Part shown: one piece after another, positions 1 to 64,000 of the stretch
How the letters are laid out: each line of letters starts with the position of its first letter
How positions within the stretch are numbered: position 1 is the stretch's first letter
Assembly (NCBI GenBank): GCA_038087875.1
Contig: CM075989.1
Location: forward strand, 22,508,001-22,572,000
Length of the DNA: 64,000 nt
Source of the DNA: Malacoraja senta
Taxonomy: Eukaryota
Direction: 5' to 3'
Position numbers and translations under genes: made by a program
Notes under the pieces: model-generated
Databases searched by the model: none
Seen by the model: the letters and a program-made list of their open reading frames with translations, nothing else
What the model was told of the DNA's origin: nothing

Positions 1-1735
1 AGATGGCCACGCACCACTTAACGGAAAAGAGTGCATTACCGTGTTAAAGGGCACAGTTCAAAGGTGACCATATTTCTCATTAAGAGAGGGATCCACAGTA
101 TATACATAGCCAGCCTAAAATCAATATTTGTTGTGTGCACGTGATCAGCAGCGGTGAAGAATACTGTAATTGGACTCTTATGTCAAATAACCCTTGCCTT
201 AAATAGATCTCTTCTATTTGACATTTGTTTGTTTGATCTTGTACAAGCTGCATTAGAGCTATGTTATTTCATTGCCATTTAATGTCAAAGATAACAGGTC
301 ACTTGTGAATATTCATATCCGAGATCAAGGTTACTTTGAGTTCATTGCAGGAGGTGTGTAATTGTGTTGTTTCCGCAGTGTAGGCTGATGATTATTTTAT
401 ACTTTATGGACAAAATCTCCCAACAGAATACCTTTAACTACTATATCTGACTCGCAAGGAATGTTTCATTGAGGCAGTTTATGTAAACAATAAAAAACAA
501 GGTATGGATATATTATTAATATATTAAAGATATTTACTTTATCTGTCCAAATGGTTAGATTAATTTGTTATTTAATGCTCTTTAGCATACCTTATACCAC
601 TAAAAACAGGACTAATTGTGTGTCTTTCTCTGTAGGATTGAGCATACATCAATCCCAATCGATAATTAATATTTAATCTTAATTTTAAACTTACTGTAGT
701 CACTTCTTTTGGCCAGTTGTATTCTTACTGACATCCCATTTGAATCGGTATATTGTCATATCAATAAAAAAAAAGGCAATGAGAGCTTTTTATATTCTAA
801 TTGGCTCAGATTTTATACATAATAAAAAATAAATAGCTTTTGTCAGTTTTTATGAATAAATAGGAAACTAAAGGGAATGAAACGAGTGGACAATAGAGGG
901 CTGGGGATATATTGGGTGCCATTTTGCATTCATAATAAGAAGTCATTGCAAATGTCCCATCATTAATTAACTAAACTGCAGACATAATCTAATACTGATG
1001 AATTAATATTCCAACAAAAAGTTACGTGCAACACCTTCAGTATTAAAATTACTTTCCTCCTTTATATATTATTATATTTTGCTGTTACATAAGGTGTTCA
1101 TAGTTAAATTATTGTATTTGCATCTTTTTTTGCATAAACGTTATGCAATATAATTCTGCCGCGATCACATCAACTCCATTGTCTACACTGAACTGTCACT
1201 AACTGCAGCCCGTTTTCCATTGAGAAAAGAGGATTTTATTTTAGTGAATTTTGATGTATTTGAAGGGGAACGATTGTTCACTTCAGTAGGGCGAGACCAT
1301 GTTTCAATAAGACAAATGGCATTTGGGTGCTAAAATGGCAGCCAATGATAACTCATTGTAAGGAGATCGGAAGAGTAAGGATTGAATAGACTGGTAAAAG
1401 AGTAATTGAAAAGCATGTGTAGGAGAAAGAGATTTAAGTCTAAGCAATTACTTACTTAGCGAGTAGCTTCTTGCTTAACCCTTTCTCGTCCATAGTACAC
1501 TTATTCGAAGTGCTCATACTTTGTAATCCAAGGCAAAATTAAACTTAACAGCAATCTTCCAAGTTGCCTGGTTTCTCGATTTCTAAAGACCAGAGATTCC
1601 TCCTACCATTCACTCCCCACTATTGCTAAACACTGTATATTAAGTTGGCCACGGCCAAGTCTTTGATGATTATCCAAAGGGATAGAAAAAGGCCATTCAA
1701 TCCCTTTGGTCTGTTCTAGCAATCATTTATATCTT

Positions 1736-1789
1736 GAGGTGGGAGATTGCAACCTTCACGTGGTCCACCCTGTTTCGACGAATGCAATC
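1736..1789 (+). ncRNA. Minimal HDV-like (CPEB3-type) self-cleaving ribozyme fold at the 5' end of a short retroposon
   Basis: Manual fold: P1 GAGGTGG(1736-42)/CCACCCT(1765-71) with G1.U wobble and one A-C mismatch; P2 GATTGCA(1745-51)/TGCAATC(1783-89); P3 ACC/GGT; L3 TTCACGT; GT followed by a tiny P4 (TTCGA); J4/2 CGAA with candidate catalytic C1779. The element order matches the HDV double pseudoknot. Confidence 0.8.
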
Positions 1790-1871
1790 AACCCGGCGTG
1801 CACAAGCAGAAGATCAAACAGAACGAGTTGTCTTACAACTTTAGGCTGTGCACGCCATACGCAAGAAGAAG
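1736..1871 (+). mobile_element. ~135-nt ribozyme-headed short retroposon with (AAG)n tail, copy 1
   Basis: Closely similar to 26825-26963 and to the reverse complement of 16722-16853; ends ...GCACGCCATACGCAAGAAGAAG; no tRNA A/B boxes seen. Confidence 0.85.
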
Positions 1872-2009
1872 TCAGGATCGAACCGGGGTCGCTGGCGCTG
1901 TGAGGCAGCAACTCTAGCACCTTGGTTGGAGTTGCTAATGCCAATTCTATATGTCACAAAGGCCCATCTACAAAACCTATCAGTGAAAGAAATCATCAGC
2001 TATATTTAA

Positions 2010-2240
2010 GTCCATTCCTCTCCAGAGATGCTGCCTGTCCCGCTGAGTTAGTCCAGTTGTTTTGTGTCTGTCTTCGATGTAAACCAGCATCTGCAGTTCC
2101 TTCCTACATATTTTAGTTCACCCTGAGGTATTAGACTCGAAGACAGGCACAAAAAGCTGGAGTAACTCAGCGGTTCAGGCAGCATCTATGGAGAAAAGGA
2201 ATGGGTGATGTTTCGGGTCAAGGCATTCTTCTTCAGACTT
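2010..2240. mobile_element. Two oppositely oriented Penelope-like 3'-end fragments
   Basis: CCAGAGATGCTGCCTGTCCCGCTGAG...CAGCATCTGCAGTTCCTTCCTACA followed by its reverse complement; same unit as the 3' end of 4150-4512. Confidence 0.75.
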
Positions 2241-3030
2241 GAGATTCAGGTAATGTCCTGCTGGCAATTGGTGACGTTATTTTTGGATCTTTTTACTCTA
2301 CATCAAGAAATAAAGAACTTACTCTGCCGCTTGAACCCAAATCACGAAAGATATATCACTTCATCCTTAAACAGGCAGTAAATGCAGTTTGCAATGCAAT
2401 GCTTGAAGATGTTCTTTTCCATTTTGTTTTGGCAATTTCATAAAATCATATTTCTTGTTGGCTTTAGGACACTTGGTATACGTCACACTTCCTCCATGAA
2501 AGAGTGCTCAAAGCATAGCGGAATCATTCAGAGAATGCAACACCCTGTGCCCTATCTCAATGAAGTCGTTGTTGACCCTACTTTTGAAGGTCTGAGAATC
2601 AGTTATTATCTGCGCTGAGAGCATGGAGCTCTTAGAAGTGCAAAGGAAATGGCCTGGAGGTTACGAGTTCTGGAACGTGAAGCATGGTTGTAATCAACAG
2701 CCAGGGTGGTCAAAAATACATAGATATTGTGGCAAGTGTCATTCCACTCGGAATCAGTGAAATCTAACAAATAGCATGAGATGGTGAGTGAACAAGGGTG
2801 CAATTTATTAAAGGTGTCCAAGGGTATAATTTATTAAAGGCTATTGGGAGTGTTGTTGCAGCGGTCACAATTATTGTCAGTCATTTTCAGGATGGTTGAG
2901 CATTTCTGGTCATCCCTCTACATTACAAAACTAAACATTACAACACGACATCCTCCTTCCATTATAAAAAGCCAACCTTGAGTCAATTCAATTCACCCTT
3001 GGGTCAATTCAAGGAAAAGCCGAATGCACC

Positions 3031-3307
3031 ATAGAGTCATAGAGTGATACAGCATGGAAACAGACCATTCAGCCCAACTTGCCCACACCAGCCAACATGC
3101 CCCTGCTACACTAGTCCCACCTACCTGTGTTTGGCCCATACCCCTCCAAACCTGTCCTATCCATGTACCTGTCTAACTGTTTCATAAATGTCGGGATACT
3201 CCCAGCCTCAACTACCTCTTCTGGCAGCTTGTTCTATACACCCACCACCGTCTGTGTGAAAAAGTTACCCCTCAGATTCCTATTGAATATTTTCCCCCTC
3301 ACCTTAA
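3031..3307 (-). mobile_element. CR1 LINE 3' fragment (subfamily with CTATGA-type tail)
   Basis: Same sequence family as 23350-23740, which encodes SRTRGHRFKVKGKRF; ATAGAGTCATAGAG tail. Confidence 0.85.
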
Positions 3308-4149
3308 GGTCGTAAGGTCATAAGGAATAGGAGTAGAATTAGGCCATTTGGCCCATCAAGTCTACTCCACCATTCAATCATGAAGAGGCAGTGAGAACGG
3401 GTAATCGATGATCGCCCTGGTGGACCGAAGGGCCTCTTTCCATGCTGTATCTCTAAACTAAGCAAAATTAAACTAAACCTGGGTTGAATCCTAAACTAGG
3501 TGCTGCCTGTGTAGAGTTTGCCCTTGGAACATGGAACATAGAACAGTACGGAACCGGCCCTTCGGCCCACAACATCTGTCCAAACATGCTGCCAAGACTA
3601 TCTATTATCTACCTGTGCATAATCCATGTCCATCCATTTCCTGCATATCCATATGCCTATACCAATACCAAAAGCCTCTGAAAGCCTCGGTCGTTTCTGC
3701 TTCAACCCACCCTGTGTTTCAGGCACTCACCAACATCTGTGTAAAAATAGACACAAAAACACTGGAGTAACTCAGCGGGTCAAAAGGGTGTAAAAATAGT
3801 TGTCCTGCATATCTCCTTTAAATTTTGCCCCTCTCAACCTGAACCCATGCTCTCTCATATTTGATTTTCCCATCCTGGGAAAACGTTCTGGCTGTCAACC
3901 CTATCTCTGGCTCTCCTGATTTTATACACCTGCATCAGGTAAATGTCTGTGCTACCCGCATGGAATTTTCACTCCCGTTTCTCATATCTTCGTGCTCCTC
4001 CATCTACTTTGGCTGCCAGAGTGCCAGTTTCTTCCTTGCACCACCCTGAAAAAAGTTGTCTTACTATTGATTAACCCACAATGATGCAAATTCAACTAGT
4101 TTGCTGTAATCTCCAAATTAATACGTTTTTGTTGTGGGGGAAAACAAAC

Positions 4150-4512
4150 TAATTGGAGGAACAGCATCTCATATTTCGTTTGGGCAACTCACAACCCAAT
4201 GGTACGAATATTGATTTCTCTAATTTAAGTAACCCCGGCATTCCCTCTCTCTCCAACCCTCCCCCACCCAAGTCACACCAGCTTCTCATTCACACCTAGC
4301 AAACAGCTTTCACCTTTCCTTTATCATCATTACTTTATTGCATATCATTCATTAATCTGTTCAATATCTCTCTACATCACCATCTATATCTCTCATTTCC
4401 CTTTCCCCTGACTAGTCTGAAAAAGGGTCTCGACCCGTAAGGTCACCCAATCCTTCTCTCCAGAGATGCTGCCTGTCCCGCCGAGTTACACCAACATTTC
4501 GTGTCTATCTTC
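4150..4512 (+). mobile_element. Penelope-like element 3' part (end of GIY-YIG ORF plus 3' UTR)
   Basis: From 4153 it translates LEEQHLIFRLGNSQPNGTNIDFSNL, a typical PLE endonuclease C-terminus, followed by the recurrent CTGAA(A/G)AAGGGTCTCGACCCG unit. Confidence 0.8.
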
Positions 4513-4647
4513 AGTCAAAATCAAAATCCTGGCAATAAAGTTTAGTTCACTTTAGTTTAGTTTATTGTCACATGTACCGAGGTACAGCGAGAAGCTTCCG
4601 TTGCGTGCTAACCAGTCAGCGGAAATCCAAAATCTAAAGAAGGGCCA

Positions 4648-4825
4648 ATTCTCTGGATGCTTTCAAGAGTTAGATAGAGCACTTAAAGATGGCGGAGGCA
4701 GCGGATATGGGGAGAAAGCAGGTACGGGGTACTGAATGTGGATGATCAGCCATGATCACAGTGAATGGCGGTGCTGGCTCGAAGTGCCGAATGGCCTACT
4801 CCTGCACCTATTGCCTATTGTCTAT
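4648..4825 (+). mobile_element. CR1 LINE 3' fragment (CTATTGT-tail subfamily)
   Basis: GATATGGGGAGAAAGCAGG...GGCCTACTCCTGCACCTATTG, shared with 35608-35877 and 62170-62585. Confidence 0.8.
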
Positions 4826-4900
4826 GGTAATAAAATCAATTTCTTTTTCACATTAAAATCACAGCTTTAGAGTGGCAGAGGGGTGCTAATCAGCAATATA

Positions 4901-5308
4901 CAGGCCCACCAGCCGATATTCTGGCAACTGGTGGCCCGGCACCTTCTTTAATCTGGACATAATTACAAGAGCGCGGTTGAAATGTCCCCCTGGAAGTTCC
5001 CCCCAAAATGTGGCGCCTAAGCTGGGCGAGGCGGCCGATCTCGATCTCATCGGGGGGGGCTTCCGCGGCTGATGGACAGGTCGAATTTGCCCCCTGCGGC
5101 CGGGTCTTTGGAACTCCGGCCCGGCCGGGGCTTTGGAACTCCGGCCCGGCCGGAGCCGGCAGATCTGCTCCCATGGCCGGCTTCCGAGGCCGACTTTGCG
5201 GGCCGGTATCTCAGCCCCACCAAGGCCATCACCTCTGTTGGTCCGGCAAAACGGATAATACGGCAAGGCTCTGGAACCAAGGGTGCCGGAGAATCGGTGG
5301 TGGTCCTG
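4901..5308. mobile_element. GC-rich non-autonomous Tc1/mariner (Tigger/pogo-like) MITE
   Basis: TA|CAGGCCCACCAGCCGAT ... ATCGGTGGTGGTCCTG|TA: imperfect TIRs starting CAG with TA TSD; internal 23-bp tandem duplication CTTTGGAACTCCGGCCCGGCCGG. Confidence 0.65.
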
Positions 5309-5344
5309 TACTGTAAGTTGGTGCACCATAAATTATGTTCAGGG

Positions 5345-5567
5345 TAGACACAAAATGCTGGAGTAACTCAGCGGGACGGACAGGCAGCATCTCTGGAGAG
5401 AAGGAATGGGTGACGTTTCGGGTCGAGGCCCTTCTTCGGACTCTGAAGTTTCAACCCGAAACGTCACCCATTCCTTCTCGCCAGAGATGCTGCCTGTCCC
5501 GCTGAGTTTATCCAGCATTTTGTGTCTACCTTTGATTTAAAGCAGCATCTGCCGTTCTTTCCTACAC
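5345..5567. mobile_element. Fold-back (inverted dimer) Penelope-like 3' fragment
   Basis: About 90-bp inverted arms; imperfect TSD AAATTATGTTCAGG / AAGTTATGTGCAGG. Confidence 0.8.
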
Positions 5568-5974
5568 AAAGTTATGTGCAGGCTGGACTAGCAATCAGAC
5601 AGGAATTCTCGGTTAGTCACTGGTGCTGTCATGACACCAGGAAGCCATTAATGAGTTTGGAGTTCCCATGCGTGTAGTTTCAGTGGTAGTAAACGTCACC
5701 CTAGAGGCTATAGAATCAAATAAAAACTGCAGGTGCTGCAAATCTGAAATTAAAAAACAAACAGAAAATATTGGGAAAATCTCAACGGATTATGCAGCAT
5801 CTGAGAGAGCGAGAAACAGGTCTGACAGACACCTAGTTCCCAGGGTGGCAATGTCTAAGGTTAGAGGACATAGCTTTAAAGTGAGATGGGCAAAGTTTAA
5901 AGAAGACTTGACTAAGTGGGACCCGGGAGGGCTGGTCCCCCAACGCAATATTCCATCTCTCCACCAATTCCAAT

Positions 5975-6245
5975 ATACACTCACACACACTCACACACTC
6001 ACACACACTCACACACTCACTCACACACTCACTCACACACTCACTCACTCACTCACAGACTCACACGCTCACACATACTCTCACACACACTCACATACAC
6101 TCACACACACACATACACACTCACACACTCACACACACTCACACACACACACACACACTCACACACACACACACACACTCACACACACACATACACACTC
6201 ACACACTCACACACACACATACACACACACTCACACATACACACT

Positions 6246-6316
<71 letters not shown>

Positions 6317-6491
6317 ACATACACACATACACATACACACTCACACACACACTCACACACACTCACACACACACACATACACACACACTCACACACACAC
6401 ACACTCACACACACACTCACACACACTCACACACACACACACACTCACACACATACACACACACACACATACACACACACACACATACACA

Positions 6492-6528
<37 letters not shown>

Positions 6529-6557
6529 ACACACTCACACACACACACACATACACA

Positions 6558-6594
<37 letters not shown>

Positions 6595-6595
6595 A

Positions 6596-6634
<39 letters not shown>

Positions 6635-6691
6635 ACACACTCACACACATACACACTCACACACACACTCACACACATACACACTCACACA

Positions 6692-6730
<39 letters not shown>

Positions 6731-6733
6731 ACA

Positions 6734-6772
<39 letters not shown>

Positions 6773-6801
6773 ACACACTCACACACATACACACTCACAC
6801 A

Positions 6802-6832
<31 letters not shown>

Positions 6833-6929
6833 TCACACACACACTCACACACACACTCACACACATACACACTCACACACACACATACACTCACACACAC
6901 ACACACACACACTCACACACACATACACA

Positions 6930-6966
<37 letters not shown>

Positions 6967-7075
6967 ACACACTCACACACATACACACTCACACACACAC
7001 AAACACACACACACACATACACTCACACACAGACACACACACTCACACGCACACATACACACACATACACTCATA
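5975..7075. repeat. ~1.1-kb compound (CA)n microsatellite with CT/TA interruptions
   Basis: Directly visible acacactcacacacatacac... array. Confidence 0.98.
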
Positions 7076-7939
7076 CAGAGGATTACAGGTCATGTGTTAT
7101 ATTACAATAAATATTATATACTTTATTTGCAAAGATGTGTGGATTTGTAGTTTAATAAACCTCTGTAAAATTGCCCATAATTTGTCGGGACAAGGAACTA
7201 CTAAATGCTGGAGGAATTCTGCGGGTCAGGTAGCATCTCTAGAGAAAATTGGTGGGTGACGTTTCAGGTCGGGACCAGACTGAAGAAGGGTCCTAATCAG
7301 AAACGTCACCTATCCATGTTCCCCAGGGATGCAGCATGACCAGCTGAGCAACTCCAGCATTTTGTGTCCTTCCATAATGTGTAACGAGTGGATGAAAAAT
7401 TGGGATAACCTTGAATTAGTATGCCTGGTGGTTAGCGTGGGTTCGGTGGGCCAAAGGGCCATCTCCATGCCGTATCTTAACAATGTTCATAAGTTCAGAA
7501 ATGTTAATGCTATGGGAAAACTTATTGACCAATGCATTGGGGTTTTTTTTCTGGGGAAGTGTGGAACAAGGGAATTCTGTGGATCTATAATACTTGGACT
7601 TCCACAAGCTGTTTGATAAGGTACCACATCAAAGAATACCCACTGCCTCACAGCACCAGAGACCAGAGTTCAAATCTAATCTGTGCTCCAGTCTGTGTGG
7701 AGTAGGTGAGTATGTGGATCTTGTCCGATCTAATTTCCACCTATATCCCATACACATGCAGGTTGGTAAGTTCATTTGCCACCATAAATCGCCCCAAGTG
7801 TATAAGTGACTGGTGGAACCTGTGCCTAGTTTACGAGATTGTGGGAAGAAACAAAATGGGGATTGATGCAGGATTAATCTAAATGGGTGGTTGATGGTTG
7901 GTGCGGACTAGGTGCACTGAAGGCGATGTATCTCATGGT

Positions 7940-8176
7940 GTCTCTACGGGGTTTGTACGTTCTCCCCGTGACCTTTGTGGGGTTTTTCCAAGATCTTTGG
8001 TTTCCTCCCACACTCCAAAGACACGGAGGTTTGTAGGTTAATTGGCTTGGTGTAAGTGTAAAAAATTGTCCCCAGTGGGTGTAGGATAGTGTAAATGTGC
8101 GGGGATCGCTGGTCGGCGCGGACCCGGTAGACCGAAGGGCCTGTTTCAACGCTGAATCTCTAAACTAAACTAAACT
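7940..8176 (+). mobile_element. V-SINE (HE1-like), 5'-truncated
   Basis: V-domain GTTTGTACGTTCTCCCCGTGACC...TTTCCTCCCACACTCCAAAGAC and (CTAAA)n tail. Confidence 0.85.
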
Positions 8177-8256
8177 GGGATCATTGATCATAGTTTGCAG
8201 CCAATGACAGTTCACAACTAAACTGGAGAAGGGCTTCAACTGTGACTGAGATACTT

Positions 8257-8847
8257 GCTTAGGAAGTTCAGCATGTCCCCAACAACTCTCACCAACTTCC
8301 ACAGATGCACCATAGAAAGCATTTTTATCGGGATACATCGCAGCTTGGTTTGGGAACAGCTCCATCCAAGACTGCAAGAAATTGCAGCGGATTGTGGACG
8401 CAGCCCAGACCGTCACACAAACCAACCTCCCTTCCATTGACTCCATCTACACCTCACGCTGCATCGGCAAGGCCAGCAGCATAATCAAAGACGAGTCGCA
8501 CCCTGGCCACTCCCTCTTCTCGCCTCTCGCATTCGGCAAAAGGTGCAGATGTGAAAACACACACCTCCAGATTCAGGGACAGTTTCTTCCCAGCTGTTAT
8601 CAGGCAACTGAATCATCCTACCACAACCAGAGAGCGGTCCTGAACTACTATCTACCTCATTGGTGACCCTTGGACTATCCTTGATTAGACTTAACTGGCT
8701 TTACCTTGCACTAAACGTTATTCCCTTATCGTATCTATACACTGTAAATGGCTCGATTGTAACGATGTATTGTCTTTGCGCAACAAAATGCTTTTCACTG
8801 TACCTTGGTACACGTGACAATAAACTAAACTGAAACTGAAACTGAAC
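8257..8847 (+). mobile_element. Rex1/Babar-clade LINE 3' fragment (RT C-terminus plus 3' UTR)
   Basis: Frameshifted LRKFSMSPTTLTNFHRCTIESI...LQRIVDAAQTVTQTNLPSIDSIYTSRCIGKASSIIKDESHPGHSLF; ends CAATAAACTAAACTGAAAC. Confidence 0.85.
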
Positions 8848-10227
8848 TGCTCTCTGCGTTCTCTCGTTTCCTGACCAGAGCTGTTTCTCCTCATTGATTC
8901 CTCTCTCACAGGTGAGGGAAACAGGCACAGTGTGTCAAGGGTGACCCTGTGACAACAGACGCCTCTCCTTACCAACTTCCTCCCTTCCCTTTCATTAAAG
9001 AAGGTCTCGTTGCCTTATTGGGATATGGGATGCAAGTGTCACCTGCTTAAGTGACCCCCTTGTTAGCCCCACAGCCAATGAACCGGAAGTCTCGTCTCCC
9101 ATGTAGGAATGCTAGGCTGCCACATCCTCCCTGGGCCGGCCATCAGTTGACGTCCACACTTGGAGGTCAGTGGATAGTATGAAGAGCAAGGACTCACGAG
9201 CATCGAGGACAAATGCAGAAGCCCCTACCACCCTCCCAGCTGAGATCAATGAACCAGAACAGACCAGGTATCGAGCGTTTGATTGTGCCTTTGTTATATC
9301 GTTGAATCTTTATTCATGTCTCCAGATGCAACATGGAGAGGCCATTGCTATGACAACTCACAGGGTTTCAGATTGACAGCAGTTGTAGCAGTGAGCAGAT
9401 TCATCATCTTGCCTTCTTTTAAAAATAGACTCTGGCTAGAATTAAGCTCTTAAATGGTTAAGATACGCAGTAGTAATGGGGGTTAAAGCCTGAAACCATG
9501 GCAATCTTTCTGAAGTGATTTTCTCGTTCTCCCTCTGAACTGCTAAGCCCGATGTGTTTAAACCTGCACAGTGACGTCGCAAGAATCAAGGGGATTATAA
9601 AATTACCATCAGGGCCTTCCTCCCCGCCAATCCACAATATTACCCAGGAGCTTGGGCAAATGTGAAGACACGGCAGGTAACAAGCAAGCTGTGATCTGCC
9701 CCGCTTACCTTGCCCAGGTGTGCACTAAATTGGTATTAATGGCAATATCATTTTGTGCATTTGGCTACTGGCTGCTATTTGTTTTTAATTACCCGATGTT
9801 TTCCATTTCCTTTAGCTGACAACCATTAAATAGGGAGTGACAGCAGAACACTGCAGTGTTAGAAAGACAATGGGCCTCTGACTTGGATAGAACAGGCTGC
9901 ATTGCCTCCTAGTGGCACAGAGTGATATCAATCTGGCCGTCGCTGTATTCATTAAGTTCACCCACTGCAGTGCCGACCAAATTCATTTAATCCCCACATT
10001 TTATCAGTCGTTAGATCTGAAGTCCAGGAATTCTTGTTAATATTCTACCGCATGCACGCTGGCCGTTTTGAAAAAGCTCTTATTCAGCTCCACACTCTCG
10101 CTGTTAACAATTCCAACCCTGCCTCGTCTGAAGCGTTATCAATTGAGTGAGAAATTTAAATTACAAAGTTTGTTCGAAAGGACAATAAATTTCATTCATG
10201 GCTTTGGATGCAAACCCTCCTGCTAAT

Positions 10228-10525
10228 GGGTGGCAGGGTGGTGCAGCGGCAGAGTTGCTGCCTCACAGCGCCAGAGACCCGGGTTCAATCCTGACTATGG
10301 GTGCTGTCTGTGTGGAGTTTGTCCGTTCTCCCTGTGACCGCGTGGGTTTTCTCCGGGTGCTCCGGTTTCCTCCCACACTCCAAAGACGCACAGGTTGGCA
10401 GGTTAATTGGCTTCGATAAAATTGTCCCTAGTGTGTAGGATTCTGCTAGTGTACGGGGTGGTCACTGTTCTGCGTGGACCCAGTGGGCCAAAGGGCCTGT
10501 TTCCGCGCTGTATCTCTGAACTGAA
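10228..10525 (+). mobile_element. V-SINE (HE1-like), full length
   Basis: tRNA-like head with A box TGGTGCAGCGG and B box GGTTCAATCC, V-domain, CR1-like 3' end GGGCCAAAGGGCCTGTTTCCGCGCTGTATC. Confidence 0.9.
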
Positions 10526-10867
10526 TTGCATTTATCAACGATGATGAACAATGCAAACCTTTAATCTTTCATAAACCGCCACGCTGGTGTTTTCTAAAGC
10601 AATTGGTTTGTTTTTGTGAAAATGGAATTGATATCATCCAGAATATTTTTTGTAATAATTATGTCATTTCCCAGAAGCTTTGATATGGGGCAGACGATGA
10701 ATTTACCAACTCCCTGGAAAATTGGGATGTACTCGGGTTTGAAAATTAATCTGATTTCTATTATAATAACATAATCTTTAATACAATATTCTTAAGTATA
10801 ATCATGTTTTGAAACACAAAAGGCTTGAGGTATTTTTAATCTATTAAATGAGTTATTCAACTCCTGC

Positions 10868-11192
10868 TTTAGACATTGGAGAAATAGCGTGCAAACAGGC
10901 AATTTGTCTAGCCTGTTTAAAGCAGGAGATGATTCCGTGCTGACTTGTGATCACCCCGTGACTTGCTCTATCCTACACACAAGGAACAAATTAAATGTTT
11001 TTACAGCAGCCAATTAACCTACAAACCTGCACGTCATTGGAGTGTGGGAAGAAACTGGAGCACCCGGAGAAAACCCACGCGGTCACAAGGAGAAAGTACA
11101 AACTCCTTACAGACAAGCACCCGTAGCCAGGATTGAACCTGCGTCTCTGGTGCTGTGAGGCAGCAACTCTGCCGCTGTGCCACTGTGCACCC
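10868..11192 (-). mobile_element. V-SINE copy
   Basis: Reverse complement of the 10228 family. Confidence 0.85.
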
Positions 11193-11504
11193 TCACATTA
11201 TGATAATGCCGGAAAATGGCTCAGATGGTTCAGATGGTTGGAATGCATCTGGGCTAATGTTGCAAATCAGAAAATATATGAAATGGATTTCTTTCTTATT
11301 GTCAACGAATAGCTACGAATACACTAAAATATTTTTAAAAACATATACATAAGCATGAGGAAGAATGGGTGCATACTTAGCTACCAACCTGCCTCTATCA
11401 TTGAGTTCCAAGGTGAAAACAGAATCTGTGACATTAGACTGGGTGACCTTTGAAGTCAGTAAGAAGAATTGTATTCTTCCTTGTAACATCAACAAATGAA
11501 ACAA

Positions 11505-11712
11505 AACATGTTTGTATTTAAGCATCATGTTGGAATATCCCAAATTGTTTCAGCACCACGATAATTTTTGTTTGGAGTGGTAACTCTCCAGTAATGTGAA
11601 GCGTTGTAATCAAATTTATACTTAGCAATATGCCACAATGGCAGTGTGCTAACAATTAACTAATCCGATTTTAATTTATTGATCGAGGGATAAATATTGG
11701 CTAGGACACTGT
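11505..11712 (-). mobile_element. Old degenerate DeuSINE (SacSINE1/AmnSINE1-like) remnant
   Basis: GAGGGATAAATATTGGCTAGGACAC and the decayed upstream sequence resemble the reverse of the Deu-domain 3' part as I recall it. Confidence 0.45.
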
Positions 11713-11715
11713 TTG

Positions 11716-12025
11716 ATAGAGTCATAGAGTGATACAGTGGGGAAACAGGCCCTTTGGCCCAACTTGCCCACACCGGCCAACAATGTCCCATCTACACTGG
11801 TCCTACCTGCCTGCTTTTGGTCCATATCCCTCCAACCCTGTCCTATCCATGTACCTGTCTAACTGTTTATTAAATGTTGTGATAGTCCCAGCCTCAACTA
11901 CCTCCTCTGGCAGCTTGTTCCATACACCCACCACCCTGTGTGAAAAAGTTACCCCTCAGATTCCTATTAAATCTTTTCTCCTTCACTTAAACATTTGACC
12001 TCTTGTCCTCGATTCCCCATTTCTG
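11716..12025 (-). mobile_element. CR1 LINE 3' fragment
   Basis: Same family as 3031-3307. Confidence 0.85.
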
Positions 12026-12034
12026 TGCATCTAA

Positions 12035-12230
12035 TGGGCCTGTCTCACTTGGCGATTTTTTTAGGCAACTGCTGGCGACTGTCATAGTCGTAGCAGGTCA
12101 TCGACAAACCGGCGACAACCTACGTCATCCTGGCGACAACCTACGACAGCACCTACGTCAGGAGAAGTCAAGCTACGCTCGCTGGCGTCAAACCCACTGT
12201 CGCCGTTGGAGGTGGCGAAAATGTCAGAAG
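12035..12230. mobile_element. PIF/Harbinger-like MITE, left part only
   Basis: TAA|TGGGCCTGTCTCACTTGGCGATTTT; interior matches 28310-28646; right end replaced by PLE sequence. Confidence 0.7.
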
Positions 12231-12232
12231 AT

Positions 12233-12560
12233 TATCTGTTGTATGTGACGGCTAGTTGGGTGGAAGATGAGGACAAGGAGGACTCTGCCCTTGTTACGTG
12301 AGGGAAGGGGGGATGGGAAGTGAGAGCGGAGCTACAGGGTATAGAGGAGACCCTGGTGAGAGCCTCATCTATAGTCAAAGAAGGGAACCCCCGTTCCCTA
12401 AAGAATGAGGACATCTCCGATGCCCTGGTTTGGAACACTTCATCCTGGGTTCAAATGCGACGTAGACGGAAGAATTGGGAGTAGGGGATAGAGTCCTTAC
12501 AGGAAGCAGGGTGGGAAGAAGTGTAGTCCAGATAGCCATGGGAGTCAGTGGGTTTGTAGG
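12233..12560 (-). pseudogene. Penelope-like reverse transcriptase fragment (thumb region), with stop codon
   Basis: Minus-strand translation KPTDSHGYLDYTSSHPASCKDSIPYSQFFRLRRI*TQDEVFQTRASEMSSFFRERGFP, a characteristic PLE RT motif. Confidence 0.85.
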
Positions 12561-12979
12561 AGTGAATTCACTTCAATGAAGAAAATATGAAGATAATCTA
12601 TACTGTAGGGAAGAGAAGCTAAGAATTAGAAACCTCTTTTAGCACTTTAGTGGAAGTTCTGTACCAGGTTCAGGTAGCAGTTGTGATGTGGCAGAATGAA
12701 AAAATATCGTTGTAAAACTGGAATATATATCATTCAGAATATTATTCACAGTAACTATTAGACATCATCAAGCAGGTCTGGCTATGGGACAGGCCATGAA
12801 TAGACAAAACATTCTCAAAAATGGTGATGTTACCCCAGGGGGATCACTGGTTGATGCAGACTCGTTGGGCCGAAGGGCCTGTTTCCGCACTGTATCTCTA
12901 AACTAAACTAAAAGTTAATTATAATGTAGATATGAACTTTTGTGACAGATTGGGAAAGGAAAAACAAGTCAAATCAGGT

Positions 12980-14670
12980 AATGAATTTCAAGTGCGTTCA
13001 GAATAGATTTTCTGCAGTGGTGTACCTAAAGACCAAGCGGAGGGCAAGTAATATTATATTTAGCAGTGGGTAATGAGCCAGATTCAGTTAACAGAGCATG
13101 ATCTCTATCCATTAGCCATCATAATATGATCACGTTGGAAGCACTGTTGAAAGAGAGAAGCGCATATCTGCTGCGAAGATTCCAGATTCGACCTCAGCAA
13201 GGAGACAGAGGCAATCCCCGGTAAGCCGGGGAAATCAGGTGAGACAACAGTACAATTATGGGAGGGTTTTCAAAGACGTTTCAATGTGGGAAAGGAGCAC
13301 AAAAGTCAAAAACTCCATTTGACAAAATATGCTGGCAATGATTAAAGAGATAAAAGACAATGTCCCATATATCTATGTTTCTATAATCCGCGTGTAGACT
13401 CTGGAAATATGAAGAAACACAAAAAGAAACACAAAGTATAAGAATGACAAACAAGGGAAGAGATTGCAAAATATATGATCAATGCAAAATTACTATCAAC
13501 TTTAAGAATAAAAAAAGCAGTGATCTGAACAATCATCTGTCCCTTACGTCATCTGGTGTTGACATTGTAGGTGAAAATAAAGAATAACATGTTGAATGAA
13601 TAATCAGTATTTACATTATACATAGAGAATAGATACCTAGATATCTCAATTCAATGTTAATTGAACTGGGCTATCTAGAAAACTATTCTCCACTGTTAAT
13701 CTCTTCGAAACTATTCTCTACAATTCAATGCAACAAAACTAACATTGAACTCAAGACAAATAATTGCCAAAGTGAATACAAGAAGAAAATATAGTTCAAA
13801 AAGGATATATCCTCGATACCTGTGTGTTTATGTCCCAGGAAAGTAGGTGGGAACGTAGTCTGAAGAAGGGTCCCAACCCGAAACGTCGCCTATTCCTTCG
13901 ATCCATAGATGCTGCCTCACCCGCTGAGTTTCTCCAGCTTTTTTGTCTTACAGATACAACGATCATTTTCTAAAGATTTCTTCATTTGAGAAGAATGAAG
14001 TTTCCTTTAGGACAGAAATACTGTCCAAGAAGGGTAAGAAAGGGAAACTTGGGAATTACAGACCCATTAGCCTAACATCTGTTATTGGGAAATAACTAGA
14101 GTCCATAATTCAGGATAATTCCAGCACACTTTGAAAATGTTCAGCTGATCGGAGAGAGCCAGAATGGATTTGATAACCGCAATTGAAGTATTAGAAGAGG
14201 TGGCAAATTGGTGGACAGAACAATGATTATGGATGTTATTATATGGACTTCCAAAAGACATTTTGATAAAGTCCCTCACAAGACTTTTGCTAGCCAACAA
14301 TGAAGCTCATGGAATTGAAGGCAAATTGTTGAAGGGCCTGTTCAAACTCGGAGAATGTCCATAACGAGTCCGTAGGAGGCCGTAGGAGTCCGTGGATATA
14401 GCGTAGCGGCTCGTTATGCCAGCCGTAGGTACTCGGGGCTATTTATATACTCGTGGACATTTTTCATCAGGCCAAAAAAACGTCCCGATTTACCTGATGC
14501 CCCGAGTACCTACGGCTGGCATAACGAGCCGCTACGATATATCCACGGACTCCTACGGAATCGCTACGGACATTCTCCGAGTTTGAATCAAGGGGAAAAC
14601 TCAGGAGAATTCGTGAGTAACTCGGGAAAGTGGGACAGGCCCTTGAGTTAGCTGGGAAATTAGCTCAGTG
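12980..14670 (+). pseudogene. Old, heavily decayed CR1 ORF2 (endonuclease to RT) with younger insertions
   Basis: About 14030-14090 reads KKGKKGKLGNYRPISLTSVIGK; about 14230-14280 is a frameshifted DVIYMDFQK.FDKVPH; an endonuclease-like ...VGNEP segment lies near 13050-13080. Confidence 0.65.
14333..14643. mobile_element. PIF/Harbinger-like palindromic MITE inserted in the old CR1
   Basis: TGA|AGGGCCTGT ... AAGTGGGACAGGCCCT|TGA; long internal inverted repeat; deletion in the left arm. Confidence 0.8.
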
Positions 14671-14727
14671 GTTTGAGATCGTTTGAGTACCTGCTCATCA
14701 TCTCTACACGGTGTCAAGATGCCACTC

Positions 14728-15032
14728 TTTAGACTTTAGAGATACCGCGTGGAAACAGGCCCTTTGGCCCAACGAGTCAATGCTGACCAGCTAAAGCCCC
14801 TTACACTAACACTAACCTACACACTAGGGACAATTTACAATTTACAGAAGTCAATAAATCTACAAACGTGTACATTTTTGGAGTGTGGGAGGAAACTGGA
14901 GCACCCGGAGAAAACCCACACGGGTCACGGGGAGAACGTACAAACTCAGTACAGACAGCACCTGTTGTCAGGATTGAACCTGGGTCTCTCCCTGGCACTA
15001 AGACAGCAAATCTACCGCTGCTCCACCGTGCC
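14728..15032 (-). mobile_element. V-SINE copy
   Basis: Reverse complement of the family consensus. Confidence 0.85.
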
Positions 15033-15216
15033 TCATTATGCCTTGTGATCTATGTCACCATAGCAACTATTTATAATAATCGATTAAATTGAAGAGCTGA
15101 TTAAATTGAAAGTTAACTATTTATTTTTGCATTGATAGAAAAATTGGTACCATTATAGATGTAAATATATGAAATTATAAAGATGTCAGGACAAAATTGA
15201 TTACGGACAACATTGT

Positions 15217-15660
15217 GTAAGAAGGAACTGCAGATGCTGGTTTATACCTAAGATAGATTCAAAATGCTGGAGTAACTCAGTGGGTCAGGCAGCATCTATG
15301 AAGAAAATGGGTGACATTTTGGGTGGGAACCCTTCTTCAGACTGAAAGTAAGGTGGGGAGGCGTTGGGGGGGGGGGTCATGGGGGGGTCATGGGGGGGTC
15401 GTGGGGGCAAACAATAAACTGGAGATGAGAAAAGGCAAGAATAAATAGGGGTCAGTGACAGATAACCGCGGGAAGGGTGGAGCCCACAATGGCCCATTGT
15501 TGTCTGGGGAAGGTGTGATGACAAGAGGGATACAAGGATGTGAACAGTGGAACTGGTGGGATGACTAGGGTGGGGAGGGGAAGGGAAGGGGAGGGAATGT
15601 AGGAGTTAGTTGAAATTAGGGAAATCAACGTTCATACTGTTGGGTTGCAAGTCGCCCAAG
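15217..15660 (-). mobile_element. Penelope-like element 3' part
   Basis: Reverse complement of the 4150-4512 type, including the end of the GIY-YIG ORF. Confidence 0.75.
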
Positions 15661-16721
15661 AACAAAACTGTGATGACTTCATTTCACAGCAAATACTGTG
15701 GTCATGTATCTTAGACTTACGATATATACAAGAGAATACATTGGACTTGGAGAGAGTGCAACACTGGTCAGTCAGGAAGATACCTGGACCATGAGTAAAA
15801 CTGAGGAGAGAAATTACACAAATCGGGGTGAATTCCATGGAATTTAGACACCAAGGATGATTTTGTTGATGTTTACAACATTTAACAGAGCAGATGAGGG
15901 ATCTGTATTTGCTGATTAGAGCTTCTGGGACAGGGGGATATAGTCAAAAGGCCAGATCTAACTTTGCACCACTCAAGTTAGGAAATGCTTCTGCAAACAG
16001 AGGGTCGTAGAAACATGGATTTTTGTTAAAAAAAAAACATTGTGAACTTTACTGAAACAAGTGTAATAAAAGATATAGAGGAAATGCAGACCTTTTGAGG
16101 AATATCTCAGATCAGTCATAAAGGCACAAATAATGAATAGTTTAAGTTTCTATATTCTTATGTTTTGTTTTCAACTTTATATAGTTCCAATCATTGTGGT
16201 TGACTCTAGCATGCTCCATCATAAAGTCTTTCCTATCTTAAAAATGGACTACATTGAAACATTAACTGCAAGATAGTCAGACTGGCTGAAGAAGGGTTTC
16301 GGCCCAAAACGTTGCCTATTTCCTTCGCTCCATAGATGCTGCTGCACCTGCTGAGTTTCTCCAGCATTTTTGTGTACCTTGGCTTTTAAAAAGTTGTATT
16401 CAATTAGTTGTGATACCCCAGACATTTATGCCTTAATAAGAGTAATACTGTCAAAGGGAAACATTTGCAGGAAACATCATTACAGTGAAGGAACAACATC
16501 ATTCCTACCTCCCCCCTCCTTTCCCGTGACTTTCAGACTGAAGAAGGTTCTCGACCCGAAACATCACCCTTTCCATCTCTCCAGAGTTGCTGCCTCTCCC
16601 GCTGAGTTACTCCAGCTTTTTGGGTCTATCCTACATAGAAGGCAGTGCATATCACTGATCAACTCAAAGCCAAAATGAAACCTCTAGTGAGTTCATTTCA
16701 TGCCTTTGTTAAAACAATTAC

Positions 16722-16853
16722 CTCTTCTTCTTCTTGCGTATGGCGTGCACAGCCTAAAGTTGTAGGACAACTTGTTCTATTTGATCTTATTTGATAGTAC
16801 ACTCCGGGTTGATTGCATTCATCGAAACAGTGAAGGTTGCAATCTCCCACCCC
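16722..16853 (-). mobile_element. Ribozyme-headed short retroposon, copy 2 (internally deleted)
   Basis: Reverse complement begins GGGGTGGGAGATTGCAACCTTCAC. Flanked by AAAACAATTAC (16711-21) and AAAACAATGAC (16854-64). An 11-nt deletion removes P3'/P1', and the J4/2 C is changed to T. Confidence 0.85.
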
Positions 16854-17995
16854 AAAACAATGACTACATTTCTCACAGTGAAAGCTACGTCAACAAGTCC
16901 CGTGCCTTTTTTGTTTCTATTTGGTCCACAATGAGACCTTGCGCCCAATTTGGGGAAAATGTCATTGCTTAGTCTTAACTTGTTCAACCAAACATGCCAA
17001 GGTTGGGTCCATGACAGACCAGAAGCTGCCTAACATGAATCTTCATTGCTCAAAACATTTGCAATAATCTGCCTTTGAATAGATATTTCCTGTACAGGGG
17101 GACCCCGTGTAGTTAGTGAGACCAGTACTTTAAGAAAGATCATTTGTTCCTATCTGCTGCAAATTGACGATATAATAGGTCATTTCTAAATACTCCAGCA
17201 TAGGTCTAAATACCTCAGGTCATGTTCCTGACTTTGGCGAGGCTGCCAAGGTCATCATCATGACCGCATTTTACCTCAGACGTGAGCATTGCTTCAAAGT
17301 CATAATGTTACATGTGGAAGTTTGAACATGTCTATATTTATTTTATATTATTAGCCCACGGGGTGTAACACAAATTAAACTCACTCCATTTAAGACCTTC
17401 AGAATTAGAAGGAGAAAGATGACGAGAGAGTGAGAGCAAGAGCAAAGAGAGAGGTGAGAGAGAAAATAAGAGTGAGAAGAGACGGTGAGGAGAGAGAAGT
17501 GGTTTCATCAGTTTCCATCTCCACTAGATTTGATTTCAGGCCCACAGGTGAAATGTCACAATTCTAACCTACTTAGAGAGATGATATCAAATTAATTAAC
17601 ACTGTTCTGATTGTTCCAATAATACTAAAGAGAGCTAATGCACTGTTAAAAGCAATACAGCAGTTCACATGGCTGTGACATTGAAAGATAATAGAAATTT
17701 TACAGAATCAAACTAAAAATCAGTTGTTAGTGACAATTTTATAAAATCCTAGAAATAATGCTGCTACAGAGAAAACAATGGAAAACTATTGCTATCTTTA
17801 CAAAATTAAAACTGATCTATCAAAATTGAGGCAATATGCATTTCTGCAAAAAAAATGTGGAACCATTTCTATGATGCATATGTTCAGTTGGCGATATCTT
17901 GTTCAGTTATGCTTTATGTATTGGCACAGGTACTGATCATTTGGTATTGTTTCTAGTACATCTTAATTTTTTAATAATAACATGTACCCATCTAT

Positions 17996-18521
17996 TTTTT
18001 AGTTTTTAGTTTAAAGATGCAGCGCGGAAGCAGGCCCTTCAGCCCACCGAGTCCACGTCGACCAGCGATCCCAGCACACGAATGGGCCTGTCCCACTTAG
18101 GCGATTCATTAGGCGACTGGCAGGGACTAGTTTTAATGGAATTCACCCACGACTCCTGGCGACAACCCACGACAGCAAAAATTGTCCTCACTCTCACCAA
18201 ACATTTTTCAACATGTTGAAAATTTTGCAGCAGTCGCCTGTAGTCGCCCAAAAATTCGCCTAAGTGGGACAGGCCCATAGCACTATCCAACGCACACTAG
18301 GGACAATTTACAATTTACAAATGATACCGAGCCAATTAACCTACAAACCTGTATGTCTTTGGAGTGTGGGAGGAAACCGGAGATCCCAGAGAAAACCCAC
18401 GCAGGTGACGGGGAGAACGTACAAACTCCACACACACGGCACCTATTGTCAGGATCGAACAGGGGGTTTCTGGCAGCATCTGTGAGGCAGCATCTCTCCC
18501 TGCTGCGCCACCGTGCCGCCC
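17996..18521 (-). mobile_element. V-SINE interrupted by a Harbinger-like MITE
   Basis: SINE sequence resumes on both sides of 18083-18277. Confidence 0.85.
18083..18277. mobile_element. PIF/Harbinger-like MITE
   Basis: TGGGCCTGTCCCACTTAGGCGA ... TCGCCTAAGTGGGACAGGCCCA, perfect 22-bp TIR; TSD imperfect (GAA/TAG). Confidence 0.85.
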
Positions 18522-19433
18522 TCAACTCTGAATGAAATCGTTCTACAAAATGGCTCCATTTCGTACAAAATAAAACTAAATGTCGTCTGTGCCTATTTTC
18601 ATTTGCGATCATTTTCCTTTCCTCCAGAAAGGTCCCTTTAATTTCATACTAGTTCCATTTTTTGCCTCACGCTGCTTTCCAACCGGTGCTTTTCCCTTTC
18701 TCTTCTTAACGTGGCAGGGTGGTCAAATGGTGCACTTTGGAAGAATAATGTAGATTAAATGCAGGGGCAGAAATATTGCCTGTTCATTGTGCATTCAGCA
18801 CTAAAACAAAATTAAATCAGCTTAAAGGTTGAAGTTGGCAGAAAAAATTGCTGCACCTGACTTAAGATGTTAGCCTTGCTAAGAATTCTGAAGGTTAAAT
18901 TACACGATAAGTAACAGTGGTTTATTGATTTCGTTATTGCACAATTTGCCGCATTTAAAGGACCTTCTCTGTCACCCCGCAATAAGACTTAACTGCAGGC
19001 TATTTCCTTGTGTTTCACTTGAGGCTGTTCAATGCAAAAAGCTTTGAAGTGTAACTGGTTGCAACTTTCTAAGTACATCAAAGGGAAATACCCGACCCAT
19101 ATTCAGCACTTCATGTGGAAATTAGAACAAATGTTAATAAATTTAATTGTGCTCTGGCTGAATTTTTCCATAATCTCTTCTTTCTGCTGACTGGATAGCA
19201 CGCAACAAAAGCTTTTCACTGTACCTTGGTACACGTGACAATTAACTAAAGTAAACTGAACTAGCAGCCTGGGGCTCGGCTGGACCTGGCGCAGCTCCAC
19301 GAAGCCCAACACATGGACCCTAACACTTATAACTGGGACTTGGAAATGGCGCCAAATCTAGTGACTCTGTACACTGCCTTAGTGTACAACTACTATTGCT
19401 ATACAATGTACCGTGTCCGAGATCTCAGATAAG

Positions 19434-19621
19434 GGTAGCACGGTGGCCCAGTGGTAGAGTTGCTGCCTTACAGCACTTGCAGCGCCAGAGACCAGGGTTT
19501 GATCGTGACTCCGGGTGCTGTCTGTACGGAGTCTGTACGTTCTCCCCGTGACCTGCGTTGGTTTTCTCCAAGATCTTCGGATTCCTCCCGCACTCCACAC
19601 ACGTACAGGTTCGTAGGTTAA
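19434..19621 (+). mobile_element. V-SINE 5' half
   Basis: tRNA-like head plus V-domain, cut off by another element. Confidence 0.8.
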
Positions 19622-20388
19622 TAAAGTAAAGTATCCTTTATTGCCATTCAAACTTGTTAGTTTGAACGAAATTTAAATACCTTGCAGTCATAACAGAGAA
19701 TAAAATAACAGAACACACAATGAACACAGTTTAACATTCACCACAGTGAGTCTACCAGGCACCTCCTCACTGAGATGGAAGGCAAAAGTCTTAAAGTCCT
19801 CGTCTCTTCCTTCCTTGTCAGTGGATATTTTTATGGCAGAGATAGACATATTCTTGATTAGAACGGGTGTCAAAGGTTATAGGGAGAAGGCAGGAAAATG
19901 GGATTAGGAGGCAGAGATCAGCCATGATTGAATGGCGGAGTAGACTCGATGGGCCGAATGGCCTAATTCTACCCCTATACCCTGTGAACTTGTGAACTTG
20001 AAAATGAATATAGACGTACTATAATCACCGCTCAACTGTTTAGAAGTCATTGTTACAGTGGCTATGTTACCAATGTTCTCACTGAAGGTACAAGAGGTAG
20101 AGAACGACTCAGTTACGCTGTAAATCAGCACCAAATTGTCTGCAGTTTTACCAATGAATCCACATGTAAATTTCAATGCACTAAAATTAACACTCCTGTC
20201 AACATGCATATTAATCACCATCTTATATTTTGCACTTATTGCAAATTATGTTCTCGCTTGAAAATTAAATTACAACCTGATGAATGAATAATACAAAAGG
20301 GTTGTTTTCATAACCATCGAGATTGGTCCTGGACAAAGTTATACCACTATTAACTTATAACTAATTATGATCAATTCACAGCCCAGTG

Positions 20389-20510
20389 TTTCAGAAAGAA
20401 CTGCAGATGCTGGAAAATCGAAGGTAGACAAAATTGCTGGAGAAACTCAGCGGGTGAGGCAGCATCTATGGAGCGAAGGAAATAGGCAACTTTTCGGGTC
20501 GAGACCCTTC
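20389..20510 (-). mobile_element. Penelope-like 3' fragment with 14-bp TSD
   Basis: TTCACAGCCCAGTG at 20375-88 and 20511-24. Confidence 0.8.
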
Positions 20511-20857
20511 TTCACAGCCCAGTGATGTTTGTGCAAAAATAATTAATCTAGTGATGTTGTTATTTGCTAGGTGTTAACGTTGCAGCTTTTGGATTATATT
20601 GTAAATCAATAATTGAAAGCCCCCAATTTAATTTTCAGTATTCCTTCTCACTTTAGTTTGTACTGGAGACGAGAAAATCTTCATCCACTAATATGGTTAT
20701 GAAATAACGTCACTTGCACTTTGAAAATATGTGTACATCCATTCAATGTCAAATTGCATGATGACTTCTTGGATTAAAATTCAAATGAGTGCTAATAATC
20801 TTGCCTAACACGTGTTTTATGGTAAAATATAAAGTTGATTTGAATCGATGCAGAGAA

Positions 20858-21165
20858 TTCAGTTTAGTGTAGCAATACAAAATGGTAACAGGCCCTTCGG
20901 CCCATCGAGTCCTCGCTGACCATCGCACTATTTCTACATTTTCATCCATACCCTACACACGGGGGGGCAATTTACAGCGGGCCAGTTAACCTACAAACCC
21001 GCACGTCTTTGGGATGTGGGATGAAACCGGAGCACCCGGAGGCAACCCATGCAGACACAGGGAGAATGTGCAAACTCCACACAGAGAGTACTCGAGGTAA
21101 GGATCGAACCCGGGTCTCTGGCCCTGTGAGGCAGCAGCTCTACCACATGCACCACTGTGTTGCCC
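20858..21165 (-). mobile_element. V-SINE copy (older subfamily)
   Basis: Reverse V-domain and tRNA head. Confidence 0.8.
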
Positions 21166-21801
21166 TGAGTTATTAAAAATTGTTTTCCTGCTTCTACACC
21201 AATATTCATTTCTGAATATTGCAGATAATATGATCTGTTTAATATTCCGGTTTAGGTCTGTGCTGCAAACTGATTCAGAATATCTTTATAGTAGAGAAAG
21301 TGCACTAGTTAATGCAAGTGGTGGTATCAAGTGAAGAATGTGGGGTTATGAATCTTTCCTCAAAACTATATGTGTAGGAAGGAACTGCAGATGCTGGTTT
21401 AAACCGAAGATAGACACAAAACGCTGGAGTAACTCAGCGGGACAGGCAGCATCTCTGGAGAGAAGGGACTGGTGACGTACTGTATCAGGTCGAGACCTTT
21501 CTTCAGACGGAAGAAGGGTCTCGACCCGAAACGTCACCCATTCCCTCCCTCAAAAACTACATGTCATGTACACACTTTATGCAGTGGATGCCAATTCACT
21601 GGATGTTTTCAAGAGAGAGTTACAGTAGATTTAGCTCTTAGGGTTAACGGAATCAAGGGATATGGGGAAAAGCAGGAACGGGGTACTGATTCTGGATGAT
21701 CAGCCATGATCATATCGAATGATGGTGCTGGCTTGAAGGGCCAAATGGCCTACTCCTGCACCTATTTTCTATGTTTCTATGTTTCTATCGTTAATGCATA
21801 G

Positions 21802-22097
21802 TCATCATCATCATCATGATCGTTGAAAACATCAAGGGACACGCTGCCTTACAATGCCGTGTACGACAGTGATCGCAACTTCTACTGAAGTGTGGATGGC
21901 CGTTGGCTCGCTAGGAGCTCATCCACCCTTTGACAGGTCTTGTTTTTGGTCCTGCTGGGGGTTCACAGCCCCCTCCTCACCTGGCAAACCAGGGGGGGGA
22001 GACGGTTCAGTCGCCGACTATCCGACCATGGGGCAGGTAGCACAGGATTACATGGTACCCGTGGCAGGGGAAACTCCCCCAGACCTGGCCTTGACTT
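21802..22097 (-). mobile_element. ~290-nt short retroposon with (ATG)n tail, copy 1
   Basis: Colinear with 43035-43312 over its whole length; (CAT)n on the plus strand at the left end. Confidence 0.75.
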
Positions 22098-22518
22098 ATT
22101 CCCACATCTACACTAGTTCCATAGGTCCTCATCTTTCGGAGTCTTGCTAGTTAATTGCCTCTCTAAAGGCCATTTAAATGCAGCAACTGTTCCCAACTCC
22201 ATCACCTCCTCTGTCAGCAGGTCTCACATATCAACCACTCTCTGTGTAAAAATAAATGCATTTCCCCTCAAATTCCATTTAAGACTCTCTCCTCTCACCT
22301 TAAATCTGCGCCCTCTTGTTTTTGATAACCTTTACCGTGGGAAGAAAAGATTCTGGCCATCTACCCCATCTATTACTTTGGTCATTTTATCTACTGCACC
22401 TCTAACAGATTGCCTGCCAGCCTCACTTTTTCCAATGGAAACAAACCCTGACTTCTCAATCTCTCCCCATAGCTGAACTCTTCCAATACATGCAACGTCA
22501 ATCTCATCTCCAGCACAA

Positions 22519-22884
22519 GGGTGGCATGGTGGCGCAGCGGTAGAGTTGCTGCCTCACAGCGCCAGAGACCCGGGTTCGATCATGACTACGGGTGCTGTCT
22601 GTACGGAGTTTGTACGTTCTTCCCGTGACCCCGCGGGTTATCCCTGGGTGCTCCGGTTTCCTTCCATGCTTCCAATGTAGGTTAATTTGGCTTCGGTAAA
22701 AATTGCAGGTTGAGTTGATTTATTGTCACGTGTGCGGTGATAAGCTTTTGTTCTGTGCTAACCAAAGTGCTAATTGTCCCTAGTGTACAGGATAGTGCTA
22801 GTGGAGGGGATCGCTGGTCGGTGCGAACTCAGTGGGCAGAAGGGCCTGCTTCCTCATAGTATCTCTAAACTTAACTAAAGTAAA
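22519..22884 (+). mobile_element. V-SINE with short Rex1-tail insertion
   Basis: Head GGTGGCGCAGCGGTAGAG...GGTTCGATC; TTTATTGTCACGTG insert near 22715-22765. Confidence 0.8.
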
Positions 22885-23349
22885 CACATCAGCATCTGCG
22901 CTGTAATGTGGCAGCCAGGTCTACACATAATACTCCAAGTGGAGGTCACACAATACTTGCATTGTCTGCACCTGTTTGAGTCAGTGGCGGATGGATACAA
23001 AATTCATGCTCAGACCTCATTAACACTGCCCACTGAGAATAAACCTAGCCCTTTCTACAATTAACACTGATACCTGATTCTCGGTTTCTGAAATTAAAAA
23101 AAGATGCTGGAAATCTGAAACAAAAACAGAAAAGTCTGGTGACCTGCAGCAGGTCAGGCCAAGACCCGTCAACTAACAAAGTTCACATTTCTGGTCCGAG
23201 CACGGCGTTAATTAGATACAGGGCTGCATCTCTTGATGGGAACGTGGTTGTTGGCTGCTCATGCCGGAGGATATTCATCAGATTGGACTTCATCACTCCA
23301 CTTCTCCTCTGAAGCTTCTGAGAAACAAACTCAATTCTACCCTCTATTC

Positions 23350-23740
23350 CATGGAGCGCAGGGGTGATCTTCTCGATGTGTACAAAATCATGAGAGGAAT
23401 AGAGTGGGTCGATGCACACAGTCTCTTGCCCAGAGTAGGGGAATCGAGAACCAGAGGACATAGGTTCAAGGTGAAGGGGAAAAGATTTAATAGGAATCCG
23501 AGGGGTCATCTTTTTCACACAAAGGGTGGCGGGTGTATGGAACAAGCTGCCAGAGGAGATAGCGGAGGCTGGGAATATCCCATTGTTTAAGAAACAGTTA
23601 GTCAGGTACATGGATGAGACAGGTTTTGGAGGGATATGGACCAAGCGCAGGCAAGGTGGACTAGCGTAGCTGGGACATTGTTGGGCGAGTTGGGCCGCAT
23701 GGCTTGTTTCCACACTGTATCACTCTATGACTATGACTCT
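23350..23740 (+). mobile_element. CR1 LINE 3' fragment
   Basis: RRGDLLDVYKIMRGIEWVDAHSLLPRVGESRTRGHRFKVKGKRF (CR1 ORF2 C-terminus); CTATGA tail. Confidence 0.9.
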
Positions 23741-24130
23741 AACGCACAGACAAAGTTCAGAACTGCATAGATCATAGAAGCAGAATTAGGCCATTCAGCC
23801 CATTGAGTCAACTCTGCCATTCAATCGTGGCTATGAAGTTAACAATATTGGCTTAACACGTACCTTCATTTATGATGGGTGCTCTTCTGTTCTGCAAGAT
23901 GGGCTCAGTGTACAATCCCGATCTAAGCATGCAGTCCATGAACAGGGTGGGGTGTCAGTGTTGATGCTGAAATGTCAAAGAAACACACACTTGCTAAATT
24001 TGCAGTGGATAAGCAAATTGCGGGGAGGAGGGGGGGGGGGTGGAGAGGACAGCAACAGGTCATTAGAGATTGTGGATGAAAAATATTTAGGGAGAGAATT
24101 GGTGATTGAAGTTCAACTCAGGAAATTGCA

Positions 24131-24750
24131 AATAGACACAAAAAGCTGGAGTAACTCAGCGGGACAGGCAACATCTCTGGAGAGAAGGAATAGGTAACGT
24201 TTCAGCTCAAGACCTTTCTTCAGACCCGAACTGAAGTCTAGACCCGAAACGTCACCCATTCCGTCTCTCCAGAGATGCTGCCTGACCCGCTGAGTTACTC
24301 CAGCTTTTTTGTGTCTACCTTCAACTCCTCTGACTATCTTTAATTAGATTTTACTGGACTTTATTTATTTCCTTTATCCAGCTTTTTGTGTCTATCTTCG
24401 GTTTAAAGCAACATCTGCTGTTCCTTCCTGCTCAGAAAATTGCAAGTTAATACGTTTTGCCAAAAAAAAACTAATTGCTGGCATTTCTTGGAAGATTTAG
24501 GTCCAGGCTGGGGAGAGAAAGAAAGGGATCCTAAAGCACAAATATAAGAAATACTGTGGGCAGAAAGGAGCTGCAGATGCTGGTTTACTCCGAAGATAGA
24601 CACAAAATGCTGGAGTAACTCAGCGGGTCAGGCTGCATCTCTGGAGAGAAGGAATAGGTGACATTTCGAGTTCCAACCCAAAACGTCACCTATTCCTTTT
24701 CTCCAGAGATGCTGCCTGACCCGCTGAGAAACTCCAGGGTTTTGTGCACT
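24131..24750. mobile_element. Cluster of fold-back Penelope-like 3' fragments
   Basis: Inverted dimers at about 24131-24320 and 24560-24745, plus a fragment near 24377-24430. Confidence 0.75.
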
Positions 24751-26029
24751 GTGATCAATCTACGTTGAAACTTAGATTACACTTCAAGTACTAAATACAG
24801 TTCTGGTAATCATATTATAGAAAGGATACAGAGGCTTTGGCGAGTCTGTGGAGAAGATTTCCTAGTTTTGTTACCACACATTTCAATGTACACATACATA
24901 AAAGAAGGAAGAACAGACTTGATTTTTTTTTCTAACTTGAGAAAAGATGAAAGTCTTCAAAATTAGGAAGGTTTTTGAACAAATGGATGAAAAGAGTATT
25001 TCAGCTTGCAAGGTTTAAGCACAGCTGAAAGCCATTAATCTCAAATAGTCATCAAGAAATCTAATGGGCAATTAAGAAGAATCTTCCTTGCCCAAAAAGT
25101 GATGAGTGTGGATGAAGCAAAAAGTAAAGCTGCATCTAAAGTTCGCCAGACAAACATGTGGGGGAGAAACAAATAGAGAGAGAGAAAAAAGAGGTTCTAA
25201 AGAAGGGTCTTGATCCGAAACGACACCCATTTGGCACCGTATCCGGCTTGGGGCAGAGTTTGAACAGTCAATTTTTAGTTAAGTTCCTTACCCACTAGCG
25301 TTGTGCAGCATGTATTAACTGCTGGCCTGCAACTTCAGATGAAAAACTGCATCTCATTGCCCATAAGATAACACATTGCTGTGCCTTCATTCTACACGAT
25401 AGCACTCTTACCCAGACCACCTGTCGATACTGATCGAAGAGACAATGAAAGGATACGGGAAGAAAGTTGACCTTCACTATTTGTGGAACCGCCACTCCGC
25501 AAAGCAAAGACTGCATCTCGACTTGCAGGTAAAGCAGGATTAGATGGAGCAGAAATCACTCTTCTCTTCTCTGCTTGGCTCTAATAATGTGCTGTAGCCT
25601 CAAACTAATAAGAAAGCCAGAAAGGCACTTGTTTCATTACTCTTGCCAGCCATAGCTGTCCCTCTGACTGTGATTGCCTGGCCCATTAGATGCTTGTATC
25701 AGACTGCACTCTCTCGTTATGTGTCAGATCCACACTTGAAGGGGTTTTTGCTTAAGTGGTGCAACCTAAATGTTAAGCTCACGTCTCAGAGGCAGCAGGC
25801 CAAAATATAAGCCTCTTGGACTATGCTATCCCTCCAAAAGAGTTTGATACAAGAATAAAAGGTAAATCCATGTAATTATTAACTAATAGCAGTGAAGAAG
25901 GGTCTCAACTCGAAACATCACCCATTCCTTCTCTCCAGAGATGCTGCCTGTCCCACTGAGTTACTACTGCTTTTTGTGTTTAATTATTAACTGGGTAAGA
26001 TTCAGCCATCTTCCTTCCAGATACTAATG

Positions 26030-26432
26030 ATAGAAGCATAGAAACATAGAAAATAGGTGCAGGAGTAGGCCATTCGGCCCTTCGAGCCTGCACCGCCATT
26101 CAATATGATCATGGCTGATCATCCAACTCAGTATCCTGTACCTGCCTTCTCTCCATACCTCCTGATCCCTTTAGCCACAAGGGCCACATCGAACTCCCTC
26201 TTAAATATAGCCAATGAACTGGCCTCAACTACCTTCTGTGGCAGAGAATTCCAGAGATTCACCACTCTCTGTGTGAAAAATGTTTTTCTCATCTCGGTCC
26301 TAAAAGATTTCCCCCTTATTCTTAAACTATGACCCCTTGTTCTGGACTTCCCCAACATCGGGAACAATCTTCCTGAATCTAGCCTGTCCAACCACTTAAG
26401 AATTTTGTAAGTTTCTATAAGATCCCCCCTCA
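26030..26432 (-). mobile_element. CR1 LINE 3' fragment (young)
   Basis: LRGDLIETYKILKWLDRLDSGRLFPMLGKSRTRGHSLRIRGKSFRTEMRKTFFTQRVVNLWNSLP. Confidence 0.9.
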
Positions 26433-26500
26433 ATATCAATGATAGTTGAGAAATTTCCATTGCATGAATGCACAATCCATGCAGATGTTTAATTAAGTAT

Positions 26501-26803
26501 ATTTAGTTTTGAGATACAGCGCGGAAGCAGGCCCTTTGGCCCACTGAGTCCGTGCCGACTGACAATCCCCGCTCACTCCCACTATCCTACACACACTAGG
26601 GACAATTTACAATTTTATCAAAGCCAATTAACCTACAAACCTGTACGTCTTTGGAGTGTGGGAAGAAACCGGAGCACCTGCAGAGAACCCACGTAGGTCA
26701 CAGGGAGAAAGTACAATCTCCGTACAGACAGCACCCGGAGTCAGAATCGAACCCGGGTCCCTGGCGCTGTAAGGCAGCAACTCTACCACTGCGCCACCAC
26801 AGT
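26501..26803 (-). mobile_element. V-SINE copy
   Basis: Reverse complement of the family consensus. Confidence 0.9.
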
Positions 26804-26824
26804 GTAAAACATATGTACAAGATA

Positions 26825-26963
26825 TGGGAGATTGCAACCTTCACGTGGTCCACCCTGTTTCGACTAATGCAATCAATCCGACGTGCACAAACAAATAGAT
26901 CAAATAGAACAAGTTGACCTGCAACTTTAGGCTGTGCACGCCATACGCAAGAAGAAGAAGCAG
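26825..26963 (+). mobile_element. Ribozyme-headed short retroposon, copy 3 (about 4 nt 5'-truncated)
   Basis: TGGGAGATTGCAACCTTCACGTGGTCCACCCTGTTTCGACTAATGCAATC...(AAG)4; flanking direct repeat AAGATAT at 26819-25 and 26964-70. Confidence 0.85.
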
Positions 26964-28149
26964 AAGATATTGGTGTTAGAGAAGGAACTGCAGATGCTGG
27001 AAAATCGAAGGTACACAAAAATGCTGGAGAAACTCAGCGGGTGCAGCAGCATCTATGGAGCGAAGGAAATAGGTAACGTTTCGGGCCGAAACCCTTCTTC
27101 AGACGATATTGGTGATGGATTTGAATAATTTAAGAAAAAAAAAAATGTTTTTTAAAAAATTGCCTTAAGTTTACGCCTTTGAACTTTGAATCCTTTTAAT
27201 GACCTTACACATCAGGTCCAAGGTGCATGCAGAGTCCATAGTGAAGCTGCTTTGTCACGGAGGCTTTGCACTAATTGATGTAATTAGATCCTAATTTTCC
27301 ACTTTTGGTCTCTATAATCTTAATGTTACAACAAATCTGTCCTTGATTTATGTTGCATTCTCTGTTTGGTCTCAGTTAAGTTCTACTTAAGGGCAGAACT
27401 CGTGGTATGAGATCATATTAACGTTTGAGGACTTTCCGAGCAGCCCTGAGAGGTCTCTCCGTCTGCAGAGGTGACTTTTAAGGTTGACTGCTCTTTGGCA
27501 TCTTGCACCTGGCATTTGCAGACTATTCAGGTTGTAAAGCTGACGTCTTTCTTGAAAAAATAATATCTAAGGTCAGGCTCAATAAACCACCAAGAATCTC
27601 ACATCATTTTCCCAGCCATACTTCCCTTCAAATTATTATTTTTTAGATTAAAATTGATAATGAAACCCTATTGCTGAGTGTTCTATTACAGGCTCCTGCT
27701 TGTTTTAGTTTGACATTGTAAGGAGTATAGTTAGTAACATTACTAATTGATTCATCATTTACATCATCACAAATATTAAAAAGGCAAAATTGTATTATAT
27801 TACCTATCCTATATTGATAATGAGTACAAAGGGGTGAAATACACAAAATACATGTTTTCTTCAATATATAAAATTAACTAATTAGAAAATGTAGCTTACT
27901 TGAGTTTAATTTATTGTCATGTGTACCCAGGTAGAGTGAAAAGCCTAGAGCAGTAAAAGCAGAAAATACTGGAAAAACTCAACAGGTTAGGGATCATCTG
28001 TGGAAGATGAACAGTTCATGTTCCAAGTCATCAAATCCATCTGATGCAAGATATTAGACATGAAATTGTATCCACCCATTACCAACGCTACATTAATTGT
28101 TTTCATTTTTATTCTCTTTACATTCTCATCGACCATCCCCATGGGTAAA

Positions 28150-28970
28150 TATCATCAGTAACTTCTCCAGGAAGAGCCATATCCAAGCAATGGCCAGGAA
28201 AGCACACCAATGCCTCTACTTCCTCAGAAGGCTTAAGGGCCTGTCCCACTAGGCGATTTTTTAGCTGACTGCCGGCAACTGTCATAGTCGTAGCAGGCGA
28301 CTGGACTAATGGGCCTGTCCCACTTAGGCGATTTTTTAGGCAACTGCCAGCGACTACGACAATGGAATTCACCAAAGTAAGCCCCGGCGACAACCTACAT
28401 CACCTGGCGACAACCTACGACAGCACCTACGTCAGGAGAAGACAAGCTACGACAAGCCCACGGTAGCCGACTGTCGCCAAAAGGTTTTGAACATTTCAAA
28501 ATCCAGCGGCGACAAGAAAAAAGCTACGACTCTTTGGGCGAATGAGGAGACGACTCACGACCATACAGGCGACACCCCGGCAACCGTGTGGCGACAGCCT
28601 AGTCACCGGCAGTCACCTAAAAAATCGCCTAAGTGGGACAGGCCCATTAGGTCCATGGGCAAATCCCCCTACAACTCTCACCAACCTCCACTGATGCACC
28701 ATAGACAGCACTTTATCAGGATGCATCACAGCATGGTTCGGGAACAACTCCATCCAAGACCGCAAGGAATTGTACGGAATTGCGGACGCAGCCCAGACCA
28801 TCACACAAACCGACCTCCCTTCTATTGACTCCATCTACACTTCACGCTGCCTCGGCAAGGCCAGCAGCATAATCAACGATGAGTCGCACCCCGGTCACTC
28901 CCTCTTCTCCCCTCTCCCATCAGGCAAGAGGTATATAAGTGTGAAAAGGCACGTCTCCATGTTTAGGGAC
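28150..28970 (+). mobile_element. Rex1/Babar LINE fragment interrupted by a MITE
   Basis: KAHQCLYFLRRL before the MITE and AAQTITQTDLPSIDSIYTSRCLGKASSII after it. Confidence 0.8.
28236..28646. mobile_element. PIF/Harbinger-like MITE with two left TIRs
   Basis: TTA|AGGGCCTGTCCCACT at 28236; second TAA|TGGGCCTGTCCCACTT at 28310; single right TIR ...GGGACAGGCCCA|TTA. Confidence 0.85.
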
Positions 28971-29529
28971 CGTTTATGCGAATAGAAAGCTATCTTCGTT
29001 ATTCTACATATGCTTGCAAACATATTTACATAAAATGTTTTTCTTAGTGTGATGGAACTCAAAAACATCAATGCGTTTTATGACTACAGAATCAAAAGCA
29101 TGATATTCAAAAGATTTAGATTCAAAAGATGACCATGCTTTGTCCCATTGAGTTACTCCAGCACTTAGATCTTTTTTTGTACACCAGCATTTGCAATTCC
29201 TTGTTTCTAAGTTCATCTCGAACCTGATGCAAAAATAACATTATTTAAGTTCTGATGAAATATCGTTGACCACATTCTCCACGGGTGCTCTCTGACCTGC
29301 TGAGTATTTGCAGCATTTGCTATTGGATTTCAAAATGTTCACGCCTGTAATATTTTGCTATTATATAGTGGTAGATGGTTACATAATTCTGAGTAGTACC
29401 CAGGTTGAAAAGTAAAATTATCTTCAGATCTCCACATGAACAAGAAATCTATTGATGTCCAGAGATCAAAAGTCTTGGTTTAGAAATGACCATTTAGTTA
29501 CCCAATTAAAACAGGGAGATAAGCTTGAT

Positions 29530-30030
29530 GTTGTCAGGCTGGAAAGGGTGTAGAGAAGATTTACGAGGATTTTGCCAGGACACAAGGGCCTGAACTACAG
29601 GGAGAGGTTGAAAAGGCTGGGACTCTACTCCTTGGAGCACAGGAGGATGAGAGATGATGTTACAGAGGTGCACAAAATCATGAGAAGAATAGATCGGGTA
29701 GAAGCACAGTGTCTCTTGCCCTGAGTACAGGGATCGAGGACCAGAGTACATAGGTTTAGGGTGAGGGGGGGAAAGATTTAATAGGAACCCGAGGTGTAAC
29801 TTTTTCACACAAAGGGTGGTGGGTGTATGGAGCGAGCTGACGGAGGAGGTAGTTGAGGCTGGGATTATTGCAACGTTTAAAAAACATTTAGGCAGGCACG
29901 TGGACATGACAGGAATATGGGCCAAATGCAAGCAGGTGGGACTAGTGTAGATGGGACATGGTGTGGGCAAGTTGACCTGAAGGGCCTGTTTCCATTCTGT
30001 GTGACTATGATTCTATGACTACATGACTCT
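29530..30030 (+). mobile_element. CR1 LINE 3' fragment
   Basis: Decayed LERV.RRFTRILPG...GLYSLE...SRTR; CTATGA tail. Confidence 0.85.
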
Positions 30031-30817
30031 ACGAGACCAAAATTATCTTGCTAAAATACAAAATGCTGGAGGAACTCAGTGAATCAGGCAGCAACCGTGT
30101 AGAGAATGGACGGGCAATGTTTCAGGTCAGACTGAAGAAAGGTCCGACTCAAAATGTCGCCTGTCCATTCCCTCCGCAGATGCTGACTGACCCGTTGAGT
30201 TCCTCCAGCACTTTGTGTTTTGCTCAGAACTCCTGCATCTGCTGTTCCTTATGATGCTGCTTCGTGATCTTACTAAGTTGCTCCTTATTGTTTGACAGAA
30301 ACTTGCCAGATCCAGTAACTTCTCTGTTAATTAATTAGTCATCCAGGAATTTAGAAAAGTGATCCAGAGACACAGGCAGACATTTCATCCTGTAGAGTCA
30401 TAGAATGATACAGCGTGGAAACAGGCCCTTCAGCCCAACTTGCCCACACCGGCCAACATGTCCCAGCTACACCAGTCCCACCTGCCAGCATTTGGTCCAC
30501 ATCCCTCCCAACCTGTCCTATCCATGTGCCTGTCTAACTGTTTCTAAAATGTTGGGATAGTCAACATTTAAATGCTTGTTAAATGATGGAGAATTTAAAT
30601 TGTTAACTGATTAAATAAATCAAGAATAAAATCCTTGTAACAATAATGGAAATATTGGATTGGTTATGAAATTCTTTAGGGTCACAATATCCTTTATTGA
30701 TGTCATTCTTTCTGGTTTTCCCCTATATGGAACTCCAGAGCATTAACTTTTTATTGCCCTCTGGAATAGCATGAACTGAACAAAAATGGCTGCTCACCAC
30801 CACCTTCTCAGCTGCTC

Positions 30818-31136
30818 TTAGTTTAGTTTAGTTTAGTTTACAGATACAGCACAGAAACAGTGCCTTCAGCCCACAGAGTCTGCGCTGACCAGTGATCCCT
30901 GCACATTAACACTATCCTACACACACTAGGGATACTTTACAATTCAACCAAGGCAATTAACCTACAAATCTGGACGTCTTTGGAGTGTGGGAGGAAACCA
31001 GGGCACCCGGAGAGAACCCACGCAGGTCATGGGGAGAACGTACAAACTCTGTACAGACAGCACCTGTAGTCAGGATTGAAACCAGGTCTCTGGCGCTGTG
31101 AGGCAGCAACTCTACCGCTGCGCCACCGTGCCGCCC
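30818..31136 (-). mobile_element. V-SINE full length
   Basis: (TTTAG)n tail at the left, tRNA head at the right. Confidence 0.9.
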
Positions 31137-32295
31137 ACTTTTAGTAATGGGATTTAAATGCTCACCTTACCTGTGAAGCCCATAAACCCATGATTGCACC
31201 AGAAAACAGCTCAACATGGTATCAAAGACATGGCCACAGATTGCCACAGAAGAAAAACCTGTATTTAAAGTGGAAAGTTAATATATATAGTATAATCTCA
31301 ACATAATAAAAAGGAACTGCAGATGCTGGTTTATACCAAAGATAGACACAAAATGCTGGAGTAACTCAGCAGGTCAGGAGAAAATGAACAGGTGAAGCAA
31401 TAAAGACTAAAATGAGAATAATTCTGTGGCATAATACTCATTTCTGAAGAAAGGTCCCAACCGGAAACGTCATCTATCCATGTTCTCCAGAGATGCCGCC
31501 TGACCCGCTGAGTTACTCCAGCGTTTTGTGTCTATCTTTCTTATAATCTCAATATGATTTACGTTTGAGGTCCACAAATATTTACACATGAGTAACATCT
31601 GCCAGTATGTTGAATATTGAATCGGTCATTGCTGTTATTTTAACTCTACACATTTAAGAAATAAAGCATCGTAAGAGACAGGTTTAATTCCTTTTTATCG
31701 GGTTAAAATGGTGGTTGGCAGGTTGCAGTAAGAGGTGCCCTGGGAGTCAAGGACACAGTGTGTGTGTGAGATATTATGTCCTGGAGACTATTAGATTCGA
31801 TCAAATCTGGGTTACATTATCTACAAGTGTAGCACAAAGTACTGAATTGCATTGGTACTTTGCTAATGCAGACTGACAGATTACAGTAATGGAGTTCATA
31901 GAAGATTCTACCTGTTATAAACTAGACATTTCCCCTTGCTTCTTCTTGTCATCCTCATATTCAAAAATTATGATTCTCAGCAATCATTCTCACTTTGGTC
32001 TTTATTCTTTCTCTGCGTTGGTTCCTACCTGTGGTATGGTTTATAGTAGTTTATTTGGTCACGTGTACAGTGAAATTCATTTTTTGTATACAGTTCAGTC
32101 CAAGTATCATTGTGCATACTCTCAGATACAGTACAAGTGTATCGCAGTCGCACACTCAGACAATATACAGGGTCGCCAGTTTGGCCCCATTCTCCAGTCC
32201 GAGTTGCAGTGACCATTGTTTCATAGTTCCAGGCATTCTGTGCTCCATGTAAAGAAAATCACGCTATTCAGACAAGGCCCAGGGCTTTTCCCTAA

Positions 32296-32511
32296 AGGGC
32301 CTGTCCCGCTTGGCGAATTTTTTCACCGACATATCAGGGTCTCCAAAAGATTTTGAACATTTCAAAATCCAGCGGCAACAAAAAAATGTTGCGTCACTTG
32401 AAAAAGCACCGCACGTCATATGTCGTCACGCCGCAAATTTTTCGGTGACCTGACACGTCAGTCAATGACGCCGGCAGTCGGCGAAAAAAATCGCCAAGTG
32501 GGACAGGCCCT
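32296..32511. mobile_element. PIF/Harbinger-like MITE
   Basis: TAA|AGGGCCTGTCCCGCTTGGCGA ... TCGCCAAGTGGGACAGGCCCT|TAA, perfect TAA TSD. Confidence 0.9.
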
Positions 32512-34532
32512 TAACTGCGTAACACAATGCAATTCTCAGCATCATTCACTGTAAAAGGCTTGCGTAGGATATTCTGTGGGTCACCTCAAATATTATTTTG
32601 CTAAAGAAACACAAACAGTTTTGGCGAGGAATCCGACTAGCGCCCATTCTTGTTTTCGGAGGAACAATGACAGTAAAACTGCATCGCCCAAAGTGCATCA
32701 GTTAATTACAAAAATGAATTGCTAAAATTTGTTTCCAACCTCGCACAAGGTTTTCTCTCCGCTGTGTGCTCCACCTGCCTGCTGCAGCCACATTGCAGTG
32801 CCATTAGAAGCTATTATCAGTGAGTGTGTTTTCACGGTCACAGAGCATTACAGCAGAGGTCCCTCTAGGCTCAGATCGCATAACTATAAATCTATCCTTG
32901 CGCGTCTTGTTTCAATGTACTCAGCTACAGCTTTACCCCTTATTTTTTTGGCACATGCACCTTGACCTTACCTGACACTGCACATATGTGGGAAGAGGAA
33001 GTTCACAGTCAACGGTCAATGGTAAATAAATCTCTGGTGAACTATTAGGTTACACCATTTTTTTTCTCTCTCTCTTCCTATGAAATGAATGCTTAGATGA
33101 CAGTTGGCTTGAAAATGGATAGATATAGGCCAGGTCAAATTTAAGTGGCAATGAAATATCTTTGACTTGAAGACCGGAGAACAAAAACTTTGAAATAATT
33201 TTCACTGTGTCAAGCTGTCTGCATCATTCACTCTCCAAATACCTGCTGGCTCACATTAATCACAATGCAAAGCAGGTTTCTCTGCTTGGCCCAAGGTTTC
33301 TGGAGAATTTCAAAGATAGAAATTGGGCACTTTATCATCTTAGGTTCGCCTGGTCAAACCTGTGGTCAGTTTTAATGTAGGCTTAAATTATAACTGGTGA
33401 CAATTCTTTCTCAATTTATTATTGTACCATAAACACTGCTCGATCCTAAGTAATGACTGCAGTTAAGTTTAAACTGAGGTGAGGCAGTTAGGGAAAGCGG
33501 GACATTATAATAATTTTATGATGTTACGAAGATATAAATATTTTGACAACATAATATTCTCATGTTCCCTGCAAATACCCACACGGGTTAAGAAAACATT
33601 GCTTTGACCTTAAATTTTTGGTTTGTATGAAGTGGGATGAAAAGCACATTAGTAATGATGCTACCGTATGTACTTTTATTTAATCTCATAATAATTTATC
33701 GTTTCCCCAGCCCATTCCTTTTTATGCCAGGAAGCAAACACTATCGATGGAATAAGTTAAAGATCAGTCTATCGGATTAAGTCACAGACTAAAAAAAACA
33801 CTCTTTCCTTAATGACTAGAATGAGTAATTATGATTTTTTTTAAAAAAATCTCCTGGATTCATTTCAAAATTCAGCCCCTGTGCGGAAAGGGCACTTCTT
33901 TAAGGTTGGCTGGGGACTGCATTGTTGGAGGGATGTAACTGGAGCTCATGCCAGCTGCTGATTTGCACTTGTGCTCCTCGCGCCAACCGGATTAGATGTA
34001 ACCAATATTAAACACCAAGTTCTATTTGCCAACACCTTTATCCTGACCCTTGATAAATGGTTTCTAGTAAAGTATGATATGTATTCTGTTATTGCAGCCC
34101 CTTCAAATAATTGTGGTTCACAAGTTTATCAGTGGCGGTGATTTATCAATGTGTCCCAAAAACTGAACAGGCTGTGGGAGGAATGATGATGGTCATAGCC
34201 CCACCCTACTAACAATGACGTGCGTTTGAATTCAAACGCTCTTTGTATGAACATTGTTGCAATTAGTGAAATATTTTCTTCTTTGCTGCATTTGTTGGCT
34301 GTAAAGGAAATTTACAGGAAAAGGCAATGCGGTTAAAAAACTACAGCTCGATGCACAAAATGCATTAACCATTCGGGGGGAGGTTTTGCAGAAATAACAC
34401 CGAATTTTGAACGACTAAGAGTCTTGAAATATACAGAAACTATGAAGCACTTCTTTAATTCCCAGTGTTTTTTTTAAATTGCATTGGCAAAAATTTAAGG
34501 AATCTTCAAAGGCAAAAAAAAACACCACATAC

Positions 34533-34853
34533 CGGGTGGCATGGTGGCGCAGCAGTAGAGTTGCTGCCTTATACAGCGCCAGACACTGTAGTTCAATCCT
34601 GACTACAGGTGTTGTCTGTATGAAGTTTGTACGTTCTCCCCATCACCTGCGTAGGTTTTCTCTGAGATGTTCCGTTTCCTCCCACACTCCAAAGACGTAC
34701 AGGTTTGTAGGTTAATTGGCTTTGGTAAAATTGTAAATTGTCCCTGGTGTGTGTAGGATAGAGATAATGTGCGGGGATCGCTGGTCGGCACGGACCCGGT
34801 GGGCTGAAGGGCCTGTTTCCGTGCTGTATCTCTAAACTAAACTAAAAACTAAA
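34533..34853 (+). mobile_element. V-SINE full length
   Basis: Head, V-domain, CR1-like tail and (CTAAA)n. Confidence 0.9.
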
Positions 34854-35448
34854 AAACACTTTATAAAATGTCTGTCTCTCCGCAAATTAATTTAAAAAAA
34901 TAATACAGTGAGCTTTATTGTGAATTCAGTCATCGCAGTCTGCATTAGTCTGGGTCCTTTAATAAAGCTAACAATTCCAGGGTTGGATCTGATTCCATTG
35001 GATCAGGCTAAGGAGTCACAGCTTCATTTAAACCTTCCTTGTCGTTGTGTCCATTATGTCGATGTGGGTGAGATTAATGAGAATGCTGTTTAACCTGAGA
35101 TCGCCTCACGGTGTCACCGAGGTGCACTACCATTAATGTTCCCTGGACCGCCCGTTTCCACCGACTCTAACCCATAGATATTGCATGTCCTTTAAAAGAG
35201 AACTGACTGGAGTCAACACATGCACCACAGGCCAGGGTGCAAGCATGGTAAATCCTGTTCTGAATAGCTCTCTTCCACTCTCGATAAATCGCGGAGACAT
35301 CTTGCTGACCAAGGTCTTCAGCGAACATGAAATTCTAACAGTGGGAAATGCAAATATCCATATGATGATCTCCTTATCAATATATCTCTTTTGCCCTAAT
35401 TATCAAAGCCTATCTCTTTTGACTAAAGAGATAAATTTATTTCAGTTC

Positions 35449-36040
35449 TAGTTTAGACTTTAAAACGTAGACTTTAGAGACACAGAGCAGAATCAGGCTC
35501 TTCGGCCCACCGAGTCCGTGCTGACCAGCGATCCCCGCACACTAACACTACCCCACACACACTAGGGGCAATTTGTATTTTTTACTGAAGCCAATTAACC
35601 TACAAACACAGTTTAAGAATAAGGAGTAAGCCATTTAGAACGGAGACGAGGAAACACTTTTTCTCACAGAGAGTGGTGAGTCTGTGGAATTCTCTGCCTC
35701 AGAGGGCGGTGGAGGCAGGTTCTCTGGATGCTTTCAAGAGAGAGCTAGATAGGGCTCTTAAAAATAGCGGAGTCAGGGGATATGGGGAGAAGGCAGGAAC
35801 GGGGTACTGATTGGGGATGATCAGCCATGATGCCAAATGGCCTACTCCTACACCTATTGTCTATTGTCTATTGTCTAAACCTGTACGGCTTGGGAGTGTG
35901 GGAGGAAATCGGAGCACCCGGAGAAAACCCACACAGGTCACGAGGAGAAAGTACAAACTCCGTACAGACAGCACCCGTAGTCAGGATTGAACCCGGGTCT
36001 CTGGTACTGTAAGGCAGTTACTCTATCCTGCGACACTATG
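35449..36040 (-). mobile_element. V-SINE interrupted by a plus-strand CR1 3' fragment (about 35608-35877)
   Basis: SINE ...AACCTACAAAC resumes as ...AAACCTGTACG after the CR1 piece (RTETRKHFFSQRVVSLWNSLP). Confidence 0.85.
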
Positions 36041-36264
36041 CAGGGCTAGTTCTATCAATAGAGATTTTTTTTAACATCTATTTGCCGAAAGCTAAATTAA
36101 TCATTTGTGCATCTACATTCGATTTAAACCAGCATCTGCAGTTCTTTCCTACACAAAAGAAGCCAGCTTGGTTGGCATCTCATCCACCAGATTAAACATT
36201 AATTCTCTACAAAATCGATACAGTCGTGTATCTCATCTATACAACGCGAGCAGTTACTCATCTC

Positions 36265-36440
36265 CAGTTCAGTTTCAGTTTAGTTTATTGTGACGTGCGT
36301 CAAGGTAGAGTGAAAAGTTTTTATTGCGTGCTAACCAGTCAGCGGAAAGACAATACATGATTACAATCGAGCGATTCACAGTGTACAGATACATGATAAG
36401 GGGATAACGTTTAGTTCAAGGTAAGGCCAGCAAAGCCACC
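36265..36440 (-). mobile_element. Rex1/Babar 3' UTR fragment
   Basis: Reverse complement of 8690-8847. Confidence 0.8.
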
Positions 36441-36777
36441 TAACCTTCTCTGACAACATCTCCCAACTTTGTGGCCTCCACCACTACGAAGGACAATGGC
36501 ACCTTGGAGATTCCCCTGACTTGAAAACTCCTTGCTCCCCATTCCTCATCACTAGGTCTAAATTGGGAATTCTCTCTCCCAAATTACAGCTATTCCCGTA
36601 ACTGAGAAATGAAGTAGATTCGAGAAGGTAGCTCACCACCACACTATCGTGGGCAGCACATAAGCGATAAATGATACCCTTGCAATTAATGCCCACACCT
36701 TATTAATAAATAGGGTCTTAATGTTATTTTTACATTGACCAGAGTACATTATCAACATGTGGCACAAAGAAGACCTG

Positions 36778-37690
36778 GGGCGACCTGCTGGCGCAGCGGT
36801 AGAGTTGCTGCCTTGCAGCATCAGAGACCTGGGTTCGATCCTGACTACGGGTGCAGTCTGTATGGAGTTTGCACGTTCTCCCTGTACAGGTTTGTAGGTT
36901 AATTTGGCTTTGGTAAATGTTGTAAATTGTCCCTCATGTGTAGGACACTGCTAGTGTACGGGGTCGCTGGTCAGTACAGACTCGGTGGGCTGAAGGGCCT
37001 GTTTCTGTGCTAGATCTCTGAACTGAACCAACCTAAATGACAGGAAGCACTGCTGAAGAACTGCTTTGACAACAAAACTAACCACTAATTTCCTCATTAC
37101 ATCAGTGGTAACACAAAGCATGGTAGTCTGACCTGTAGATCAGTCTGGGTCACAGGGATAGCATTCAAGCAACACATTAATAGGACTTAATTACAAAAAT
37201 GCCAGTGAAACTATGATTTTCACCAGAACTTCCAGGTCATGAGTCACAAACCCAAGTTGACTCCAATCCATCTGGGGAGTTGGAGTCGTTTTAATGACTG
37301 AATAATTAGTCAAGATGGTGAAACTTTTCCTATTTTGACTGCATATAAAAGTATTTTCAATATATTCAAAGAGTTAATTGTATTTTTGATAAGAGAAAGC
37401 TTTACAAGAATCACCTCACAGCACCAGAGACCCAGGTTCGATCCTGACTACGGGTGCTGTCTGTAGGGAGTTTGTACCTTCTCCCCGTGACCTGTGTAGG
37501 TTTTTTCCAAGATCTTTGGTTTCCTTCCACACTCCAAAGACGTACAGGTTTGTGGGATAATTGGCTTGGTGTGAATGTAAATTGTCCCAACTGTGTGTAA
37601 GATAGTGTTAGTGTGTGGCAATCGCTGGTCAGTGCAGACTCGGTGGGCCGAAGGGCCTGTTTACGCACTGTATCTCTGAACTGAGCTAAA
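36778..37690 (+). mobile_element. Two V-SINE copies (about 36778-37030 and 37413-37690)
   Basis: Family motifs on the plus strand. Confidence 0.8.
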
Positions 37691-38044
37691 CCTCAAAGTA
37701 CAAAATTTCTAACTTACCAAGTTGTTTTACTTCAGTCCAAAACATGTTAAATTTACAAAGAAGTATTAAGCAGCTTCTTACTTTCCCATTGTTATCAATT
37801 AACAGATTTCCTCTGGTGACATCCAGACTAAGGAGCCATAAATCTAACAGGATCTTTAGAAATCAAGTATTCACAAGAAACCTCTTTGCTCAGAGAGAGG
37901 TTAGAAGGTGGTTGAGTTAAGCAGACCAGTCTAGTTGTATTTCTGTGCAAGTTTAAATAAGCATCAGGGGGAGAGAAATGTATCCGTCAGATGATGTGTG
38001 GAAGAGGAGCAACATGTCTAAGTTGAGGTTTATTATTTTTACAG

Positions 38045-38410
38045 TTTACAGTTTAGTTTATAATCACATGTACCGAGGTACAGTGAAAAGCTTTTGTTGC
38101 GTGCTATCCAGTCAGCGGGAAGACAACACAATTACAATTTACAGCGTATAGATACACGAAGTTAGACAAAAGTGCTGGAGAAACTCAGCGGGTGAGGCAG
38201 CATTTATGGAGCGAAGGAAATAGGCAACGTTTCTGGCCGAAACCTTTCTTCAGACATATAGATATACAAGAAGGGAATAACATTTAGTGCAAGGTAAAGC
38301 CAGCAAAGTTTGATCAAGGATAGTCCGAGGGTCATCAATGAGGTAGATAGTAGTTCAGGATTGCTCTCTTATTGTGGTAGGATGATTCAGTTGCCTGATA
38401 ACAGCTGCAC
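38045..38410 (-). mobile_element. Rex1/Babar 3' fragment with nested PLE unit (about 38161-38255)
   Basis: Family match; TATAGATA-like duplication flanks the insert. Confidence 0.75.
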
Positions 38411-39327
38411 ATGCACTGGGGTACGGTTAAAAAATCTTTTGTTTGCATGCTGTCCATTAAAAGCAAATAATACTTCTACATGAATACAACCAAGCCCAAC
38501 ATATGTATACGGGTGAAGCAAGGAGAAAGGGACCAGACACCAGAATATAATTTCTCAGCATTGTACCATAACAGTTCCATAGAAAAAGTCCAATGTCCGC
38601 AATGAGGCAGCTTGGAATATTGTGACTGTATCTTAGCTTATGTGAAGTAGAAATTCTTTAAAAAATCAATTGTGCTCAATGGACTAGCTATCTGCGGTCA
38701 ATTTTATTCTTGATGTAAACGAATCATCAGAATTCCTTAGTCCCATATGATTTTTGAATAAATTGAGAGCAGAGGAAATCTTCCAAAGACTGTAAGACTG
38801 TACATGTAACTTCACCAGACAATCCGTTGGAGAAAAATAATAGGTAACGTTTCAGGTTGACCTGAATCGGCACCTATTCTTTTTCTCCATAGATGCTGCC
38901 TGGTCCACTGAGTTATGGAGCATTTTGCAGGGTGGTGAATCTGTGGAATTCTTTGCCACAGAAGGCCGTGGAGGCCAAGTCAGTGGATATTTTTAAGGCA
39001 GAGATAGTTAGATTCTAGATTAGTACGGGTGTCAGAGGTTATGGGGAGAAGGAAGGAGAATGGAGTTAGGAGGGAGAGATAGATTAGCCATGATTGAATG
39101 GTGGAGTAGACTTGATGGGCTGAATGGCCTAATTCTGCTTCTATCACTTACAATCTTTTGATTTTGTGGCTATCTTTGGTGTAAACCAGCATCTGCAGTT
39201 CCTTCCTACACACACGAGACAACCCTGTTCAGTTCCATAATTGTTTAATGCCAGTATACTGGAATCAGTTTATTCAACTCATTTAGCAATTTGCATTTAC
39301 CAAGCAGTACAGGCACAATAAAAAACA

Positions 39328-39895
39328 GGGGTGGCACAGTGGTGCAGTGGTAGAGCTGCTGCCTCACAGCGCCAGAGACCCGGGTTCGATCTTGTCAACG
39401 GGCGCTGCTCTTACGGAGTTTGTACCTTTTCCCTGTGACCACGTGAGATTTCTCCTGGGTGCTCCGGTTTCCTTCCACATTCCAAAAACGTTCAGCTTTG
39501 CAGATTAATTGCCTTCTGTAAATTGTTTCCAGTGTGTGTAGGATTCAGATTCAGATTCAGAAAACTTTATTGTCTGTCGTAACAGAAAATCTTCTTTGGC
39601 GTGGCTCAACATACAAACAGGACAATGTACTGATAAGCAGTCATACAACACAGATTTCTGCCAGCACACACCGTGTGTATAGATCTTAAAAGCAAGTATA
39701 AGGATTAAAAACTGTAAAAATAGACAAGATGAAAGTTGTGGATACGTGTAAAGTGACAGTGCGTCAGGGTTAATTTGTCCATTGTTCATTTTTTATTTAA
39801 GCTAGAACTAGTGTGAACAGCGAACGCTGGTCAGCATGGACTCGGTGAGGCCGAAGAGCCTGTTTCCACTCTGTATCTCTAAACTAGGCTAAACT
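39328..39895 (+). mobile_element. V-SINE interrupted by a minus-strand LINE-like 3' end (about 39543-39800, TCTGAA tail)
   Basis: SINE halves flank ATTCAGATTCAGATTCAGAAAACTTTATTG.... Confidence 0.75.
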
Positions 39896-40414
39896 TAAAA
39901 TTATACTTTTCAAAACTCTTCATCAAAGAATAATTAATTATAAAAAACCCTGAAGTAGACTCTTGTTTTGTCCACAACAAGTAGAATCACAAATCTTCTC
40001 ACAAGCTTTGTCAGCAAGGCAGGGAACAATCGCACGTTTGTCAGCAAAGACTAGTTTATAAAATGTTGTTTCCAAACGGCCTGTGATGTGAAAGTTGATT
40101 GTGCATCAGCCAACTAGTTCCGAGAAGTGCGAGCGTCTTGTATTCACCCCTGCCTTTGTATTTTGCAATAGCTTGCTTCTTAATGTTTTAAGTCATCGTG
40201 TTCAAAGATTGTTCGATGCGAATTCCACCAGATGAGAATCTTATTTAAGTATTTAAAGAAATATCTTGAGTCAATCGGCACATGTTTCAGGCGCCAATGT
40301 ACAAAGTGTACTGGGTCCTGCTAGGATTGAAGGTGTTGGCCCATACTCAATGATGGAACTTTTGTCTCTTGAAGTTTGTGGATCTAGGTTCCATATGATA
40401 GACTTGTTCACTTA

Positions 40415-41390
40415 AGTCCATAAGTCACAGAAGTAGAAGTAGGCGATTCAACTCATCGAGTCTACTCCGCCATTCAATCGTAGCTGATCTATCTTTCCCG
40501 CTCATCCCCATTCTCCTGCCTTCTCCTCATAACCTTTGAGACCTGTACTAGTCAAGAACTTGCCAATCTCCGCTTTAAAAATACCCAATGACTTGGCCTC
40601 AACAGACATCTGTGGCAATGAATTCCACAGATTTACCACCGTCTGGATAAAGAAATTACTCCTCATCTCTTTTCTAAAGCTACGTCCTTTTATACTGAGG
40701 CCAAGGCCTCTGGTTCTAGACTCTTCCACTAGTGGAAACATCCTCTCCACATCCACTCTATCCCGGTCTTTCACCTGGATATGTCTCAATGAGATCCTCC
40801 CTCATCCTTTTAAACTCCAGTGAGTACAGGCCCAATGCCTACTAACGCCCTTCATATGTTAACTCAGTCATCCCTGGGATCATTCTTGTAAGACCCTCTC
40901 CAATGCCAGCACATCCTTCCTCAGATATGCGGCCCAAAACTGCTCACAATACTCCAAATGCGGACTGATCAGTGCCTTATAAAGCTTCTGCATTGTAAGT
41001 TGTAAATGGAGCCATGAAGTTCATAGATCCCATTCCTGGGTCAGGGCTACCCTCCCTAGAGATTAGTTCTTATAGAGTCATAGAATCATACAGTGATACA
41101 GTGTGGAAACAGGCCCTTCGGCCCAACTTGCCCACACCAACCAACATATCCCATCTATACTAGTCCCACCTGCTGCTGTCTGGCCCATATGCCTCTAAAC
41201 CTGTCCTATCCATGTACCTGTCTGATTGTTTCTTAAATGTTGCAATAGCCCCTGCCTCAACTACCTCCTCTGGCAGCTTGTTACATACACTCAACACCTT
41301 TGTGTGAATAAGGCACCCCTCAGATTCCAATTAAATCTCCCCCCCACCCCCTCACCATAAAACCATGACCTCTGGTTCTCGATTCTTACT
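40415..41390 (-). mobile_element. Two CR1 3' fragments (about 40415-40995 and 41073-41390)
   Basis: DRVDVERMFPLVEESRTRG...FFIQTVVNLWNSLPQ; the second fragment matches the 3031 family. Confidence 0.85.
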
Positions 41391-42360
41391 TAATCTTTAA
41401 CTTTTAGTTATTTTGGATGTCCACTCTGCATTTGGCCAAGACAGAGAGAGAAAAAATAACTGGCCTTCTTAAAGTTATGAAAGCACCACTTCCCTTTCAC
41501 CTTGGCAAGACACCCAAATAGAAAATTTGTCCAAAAGCTGTTTAACAAGGCAATTGTAATTTGCCATATCAATATGCATTGGACACATCATTAAAGTTAT
41601 TGTTCTAGACCTCTCTACATCATCGTCTATATCTCTCATTTCCTGTTCCCGTGACTTTCAGTCTGAAAAAGGGTCTCGACCCGAAACGCCACCCATTCCT
41701 TCTCTCCAGAGATGCTGCCTGACCCGCTGAGTTACTCCAGCTTTCTCAGTCTAAGCTGTTTAAACCAGCATCTGCAGTTCCTTCCCCCACATCATTGAGG
41801 TAGTAATCAGTCTGTTATCACATAGAAATTAGGATGAATTATATAAGGTTTAAGAAGGAACTGCAGATGCTGGAAAATCGAAGGTAGACAAAAATGCTGG
41901 AGAAACTCAGAGGGTGAGGCAGCATCTATGGAGCGAAGGAATAGGCAACATTTCGGGCCGAACCCCTTCTTTAATTATATAAGGGCTGTGTATTGAATAT
42001 CTTTATCCTGAAACACAAGTCAGAATTGAGTGTGATGTATGTTGTTCTGCCCCCTCATTGTGATAATAATCTCCGCTGTTGTTTAAAGCCCGTATTGCCC
42101 AATGATTCCATATGATTCATTGACTACAATACGGAAAGTTTAATTACAATAGGTACTGGAAATGGTTGTCACTGATATCACAGCGCCTGACAGGTTTAAT
42201 TGTGACAGGAATATCACCACATATCACAACAGGAATAACGTTTCCAGTGTAACGTGCAGACATATTCGCTCTGGTAATCCGGTGTGTGGCATTGCAGTAA
42301 TTTTGTTCAACAGCTGCTAATTATCGAACCTCGGCAACATAAAACATACAGCTGTGTCCT

Positions 42361-42651
42361 TTTTAGTTTTTTTAGTTTTGAGAGATGCAGCACTGAAACA
42401 GGCCCTTCGGCCCACCGAGTCCGCACTGACCAGCGGTCCCCGCACATTAACACTATTTATACCAAGCCAATTAACCTACAAACCGGTATGCCTTTGGAGT
42501 GTGGGAGGAAACCGAAAATCTCGGAGAAAACCCGTGCAGGTCATGGGGAGAACGTACAAACTCCGTACGGACAAGCACCCGTGGTCAGGATCGAACCCGG
42601 GTCTCTGGCGCTGTGAGGCAACAACTCTACCGCTGCGCCACCGTGCTGCCC
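42361..42651 (-). mobile_element. V-SINE full length
   Basis: Family match. Confidence 0.9.
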
Positions 42652-42884
42652 GTCGAATGATGCAAGACTACATTGGGTGTAGAGTATAACTTTCGGTCAT
42701 GGATTTTCTTGTGACTGCATTTGACAAGCCTGGTGTTCATTTAAGCAAGGGGTGGAAAGAAAACTGCAGAAATAGTTTATAGTCTATTATTGTCATGTGG
42801 ACTGAGGTACAGTGAAAATCATTTGTTTGCATGCTATCCAGTCCTATCTACTTAGCATCCCTTCGATGGTGGGGAGGTCAGTAT

Positions 42885-43545
42885 TTGTGTAGGGTGTCGG
42901 TTTACATCGAAGATAGACGCAAAATGCTGGAGCAACACAGCGGGACAGGCAGCATCTCTGGAGAGAAGGTGGGTGATGTTTCGGGTCGAGACCCTTTCTC
43001 GGTTTGGGAGTCATGGGAGAGGGAAACTAGAGATATCATCATCATCATCGTGGAAAACATCAAGGGGTGCCTTACAATGCTGGGTACGACAGTGATCGCA
43101 ACTTCTACTGAAGTGTGGATGGCCGTTGGCTCGCTAGGAGCTCATCCGCCCTTTGACACGTCTTGTTTTTGGTCCTGCTGGGGGTCCACAGCCCCCTCCT
43201 CACCTGGCGAACCAGGTGGGGGAGACGGTTTAGTCGCCGACTATCCGACCATGGAGCAGGTAGCACGGGATTACATGGTACCTGTGGCGGGGGGTACTCC
43301 CCCCGACCTGACTTTAGATATGGTGGGGTACAAAGTGCATGTAAGGTGTGAAAAGGACAGATCAAAGCAGACGATGATCAAGGAAATGTAGAACGGTTCA
43401 TTGTTGGCTGAGGGGAAGGTGACAACGAGGTATACAAACAGTAAAATTAATCAGGACAGTGAAACTAGTCGGAGAACTAGGGTGAGAGAGGGACGGAGAG
43501 AGAGGGAAAACAAGGGTTATTTGAATTTAGAGAAGTCAATATTCA
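42885..43545 (-). mobile_element. Penelope-like 3' part hosting the (ATG)n-tailed element
   Basis: PLE unit and 3' UTR on both sides of 43035-43312. Confidence 0.75.
43035..43312 (-). mobile_element. ~280-nt short retroposon with (ATG)n tail, copy 2
   Basis: Colinear with 21802-22097; AGATAT duplicated on both flanks inside the PLE host. Confidence 0.8.
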
Positions 43546-44829
43546 TCACAGTACCAATGTCCACCACTCTCTGCATTCTCCTTCATTCCTGGGTGTTCAA
43601 GTTGCTGACCCAGGCCATGATGCAGCCAGTCCATACGCACCCTACTATACACCTGCAGACCTTCAAGAGAATATTTGTCGACATACCGAATCTCCTCAAT
43701 CTTCTAGCAATGTAGAGGCATAGATGGGCATGCTTCGTGATTGTATCAGTGTGCTGAGCCCAGGACAGGTGTGACCCAGGTACCTGCAAGCATCTCTCTT
43801 TCCTCCTTTCCATAGAGTCATAGAGTGATACAGCATGGAAACAGGCCCTTCGGCCCAACTGGCCCAACATATCCCATCTGCACTAGTCCCACCTGCCTGC
43901 GTTTGGCTGTGGTTTTCTACCTCATTAAGTTTGATTTCTTGCTAATTGTAACAAAGGGTATTTGTACATTGATAAACACAAAAAGCTGGAGTGACTCAGC
44001 GGGTCAGGCAGCATCTCTAGAGAGAAGGAATGGGTGACGTTTCGTGTCGAGACCTTTCTTCAGACTGATACACTTGCATTTGTCTCTTTCCTCCTACGCC
44101 ATTTCCTCCTACGTCATTTTGGTATAGAAGTTTGAAAATTGTAATTGAAGCCGATCTTTGCTCGTTACCCTGACATTTTGTGTTTCATCCTCCGGACTGC
44201 TGTTCATCATTTCATTGGAAGGCAAAGAAAACAAAACTGAGCATTTTTGGGAAGGTTTTTGGAAATTCCTTTCTCGGTCCCATAGCTGTCTCTGACACAT
44301 CATCCAGCATACTTACCCTAAGCCCATTGACACCAATGTGACCAGATTCCATTTTTAGACCATTACATATCATATGGTGTCTGCAACCCAGTTAAATGCT
44401 TGCTCGGGAATTAGGAAGTGGTTTAGATGAGCCCTGCAGTGGTACTTTGCATACTTTAGTTTAAAAAAAACACTCATCCCCTTTTTTGCATTTTGGTATT
44501 TGCTCAAGTTTCCGAAGAAATATTTCTTAAAAATTACATTTTGAGCAACATCGAAAATTTCTGCGAGCACGGAACACGGATATTTCTGTGGAAACAGATC
44601 ACAAAACTCAAAATGGAGAAAATATTTACGAGGATGTTGCCAGGACTCGATGGCCTGAGCTAGAGGTAGAGGTTGGTAGGCCAAGACATTAATCCTTGGA
44701 GCGCAGGTGGCTGAGGAGAGGTCTTATAGAGGTGTATGAAATAAAGAGGGGAATTACTAGGGTGAATGCACAAGGTTTTTTACCCAGGATAGGAGTGTCA
44801 AGAACCAGAGTTCTCCAAACAGATTCTTG

Positions 44830-45065
44830 AGGGCCTGTCCCACTTACCCGATTTTTTCGGCGACTTGCCGGCACCCGTCATGGTCGCAGCAGGTTGCCGA
44901 AAATTTTCAAAATGTGAAAAATCCAGTGGCGACCAGAAAAAGGTACGACTCTTTGGACCACTACTCACGACCATACAGGAAACATGTCGCGGGGTGACGC
45001 CTGTATGGTCGTCAGTAGTGTGCCGGCAAGTCGCCGAAAAAAATCGCACAAGTGGGACAGGCCCT
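44830..45065. mobile_element. PIF/Harbinger-like MITE
   Basis: TTG|AGGGCCTGTCCCACTT ... AAGTGGGACAGGCCCT|TTA. Confidence 0.85.
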
Positions 45066-45156
45066 TTAGCCTTTTCATTGAACCAAAGGAATTATGTGAT
45101 CGAAAAAAAATGAAACTAGTTAAGGACTGGGAGAAAGGCAAATGTGAATCTGAAAT

Positions 45157-45468
45157 TTAGATTAGTTTAGTTTAGTTTAGAAATACAATGCGTAAACAGG
45201 CCCTTCGGCCCACTGAGTCCGTGCCGACCAGCGATCCCCGCACACTAACACTATCCTACACACACTAAGGACAATTTAAAATTATACCAAGTCATTTAGC
45301 CTACAAACCTGTACATCTTTGGAGAGCCGGGGGGAAACCGGAGCTCCCGGATAAAACCCACGCACGTCATGGGGAGAAAGTACAAAATCCGCACAGACAG
45401 CGCCCATAGTTGAGATTGAACCCGGGTCTCTGGCGCAGTGAGGCAGCAACTCTACCGCTGCACCACCC
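45157..45468 (-). mobile_element. V-SINE copy
   Basis: Family match. Confidence 0.85.
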
Positions 45469-46524
45469 TATTATTATTTTATTTAAATTATTCATCTAAA
45501 TTTTGTAATGTTTGAAAGTATTGACTTCCATTGCAATATTGAAGACTTAAAACAAAACAAAGATAAAAATAGTGAATATTGCTTTGATTCTAATAAAGAT
45601 TGGGTAAACACAGACCCCACACTGGTGTTTATTGAGCTTTAGAGTGAAGGTTAGCATTGGTCCTGGTTTCAGATTCAAAGAATATCAATTGCATTGGCTT
45701 AAGCTGGTTAGAATACTGTATAAAACAGTTCGGTATTAAATGCATTCCTGTCAGAACATCAAGTATATTTAGAGATATTTTTGACAGAAACTGAAGACCT
45801 TGGCATTTTTTACAGATGAGTGAACTTATTCCATTGTTAGTCTTGCAAACAGCTTGTCACAAAATACTTGTTTTCAATTCTTGAAATTTAAGATGGTCGC
45901 AATATAATGACTCAATAACTAATTATGTGCCAAATATTTTTAATTACGTGCCAGATATTTTAATTGCATGCCATAACAGCGAAATTAATTATTTGAAAAA
46001 AAGACACCAGTTTTGAAAGTTTAAGTATTATGAAAGAACTAATCCACGACTTTTTGAAGCATAATTCACACAGGCAATTAAAACGTTTACTTTCGTTATA
46101 GATGAAGACTATCGTTAGGAGCACGGTACAATTTTGTTACAATTTGTTTATTTGTCTTTTGGACAAATTTGTCATTATTGTCATCACGGTAGGTGATGGG
46201 ACTGTGTATTGTCTTTCACATGGAAGATTCTAGAACAATTTCATCGTCTGACAGAATGAATGAATGAATGAATAATAAATAAATGAATACGTTTATTGGC
46301 CAAGTATTCACATACAAGGAATTTGCCTTGGTGCTCCACCCGCAAGTGACAACATGACATACAGTGACAGTTAGGAATGACACATAAAACATTAAACATT
46401 AATAATAAAACATTCGATTAAACATGTGAACATGCGAAAGCGAAGCTTAATTTAGGATCTTCTAATGCGTCAAATGATGATTTCACTTTGAGGATGTTCG
46501 GTATCAAATATTAATGAGATTTTT

Positions 46525-46728
46525 GGGTAGACAAAAATGCTGGAGAAACTTAGCGGGTGAGGCAGCATCTATGGAGCGAAGGAAAATAGGCACGGTTTCA
46601 GGTCGAAGGGATTCGACCAGAAACGTTGCCTATTTCCTTCGCTCCACAGATGCTGCCTCACCCGCTGAGTTTCTCCAGCATTTTTGTCTACCTTTGATTT
46701 TTCCAGCATCTGCAGTACCTTCTTAAAC
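46525..46728. mobile_element. Fold-back Penelope-like fragment with perfect 14-bp TSD
   Basis: TTAATGAGATTTTT at 46511-24 and 46729-42. Confidence 0.85.
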
Positions 46729-47058
46729 TTAATGAGATTTTTCTTTATTTGAATAGTTGACTGTGTGTTTAGAAAAAAAACGCACAAATTCAATGCACGT
46801 GCTTTCCATTGAGTAAATAAAACATTTATCTTTAGTTTAATCCTGCAAAATGTAAGGGGAAAATATACAATTAATGGCATGATACCATAAGGTCAACAAA
46901 ACCTCGGTACAGGTGACAATAAACTGAACAGACTCAAACTAAACTCCTTGCTGGTACCAGTTTATTTCCACCTTTGAGTGAAGTGCCATCGAACTTCACC
47001 CACTGATACCAATGCAGGAACCTTGACAACTTTGTGCAGCCTAATTATTTACATTTTT

Positions 47059-47969
47059 TTTAGTTTAGTTCAGATTAGAGTTACAGCATGGAAACAGGCC
47101 CTTCGGCCCACTGAGTCTGTACTGACCGCTGCACATTAACACTATCCTACACACACTAGGGACAATTTTACATTTACACCAAGCCAATTATCCTACAAAC
47201 CTGTATGTCTTTGGATTGTGGTAGGAAACTGAAGATCTCGGAGAAAACCCACGCAGGTCATGGGGAGAACGTACAAACTCCCTACAGACAGCACCCGTAG
47301 TCAGGATCAAACCCGGGTCTCTGGCGCTGTAATGCCCCTGTCCCACTTAGGAAACCTGAACGGAAACCTCTGGAGCCTTTGCGCCCCACCCAAGGTTTCC
47401 ATGCGGTTCCCGGAGGTTTTTGTCAGTCTCCCTAATGGTCGAAAGTGGTTTCAGCTTCTTCTATGTTCCGGCGATTATTTTCAAAAATTCAAAACCGGCC
47501 GCGACTAAAAATAGGTTGCCGTTTTAAAAATCGGTAATTTTTTAGTTGAAGCCGGTTGCGATGCTAGTTGAAGGTGGTTGCCGGAGGTTGCAGGTAGTGG
47601 AAGGTAAGACCTCCCTGGTGGAATAAAACTGGGTGAAAAAAAGGTCTTACCTTCCACTACCTGCAACCTCCGGCAACCACCTTCAACTAGCATCGCAACC
47701 GGCTTCAACTAAAAAATTATTGATTTTTAAAACAGCAACCTATATTTAGTCGCGGCCGGTTTTGAATTTTTTGAAATAATCGCCGGAACATAGAAGAAGC
47801 GGAAACCACTTTCGACCATCAGGGAGACTGACAAAAACCTCCGGGAACCTCCAGGAACCGCACGGAAACCTTGGGTGGGCGCAAAGTCTCCAGAGGGTTT
47901 CCGTTCAGGTTTCCTAAGTGGGACAGGGGCATAAGGCAGCAACTCTACCGCTGCGCCACCGTGCTGCCC
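47059..47969 (-). mobile_element. V-SINE interrupted by a 599-bp palindromic MITE
   Basis: SINE GGCGCTGTAAGGCAGC split at TAA. Confidence 0.9.
47333..47931. mobile_element. Palindromic (fold-back) PIF/Harbinger-like MITE
   Basis: TAA|TGCCCCTGTCCCACTTAGGAAACC ... GGTTTCCTAAGTGGGACAGGGGCA|TAA; about 280-bp inverted arms with a ~29-nt spacer. Confidence 0.92.
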
Positions 47970-48304
47970 AAATGGTGGCTGGAGCAACGTATGGTAACTC
48001 TTCTTTCATTGTCAGATGTCTTAGTAGGAGAGGGCAATGTTATGAGTGCCTGACATCACTTCAGAGAGAAGAGCAGAGTGCCGTCCTCCATTCTACAACA
48101 GGGCATTGTGTTGCATAATCACAGGTAAGAGCTAAGATGGGCTGCACAATTGCTTCTCTTTATCCCTGTGGAGCAGAGAGCACTTGCTATAATTTGGCTT
48201 CATGGTGGGAACCAAAGTGGATGAAGGAAAGTGTAGGAAGGAACTGCAGATGCTGGTTTTAACCAAATATGGATGAAGGAAAACTGCCTTCAAAGTTCCT
48301 AAAA

Positions 48305-48600
48305 AGTACAGTTTAGTTTATTGTCACGTGTACCGAGGTACAGTTTAAAGCTTTTGTTGTGTGCTAACCAGTCAGCGGAAAGACAAAAGTGCTGGAGAAA
48401 CTCAGCGGGTGCAGCAGCATCTATGGAGCAAAGGAAATAGGCAACGTTTCGGGCCGAAACGTTGCATATTTCCTTCGCTCCATAGATGCTGCTGCACCCG
48501 CTGAGTTTCTCCAGCATTTTTGTCTACCTTCGATTTTCCAGCATCTGCAGTTTCCTTCTTAAACAGCGGAAAGACAATACATGATTACAATCGAGCTATA
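48305..48600 (-). mobile_element. Rex1 3' UTR with nested fold-back PLE (48387-48563)
   Basis: 14-bp TSD CAGCGGAAAGACAA at 48373-86 and 48564-77. Confidence 0.85.
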
Positions 48601-48987
48601 TAGCATTTCCACCAAATATATTTCAGGTTTCACAACCAGCTTAACCATTGATGTGCTGAGAGTGTTTTTGGACCAGTTATGTTTGGGGCCACAGACACAA
48701 ACCCTAATTAGCAGACAGTCATTTTCTGCATGAAACTGCAGTAGTTTAATTTGTTTAGTTTAGAGATACAGCACGGAAACAGGCCTGTGAGGTCCTCCTC
48801 CCCACTGGTGGAGGGGTAGACCCCACGGCCCTCGACAACAGCACATTGAACTGGCCATAGCGCCTGGAGGCCGTTGCATAACCTCTCCTGCCTCAAGCGC
48901 AAGTAGAAGTAGGAAGGAGAAGGAAGGAGAAGGAAGGAGAGTGTTGGGATTGGTTCTTTTCCACTGAGATGCCTTTGTCCCTAATGG

Positions 48988-49315
48988 TCCCAATGTTGGC
49001 GAGTCCAGAACCAGGGGCCACAGTCTTAGAATAAAGGGGAGGTCATTTAAGACTGAGGTGAGAAAAAACATTTTCACCCAGAGAGTTGTGAATTTATGGA
49101 ATTCCCTGCCACAGAGGGCAGTGGAGGCCAAGCCACTGGATGGATTTTAGAGAGAGTTAGATAGAGCTCTAGGGGCTAGTGGAGTCAAGGGATATGGGGA
49201 GAAGTCAGGCACGGGTTATTGATTGGGGATGATCAGCCATGATCACAATGAATGGCGGTGCTGGCTCGAAGTGCCGAATGGCCTCCTCCTGCACCTATTT
49301 TCTATGTTTCTATGT
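48988..49315 (+). mobile_element. CR1 LINE 3' fragment
   Basis: ESRTRGHSLRIKGRSFKTEVRKNIFTQRVVNLWNSLP. Confidence 0.9.
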
Positions 49316-50591
49316 CCCTCTACCTCACTGGGAGTCAGATTATCTTCCTCTTCCTCAGAGGGGATGTGAGCAATGATCATCACTTCAAGGCTCTCTACAC
49401 TTTAAACATGGCATCACGTGACAGACTCTTTTGTTCCGATTTACAAAAATGTTTATAGAAAATATCAACAATAAAGAGCCAAATAAACTATATGCACTTT
49501 GAGTTTCTTGTATCTCAAGTGCATGAATCTATACATCATGCAATAGCCTGTGGGAGGTTGAGTGTACTGGGCATATCCTTTACAATGCCTTTGTTCTTTG
49601 CCTAGTCTTGCAGCAATGCCAAAGGAGAGAGAAACTGAAGGTGTATCATCATTCAGTTTCACACTTGCTGCTGTAAACCCAGCAGTGGACATTGAACAAC
49701 ATTTAAATGTTAATAAGTTCATAAGTCATCGGAGCAGAATTAGGCCATTTGGACCATCAAGTCAACTTCGCTATTCAGTCATGGCAGATCTCTCTCAACC
49801 TCATTCTCCTGCCTTCTCCCCATAACCCCTGACACCCGTACTAATCGCGATCCATTAACTTGGCCTCCGCAGCCTTCTGTGGCAAAGGATTCCACAGATT
49901 CACCACACCCTCTGACTAAAGATATTCATCCTCTTCTCCTTTCTCAAAGTCCGTCCTTTTGTTCATAGGCATTGGCTCTGTTGTGGAACACCACCGAGGA
50001 ATATACACAATGGATACGCAAGGAACTGCAGATGCTGGAACCATGAGTGCAACACAAACTGCTGGAGAAGCTCAGCATCTGTGGAGGGAATGGACAGGGT
50101 GATATTTTGGTTTGGGACCCTTCTTCATACCAGTACTTGGTGCAATGGCAGAAACCCAAGTGGAGAGATGTCTGGTAATTCTATCATTAAAGCCTAGAAC
50201 AATGTTGATAGCTTAAACGTAATGCGGATATTGGTTTTGCCCGACCTTAACTTTGCAATTGGAGCATGGATATATTTAAGGCAGAGATAGATTGATACTT
50301 GATTAGTACAGGTGTCAGGAGTTATGGGGAGAAGGCAGGAGAATGGGGTTAGGAGGGAGAGATAGATCAGCCACGATTGAATGGCGGAGTAGACTTGATG
50401 GGCCGATTGACCTAATTCTGCTCCTGTCGCTTATGACCTTATGAGCAAGTGGTGCTTCTCAGTAAGAATTTTCGAACTGCAGCAGAAAGACTTTGCGCTG
50501 TGTTAGTGAGGTTGAGGAATGGTACAGTTCCTTCAACATCCTTCTTTATTCTGCGAGGCCTATTCTATCGACATACTGTTCGTGGTCTCAG

Positions 50592-50890
50592 ACACGGTGG
50601 CGCAGCGGTAGAGTTGCTGCCTTACAGCGAATGCAGCGCCGGAGACCCGGGTTCGATCCCGACTACGGGTGCTGTCTGTACGGAATTTGTACGTTCTCCC
50701 CGTGACCTGTGAGATTTTCGGTTTCCTCCCACATTCCAAAGACGTACAGGTTTGCAGGTTAATTGGCTTGCTAAATGTTAAAAATTGTCCCTAGTGTGTG
50801 TAGGATAGTGTTAATGTGCGGGGATCGCTGGTCGGCGCGGACCCGGTGGGCCGAAGGGCCAGTTTCAGCGCTGTATGTCTAAAACTAAAA
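50592..50890 (+). mobile_element. V-SINE copy (variant head CAGCGAATGCAGCGCC)
   Basis: Family match. Confidence 0.9.
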
Positions 50891-50944
50891 ACATACTGCC
50901 CTCCGAGGGGGGAAAGTCTACAACCAAACCCTTGTCTACAGGCT

Positions 50945-51041
50945 GTCTGAAGAAGGGTTTCGGCCCGAAACGTTGCCTGTTTCCTTCGCTCCATAGATGC
51001 TGCTGCACCCGCTGAGTTTCTCCAGCATTTTTGTGTACCTT
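50945..51041 (+). mobile_element. PLE 3' unit with hammerhead-like core and 16-bp TSD
   Basis: CTGAAGAAGGGTTTCGGCCCGAAACGTTGCC; CCCTTGTCTACAGGCT at 50929-44 and 51042-57. Confidence 0.85.
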
Positions 51042-51359
51042 CCCTTGTCTACAGGCTTGTGCTGAAGCTGCCACTGAAGAGAAAGTCTTTCATCGGCCAG
51101 CTTGCTACACTCCCCGTGGCTTTTGGCAATTGCAGAGATCTTTAGAAAAGACAAAAACAATGGTAGAAATCATAGCGGCAGACAGTGGGCATCAAACAGC
51201 AACAAACCGCAAACAAGGCTTGATCCCTTCAGGTGGTTACTAGTGGGTGGCCTATCCTGCTGCTCCATGTGCCGCAGCTATGCAACATTAAGAGGGAAGC
51301 ATATTGCTGGGGAGTTGAGCTGCAACATAGCAGCACTGATAGCAAGCGAGACTTGTACA

Positions 51360-51925
51360 TTGATTCCCCGGGTGCCGTTTGTATGGAGCGCGTGCGTTAT
51401 CCCTGTGACCGCGTGCGTTTTCTCCGGCAGCTCCAGTTTCCACTCACACTCCAAAGACGTACAATACTTGTAGGTCAATTGGCATGTGTAAATTGTAAAT
51501 TGTCCCTAGCGTATAGGATAGTGCTAGCGTAAGGGAACATCGCTGGTCAGTGTGGAGTTGGTGGGCCGAAGGGCCTTCGACCCCACGCTGTATCTTCAAA
51601 ATCTAAAGAATATGCCCAATTTTGTACACTGGTGGTGCAGCGGTAGAGTTGCTGTCTCACAGCGCCAGAGACCCGAGTCACATCCTAACTATGGGTTCTG
51701 TCTGTACGGAGTTTGCACGTTCTCCCTGTGAGTGCGTGGATTTTCTCCGGCTGCTCTGGTTCCCTCCCACACTCCAAAGACGTACAGGTTTGTAGGTTAA
51801 TTGATATCTGTACATTGTAAATTGTCCCTAGTGTATAGGATAGTGCTCGTGTACGAGATGATCGCCGCTCGGCGAGGATCTGCGGGCGGATGGGCCTGTT
51901 TCCGCGCTGTATCTCTAAAATCTAA
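51360..51925 (+). mobile_element. Two tandem V-SINE copies
   Basis: About 51360-51607 and 51631-51925. Confidence 0.8.
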
Positions 51926-52077
51926 GGACATGCCTAAATTTGCACACTGCTGGTAGGATGTGATGGCGGTCACTCTAATATTCCCATTCACTAAACGTCA
52001 GTCCCCTAAGAAATATTTTACATCGCGAGCTCAGCTTTCACCTGGCATCAATGCTGAACTGGCTGCGTGAAGACTTA

Positions 52078-52269
52078 CGAGCCTGTCCCACTTGGGCGAA
52101 GATTTTGTACATCCCAAAAATCCTGGGGCGCCGCGCGCGACCACGCATCACTGCCTACGACACCACGCACCAAGCACACATAATGCGCACCATGCGCGCG
52201 TCGTACGTCGTGACACGTGAATTATGTCGCGAAATGACGCGCAAATGATGCCCAAGTGGGACAGGCCCT
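52078..52269. mobile_element. PIF/Harbinger-like MITE (CpG-rich interior)
   Basis: TTA|CGAGCCTGTCCCACTTGGGC ... GCCCAAGTGGGACAGGCCCT|TTA. Confidence 0.85.
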
Positions 52270-52816
52270 TTATTCCTGACCTGTATTTACACAAGGCATT
52301 CCACCATCTCACTTAGTTGATCACCTGTTTACATTTCGAAGTGTGGAAAAATATCTCTCACAACCTATATAAATAGTATCTATTAAGTCTGAAGAAGGGT
52401 CACAACCCGAAACGTCACCCATCCTTTTTCTCCAGAGATGCTGCCTGTCCCGCTGATCAATACATACTTTACCACTACTAAATTTGCAGAAAGACAATAC
52501 ATGGTTTCATTCGGGCCATGCAGAGTGTACGAGTACACGATGAAGGGAATAATGAGAATAACGTTTAATGCAAGATAAAGTCCGATCAAAGATAGTCCGA
52601 GAGTCTCTGATGAGGTAGATGGTAGATAGACAAAAAAAGCTGGATTAACTCAACGGGTCAGGCAGCATCTCTGGAGAAAAGCAATAGGTAATGTTTCAGC
52701 TTGAGCACCTTCTACAACTCAGGACTGCTCTCTAGTTGTACTAAGTTTTCTCAGAAAATGTAGTTTAGTTTAGTATATTGTCACGGGCACCGAGGAACAG
52801 TGAGGAGTTTTTCGTC

Positions 52817-53016
52817 NNNNNNNNNNNNNNNNNNNNNNNNNNNNNNNNNNNNNNNNNNNNNNNNNNNNNNNNNNNNNNNNNNNNNNNNNNNNNNNNNNNN
52901 NNNNNNNNNNNNNNNNNNNNNNNNNNNNNNNNNNNNNNNNNNNNNNNNNNNNNNNNNNNNNNNNNNNNNNNNNNNNNNNNNNNNNNNNNNNNNNNNNNNN
53001 NNNNNNNNNNNNNNNN
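52817..53016. other. Assembly gap (200 N)
   Basis: Run of N. Confidence 0.99.
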
Positions 53017-53130
53017 TGTCCATATTGTGTGCAGGAAGGGACTGCAGATGCTGGTTTAAACCGAAGATAGACACAAAAAGCTGGAGTGACTCAGCGGGAC
53101 AGGCAGCATCGCTGGAAAAAAGGAATAGGT

Positions 53131-53158
53131 GACGTTTCGGGTCGAGACCCTTCTTCAG
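53131..53158 (-). ncRNA. Minimal hammerhead-ribozyme-like core in a PLE 3' unit (representative copy)
   Basis: Minus strand CTGAAGA-A-GGGT(CTCG)ACCC-GAAAC-GTC: CUGANGA box, stem II hairpin, GAAA box, palindromic ACGT stem III, GUC triplet. Stem I is weak. Confidence 0.5.
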
Positions 53159-53759
53159 ACTGAGAGTCAGGGGGAAAAGGAAAGGAGAGAGATATTAGAC
53201 GGTGATATACAGAGATAGTAGGGAAAACGAATGAAAGATTTGCAAATCAGTACCGATGAGTAAGGGAGCAGGACATTGTTAGCTGTGGCCGAGGCTGACT
53301 GACCCGCTGAGTTACTCCAGCTGTTTGTCTCCATATTGTGTATCATCCTACTTGTCCTGTAAGAACAAGACAGAGGAGCAGAATTGGGCCATTTGGCCCA
53401 TCTAGTCTGTTCTGTCATTCAAACATGGCTGATCAATTTTTCCTTCTCAACCCCATCCTCCTGCCTTTATTCCTGTAACCTTTGACGCCCTTACAAATCA
53501 AGAACTTATCAATTTCTGCTGTAAAGGTACCCAATGACTTGGCCTCCACCACCATCTGTGGCAATCAATTCCACAGCTTCACCACCCTCTGGCTAAAGGG
53601 TGGTGAAACTAAAGGGGGATGATCAGCAATGATCACATTGAATGGCGGTGTTGGCTCGAAGGGCCAAATGGCCTACTCCTGCACCTATTGTCTATTGTCT
53701 ATTGTCTATAAAGAAATTAATCTTCATATCCATTTTGAAAGTACATCCTTTCATTCTGA

Positions 53760-54510
53760 GGCTGTACGCTTTCCCTGTGGTTGCGTGGGTTTTCTCCAGG
53801 TGCTCCAGCTTCCTCCCACACTGCAAACACGTGCAGGTTTGTCAATTAATTGGCTTCAGTAAAATTGTAAATTGTCCCCAGGGTGCAGGACAGTGCTAGT
53901 GTACGGGATGATCGCTGGTGGGCGCGGACTCAGCTGGCCGAAGGGTCTGTTTCCGAGCTGTATCACTAAAGTCTAAAGTCTAAGGTAAACACTGCCAGAG
54001 CCTCCTTCCTCGATCTCTAACCTGACCAACGGGTTCTTTTGCCGGTGGGTAGAAGCCTTCGGTTCCGATATAATTTATGATAAAATGGGTTCAGATTTGG
54101 ATTAAAGGTGTATTTAAAGAGATCTTGTCCATGAAAGAAAATTCAAATTTACGATTCTGTCAGATGATAGGTGAAATGAGTACCAATTAGTCTGTTGTTC
54201 TATGATGGAAAATGAGAATGCAAATGGACTGAATATCCCCATGTTGATTTTGTCTAGTTTAGCGATACAGTGTGGAAACAGTCCCTTCGGCCCACCGAGT
54301 CCGCACCGACCAGCGATCCCCGCATATTAACACTACCGTACACATGCTCGGGATAATTTAACATTTATACCAAGCCAGTTAACCTACAAACCTGTACGTA
54401 CGTCTTTGGAGTGTGAGAAGAAACCGAAGATCTCGGAGAAAACCCACGCAGGTCACGGGGAGAACGGCGCGGTGAGGCAGCAACTCTACCACTGCGCCAT
54501 CGTGCCACCC
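53760..54510. mobile_element. V-SINE copies (about 53760-53983 plus; about 54255-54510 minus)
   Basis: Family match. Confidence 0.8.
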
Positions 54511-56059
54511 ACACCAGCAAGTTGTTAATTTTGCCTCTTTGGGCTTGTTTGCCTTATGTCTGTCTTACATCTGATGTAAAATTTGTAAATGGTTATTCTC
54601 CAGTGAATGACAGGAGATGATAGAACTCTGCTCCTTCCTCACCTTCTCCGAGGTGCAATACTTTGGGACGGTCAGTCTGATTTCTGCAGAGCAGAATTAG
54701 GGGCTTCAATGTAATTCACATTATTTGTCATTCACTCCAGATTGACAATGTAATTATAGTGATATTTGGCAACTTTTGAATAGCAAATTTGTCACCGTTG
54801 TAGCCCTGTCTGATAGTTAAATCATATTGCATTGAATCTGCCTTAATTTCCAGAATGTGACTTTTTATTTGATAAGAGACATTTTGGAATATTTGTTCCG
54901 ACAGCCTGATAGAAGCATTTTTCCTGGGATGTTAAGTTTAGACTTTAGACTTTAGAGATACAGCGGGGAAATAGGAACCTTTGGCCACTGATTCTGCGCC
55001 GATCGGTGATCACCCCCTATACTAGAAAGAAGATGGAGGAGGAATGTCTTTATTTAGAGGGTGGTGAATCTGTGGAACTCGTTGCCACAGACGGCTGTGG
55101 AGGCCAAGTCAGTGGATATTTTAAGGCAGAGATTGACAGATCTTGATTAGTACGGGTGCCAGGGGTTATGGGGGGAAGGCAGGAGAATGGGGTTGAGGTG
55201 GAAAGATAGATCAGCCATGATTGAATGGTGGAGTAGACTTGATGGGCCGAATGGCCTAACTCTGCTTCTAGAACATGAACTTATGAACTGCAAGAATGAC
55301 GATTGAAGGTACATTAGTTTCCAATCTCACTAATAGCATATGACGAGCTCTTTTTGCTCATAATGCAATCAGAAGGATTAGTAAGTGTTTTTAACAGCTG
55401 ACCGCACAATGGAACAAAATTGTAATCCTGGAAAAAAAGAAGCTTGCCAAAGTACAATGCGATGTCCCGTAAATTAGACCCAGTAAGGTGACTATTACCA
55501 ACAATGTGATCTCGTAAAATCTGCTTCAATCATGACAAATCCATTGACTCCCAGAATCTCTCACCATCTGACTTCCACTCTATAATTTAATTTGTCCCAC
55601 CTAGAACACTGAAAACTACAGCACACGATCAGGCCCTTCGGCCCACAATGTCCATGCTCAACATCACCAGATCCCCATCACTTAAGTATCAATATTAGTT
55701 TCAGTTTAGTTTATTGTCACGTGTACCGAGGTACAGGGAAAGGCACATATTAACAGAGGAAAGATACAGAAAAAACGTTTTTTAATGTGAAAATTAAAGG
55801 TTGGTCTCCTAGCAAAGCCAATACTTTGTGTTTCAATAAAAATGATGTCATTAGCATAGTCCAGTATTTATGTCTTATGTCCTATTAAGAACATATATCT
55901 AATACATTATCCCTCATTATCATCTCCTCCACAGTCAACAATGGACCATTGTGGGCTCTTTGGCCATTGGTGCCGGTTCTGATCTGTTCTGTACATTTTC
56001 CTACCTCTAGGTTCCCTCACCCCTGACTCTCAGTCTGAAGAAGGGTCTCGGCTTGAAAC

Positions 56060-56860
56060 ATACCTTCTCTGCATAACCCTTGACACCCTTACCAATCAAT
56101 AATCTGTCAATCTCCAATTTAAAAATATCCACTGACTTGGCCTCCACAGCCTTCTGTGGCAACGAATTCCACTGATTCACCACCCTCTGACTAAAGAAAT
56201 TCCTCCTCTTCTCCTTTCTAAAGGCACATCCATTTATTCTGATGCTATGGCCTCTGGTCCGAGATTCCCCCACTAGTGGAAACATCCTCTCCACATCCAC
56301 TCTATCCAGGCCAGTTACTATTCGGTAAGTTTCAATGAGGTCTTCCCTCATCCTTCTAAACTTTTAAGCCCCCCAACGTTCTAAACGGTTGGGTGGGCTG
56401 CCACCAAAAGCAAGGGAATACTGGAAAAGGCAGCTCTAAACCTCTGACAGCCGAGATTCGGACAGTTTGACATCTACTTGTAATGTAATTGAGGTGCATA
56501 AAATCATGAGATGAATAGATCAGGTAAACGCACAGAATTTCTTGCCCAGAGTAGGTGAATCGAGGACCAGAGGACATAGGTTTAAGGTGAAGGGGAAAAG
56601 ATTTAATAGGAATCTGAGGGGTAACTTTTTCACACAAAGATGTGGTGAGTGTATGGAACAAGCTGCCAGAGGAGGTAGTTGAGGCAGAGACTATCGCAAC
56701 ATTTAAGAAACAGTTAGACAGCTACATGGATTGGACAGGTTTGGAGAGATATGGACCAAACCGCAGGCAGGTGGAACTAGAGTCGCTGGGACATGTTGGC
56801 CGGTGTGGGAAAGTTGGACTAAAGGGCCAGTTTCCACGCTGTATCATTCTATGACTCTAA
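56060..56860. mobile_element. Divergently oriented CR1 fragments (about 56060-56360 minus; about 56490-56860 plus)
   Basis: MREDLIETYRIVTGLDRVDVERMFPLVGESRTRGH and VSVWNKLPEEVVEAETIATFKKQLD. Confidence 0.85.
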
Positions 56861-57699
56861 CACCACAGACATAATAGCTAACAAATCCCTGGCAGTTATT
56901 TTCCTTTCTGCTTATATCTTATATCTATTTGTGGTTCACAAATGAGAAGAAATTATATGTCTAAGTAGAGACCACTGTTGGACCTATTTATAGATGATGC
57001 CTAATGTATTCCATTCATTTGTCCATTAGTTTAAAGCTGGGATACAAAAGAATATCAAACATTCATATGCTATTATATCTCATTTTGATTCCTAACCCAC
57101 AGAGGAAAATGATTCTATTTTGAAGAAAACATAACATTTCAAAGATAATGGCAGTTTATACACCACACATCCATAATAGGTTTCACCTTTAAGAAAATCT
57201 TAGCCACAAAATTTCCCAAAAATTTCAAAGCTATTTATCATACTTTGCAAATTATGTAATCGTGCACTCACAACATTTTGTCTATTGTATTATCCAGGTT
57301 ATTTATTATGAAATATCTTTGAGGACTAAGGAACCACTGCCTTGTTGTGTTTCCACGTGAATTTAACATAGTTAGCTAGTAGGGTTACCTCAATATATTC
57401 ACCTGTATTCTATGATGAGAGCGTTCATGATTTGTATAAAACCAGGGGTTTAAAACCAAGTTCAGCACGGTGGCGCAGCGGTAGAGTTGCTGCCTCACAG
57501 CGCCAGAGACCCGGGTTAGATCCTGACTACGGGTGCTTTCTGTACGGGGTTTGTACGTTCTCCCCGTGACTGAGTGGGTTTTCTCCAGGTGCTCCGGTTT
57601 CCACCCACAATCCAAAAATGTGCAGGTTTGTAGGTTGCTGGTGAATTGGACAATGGGTGTGCACCCTGGTTTGGGGGGGAGGGGGGGGGAGAGGGAGGG

Positions 57700-57920
57700 G
57701 ACAGCAAAGGGAGAAGGGGAAAGGGGGAGTGTTATTTAAAATTGCACAACTCATTGCTTATACAGTTGGGTTGTAAGCTGCTCAAGGGAATTGGAGGTGC
57801 TGTTCCTCCAGTTTGCGTGTGAATTCATTCTGGCAATGGAGGAGGACCAGGAGAGAAAGGTCAGTGTGGGAATGGGAAGGGGAGTTAAAATGCTTAGCAA
57901 CCAGGAGATCCACGACACCA
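57700..57920 (-). pseudogene. Penelope-like GIY-YIG endonuclease C-terminal fragment
   Basis: VAKHFNSPSHSHTDLSLLVLLHCQNEFTRKLEEQHL. Confidence 0.8.
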
Positions 57921-58009
57921 TAGTGGACAGCAAGTTCCTTGTGTCTCTGGGCTAGACTTGCCACTGGTTCTTGTCATCCTGCAACATTGAGTTCCATTGA
58001 CTTGGATGG

Positions 58010-58460
58010 CAAAGATGATTTACGAGGACATTGCCAGGACTCGAGGGCTTGAGCTATAGGGAGCGGTTGACCAGGCTTGGAGTACAAGAGGATGAGGGGT
58101 GATCTTACGGAGGTGTACAAAATCATAGGAGGAATAGATCGGGTAGACACACAGAGTCTCTTGCCCATTTTAGGGGAATCAAGGACCGGAGGACATGGGT
58201 TTAAGGTGAAGGGGGGAAAGATTTAATAAGAACCCGGAGAGGTAACTTTTTCACACAAAGTGCGGTGGGTGTATGGAATGAGCTGCCGGAGGAGGTAGTT
58301 GAGGCAGGGACTATTGCAATGTTTAAGAAACAATTAGACAGGTACATGGATAGAGGGATGTGAGCCTAGTGCAGGCAGGTGGGACTAGCGTAGATAAAAC
58401 ATGTTGGTCGGTGTGGGCAGGTTGGGCCGAAGGGCCTGTTTCCATGCTGTATGGCTCTCT
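58010..58460 (+). mobile_element. CR1 LINE 3' fragment
   Basis: Family match to 23350-23740. Confidence 0.85.
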
Positions 58461-59904
58461 GACTTGTTGGGGATGAGTACATATGGCAGATGATGCTCTC
58501 CCATAGACAAACACAAAAAGCTGGAGTAACTCAGCGGGTCAGGCAGCATCTCTGGAGAAAAGGAATGGGTGACGTTTCAGGTCGGAACCCTTCTTCACAC
58601 TGATTATAGTAGGGGGGGGGGGGGAGAAGGCTGGAAAAGAACTCTCCCACAGTTTAGGTTAAGCAACTAAAGACTCATTTCTCTCTACTGAATTAATGAA
58701 CTTGCTTACAATCCTGGCTCATGCCGCATTGAAAAGTTTTACGTCCTTATCTGAAAACGATGTGTGTGTTTATTTGAACGTAAGCAATGGAATGTGGACA
58801 GTCGAATTAATATTGCAAAACGCTCTGCACTTAGTCGTTGAACCTTTGACCTTTGAAAATACACAGTTCATGTTGGCGTTCAGATGCTTTTACATTTTCT
58901 GTCTCCCTCTAGTTGACTGTTTGAAGGACAATTTGCAAGAAAATTAGCTGCTGATTTTGTGATACCTGCATGCGTCACGCACAAGCGTGGATTATAAACC
59001 ATTACACCCTTAGTTTAATATGCAGACACTCTTTAGAAAAAACATAAATTATTTCTGATCTGGCAGACAAGAATCCACTGTTGAACAGCCACTCAATGGA
59101 GAGGGCAGGAGAAGCAATGATGTGTGGTAATGAGTAATCTTATTACTCAATGGTCTGTGGTCGGTGCTGGCCTCTCGAACGGTAGAAGTGTCAGAGAGAT
59201 GAATAGCAGAGTGTCCCATTGAAAAATATGATTAATACCAGCCTCTGACCGGCTCTGAAGATGTCGGAGTAGCAGCTGGTTGGGCAACCCTTGCATGCCG
59301 GGAAAAATCCATTGGATGGCATTGGAGCAGAGAGGGCACAGCGTCAGACAAGCCCTCGTTGCGAGTGGGAGCGCTGGGTGGGGCAGGGGCAGGCAGAAGA
59401 GGCAGGGAGCCCCCTAGGCTTCTACTTCTGTGAGAAATTGGACAATCCAAATCAGACGAGAACGAGAGGGAGAGAGAAAACAAAAAAAAACACTTTTTAA
59501 GGCAATCAAAATTTCTGACTGCGCATTGGATAATTATATTGCCTTTCAATGTGTAAACATGTCAAGGGATGAGGTAGTTATTCATACTGCCCGACTACAC
59601 TCTCCCATACACTGAACTTTTTTCTCTCTAATAGAATGATTGATAAGAGGGAAGTGTGTGCTTTAAGAAGGAATTAATCATTCTACACGGTAATTTATTC
59701 ATCTGTTTCATCATCCACAGACTGTGATCACCTTGCTACAAAGCAGAGGGTATCTTCAACATTCTCTGCCATCTATAACCTCAATCAAAATTATTTTATT
59801 GGGGTACTATACAAAGGAGTTTTTCATTTACAGACGTAACCAAAATAGAGTGGCATTTTTGTGTGTATTGTACTCTCCTATCAGAGGTAGTACCCTATTA
59901 GGTA

Positions 59905-60365
59905 AGTCTAGTTTAGTTTAGTTTATTGTCACGTGTACTGAGGTACAGTGAAAAGCTTTTGTTGCATGCTCTCCAGTCAGCAGAAGGACAATACATGATT
60001 ACAATCGAGCCATTTACAGTGTATAGGTACATGATAAGGGAATAACGTTTAGTGCAAGGTAAAGCCAGCAAAGTCCATTCAAGGATTGTCCGAGGGTCAC
60101 GATTGAGGTAGATAGTAGTTCAGGACCGTTCTCTGGTTGTGGAGGGATGATTCAGTTGCCTGATAACAGCTGGGAAGAAACTGTCCCTGAATCTGGAGGT
60201 GTGCGTTTTCACACTTCTGTGTACTTTGCCTGATGGGAGAGGGTAGGATTCTTCCTTGATTATGCTGCTGGCCTTGCCGAGGCAGCGTGAGGTATCAATG
60301 GAGTCAATGGAAGGGAGGTTGGTTTGTGTGATGGTCTCGTCTTTGTCTGCAATTTGCTGCAATTT
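59905..60365 (-). mobile_element. Rex1/Babar LINE 3' fragment
   Basis: TITQTNLPSIDSIDTSRCLGKASSIIK...SRFRDSFFPAVIRQLN. Confidence 0.88.
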
Positions 60366-61059
60366 CTTGACGTTACAAATTTGAACTTACCCTGACCTTT
60401 TAATGGCCCTTATGCTATCATGCATCAATGAGTTATTTTAGTTAGTTTTGTTTAAAGATACAGCATGGAAACAGGCCCTTCAGCCCACTGGATCCGCACT
60501 GATCATTGATTACCCATTCACACCAATTCTATTTTATCCCACTCTCAAATCCACTCCCAACACATTAGTGGCAATTTACAGAGGCCAATAAACCTACATG
60601 TTTTTGGGATGTGGGAGGAAACCAGAGCACCTGGAGGAAACCCACGCGGTCACAGGGAGAACGTACAAACCACCACACAGACAGCGCCCGAGGTCAGGAT
60701 CGAACCGGGGTCTCTGACACTCCACAAACTCTACAAACTCCGCCACTGTACAGTTCTATTTCCATAATTGAGTTTTACGATCAGAATGATTCAGAAAGGA
60801 ATGATCTAATTGCTAATCAAAAAATGAAAGTTAAGTGGGGCATTATTTTGAAACTTGACAAGTCTTTCAGTGCTAGAAGGATTAATGATGAACATATTCT
60901 AATCTCCTTGGTGTTGAGATAGTTTTGGAGGATGCTGGTGTACCTGTATAAAAGGCGTGTCTAAAACTCCTCAGCACTATTTTAACATATACTGGGACTC
61001 ATTCATTTTAGCCCACTGTAGGACCCATTTATTTTATACTGAAGTCACTAATGGGTTAA

Positions 61060-61710
61060 GATCATAAGACATAGAAGAAATAGGTCATTCGGCCCATAGA
61101 GCATGCTCTGCCATTCAATCATGGTTGATCCATTTTTGTTCTCTCTCACCCCATTCTCCTGTCTTCTCCACCTGTAACCCTTGATGCTCTTACTAATCGA
61201 GAACCTTTCAATCCCCGCTTTAAAAATACCCAACGATATGGCCTCCACAGCTGTCCGGGGCAATGAATTCCACAGGTTCACCACCCTCTGGCTGAAGAAC
61301 TCCCTCCTCATCTCCATTATAAAGGTACATTCTTTCAGTCTGAGGCTAAATGTGCCCTCCATTCCTGCACTCTCCCACTAAGGGAAATATCCACTCCACA
61401 TCCACTCTATCCAGGCCTTTCACTATTCTGTATGTTTCAATGAGGTTCCCCCTCGTCCTTCTAAACACCAGCGAGTACAGGCCCAGAGCCGTCAAACGCT
61501 GCTCATATGTTAACCCACACATTTGCCGGGTCAAACCTCATCTGGACCCTCTCCAACCCCAGTGTACCCTCTCTCAGATATGGGGCCCAAAAACTCTCAC
61601 AGTCTTCCAAATATGGTCTGACCAATTTGGTATTCCAAATATGGCCTTATAAAACCTCAGCATTACATCCTTGTTTTTATATCCTAGTCCTTTTAAAATT
61701 AATGCTAACA
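61060..61710 (-). mobile_element. CR1 LINE 3' fragment
   Basis: LTYEQRLTALGLYSLVFRRTRGNLIETYRIVKGLDRVDVE; FFSQRVVNLWNSLP. Confidence 0.88.
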
Positions 61711-61711
61711 T

Positions 61712-62003
61712 TGGTAGAGTTGCTGCCTTAAAGCTCCAGAGACCCGGGTTCGATCCCAACTCTGGGTGCTGTCTGTACAGAGTTTGTACATTCTCCTTGT
61801 GACCTGCGTGGGTTTTCTCCGGGTGCTCCGGTTTCCCCCCACACTCCAAAGACGTACAGTTTTGTAGGTTAATTGGCTTCGGTAACATTGTAAGTTGACC
61901 CTTGTGTGCTTAGGATAGTGTTAGTGTGTGGGGATCGCTGGTCAGCGCGGACCTGGTGGGCCGAAGGGCCTGTTTCCACTCTGTATCTCTAAACTAAACT
62001 AAA
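61712..62003 (+). mobile_element. V-SINE copy
   Basis: Family match. Confidence 0.88.
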
Positions 62004-62169
62004 CCAAAACTTGGAAATATATCCTACAATGCAATTTCCAAACATGTGGTTTAGCATCAAGCATACATAGACCGTCCAATCTTCATGACCTATCATTGGA
62101 ATACTAATGTATCAATGCCAGTACATAGTCGGTAGTAAGGAAAGCCAATGAAATAGTCATACCGCATGG

Positions 62170-62585
62170 AAATAGACAATAGACAATAGGTGCAGGAGTG
62201 TAAGCCATTCGGCCCTTCGAGCCCTTCATGGCTGATCAAACCCAATCAGTACCCCATTCCTGCCTTCTCCCCATATTCCCTGACTCCGCTATCTTTAAGA
62301 GCCATACCTAGCTCTCTCTTGAAAGTATCCAGAGAACCGGCCTCCGCCACCCTCTGAGGCAGAGAATTCCACAGACTCACCACTCTCTGTGTGAAAAAGT
62401 GTTTCCTCGTCTCCGTTCTAAATGGCTTACCCCTTATTCTTAAGCTGTGGCCCCTGGTTCTGGACTCCCCCAACATCGGGAACATGTTTCCTGCCTCCAG
62501 CGTGTCCAAACCCTTAATAACCTTATATGTTTCAATAAGATACCCTCTCATCCTTCTAAACTGCAGAGGATACAAGCCCAGCCTA
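62170..62585 (-). mobile_element. CR1 LINE 3' fragment (young)
   Basis: RLGLYPLQFRRMRGYLIETYKVIKGLDTLEAGNMFPMLGESRTRGHSLRIRGKPFRTETRKHFFTQRVVSLWNSLP. Confidence 0.9.
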
Positions 62586-63223
62586 AATAGGGACATTGGC
62601 CCAACTTGCCCACACTGACCAATGTGTCCCATCGACACTAGTTCCACCTGCCTGCGTTTGGGCCATATCTCTCTATCTCCAGATCCCCGGCGCTGTGAGG
62701 CAGCAATTCTACCGCCGCGCCACCGTGCCGCCGCAGTGCATTGTGCGTTAGCGAGAAGGGAAGGGAGCAGTGCGGGACATCTGTTGCTGTTGCTTTTGGA
62801 TGGCTCGTTCCAACCTAAACTTTGGGACTCGGGGTTAATTAGCTGTGCTATATAAAGGCCTGCCCACCCAGTAGCCTGCCTCCTGAGGTTGCATGCACCT
62901 GAGCAGTGCTTCAACTATTTAAAGGGCCACAGCGTCTGAATCAGTTGTCACATTGATGTATTAATGGAGCTTTGCAAAGCAAATCCTTTGTGTACAGCCG
63001 AGCTGCAGGATGCATGTTCAATTGCTGACACAGAGAATACGTTTCAGGTTCTGCATGGGCCTGTCATTGTAAGTGCACTTTGAATTAACAACTCTTCAAG
63101 TTGATTTTGCTGCTTGCAGGAACCATGGTGTGTGTAAGCTTGATTCTTCTGTCTGTACTTTGTATAAAGGAAAATGTTCAATGAAATAAAAACACAGATG
63201 CTTCCATTCTGTCTTGTCGTCAA

Positions 63224-63525
63224 GTTTAGTTTAGTTTAGAGATACAGCGCAGAAACTGGCCCTTCGGCCCACCGAGTCCGTGCCAACCAGCGACCCCTGT
63301 ACTCTAGCATTATCCTGCACACACTCAGTACAATTTACTATTTTACCAAGCTAATTATCCTATGTGCATGTATTTGGAGTGTGGGAGAAAACCGGAGCGC
63401 CCGGAGAAAACCCACGCAGGTCACAGGGAGAACATACAAACACCTCGCAGATTGCACCCATAGATAGGATCAAACCCGGGTCTCTGGCGCTGTGAGGCAG
63501 CAACTCTACCGCTGTGGCACCGTGC
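63224..63525 (-). mobile_element. V-SINE copy
   Basis: Family match. Confidence 0.85.
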
Positions 63526-63704
63526 AGATTCTGCAGAAGTTCAACTTCTCAACTTTGATCTTCGCAGAGGACGGGTGATAAAGTCAGCTTCATGCAGTAA
63601 TTTAGCAAAGCTGCAGAATTAGTGTGAAGATAACAGCATGTGTATCAACTGTACAGAGGTGTCACTCCCAAGAGAATCTGGAGGACAACACTCTGACCAC
63701 AAGA

Positions 63705-63995
63705 TAGACATACTGTAAAAGGCTAGAGTAACTCAATGGGTCAGGCAGCATCTCTGGAGAAAAGGTTAGACAGCACAAGATATGAAACCTGGTATTTGTT
63801 GCTAAAAAAGAACCCAGAGAAGTATGTTGAATAAAAGAATAGGTGACATTTCAGGTTGAGACCACTATATCAGACCGAAGGGTCTCGACCCAAAACATCA
63901 CCTATTCATTTTTTCCAGAGATGCTGCCCGACTGGCTGAGTTGCTCCAACATTTTGTGTCTATCTTTGGAGTAAACCTGTGTCTGCAGCTCCTTC
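63705..63995. mobile_element. Decayed fold-back PLE fragment
   Basis: Inverted PLE units with an internal insertion. Confidence 0.65.
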
Positions 63996-64000
63996 AAACA

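What the first reader, a model, noticed from the sequence alone, without database searches (positions are those of the whole stretch)
1736..1871. A tiny SINE-like retroposon headed by a minimal HDV/CPEB3-type self-cleaving ribozyme
Seen: the first 54 nt parse as G(A/G)GGTGG (P1) GA GATTGCA (P2) ACC (P3) TTCACGT (L3) GGT (P3') CCACCCT (P1') GT TTCGA (vestigial P4) C(G/T)AA (J4/2) TGCAATC (P2'). About 70 nt and an (AAG)n tail follow. Three copies occur in 64 kb, with no tRNA or 5S head. Known: this is the HDV double-pseudoknot order with a G1.U wobble and catalytic C in J4/2. As I recall the mammalian CPEB3 ribozyme, it has the same L3 (UUCACGU), GU after P1' and CGAA. HDV-like ribozymes head R2, RTE and L1Tc retrotransposons. 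Inference: a promoter-less non-autonomous element that cuts itself out of host read-through transcripts and is mobilised in trans by an RTE-like LINE. It may be high-copy and undescribed in chondrichthyans, and could bear on the origin of vertebrate CPEB3-like ribozymes.
Basis: partly seen in the sequence, partly recalled or inferred. Interest (0 to 1): 0.92.

Follow-up and report, generated by a model that had tools for sequence, protein, structure and literature searches.

The report
SINE headed by a minimal delta-type ribozyme
A 136-base mobile element present in thousands of copies in this genome starts with what looks like a stripped-down hepatitis-delta-type self-cutting RNA, and both its genomic copies and its RNAs in cells begin exactly at the predicted cut site.

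Summary
Window 1736-1871 is one of three copies of a ~136-nt retroposon. An 11-mer anchor finds 6,287 places in the 1.94-Gb genome against 185 for the control. Its first 54 nt fit the HDV double-pseudoknot order without P4. Scanning a consensus copy alone, the only 2 of 4,227 Rfam families reported at E<=10 are HDV-class (CPEB3, HDV-F-prausnitzii). Both align end to end but score far below their gathering thresholds. In 35 of 56 full-length copies a 10-15-bp target-site duplication abuts G1 exactly. In two single-cell RNA runs, 1,024 and 825 reads carry a template-switch adapter joined at G1, so RNAs with that 5' end exist in vivo. Self-cleavage itself is inferred, not shown, and there is no covariation. 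No tRNA-like head or A/B box was found. The proposed RTE partner is not supported. The only candidate found is a young LINE encoding endonuclease, RT and RNase H, with the same C(AAG)n tail. A specific link to CPEB3 is not supported. This is a new variant of a known kind: ribozyme-headed retroposons and P4-less HDV-like ribozymes are both in print.

The parts
1736..1871 (+). Copy 1 of the ~136-nt retroposon (the finding). It has G2A relative to the family consensus. No target-site duplication was detected; another repeat abuts its tail at 1872.
1736..1789 (+). HDV-like head. P1 1736-1742 pairs with 1765-1771. J1/2 is 1743-1744. P2 1745-1751 pairs with 1783-1789. P3 1752-1754 pairs with 1762-1764. 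L3 is 1755-1761. J1/4 is 1772-1773. A 5-nt linker at 1774-1778 stands in place of P4. J4/2 (CGAA) is 1779-1782.
   Evidence: sequence; alignment to Rfam CPEB3 and HDV-F-prausnitzii models on a consensus copy
1779..1779 (+). Candidate catalytic cytosine (C44 of the element), the first base of J4/2.
   Evidence: It aligns with the C of GCGAA in the CPEB3 consensus. Genome-wide, its CpG partner changed more often (G45A, 433 places) than it did (C44T, 235 places).
1795..1856 (+). Body hairpin with arms GGCGTGCAC (1795-1803) and GTGCACGCC (1848-1856). Possibly the element recognised by the reverse transcriptase (inferred).
   Evidence: fold of a consensus copy; self inverted match
1857..1871 (+). 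Spacer ATACGC followed by the (AAG)3 tail.
26821..26960 (+). Copy 2. The first five bases are not homologous. By eye it is 5'-truncated, with AAGATAT on both sides. J4/2 is CTAA and the tail is (AAG)4.
16724..16853 (-). Copy 3. G1 lies at 16853. It has an 11-nt deletion of L3/P3'/P1', TGAA instead of CGAA, and an (AAG)4 tail. An 11-bp target-site duplication lies at 16864-16854 and 16721-16711, with one mismatch.

Best explanation
This is a non-autonomous retroposon of about 136 nt. Its RNA 5' end is made by a minimal, P4-less HDV-like self-cleaving ribozyme formed by its own first 54 nt.

Proposed mechanism:
1. A copy lying in sense orientation inside any host transcript folds into the nested double pseudoknot: P1 7 bp with G1.U36, P2 7 bp, P3 3 bp, L3 UUCACGU, P1.1 from C22-G37, and J4/2 C44-G-A-A.
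2. It cuts the bond 5' of G1.
3. The released RNA ends downstream in a hairpin and a C(AAG)n tail.
4. A LINE reverse transcriptase copies it by target-primed reverse transcription, making 10-15-bp target-site duplications.

Shown: the element's anatomy, its copy number, the precise genomic 5' end at G1, and RNAs in cells with a 5' end at G1.

Inferred: that this end arises by self-cleavage, and that the young LINE with the same C(AAG)n tail (endonuclease, RT, RNase H) supplies the enzyme.
For: 1. Fold. The consensus head has 16 Watson-Crick pairs plus G1.U in the HDV order.

2. Rfam. On 71 nt of a consensus copy, the only 2 of 4,227 families at E<=10 are HDV-F-prausnitzii (15.9 bits, E 0.27) and CPEB3 (13.1 bits, E 0.22). 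Both align over their whole models with P1 and P3 in register. L3 UUCACGU, CCCUGU and CGAAU are identical to the CPEB3 consensus. A control stretch of 151 nt, the LINE 5' end, gave no HDV family.

3. Genomic 5' end. Of 56 full-length copies, 37 have a duplication of 10 bp or more by an automatic test. In 35 it ends at the base before G1, and in 2 it lies one base off. Two of these copies are one duplicated locus. The 56 are not a random sample: they came from best-scoring and mutated-copy searches.

4. RNA 5' end. On a consensus copy, single-cell runs X21 and X22 give 1,024 and 825 reads whose unaligned part begins just beyond G1. Its consensus is the reverse complement of AAGCAGTGGTATCAACGCAGAGTGAATGGG, with agreement 0.72 and 0.68. 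A methods text names this sequence the 5' SMART adapter. The adapter's three G precede all four element G. This argues for template switching at a real RNA end and against strand invasion (my reasoning).

5. A descriptor match starting exactly at base 1 is unlikely by chance. The background is 1-3 hits per 264 kb, both strands.

6. No Pol III head. ARAGORN finds none. The best A and B box matches have 3 mismatches each, and 83% and 68% of shuffles do as well. No tRNA, 5S or 7SL family appears in Rfam.

7. Variants spread by source copies keep the fold. P1' CCGCCCT (U5.G32) and CCACCCT (U5-A32) both pair. J4/2 CUAA occurs in 10 of 93 sampled copies and is the F. prausnitzii consensus. G45A is found at 433 places against 235 for C44T.

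8. P4-less HDV-like ribozymes are reported as natural and self-cleaving (passages of preprint 10.1101/2023.06.13.544163).
Against: - No cleavage assay exists.
- Both Rfam scores lie far below gathering (44 and 35 bits), and the E-values are near 0.2 even for a 71-nt search.
- Nothing was found at gathering in the window, nor at E<=10 on the window's own copy.
- There is no covariation. The family is young and nearly uniform. I found no sister family with another P1, and the P1 change is one-sided.
- In the two bulk oligo-dT runs the tool reports no pile-up of read starts or ends. In those runs 347 and 303 reads reaching G1 run on into unlike flanks (agreement 0.41 and 0.38). Many transcripts are therefore uncut or antisense.
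- A 5' end at G1 would equally follow from transcription starting at G1. Template switching does not tell a 5'-OH from a cap.
- The excess of G45A over C44T could be one lucky founder. I ran no genome-wide control at another CpG.
- The LINE shares only C(AAG)n with the element. A local alignment of the 3' regions is reached by 142 of 2,000 shuffles.
Confidence: 0.7

Rival explanations
1. The element is an ordinary SINE-like retroposon transcribed from an internal promoter that starts at G1. The HDV-like fold is inactive or irrelevant.
For: A precise 5' end in genomic copies and in RNA is what any internally promoted SINE shows. There is no TTTT inside the element. Sense reads exceed antisense reads about 3-5 fold in the single-cell runs, as an own transcript would give. 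Bulk runs show no start pile-up at G1.
Against: No tRNA, 5S or 7SL likeness was found. A and B box matches are no better than shuffles. Upstream flanks differ between copies. This reading leaves unexplained why base 1 opens a complete HDV-order fold whose L3, J1/4 and J4/2 are identical to CPEB3, when the descriptor background is 1-3 hits per 264 kb.
Confidence: 0.13
2. The first ~54 nt act as both an internal promoter and a ribozyme, as described for Pr77/L1TcRz of L1Tc and NARTc.
For: The abstracts of PMC3383444 and PMC3185411 (listing) describe one 77-nt segment that is both promoter and HDV-like ribozyme and is shared by a non-autonomous element. This would explain both the sense excess and the fold.
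Against: No promoter motif was identified here. Nothing tests it. It adds an assumption that the data do not demand.
Confidence: 0.12
3. The copies are 5'-truncated pieces of a longer element, or the fold is a chance parse.
For: Copy 2 in the window looks 5'-truncated, and L036 starts 3 nt late. A loose descriptor does hit random sequence 1-3 times per 264 kb.
Against: Duplications abut G1 in 35 of 56 copies. Patterns built to catch a longer element found only mutated copies of the element plus one stray tail fragment, L053. These patterns looked for the ribozyme's 3' part, the body hairpin or the last 17 nt. RNA ends also map to G1.
Confidence: 0.03

Closest known systems
Mammalian CPEB3 ribozyme (Rfam RF00622)
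   Same: The helix order is the same, with G1.U at the base of P1. L3 UUCACGU, GU after P1' and J4/2 CGAA are identical, and P1 also starts GGGG. P1.1 would likewise be one G-C pair plus a U-U pair, and G25.U20 is available (passages of PMC4836649).
   Different: There is no P4: a 5-nt linker replaces a 7-bp stem-loop. P2, P3 and the rest of P1 differ. The score of 13.1 bits is below the gathering score of 35. The setting is a dispersed retroposon, not a single intronic site. No specific descent is shown, since a bacterial HDV-like model scores as well.
Minimal (P4-less) HDV-like ribozymes: drz-Mtgn-1 and theta ribozymes
   Same: They lack the P4 domain and keep the double pseudoknot (passages of preprint 10.1101/2023.06.13.544163).
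   Different: Those come from metagenomes and gut phages, next to tRNAs. This one sits in a large eukaryotic genome, at the head of a retroposon. I did not compare sequences, having none of theirs in hand.
Non-autonomous retroposons headed by HDV-like ribozymes: R2 SIDEs and NARTc
   Same: These are short ORF-less elements whose 5' end is set by an HDV-like ribozyme and which are copied in trans by a LINE (abstracts of PMC3414825 and PMC3383444; passages of review PMC6765202).
   Different: Those are internal-deletion derivatives that share both ends with their LINE (R2, L1Tc). Here the candidate LINE has no HDV-like head and shares only the C(AAG)n tail. R2 SIDEs insert into rDNA, whereas this element is dispersed.
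Hammerhead-bearing SINE-like elements of Schistosoma
   Same: A SINE-like element carrying a self-cleaving ribozyme (passages of PMC6765202).
   Different: The ribozyme class is different. Those appear to be Pol III transcribed and often occur in tandem.

Membership tests
HDV-like (delta-type) self-cleaving ribozymes | Nested double pseudoknot in the order P1-J1/2-P2-P3-L3-P3'-P1'-J1/4-(P4)-J4/2-P2' | tested here: met
   The consensus has P1 7 bp, P2 7 bp and P3 3 bp in that order. 28 element copies pass a home-made descriptor. This shows complementarity only; no covariation is available.
HDV-like (delta-type) self-cleaving ribozymes | G1.U wobble closing P1 at the cleavage site | tested here: met
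   G1 lies opposite U36 in the consensus and in window copy 1.
HDV-like (delta-type) self-cleaving ribozymes | Catalytic cytosine at the start of J4/2, followed by purines | tested here: met
   C44-G-A-A aligns with the CGAA of the CPEB3 consensus. C44 is kept in 86 of 93 sampled copies (my hand tally). Its catalytic role is not testable here.
HDV-like (delta-type) self-cleaving ribozymes | P1.1 between L3 and J1/4, and a G25.U20 pair in L3 | tested here: met
   L3 UUCACGU and J1/4 GU are identical to CPEB3. For CPEB3, one G-C plus one U-U pair and G25.U20 are described (PMC4836649 passages). This shows potential only.
HDV-like (delta-type) self-cleaving ribozymes | P4 stem-loop | tested here: not met
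   Only UUCGA lies between J1/4 and J4/2. P4 is dispensable in the described minimal variants, so this places the element in the minimal subgroup rather than outside the class.
HDV-like (delta-type) self-cleaving ribozymes | Site-specific self-scission 5' of G1 | not testable with these tools
   Indirect only: genomic copies and cellular RNAs start at G1.
Rfam CPEB3_ribozyme (RF00622) and HDV-F-prausnitzii (RF02682) | Score at or above the curated gathering threshold | tested here: not met
   13.1 bits against 35, and 15.9 bits against 44. No hit at gathering. It is therefore not filed as a member of either Rfam family.
SINE (non-autonomous, LINE-dependent retroposon) | Short, non-coding, dispersed, with target-site duplications and a LINE-type 3' tail | tested here: met
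   136 nt; 6,287 anchor hits against 185 for the control; duplications of 10-15 bp; C(AAG)n tail.
SINE (non-autonomous, LINE-dependent retroposon) | Head derived from a Pol III gene (tRNA, 7SL or 5S) with an internal promoter | tested here: not met
   It is therefore SINE-like in size and behaviour, not a canonical Pol III SINE.
SINE (non-autonomous, LINE-dependent retroposon) | 3' region shared with a partner LINE | tested here: inconclusive
   Only C(AAG)n is shared with the young RNase H-bearing LINE. Both have a hairpin before the tail. Exclusion-pattern searches found no LINE with the element's own 3' sequence, but each such pattern could miss a family by design.

The most novel reading that the evidence does not exclude
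This would be a 54-nt, P4-less HDV-like ribozyme that is active in animal cells, and the smallest natural eukaryotic member of the class. It would serve as the sole 5'-end-forming module of a retroposon family of several thousand copies that has no Pol III-type head and did not inherit the ribozyme from its LINE. Minimal delta-type ribozymes, so far known from metagenomes and phages, would then also be a free-standing module that eukaryotic mobile elements can capture. A pool of such elements could be a source of domesticated ribozymes such as CPEB3.
Probability: 0.55. Interest if true: 0.75.

Novelty: new variant of a known kind. Interest (0 to 1): 0.62.

Why it matters
If the head cleaves, three things follow:
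- It extends P4-less HDV-like ribozymes from phages and metagenomes to a large eukaryotic genome.
- It gives them a clear job there: making the 5' end of a retroposon RNA without a promoter of its own.
- It offers a natural 54-nt core whose copies form a ready-made mutational series.

It also shows that 5' adapter junctions in public single-cell data can map ribozyme-type RNA ends. If it does not cleave, the element is still an unusual abundant SINE-like family with no recognisable Pol III head.

Tried and rejected
- **Rfam.** Nothing at gathering over the window. No HDV family at E<=10 over 1650-1950.
- **Earlier notes of this scan.** Three look-ups by words, sequence and genome found nothing.
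- **Partner LINE by exclusion patterns.** I searched for the ribozyme's 3' part followed by other sequence, the body hairpin preceded by other sequence, and the last 17 nt preceded by other sequence. These found only mutated or deleted copies, plus one stray 17-nt match (L053). Each pattern would miss a whole family if the family agrees with the element at an excluded base, so absence is not shown.
- **Composite repeat.** Two matches that seemed to share 16 nt with another repeat (L062, L063) are a rearranged copy inside a GA-rich duplicated block.
- **Best RVT_1 hits.** These are L1-type LINEs with A-rich tails, so they are not partners.
- **Window ORFs.** The 40 longest of 76 open frames have no Pfam match.
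- **(AAG)n-tailed repeats.** No other such repeat occurs in 256 kb of sampled DNA.
- **Sister family.** None found with the same P3/L3 and another P1.
- **SINE against LINE 3' UTR.** The alignment score is not above chance.
- **Sequencing runs.** No RNA holder was listed by the index. The raw-read RNA runs came in by species label.
- **Literature.** Searches for 'HDV-like'+'ribozyme'+'shark' and for 'HDV-like'+'skate', 'elasmobranch', 'cartilaginous fish' or 'chondrichthyan' found no paper on such an element. The 15 rows listed held no 'HDV-like'. Dfam and Repbase could not be consulted.

Full report
**1. What is in the window**

About 70 nt follow, including an inverted repeat GGCGTGCAC...GTGCACGCC that folds as a long hairpin. 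Then come ATACGC and (AAG)3, ending at 1871.

BLAST of the stretch against the window finds three copies (aligned):
- 1736-1871 (+). It has G2A, which puts an A.C mismatch into P1.
- About 26821-26960 (+). By eye its first five bases are replaced, AAGATAT stands on both sides, and J4/2 is CTAA.
- 16853-16724 (-). It has lost 11 nt (L3, P3', most of P1') and has TGAA for CGAA.

None of the three window copies has an intact head. The case rests on the family, not on these copies.

**2. The family**

- The window lies in a 1.94-Gb assembly of 6,182 contigs.
- A DNA search gave 1,834 first-look candidates. The 40 that were scored were all 95-100% identical.
- A 38-mer of the core occurs 321 times, against 0 for the control.
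- An 11-mer anchor (TGCAATCAACC plus one loosely fixed base 59 nt away) occurs 6,287 times, against 185 for the control. Of the first 100 places listed, I read 93 as copies of the element, 2 as a rearranged composite and 5 as unrelated (hand tally).
- The family therefore has at least several thousand copies.
- The consensus head is GGGGTGG GA GATTGCA ACC TTCACGT GGT CC(A/G)CCCT GT TTCGA CGAA TGCAATC.
- Two body variants exist: a younger one (..AAACAGAAGATCAAACAG..TCTTAC..) and an older, more numerous one (..AATCAAATAAGATCAAATAG..TCCTAC..).
- Near-identical sequence is held by runs labelled with seven coded organisms in ten studies.

**3. It is a retroposon whose first base is G1**

In 56 full-length copies on my loci and in the window, an automatic test found a target-site duplication of 10-15 bp (at most one mismatch) in 37. 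In 35 of these the duplication ends at the base before G1; in 2 it lies one base off.

Two of the 56 are the same duplicated locus. The sample is not random: it holds 29 best-scoring copies, copies fished out with exclusion patterns, and the 3 window copies. Several of the 19 misses show shorter or imperfect duplications by eye (for example L009, L042, L052). One copy (L036) starts 3 nt late.

Patterns designed to catch a longer element running through these boundaries found only mutated copies of the element plus one stray tail fragment, L053. The finder's own refutation criterion, that copies extend upstream of G1 as truncations of something longer, is therefore not met.

**4. RNA ends at G1 in cells**

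I laid four raw-read RNA runs of 'organism A' on a consensus copy, L005:1400-1740. The element lies on the minus strand there, with G1 at 1636.

In the two single-cell runs, 1,024 reads (X21) and 825 reads (X22) have an unaligned part starting just beyond G1. Its consensus is CCCATTCACTCTGCGTTGATACCACTGCTT, with agreement 0.72 and 0.68 and a median length of 31. Its reverse complement is AAGCAGTGGTATCAACGCAGAGTGAATGGG. The methods of PMC8408944 call this the '5 prime SMART adapter sequence' (passage seen).

This adapter is joined where reverse transcriptase reaches the end of its template (general knowledge). The three adapter G are present in addition to all four G of the element. Invasion of the adapter at the element's own G-run would instead have merged them (my reasoning). 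I read this as direct evidence for abundant RNAs whose 5' end is G1, give or take one base. Local depth there is about 680-955 on the sense strand and 234-338 on the antisense strand in X21.

The two bulk oligo-dT runs count against efficient cutting. They show no pile-up of starts or ends anywhere. In them, 347 and 303 reads reaching G1 continue into diverse flanks (agreement 0.41 and 0.38). Those libraries appear unstranded, so I cannot tell uncut sense transcripts from antisense ones.

**5. Is the head an HDV-like ribozyme?**

For:
- The consensus gives 16 Watson-Crick pairs plus G1.U in the HDV order.
- When 71 nt of a consensus copy are scanned alone, the only two of 4,227 Rfam families at E<=10 are HDV-F-prausnitzii (15.9 bits, E 0.27) and CPEB3 (13.1 bits, E 0.22). 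Both align over the whole model with P1 and P3 in register. P4 is collapsed to 3-5 nt.
The CPEB3 consensus has L3 UUCACGU, CCCUGU and GCGAAU, all as in the element.
- For CPEB3, P1.1 is one G-C plus one U-U pair, G25.U20 positions the catalytic metal, and J4/2 is 4 nt long with the catalytic C (PMC4836649, passages). The element offers the same residues at the same numbering.
- A control scan of 151 nt from a LINE 5' end gave no HDV family.
- A home-made descriptor finds 29 places in 264 kb. Of these, 28 are copies of the element. Three shuffles gave 3, 1 and 2.
- A bare descriptor match is thus not rare on a genome scale. One that opens exactly at the first base of a retroposon and of its RNA, with the core loops of a known ribozyme, is not credible as chance.

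Against:
- Both scores are far below gathering (44 and 35 bits).
- The window's own copy gave no HDV hit.
- There is no covariation, because the family is too uniform. A search for a sister family with the same P3/L3 but another P1 found only 2 mutated copies.

**6. Hints of constraint in source copies**

Mutations after insertion are neutral. Only variants shared by many copies speak to function.
- The two P1' forms, CCGCCCT and CCACCCT, both pair with U5 (U.G or U-A).
- J4/2 CTAA is present in 10 of 93 sampled copies. It keeps the C and the two A, and it is the consensus of the F. prausnitzii model.
- Within the CpG C44-G45, the change that spares the cytosine (CAAA) stands at 433 places genome-wide. 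The change that removes it (TGAA) stands at 235. Symmetrical decay would make the two equal.
- In the 93-copy sample, my hand tallies at the two other CpGs of the head were about 12 against 8 and 5 against 5.
- This fits source copies that need C44. One founder event could also explain it, and I ran no genome-wide control.

**7. No Pol III head**

- ARAGORN finds no tRNA.
- Rfam finds no tRNA, 5S or 7SL.
- The best matches to the A and B box consensus (recalled from general knowledge) have 3 mismatches each. Of 1,000 shuffles, 83% and 68% do as well.
- There is no TTTT inside the element.
- An unrecognised internal promoter remains possible. It could be alone or combined with the ribozyme, as described for Pr77/L1TcRz (abstracts).

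**8. The partner LINE**

- The best RVT_1 matches are L1-type elements with A-rich tails.
- A search with Exo_endo_phos_2 brought up many copies with an identical score and an open 1,277-aa frame.
- One copy, L065:585-5733, is 5.15 kb and is flanked by a 12-bp duplication. It has a 401-aa ORF1 and an ORF2 with endonuclease, RT and RNase H domains. Its 3' UTR of about 70 nt folds as a hairpin and ends in C(AAG)7.
- Four further loci of the same family were sampled. The one that reaches the 3' end (L069) ends in the same C(AAG)n tail.
- By its two ORFs and RNase H domain it is not RTE-like (general knowledge of LINE clades).
- The one RTE-like tail I sampled ends in (CCAAGAA)n (L066).
- The LINE shares with the element the tail unit, the base before it, a hairpin before the tail and the duplication length. 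It shares no further sequence: the local alignment score of 21 is reached by 142 of 2,000 shuffles.
- It has no HDV-like head (and by eye).
- It is a candidate partner and no more. If it is the partner, the ribozyme was not inherited from it.

**9. Comparison with what is known**

- HDV-like ribozymes at the 5' ends of R2, RTE, baggins and L1Tc are in print. So are non-autonomous derivatives (R2 SIDEs, NARTc).
[quoted passage not shown] It also states that hundreds of intergenic copies with conserved downstream and varying upstream sequence were seen in early searches (PMC6765202, passages; abstracts).
- P4-less HDV-like ribozymes are also in print, from metagenomes and gut phages. Their origin and function were called unsettled (preprint 10.1101/2023.06.13.544163, passages).
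- New here is the combination: a P4-less core, in a large eukaryotic genome, heading a family of several thousand SINE-like copies that does not share its head with a LINE, with RNA 5' ends seen in vivo.
- My searches found no paper joining HDV-like ribozymes with sharks, skates or cartilaginous fishes.
- I could not consult Dfam or Repbase, and I did not test what kind of animal the genome belongs to.
- The suggested bearing on the origin of CPEB3 is not supported. The head resembles a bacterial HDV-like model as much as CPEB3, as expected from shared core constraints.

**10. Verdict**

The ribozyme reading is the best explanation, at about 0.7, but it rests on anatomy and on precise ends, not on a cleavage test or covariation. 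It is a new variant of a known kind. Interest is moderate to high for ribozyme and mobile-element specialists.

Noticed in passing
window 1872-2100 and about 50 other places in the window: Copy 1 is followed directly by other, far more abundant short repeats. One carries a tRNA-like GGATCGAACC motif. Another carries ...GATGCTGCCTG.CCCGCTGAGTTA.TCCAG.... Together they give 54 BLAST matches in 64 kb. The element often sits inside such repeats (for example L005).
   Followed up: partly
L065:585-5733 (G000:C12): A young LINE of 5.15 kb with a 401-aa ORF1, an ORF2 of 1,277 aa (endonuclease, RT, RNase H), a short 3' UTR and a C(AAG)7 tail. It is flanked by a 12-bp duplication and inserted in what looks like another mobile element. 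Many copies have the full open frame.
   Followed up: yes
L061 (G000:C2) and L064 (G000:C395): L1-type LINEs with an intact 1,271-aa ORF2 (L061) and A-rich tails. RVT_1 gave 159,856 first-look candidates in the genome, so reverse-transcriptase sequences are extremely abundant.
   Followed up: partly
L066:1-260 (G000:C4): The end of a LINE whose C-terminus reads ...SFFPRTIKAWNNL... and whose tail is a (CCAAGAA)n repeat. I recall this motif as RTE-like; the clade was not tested.
   Followed up: no
L062 and L063 (G000:C1): A rearranged copy of the element, interrupted between L3 and J4/2, lies inside a long GA-rich block. The block is duplicated at two places 17 Mb apart.
   Followed up: partly
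L041:about 1430-1530 (G000:C2362): A copy whose head is joined to an inverted piece of the element's own body, giving a palindromic rearrangement.
   Followed up: no
window 5635-7256: All three forward frames are open for 412-491 codons over an A+C-rich stretch (A 660, C 607, T 228, G 127). There is no Pfam match.
   Followed up: partly
window 52817-53016: A run of 200 N (assembly gap).
   Followed up: no
L002-L030, first two bases of the element: Positions 1-2 vary far more than the rest. Among the 29 best-scoring copies other than the window's own (L002-L030), 8 start with TA, GA, GT, TG, GC, AT or AG instead of GG. This may reflect untemplated or mismatched bases added at the 5' junction during integration.
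   Followed up: no

Follow-up and report, generated by a model that had tools for sequence, protein, structure and literature searches.

A short dispersed retroposon family in Malacoraja senta that begins at G1 of a predicted HDV-like ribozyme and recurrently loses part of it

Results

A retroposon copy flanked by a target-site duplication

The window analysed here is the whole 64,000-nucleotide stretch of Malacoraja senta DNA (GCA_038087875.1, contig CM075989.1, positions 22,508,001 to 22,572,000). As shown in Table 1, the focal copy occupies positions 16722-16853 of the minus strand and is one member of a family of ~135-nt non-coding retroposons. We found no sign of a host gene by Pfam, which matched none of the 12 long open reading frames of the window. 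An initial annotation of this DNA had reported a flanking duplication with 10 of 11 positions matching, and we recovered it exactly as claimed; no random 32-position window in 200,000 gave as good a match. The annotation also proved correct in placing G1 of a GGGGTGG strand at 16853, where the partner strand of other copies reads CCACCCT or CCGCCCT, and in reporting both an 11-nt deletion and a C-to-T change at the predicted catalytic position. The deletion removes the last two bases of L3, P3′ and six of the seven P1′ bases, and the remnant retains, besides the strands listed in Table 1, part of L3, a minimal P4 and J4/2. Among 78 sampled copies, 6 carry this C-to-T change. The assembly was searched for a second copy of the focal locus by which the deletion might be dated, and none was found.

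Table 1. Family copies in the window and parts of the focal copy (window positions)
Feature	Position	Strand	Remark
Family copy 1	1736-1871	+	Fold complete but for one P1 mismatch; duplication not seen
Target-site duplication, 3′ side of the element	16711-16721	.	10/11 match with 16854-16864
(GAA)n tail	16722-16732	-	Tail common to LINE copies
3′ ~38 nt, common with the partner LINE end (last codons, stop, 3′ UTR)	16733-16770	-	Reference positions 95-132 match LINE copies
Short linker, absent as one piece from the LINE	16771-16787	-	
LINE 5′ UTR sequence directly after the ribozyme	16788-16810	-	Reference positions up to 77 match LINE 5′ ends
Remnant of the predicted 54-nt HDV/CPEB3-like ribozyme	16811-16853	-	Fold no longer fitted
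P2 3′ strand	16817-16811	-	
Predicted catalytic C	16821	-	T in the focal copy; CpG site
11-nt deletion junction	16829-16830	-	Common to 14 other insertions
P3 5′ strand	16837-16835	-	
P2 5′ strand	16844-16838	-	
P1 5′ strand	16853-16847	-	
Target-site duplication, abutting G1	16854-16864	.	10/11 match with 16711-16721
Family copy 2	26825-26960	+	Without the first 4-5 nt

Among the three copies of the window, a duplication at G1 is seen in the focal one only, since copy 2 is shortened at its 5′ end and copy 1 shows no duplication, because another repeat adjoins its tail. The earlier statement that copy 1 also starts at G1 therefore holds by homology only, its 3′ end running into that repeat.

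Elsewhere in the window, long near-perfect hairpins with sub-threshold miRNA-type Rfam matches lie at 47572-47682, 46548-46669 and 48395-48511, and those hairpins (46548-48511) are likely inverted-repeat mobile elements. Between 5635 and 7259, open frames of 412-491 codons occur in all three forward frames with no Pfam match; this is likely a low-complexity or repeat region.

The element joins the two ends of a Vingi-like LINE

The short element has no ORF and consists of positions 1-77 of a LINE, a linker of ~17 nt, the last ~38 nt of the LINE and a (GAA)n tail; one LINE copy (L198) matches it over positions 2-77 and 95-132. Exact-pattern counts, which are lower bounds, gave 2,514 copies with a 3′ 30-mer, 4,630 with the ribozyme flanks and 5,018 with the 3′ region, so that the family comprises at least 5,018 copies. 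The copies are independent insertions, with a target-site duplication score of at least 8 in 66 of 78 and a duplication length of 11-13 bp in 45 of the 53 measured.

The partner was reached through one 3′-anchored match that is a LINE end, from which an upstream walk led to near-complete but broken copies of ~3 kb (L196 and L198). These carry the same 5′ ribozyme, domains for an endonuclease and a reverse transcriptase, and the same 3′ end and tail; in L196, PF14529 and PF00078 lie in successive broken frames. The closest intact homologous proteins are mostly ~1000 aa long, on contigs of ~3.3 kb. We looked for RNase H and found no Pfam match in two C-terminal pieces of the partner LINE and none listed for its top ~1000-aa homologs. 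The partner thus fits a Vingi-like LINE, with a single compact ORF encoding an APE endonuclease and a reverse transcriptase and showing no RNase H. A C-terminal cysteine/histidine motif, which we take to be a Vingi feature, forms part of the basis for this label, and we keep it at ‘Vingi-like’ because the placement is by described features rather than by comparison with named Vingi sequences. The 38 nt shared with the LINE end are likely the recognition end for its reverse transcriptase.

A SINE headed by tRNA, 5S or 7SL sequence was considered and rejected, the head being the LINE's own 5′ end and no such Rfam match being found at the copies.

The linker, likely a fold-back junction, contains a local duplication as well as 7 nt of the LINE 3′ end in inverted orientation. 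At 16760-16780 on the minus strand this inverted copy pairs with that end in a small hairpin, likely a scar left when the short element was founded. Many LINE copies have their ribozyme end inverted and fused to the start of a 3′ fragment (L124, L130, L136, L141, L151, L152, L159, L168 and L177); the inverted ends begin at positions 5-19 rather than at G1. The arrangement is like that of 5′ inversions by twin priming.

The element's first 54 nt fit an HDV-like fold

The helix names used here and the catalytic role of the J4/2 cytosine are those established for HDV-like ribozymes, read together with the Rfam alignment. Evaluated with a helix descriptor, the first 54 nt of the element fit an HDV/CPEB3-like fold. 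The nested double-pseudoknot order P1, P2, P3, L3, P1.1 is found in full in copy L036 and with one mismatch, a G2-to-A change in P1, in copy 1; the descriptor fails on the focal copy. G1 lies at the base of P1, P4 is reduced to ~5 nt, and the predicted catalytic C44 (in J4/2, followed by N-A) is present in 70 of 78 copies. Changes that separate subfamilies within the genome fall in J1/2, at J4/2 position 2 and in one U-A to U.G pair, and are compatible with the fold.

Against Rfam, an intact copy matched CPEB3_ribozyme (RF00622) at 19.2 bits with a cut-off of 35 (E 0.0065 in a 201-base search) and the HDV-F-prausnitzii model at 14.4 bits with a cut-off of 44. Both scores lie under the cut-offs and the element is therefore not a member of either family. 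The Rfam scan of the whole window did not find the ribozyme, and the weak matches appear only in short-region scans.

Relatives of the LINE in metagenomes were found by an alignment-based scan, a single-protein scan having returned none. In the sequence before the ORF, 6 of 19 such loci carry the fold with other P1, P2 and P3 sequences (L235, L240, L247, L255, L289 and L303), against 0 of 19 reverse strands and 1 of 760 shuffles; helix pairing and the catalytic C with its J4/2 context are descriptor requirements, and so are present in the six by construction. By the same descriptor the other 13 loci show no fold. The MAFFT alignment of the ribozymes is non-structural and pairing was judged by the descriptor. 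An exact 11-bp duplication ends at the G1 of L240, and in L289 a 14-bp duplication ends 1 nt before G1; duplications were looked for in L255 and L303 and none was seen. By eye, HDV-like cores in partial, interrupted or variant form can be made out upstream of the ORF in L233, L243, L249, L276 and L296, where the descriptor missed them.

One of these relatives touches on a separate question. At 3272-3345 of L289, and also in L290 and L291, the start of the LINE is a ribozyme that passes the CPEB3 cut-off (55.6 bits against 35, E 2.6e-12). L289 is a metagenomic LINE of the same broad group with endonuclease and reverse transcriptase frames, and its helix sequence matches the mammalian CPEB3 ribozyme. 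This offers a lead that the mammalian ribozyme may be a domesticated LINE 5′ end, with convergence or contamination as alternatives. The literature searched, including the portions consulted of PMC10919898 and PMC6765202, yielded no statement that the CPEB3 ribozyme is LINE-derived.

Insertions begin at G1

We evaluated the 5′ boundary in 90 of the first 100 listed matches to the 3′ 30-mer, all on contig C1, from which three duplicated loci (L056, L068 and L099) were dropped to leave 87; this anchor misses subfamily D. The initial 30 copies, which had been selected with the 5′ end included, were kept out of the histogram. Positions 1-5 were reached by 78 of the 87 copies, the other nine being truncated, interrupted or LINE ends. 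Duplications were then called across a 76-position range, blind to G1. For the 66 copies with a score of at least 8, the duplication ended at 0 in 26 and at +1 in 21 (47 of 66 together), the +1 class being a mixture of a shared G and true loss of G1, and 63 of the 66 ended inside -3 to +2. G occupies position 1 in 68 of the 78 copies. When flanks were cross-paired as a control, 11 of 239 reached a score of at least 8 and none of the 239 fell within 2 nt of G1. A second, ribozyme-anchored sample placed the duplication end at 0 or +1 in 43 of 57 copies. L198, a full-length copy of the LINE, has T at position 1, and its 11-bp duplication stops 2 nt short of that base.

The pile-up predicted by the initial annotation is thus present in copies picked regardless of their 5′ end, and shows that the transposed RNA began at G1. 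Its second proposed check, an empty orthologous site, gave a different outcome. No empty site was found in four sequence sets: in three relatives the 5′ end of the element is present in place at the focal locus, so that they carry the insertion instead, and the fourth set, from the same organism, misses the junction.

In about one-fifth of sampled copies, 1-3 extra bases, mostly T, separate the duplication from G1. Of 65 copies, 37 have T immediately before G1 and 10 have G; this is no excess of G (p 0.18), and there is therefore no sign of a copied cap. The T before G1 and the extra bases may reflect either target preference or untemplated addition.

A deletion hotspot in the P3′/P1′ strand

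The exact 11-nt junction of the focal copy is found in 15 separate insertions, all starting at G1 and set on several subfamily backgrounds. Searching with a gapped pattern, we found 245 copies shortened within a 15-nt interval of the ribozyme, and 74 of the 100 listed had lost 9-12 nt. In an equally long control interval we counted 39 shortened copies, of which 3 had lost 9-12 nt. The estimated rate of 9-12-nt deletion is 5.0% of copies against 0.07-0.13%, a 39-77-fold difference by comparison with this one control interval; the denominators are the 4,630 and 5,018 pattern counts, rescaled by sample ratios of 30/41 and of 62/68 or 11/24. Deletions of 2-4 nt are about equally frequent (1.1% against 0.6-1.1% in the control). 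On the left the breakpoints lie within L3 and on the right at the base of P1′, and the lost piece matches the 10-nt P3′+P1′ strand.

We compared 70 of the 74 deleted copies with 72 de-duplicated intact ones. The deletions recur independently, with 16 junction types in subfamily B and 7 in D, and the G1 boundary is retained in 43 of 60 deleted copies. Divergence of deleted and intact copies is 3.44 and 3.42% in B and 2.0 and 2.3% in D, whereas in A divergence is higher in the 4 deleted copies (6.5%) than in the 10 intact copies (2.5%; p 0.018); 9 of 140 rows (7 in B, 2 in A) were omitted from this count as too short or too divergent. An earlier, smaller test had tended in the same direction as A, with 4.8 against 3.9% (p 0.20). 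Subfamilies A and C are depleted about four-fold, making up 5 of 70 deleted and 17 of 70 intact copies (p 0.009). To call the focal copy ‘now dead’, as the initial annotation did, is to read its deletion as decay private to that copy; the deletion belongs instead to a recurrent hotspot.

One exact junction in 15 insertions is what a ribozyme-dead source lineage that still transposes would leave. That junction is shared across several subfamily backgrounds, however, and is one of more than a dozen types, and deleted and intact copies alike include both alleles of a variant lying downstream. Given the many junction types, the retained G1, the pattern of divergence and the depletion in A and C, we reject such a lineage as highly improbable. 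Selection for dead ribozymes was also rejected as the cause of the hotspot, because 2-4-nt deletions, expected to inactivate as well, are not enriched.

Direct repeats bound two further recurrent deletions, at reference positions 50-67 and 70-79; of 78 copies, 2 have lost the first segment and 2 the second (L047, L079, L032 and L098).

Discussion

What sets the 5′ end

We propose a model where the predicted HDV-like ribozyme likely cuts the element RNA out of longer host transcripts at G1, and the LINE's enzyme likely copies the freed RNA into new sites, leaving duplications of 11-13 bp. On the sequence evidence, self-cleavage at G1 is probably what sets the 5′ end; it would account for the pile-up at G1, the conserved fold and the absence of upstream sequence carried along. 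Beside the anatomy, shared ends, G1 boundary and conserved fold that the copies display, this model takes in a cleavage activity, read-through transcription and mobilisation by the Vingi-like LINE, which we infer. The initial annotation had called the boundary independent evidence that the ribozyme makes the 5′ end. The pile-up and the fold in distant LINEs speak for that claim, and its wording was too strong, because a transcription start at +1 yields the same pile-up.

Such a start could come from an internal promoter in the first ~77 nt, with the ribozyme dispensable or mainly an end-protecting structure. An equal pile-up at G1 would be expected of it, and copies with a destroyed ribozyme do still begin at G1 (15 of 15, and 43 of 60). 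The sister clade L1Tc/NARTc has both promoter and ribozyme in the same 77 nt, according to the consulted part of PMC3383444, and in the R2 system a 5′ ribozyme fold raises insertion efficiency, as the portion seen of PMC11331408 describes. The deleted copies are nevertheless non-clonal, with many junction types spread over all subfamilies (the largest accounts for 9 of 51 in B); with no clonal lineage among them, there is no sign of ribozyme-dead copies acting as sources. All six distant matches have the catalytic C in its J4/2 context, as the descriptor requires, and the lack of an extra G at the junction argues weakly in the same direction. We consider the promoter unlikely and retain self-cleavage as the better account of the boundary.

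When the deletions arise

The 9-12-nt deletions may be made during reverse transcription. The enzyme would stall at the nested P1/P3 helices and resume in L3, skipping P3′/P1′; deleted copies would then be dead on arrival, the intact RNA having already cleaved at G1. The best structure of the region as RNA is P1+P3, and this is not so as DNA. In the R2 system an HDV ribozyme at the template 5′ end causes frequent truncation within 50 nt (PMC11331408, in the part consulted). The breakpoint positions, the match to P3′+P1′, the RNA-only P1+P3 fold and the R2 truncation lead us to favour a skip during copying, for which we put the chances at about even.

Somewhat less probable is that the deletions arise in genomic DNA after insertion, through a break and end joining or through conversion by a deleted cDNA. 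The break would then be structure- or CpG-linked, the 5′ end can still be ribozyme-made, and ‘now dead’ would hold literally for the focal copy. The alignments of contigs from two relatives (X7 record 24 and X9 record 32) break off precisely at 16830, leaving 4 and 3 letters over, and the contig of a third ends at the focal breakpoint; from these unaligned ends, the data suggest that the orthologous copies lack the focal junction and that the focal copy lost the segment after insertion. This signal comes from one locus, however, and could also reflect a 10-nt deletion at birth followed by loss of 1 nt. Short inserts derived from sequence nearby occur at some junctions, in keeping with later loss, but junction microhomologies span just 1-3 nt; a 3-nt repeat of A and C would serve the 9-nt type, which is nevertheless found solely in B and D (11 cases). 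The roughly four-fold rarity in A and C, the subfamilies without a CpG at positions 31-32, and the greater divergence of deleted A copies also point to later loss. Against it, B and D give no age signal and the younger subfamily is hit equally often; the sizes also match the 10-nt P3′+P1′ strand, and P1 is absent from the best DNA fold. The odds ratio for young against older subfamily, 0.94, has a CI of 0.36-2.49, which takes in the 0.62 expected of a rate proportional to age.

On the reading by skipping during copying, reverse transcriptase would pass over P3′/P1′ in ~5% of insertions, leaving a fossil footprint of the RNA double pseudoknot, so that the ribozyme sterilises some of its own offspring; Vingi-like LINEs would commonly bear an HDV-like head, of which the 54-nt version in thousands of animal copies would be a minimal form. 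We hold this combined picture to be evenly balanced between true and false.

Relation to known elements

The principle that ribozymes make retrotransposon 5′ ends is known, and precise junctions set in this way have been published for the R2 SIDEs (PMC3414825) and for NARTc and others (PMC4035085, PMC6765202), as far as the portions consulted go. The R2 SIDEs of Drosophila are likewise non-autonomous and combine a 5′ HDV-like ribozyme with a LINE 3′ end; their 5′ junctions are mostly precise at the ribozyme, and a hybrid R2/R1 type is flanked by duplications. In contrast to the element described here, which is ~135 nt long, dispersed in thousands of copies and served by an APE-type partner, they are site-specific, rDNA-bound, rare and ~500 bp long (PMC3414825, same portion). 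Also related are NARTc, RIME and SIDER of the trypanosomatid L1Tc/ingi clade. According to the consulted parts of PMC3383444, PMC4035085 and PMC6765202, these dispersed elements take ~77 nt from the 5′ end of a LINE, in which an HDV-like ribozyme cuts immediately ahead of +1, together with a short piece of its 3′ end, and are flanked by ~12-bp duplications. The family here differs in a partner that shows no RNase H domain, a (GAA)n rather than poly(A) tail, and an animal host with a 1.94-Gb genome. The Vingi clade shares the compact single ORF with APE and reverse transcriptase and the lack of RNase H, and yields bipartite non-autonomous forms (PMC5786205 and PMC13708176, in the parts seen).

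With the mammalian CPEB3 ribozyme (RF00622) the element aligns in the L3, P1.1 and J4/2 core. The mammalian ribozyme has a long P4 and occupies one intronic locus, whereas the one described here heads a mobile element, has a minimal P4 and scores under the family cut-off.

The literature searched contained no report of this family, of a ribozyme in Vingi elements or of deletions of this kind; Ruminski 2011, Kojima 2011 and Repbase may cover the family or the ribozyme. Within that scope, the short family, a predicted ribozyme at the head of a Vingi-like LINE, and the deletion hotspot appear to be new.

Implications

The G1 boundary over many natural insertions supports a ribozyme-made 5′ end in the Vingi-like LINE group, for which the consulted part of PMC5786205 lists no ribozyme. 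The element also offers a very small natural candidate for an HDV-like ribozyme. Vingi-type elements are under development as gene-insertion tools (PMC13708176, in the portion seen), and a structure-linked loss of ~5% at the 5′ module is therefore of practical relevance. Deletions made during copying would be evidence in vivo for how the RNA folds, whereas deletions made later would mark a strong, unexplained hotspot of deletion in DNA. The thousands of intact copies in this genome could, in addition, cut host pre-mRNAs.
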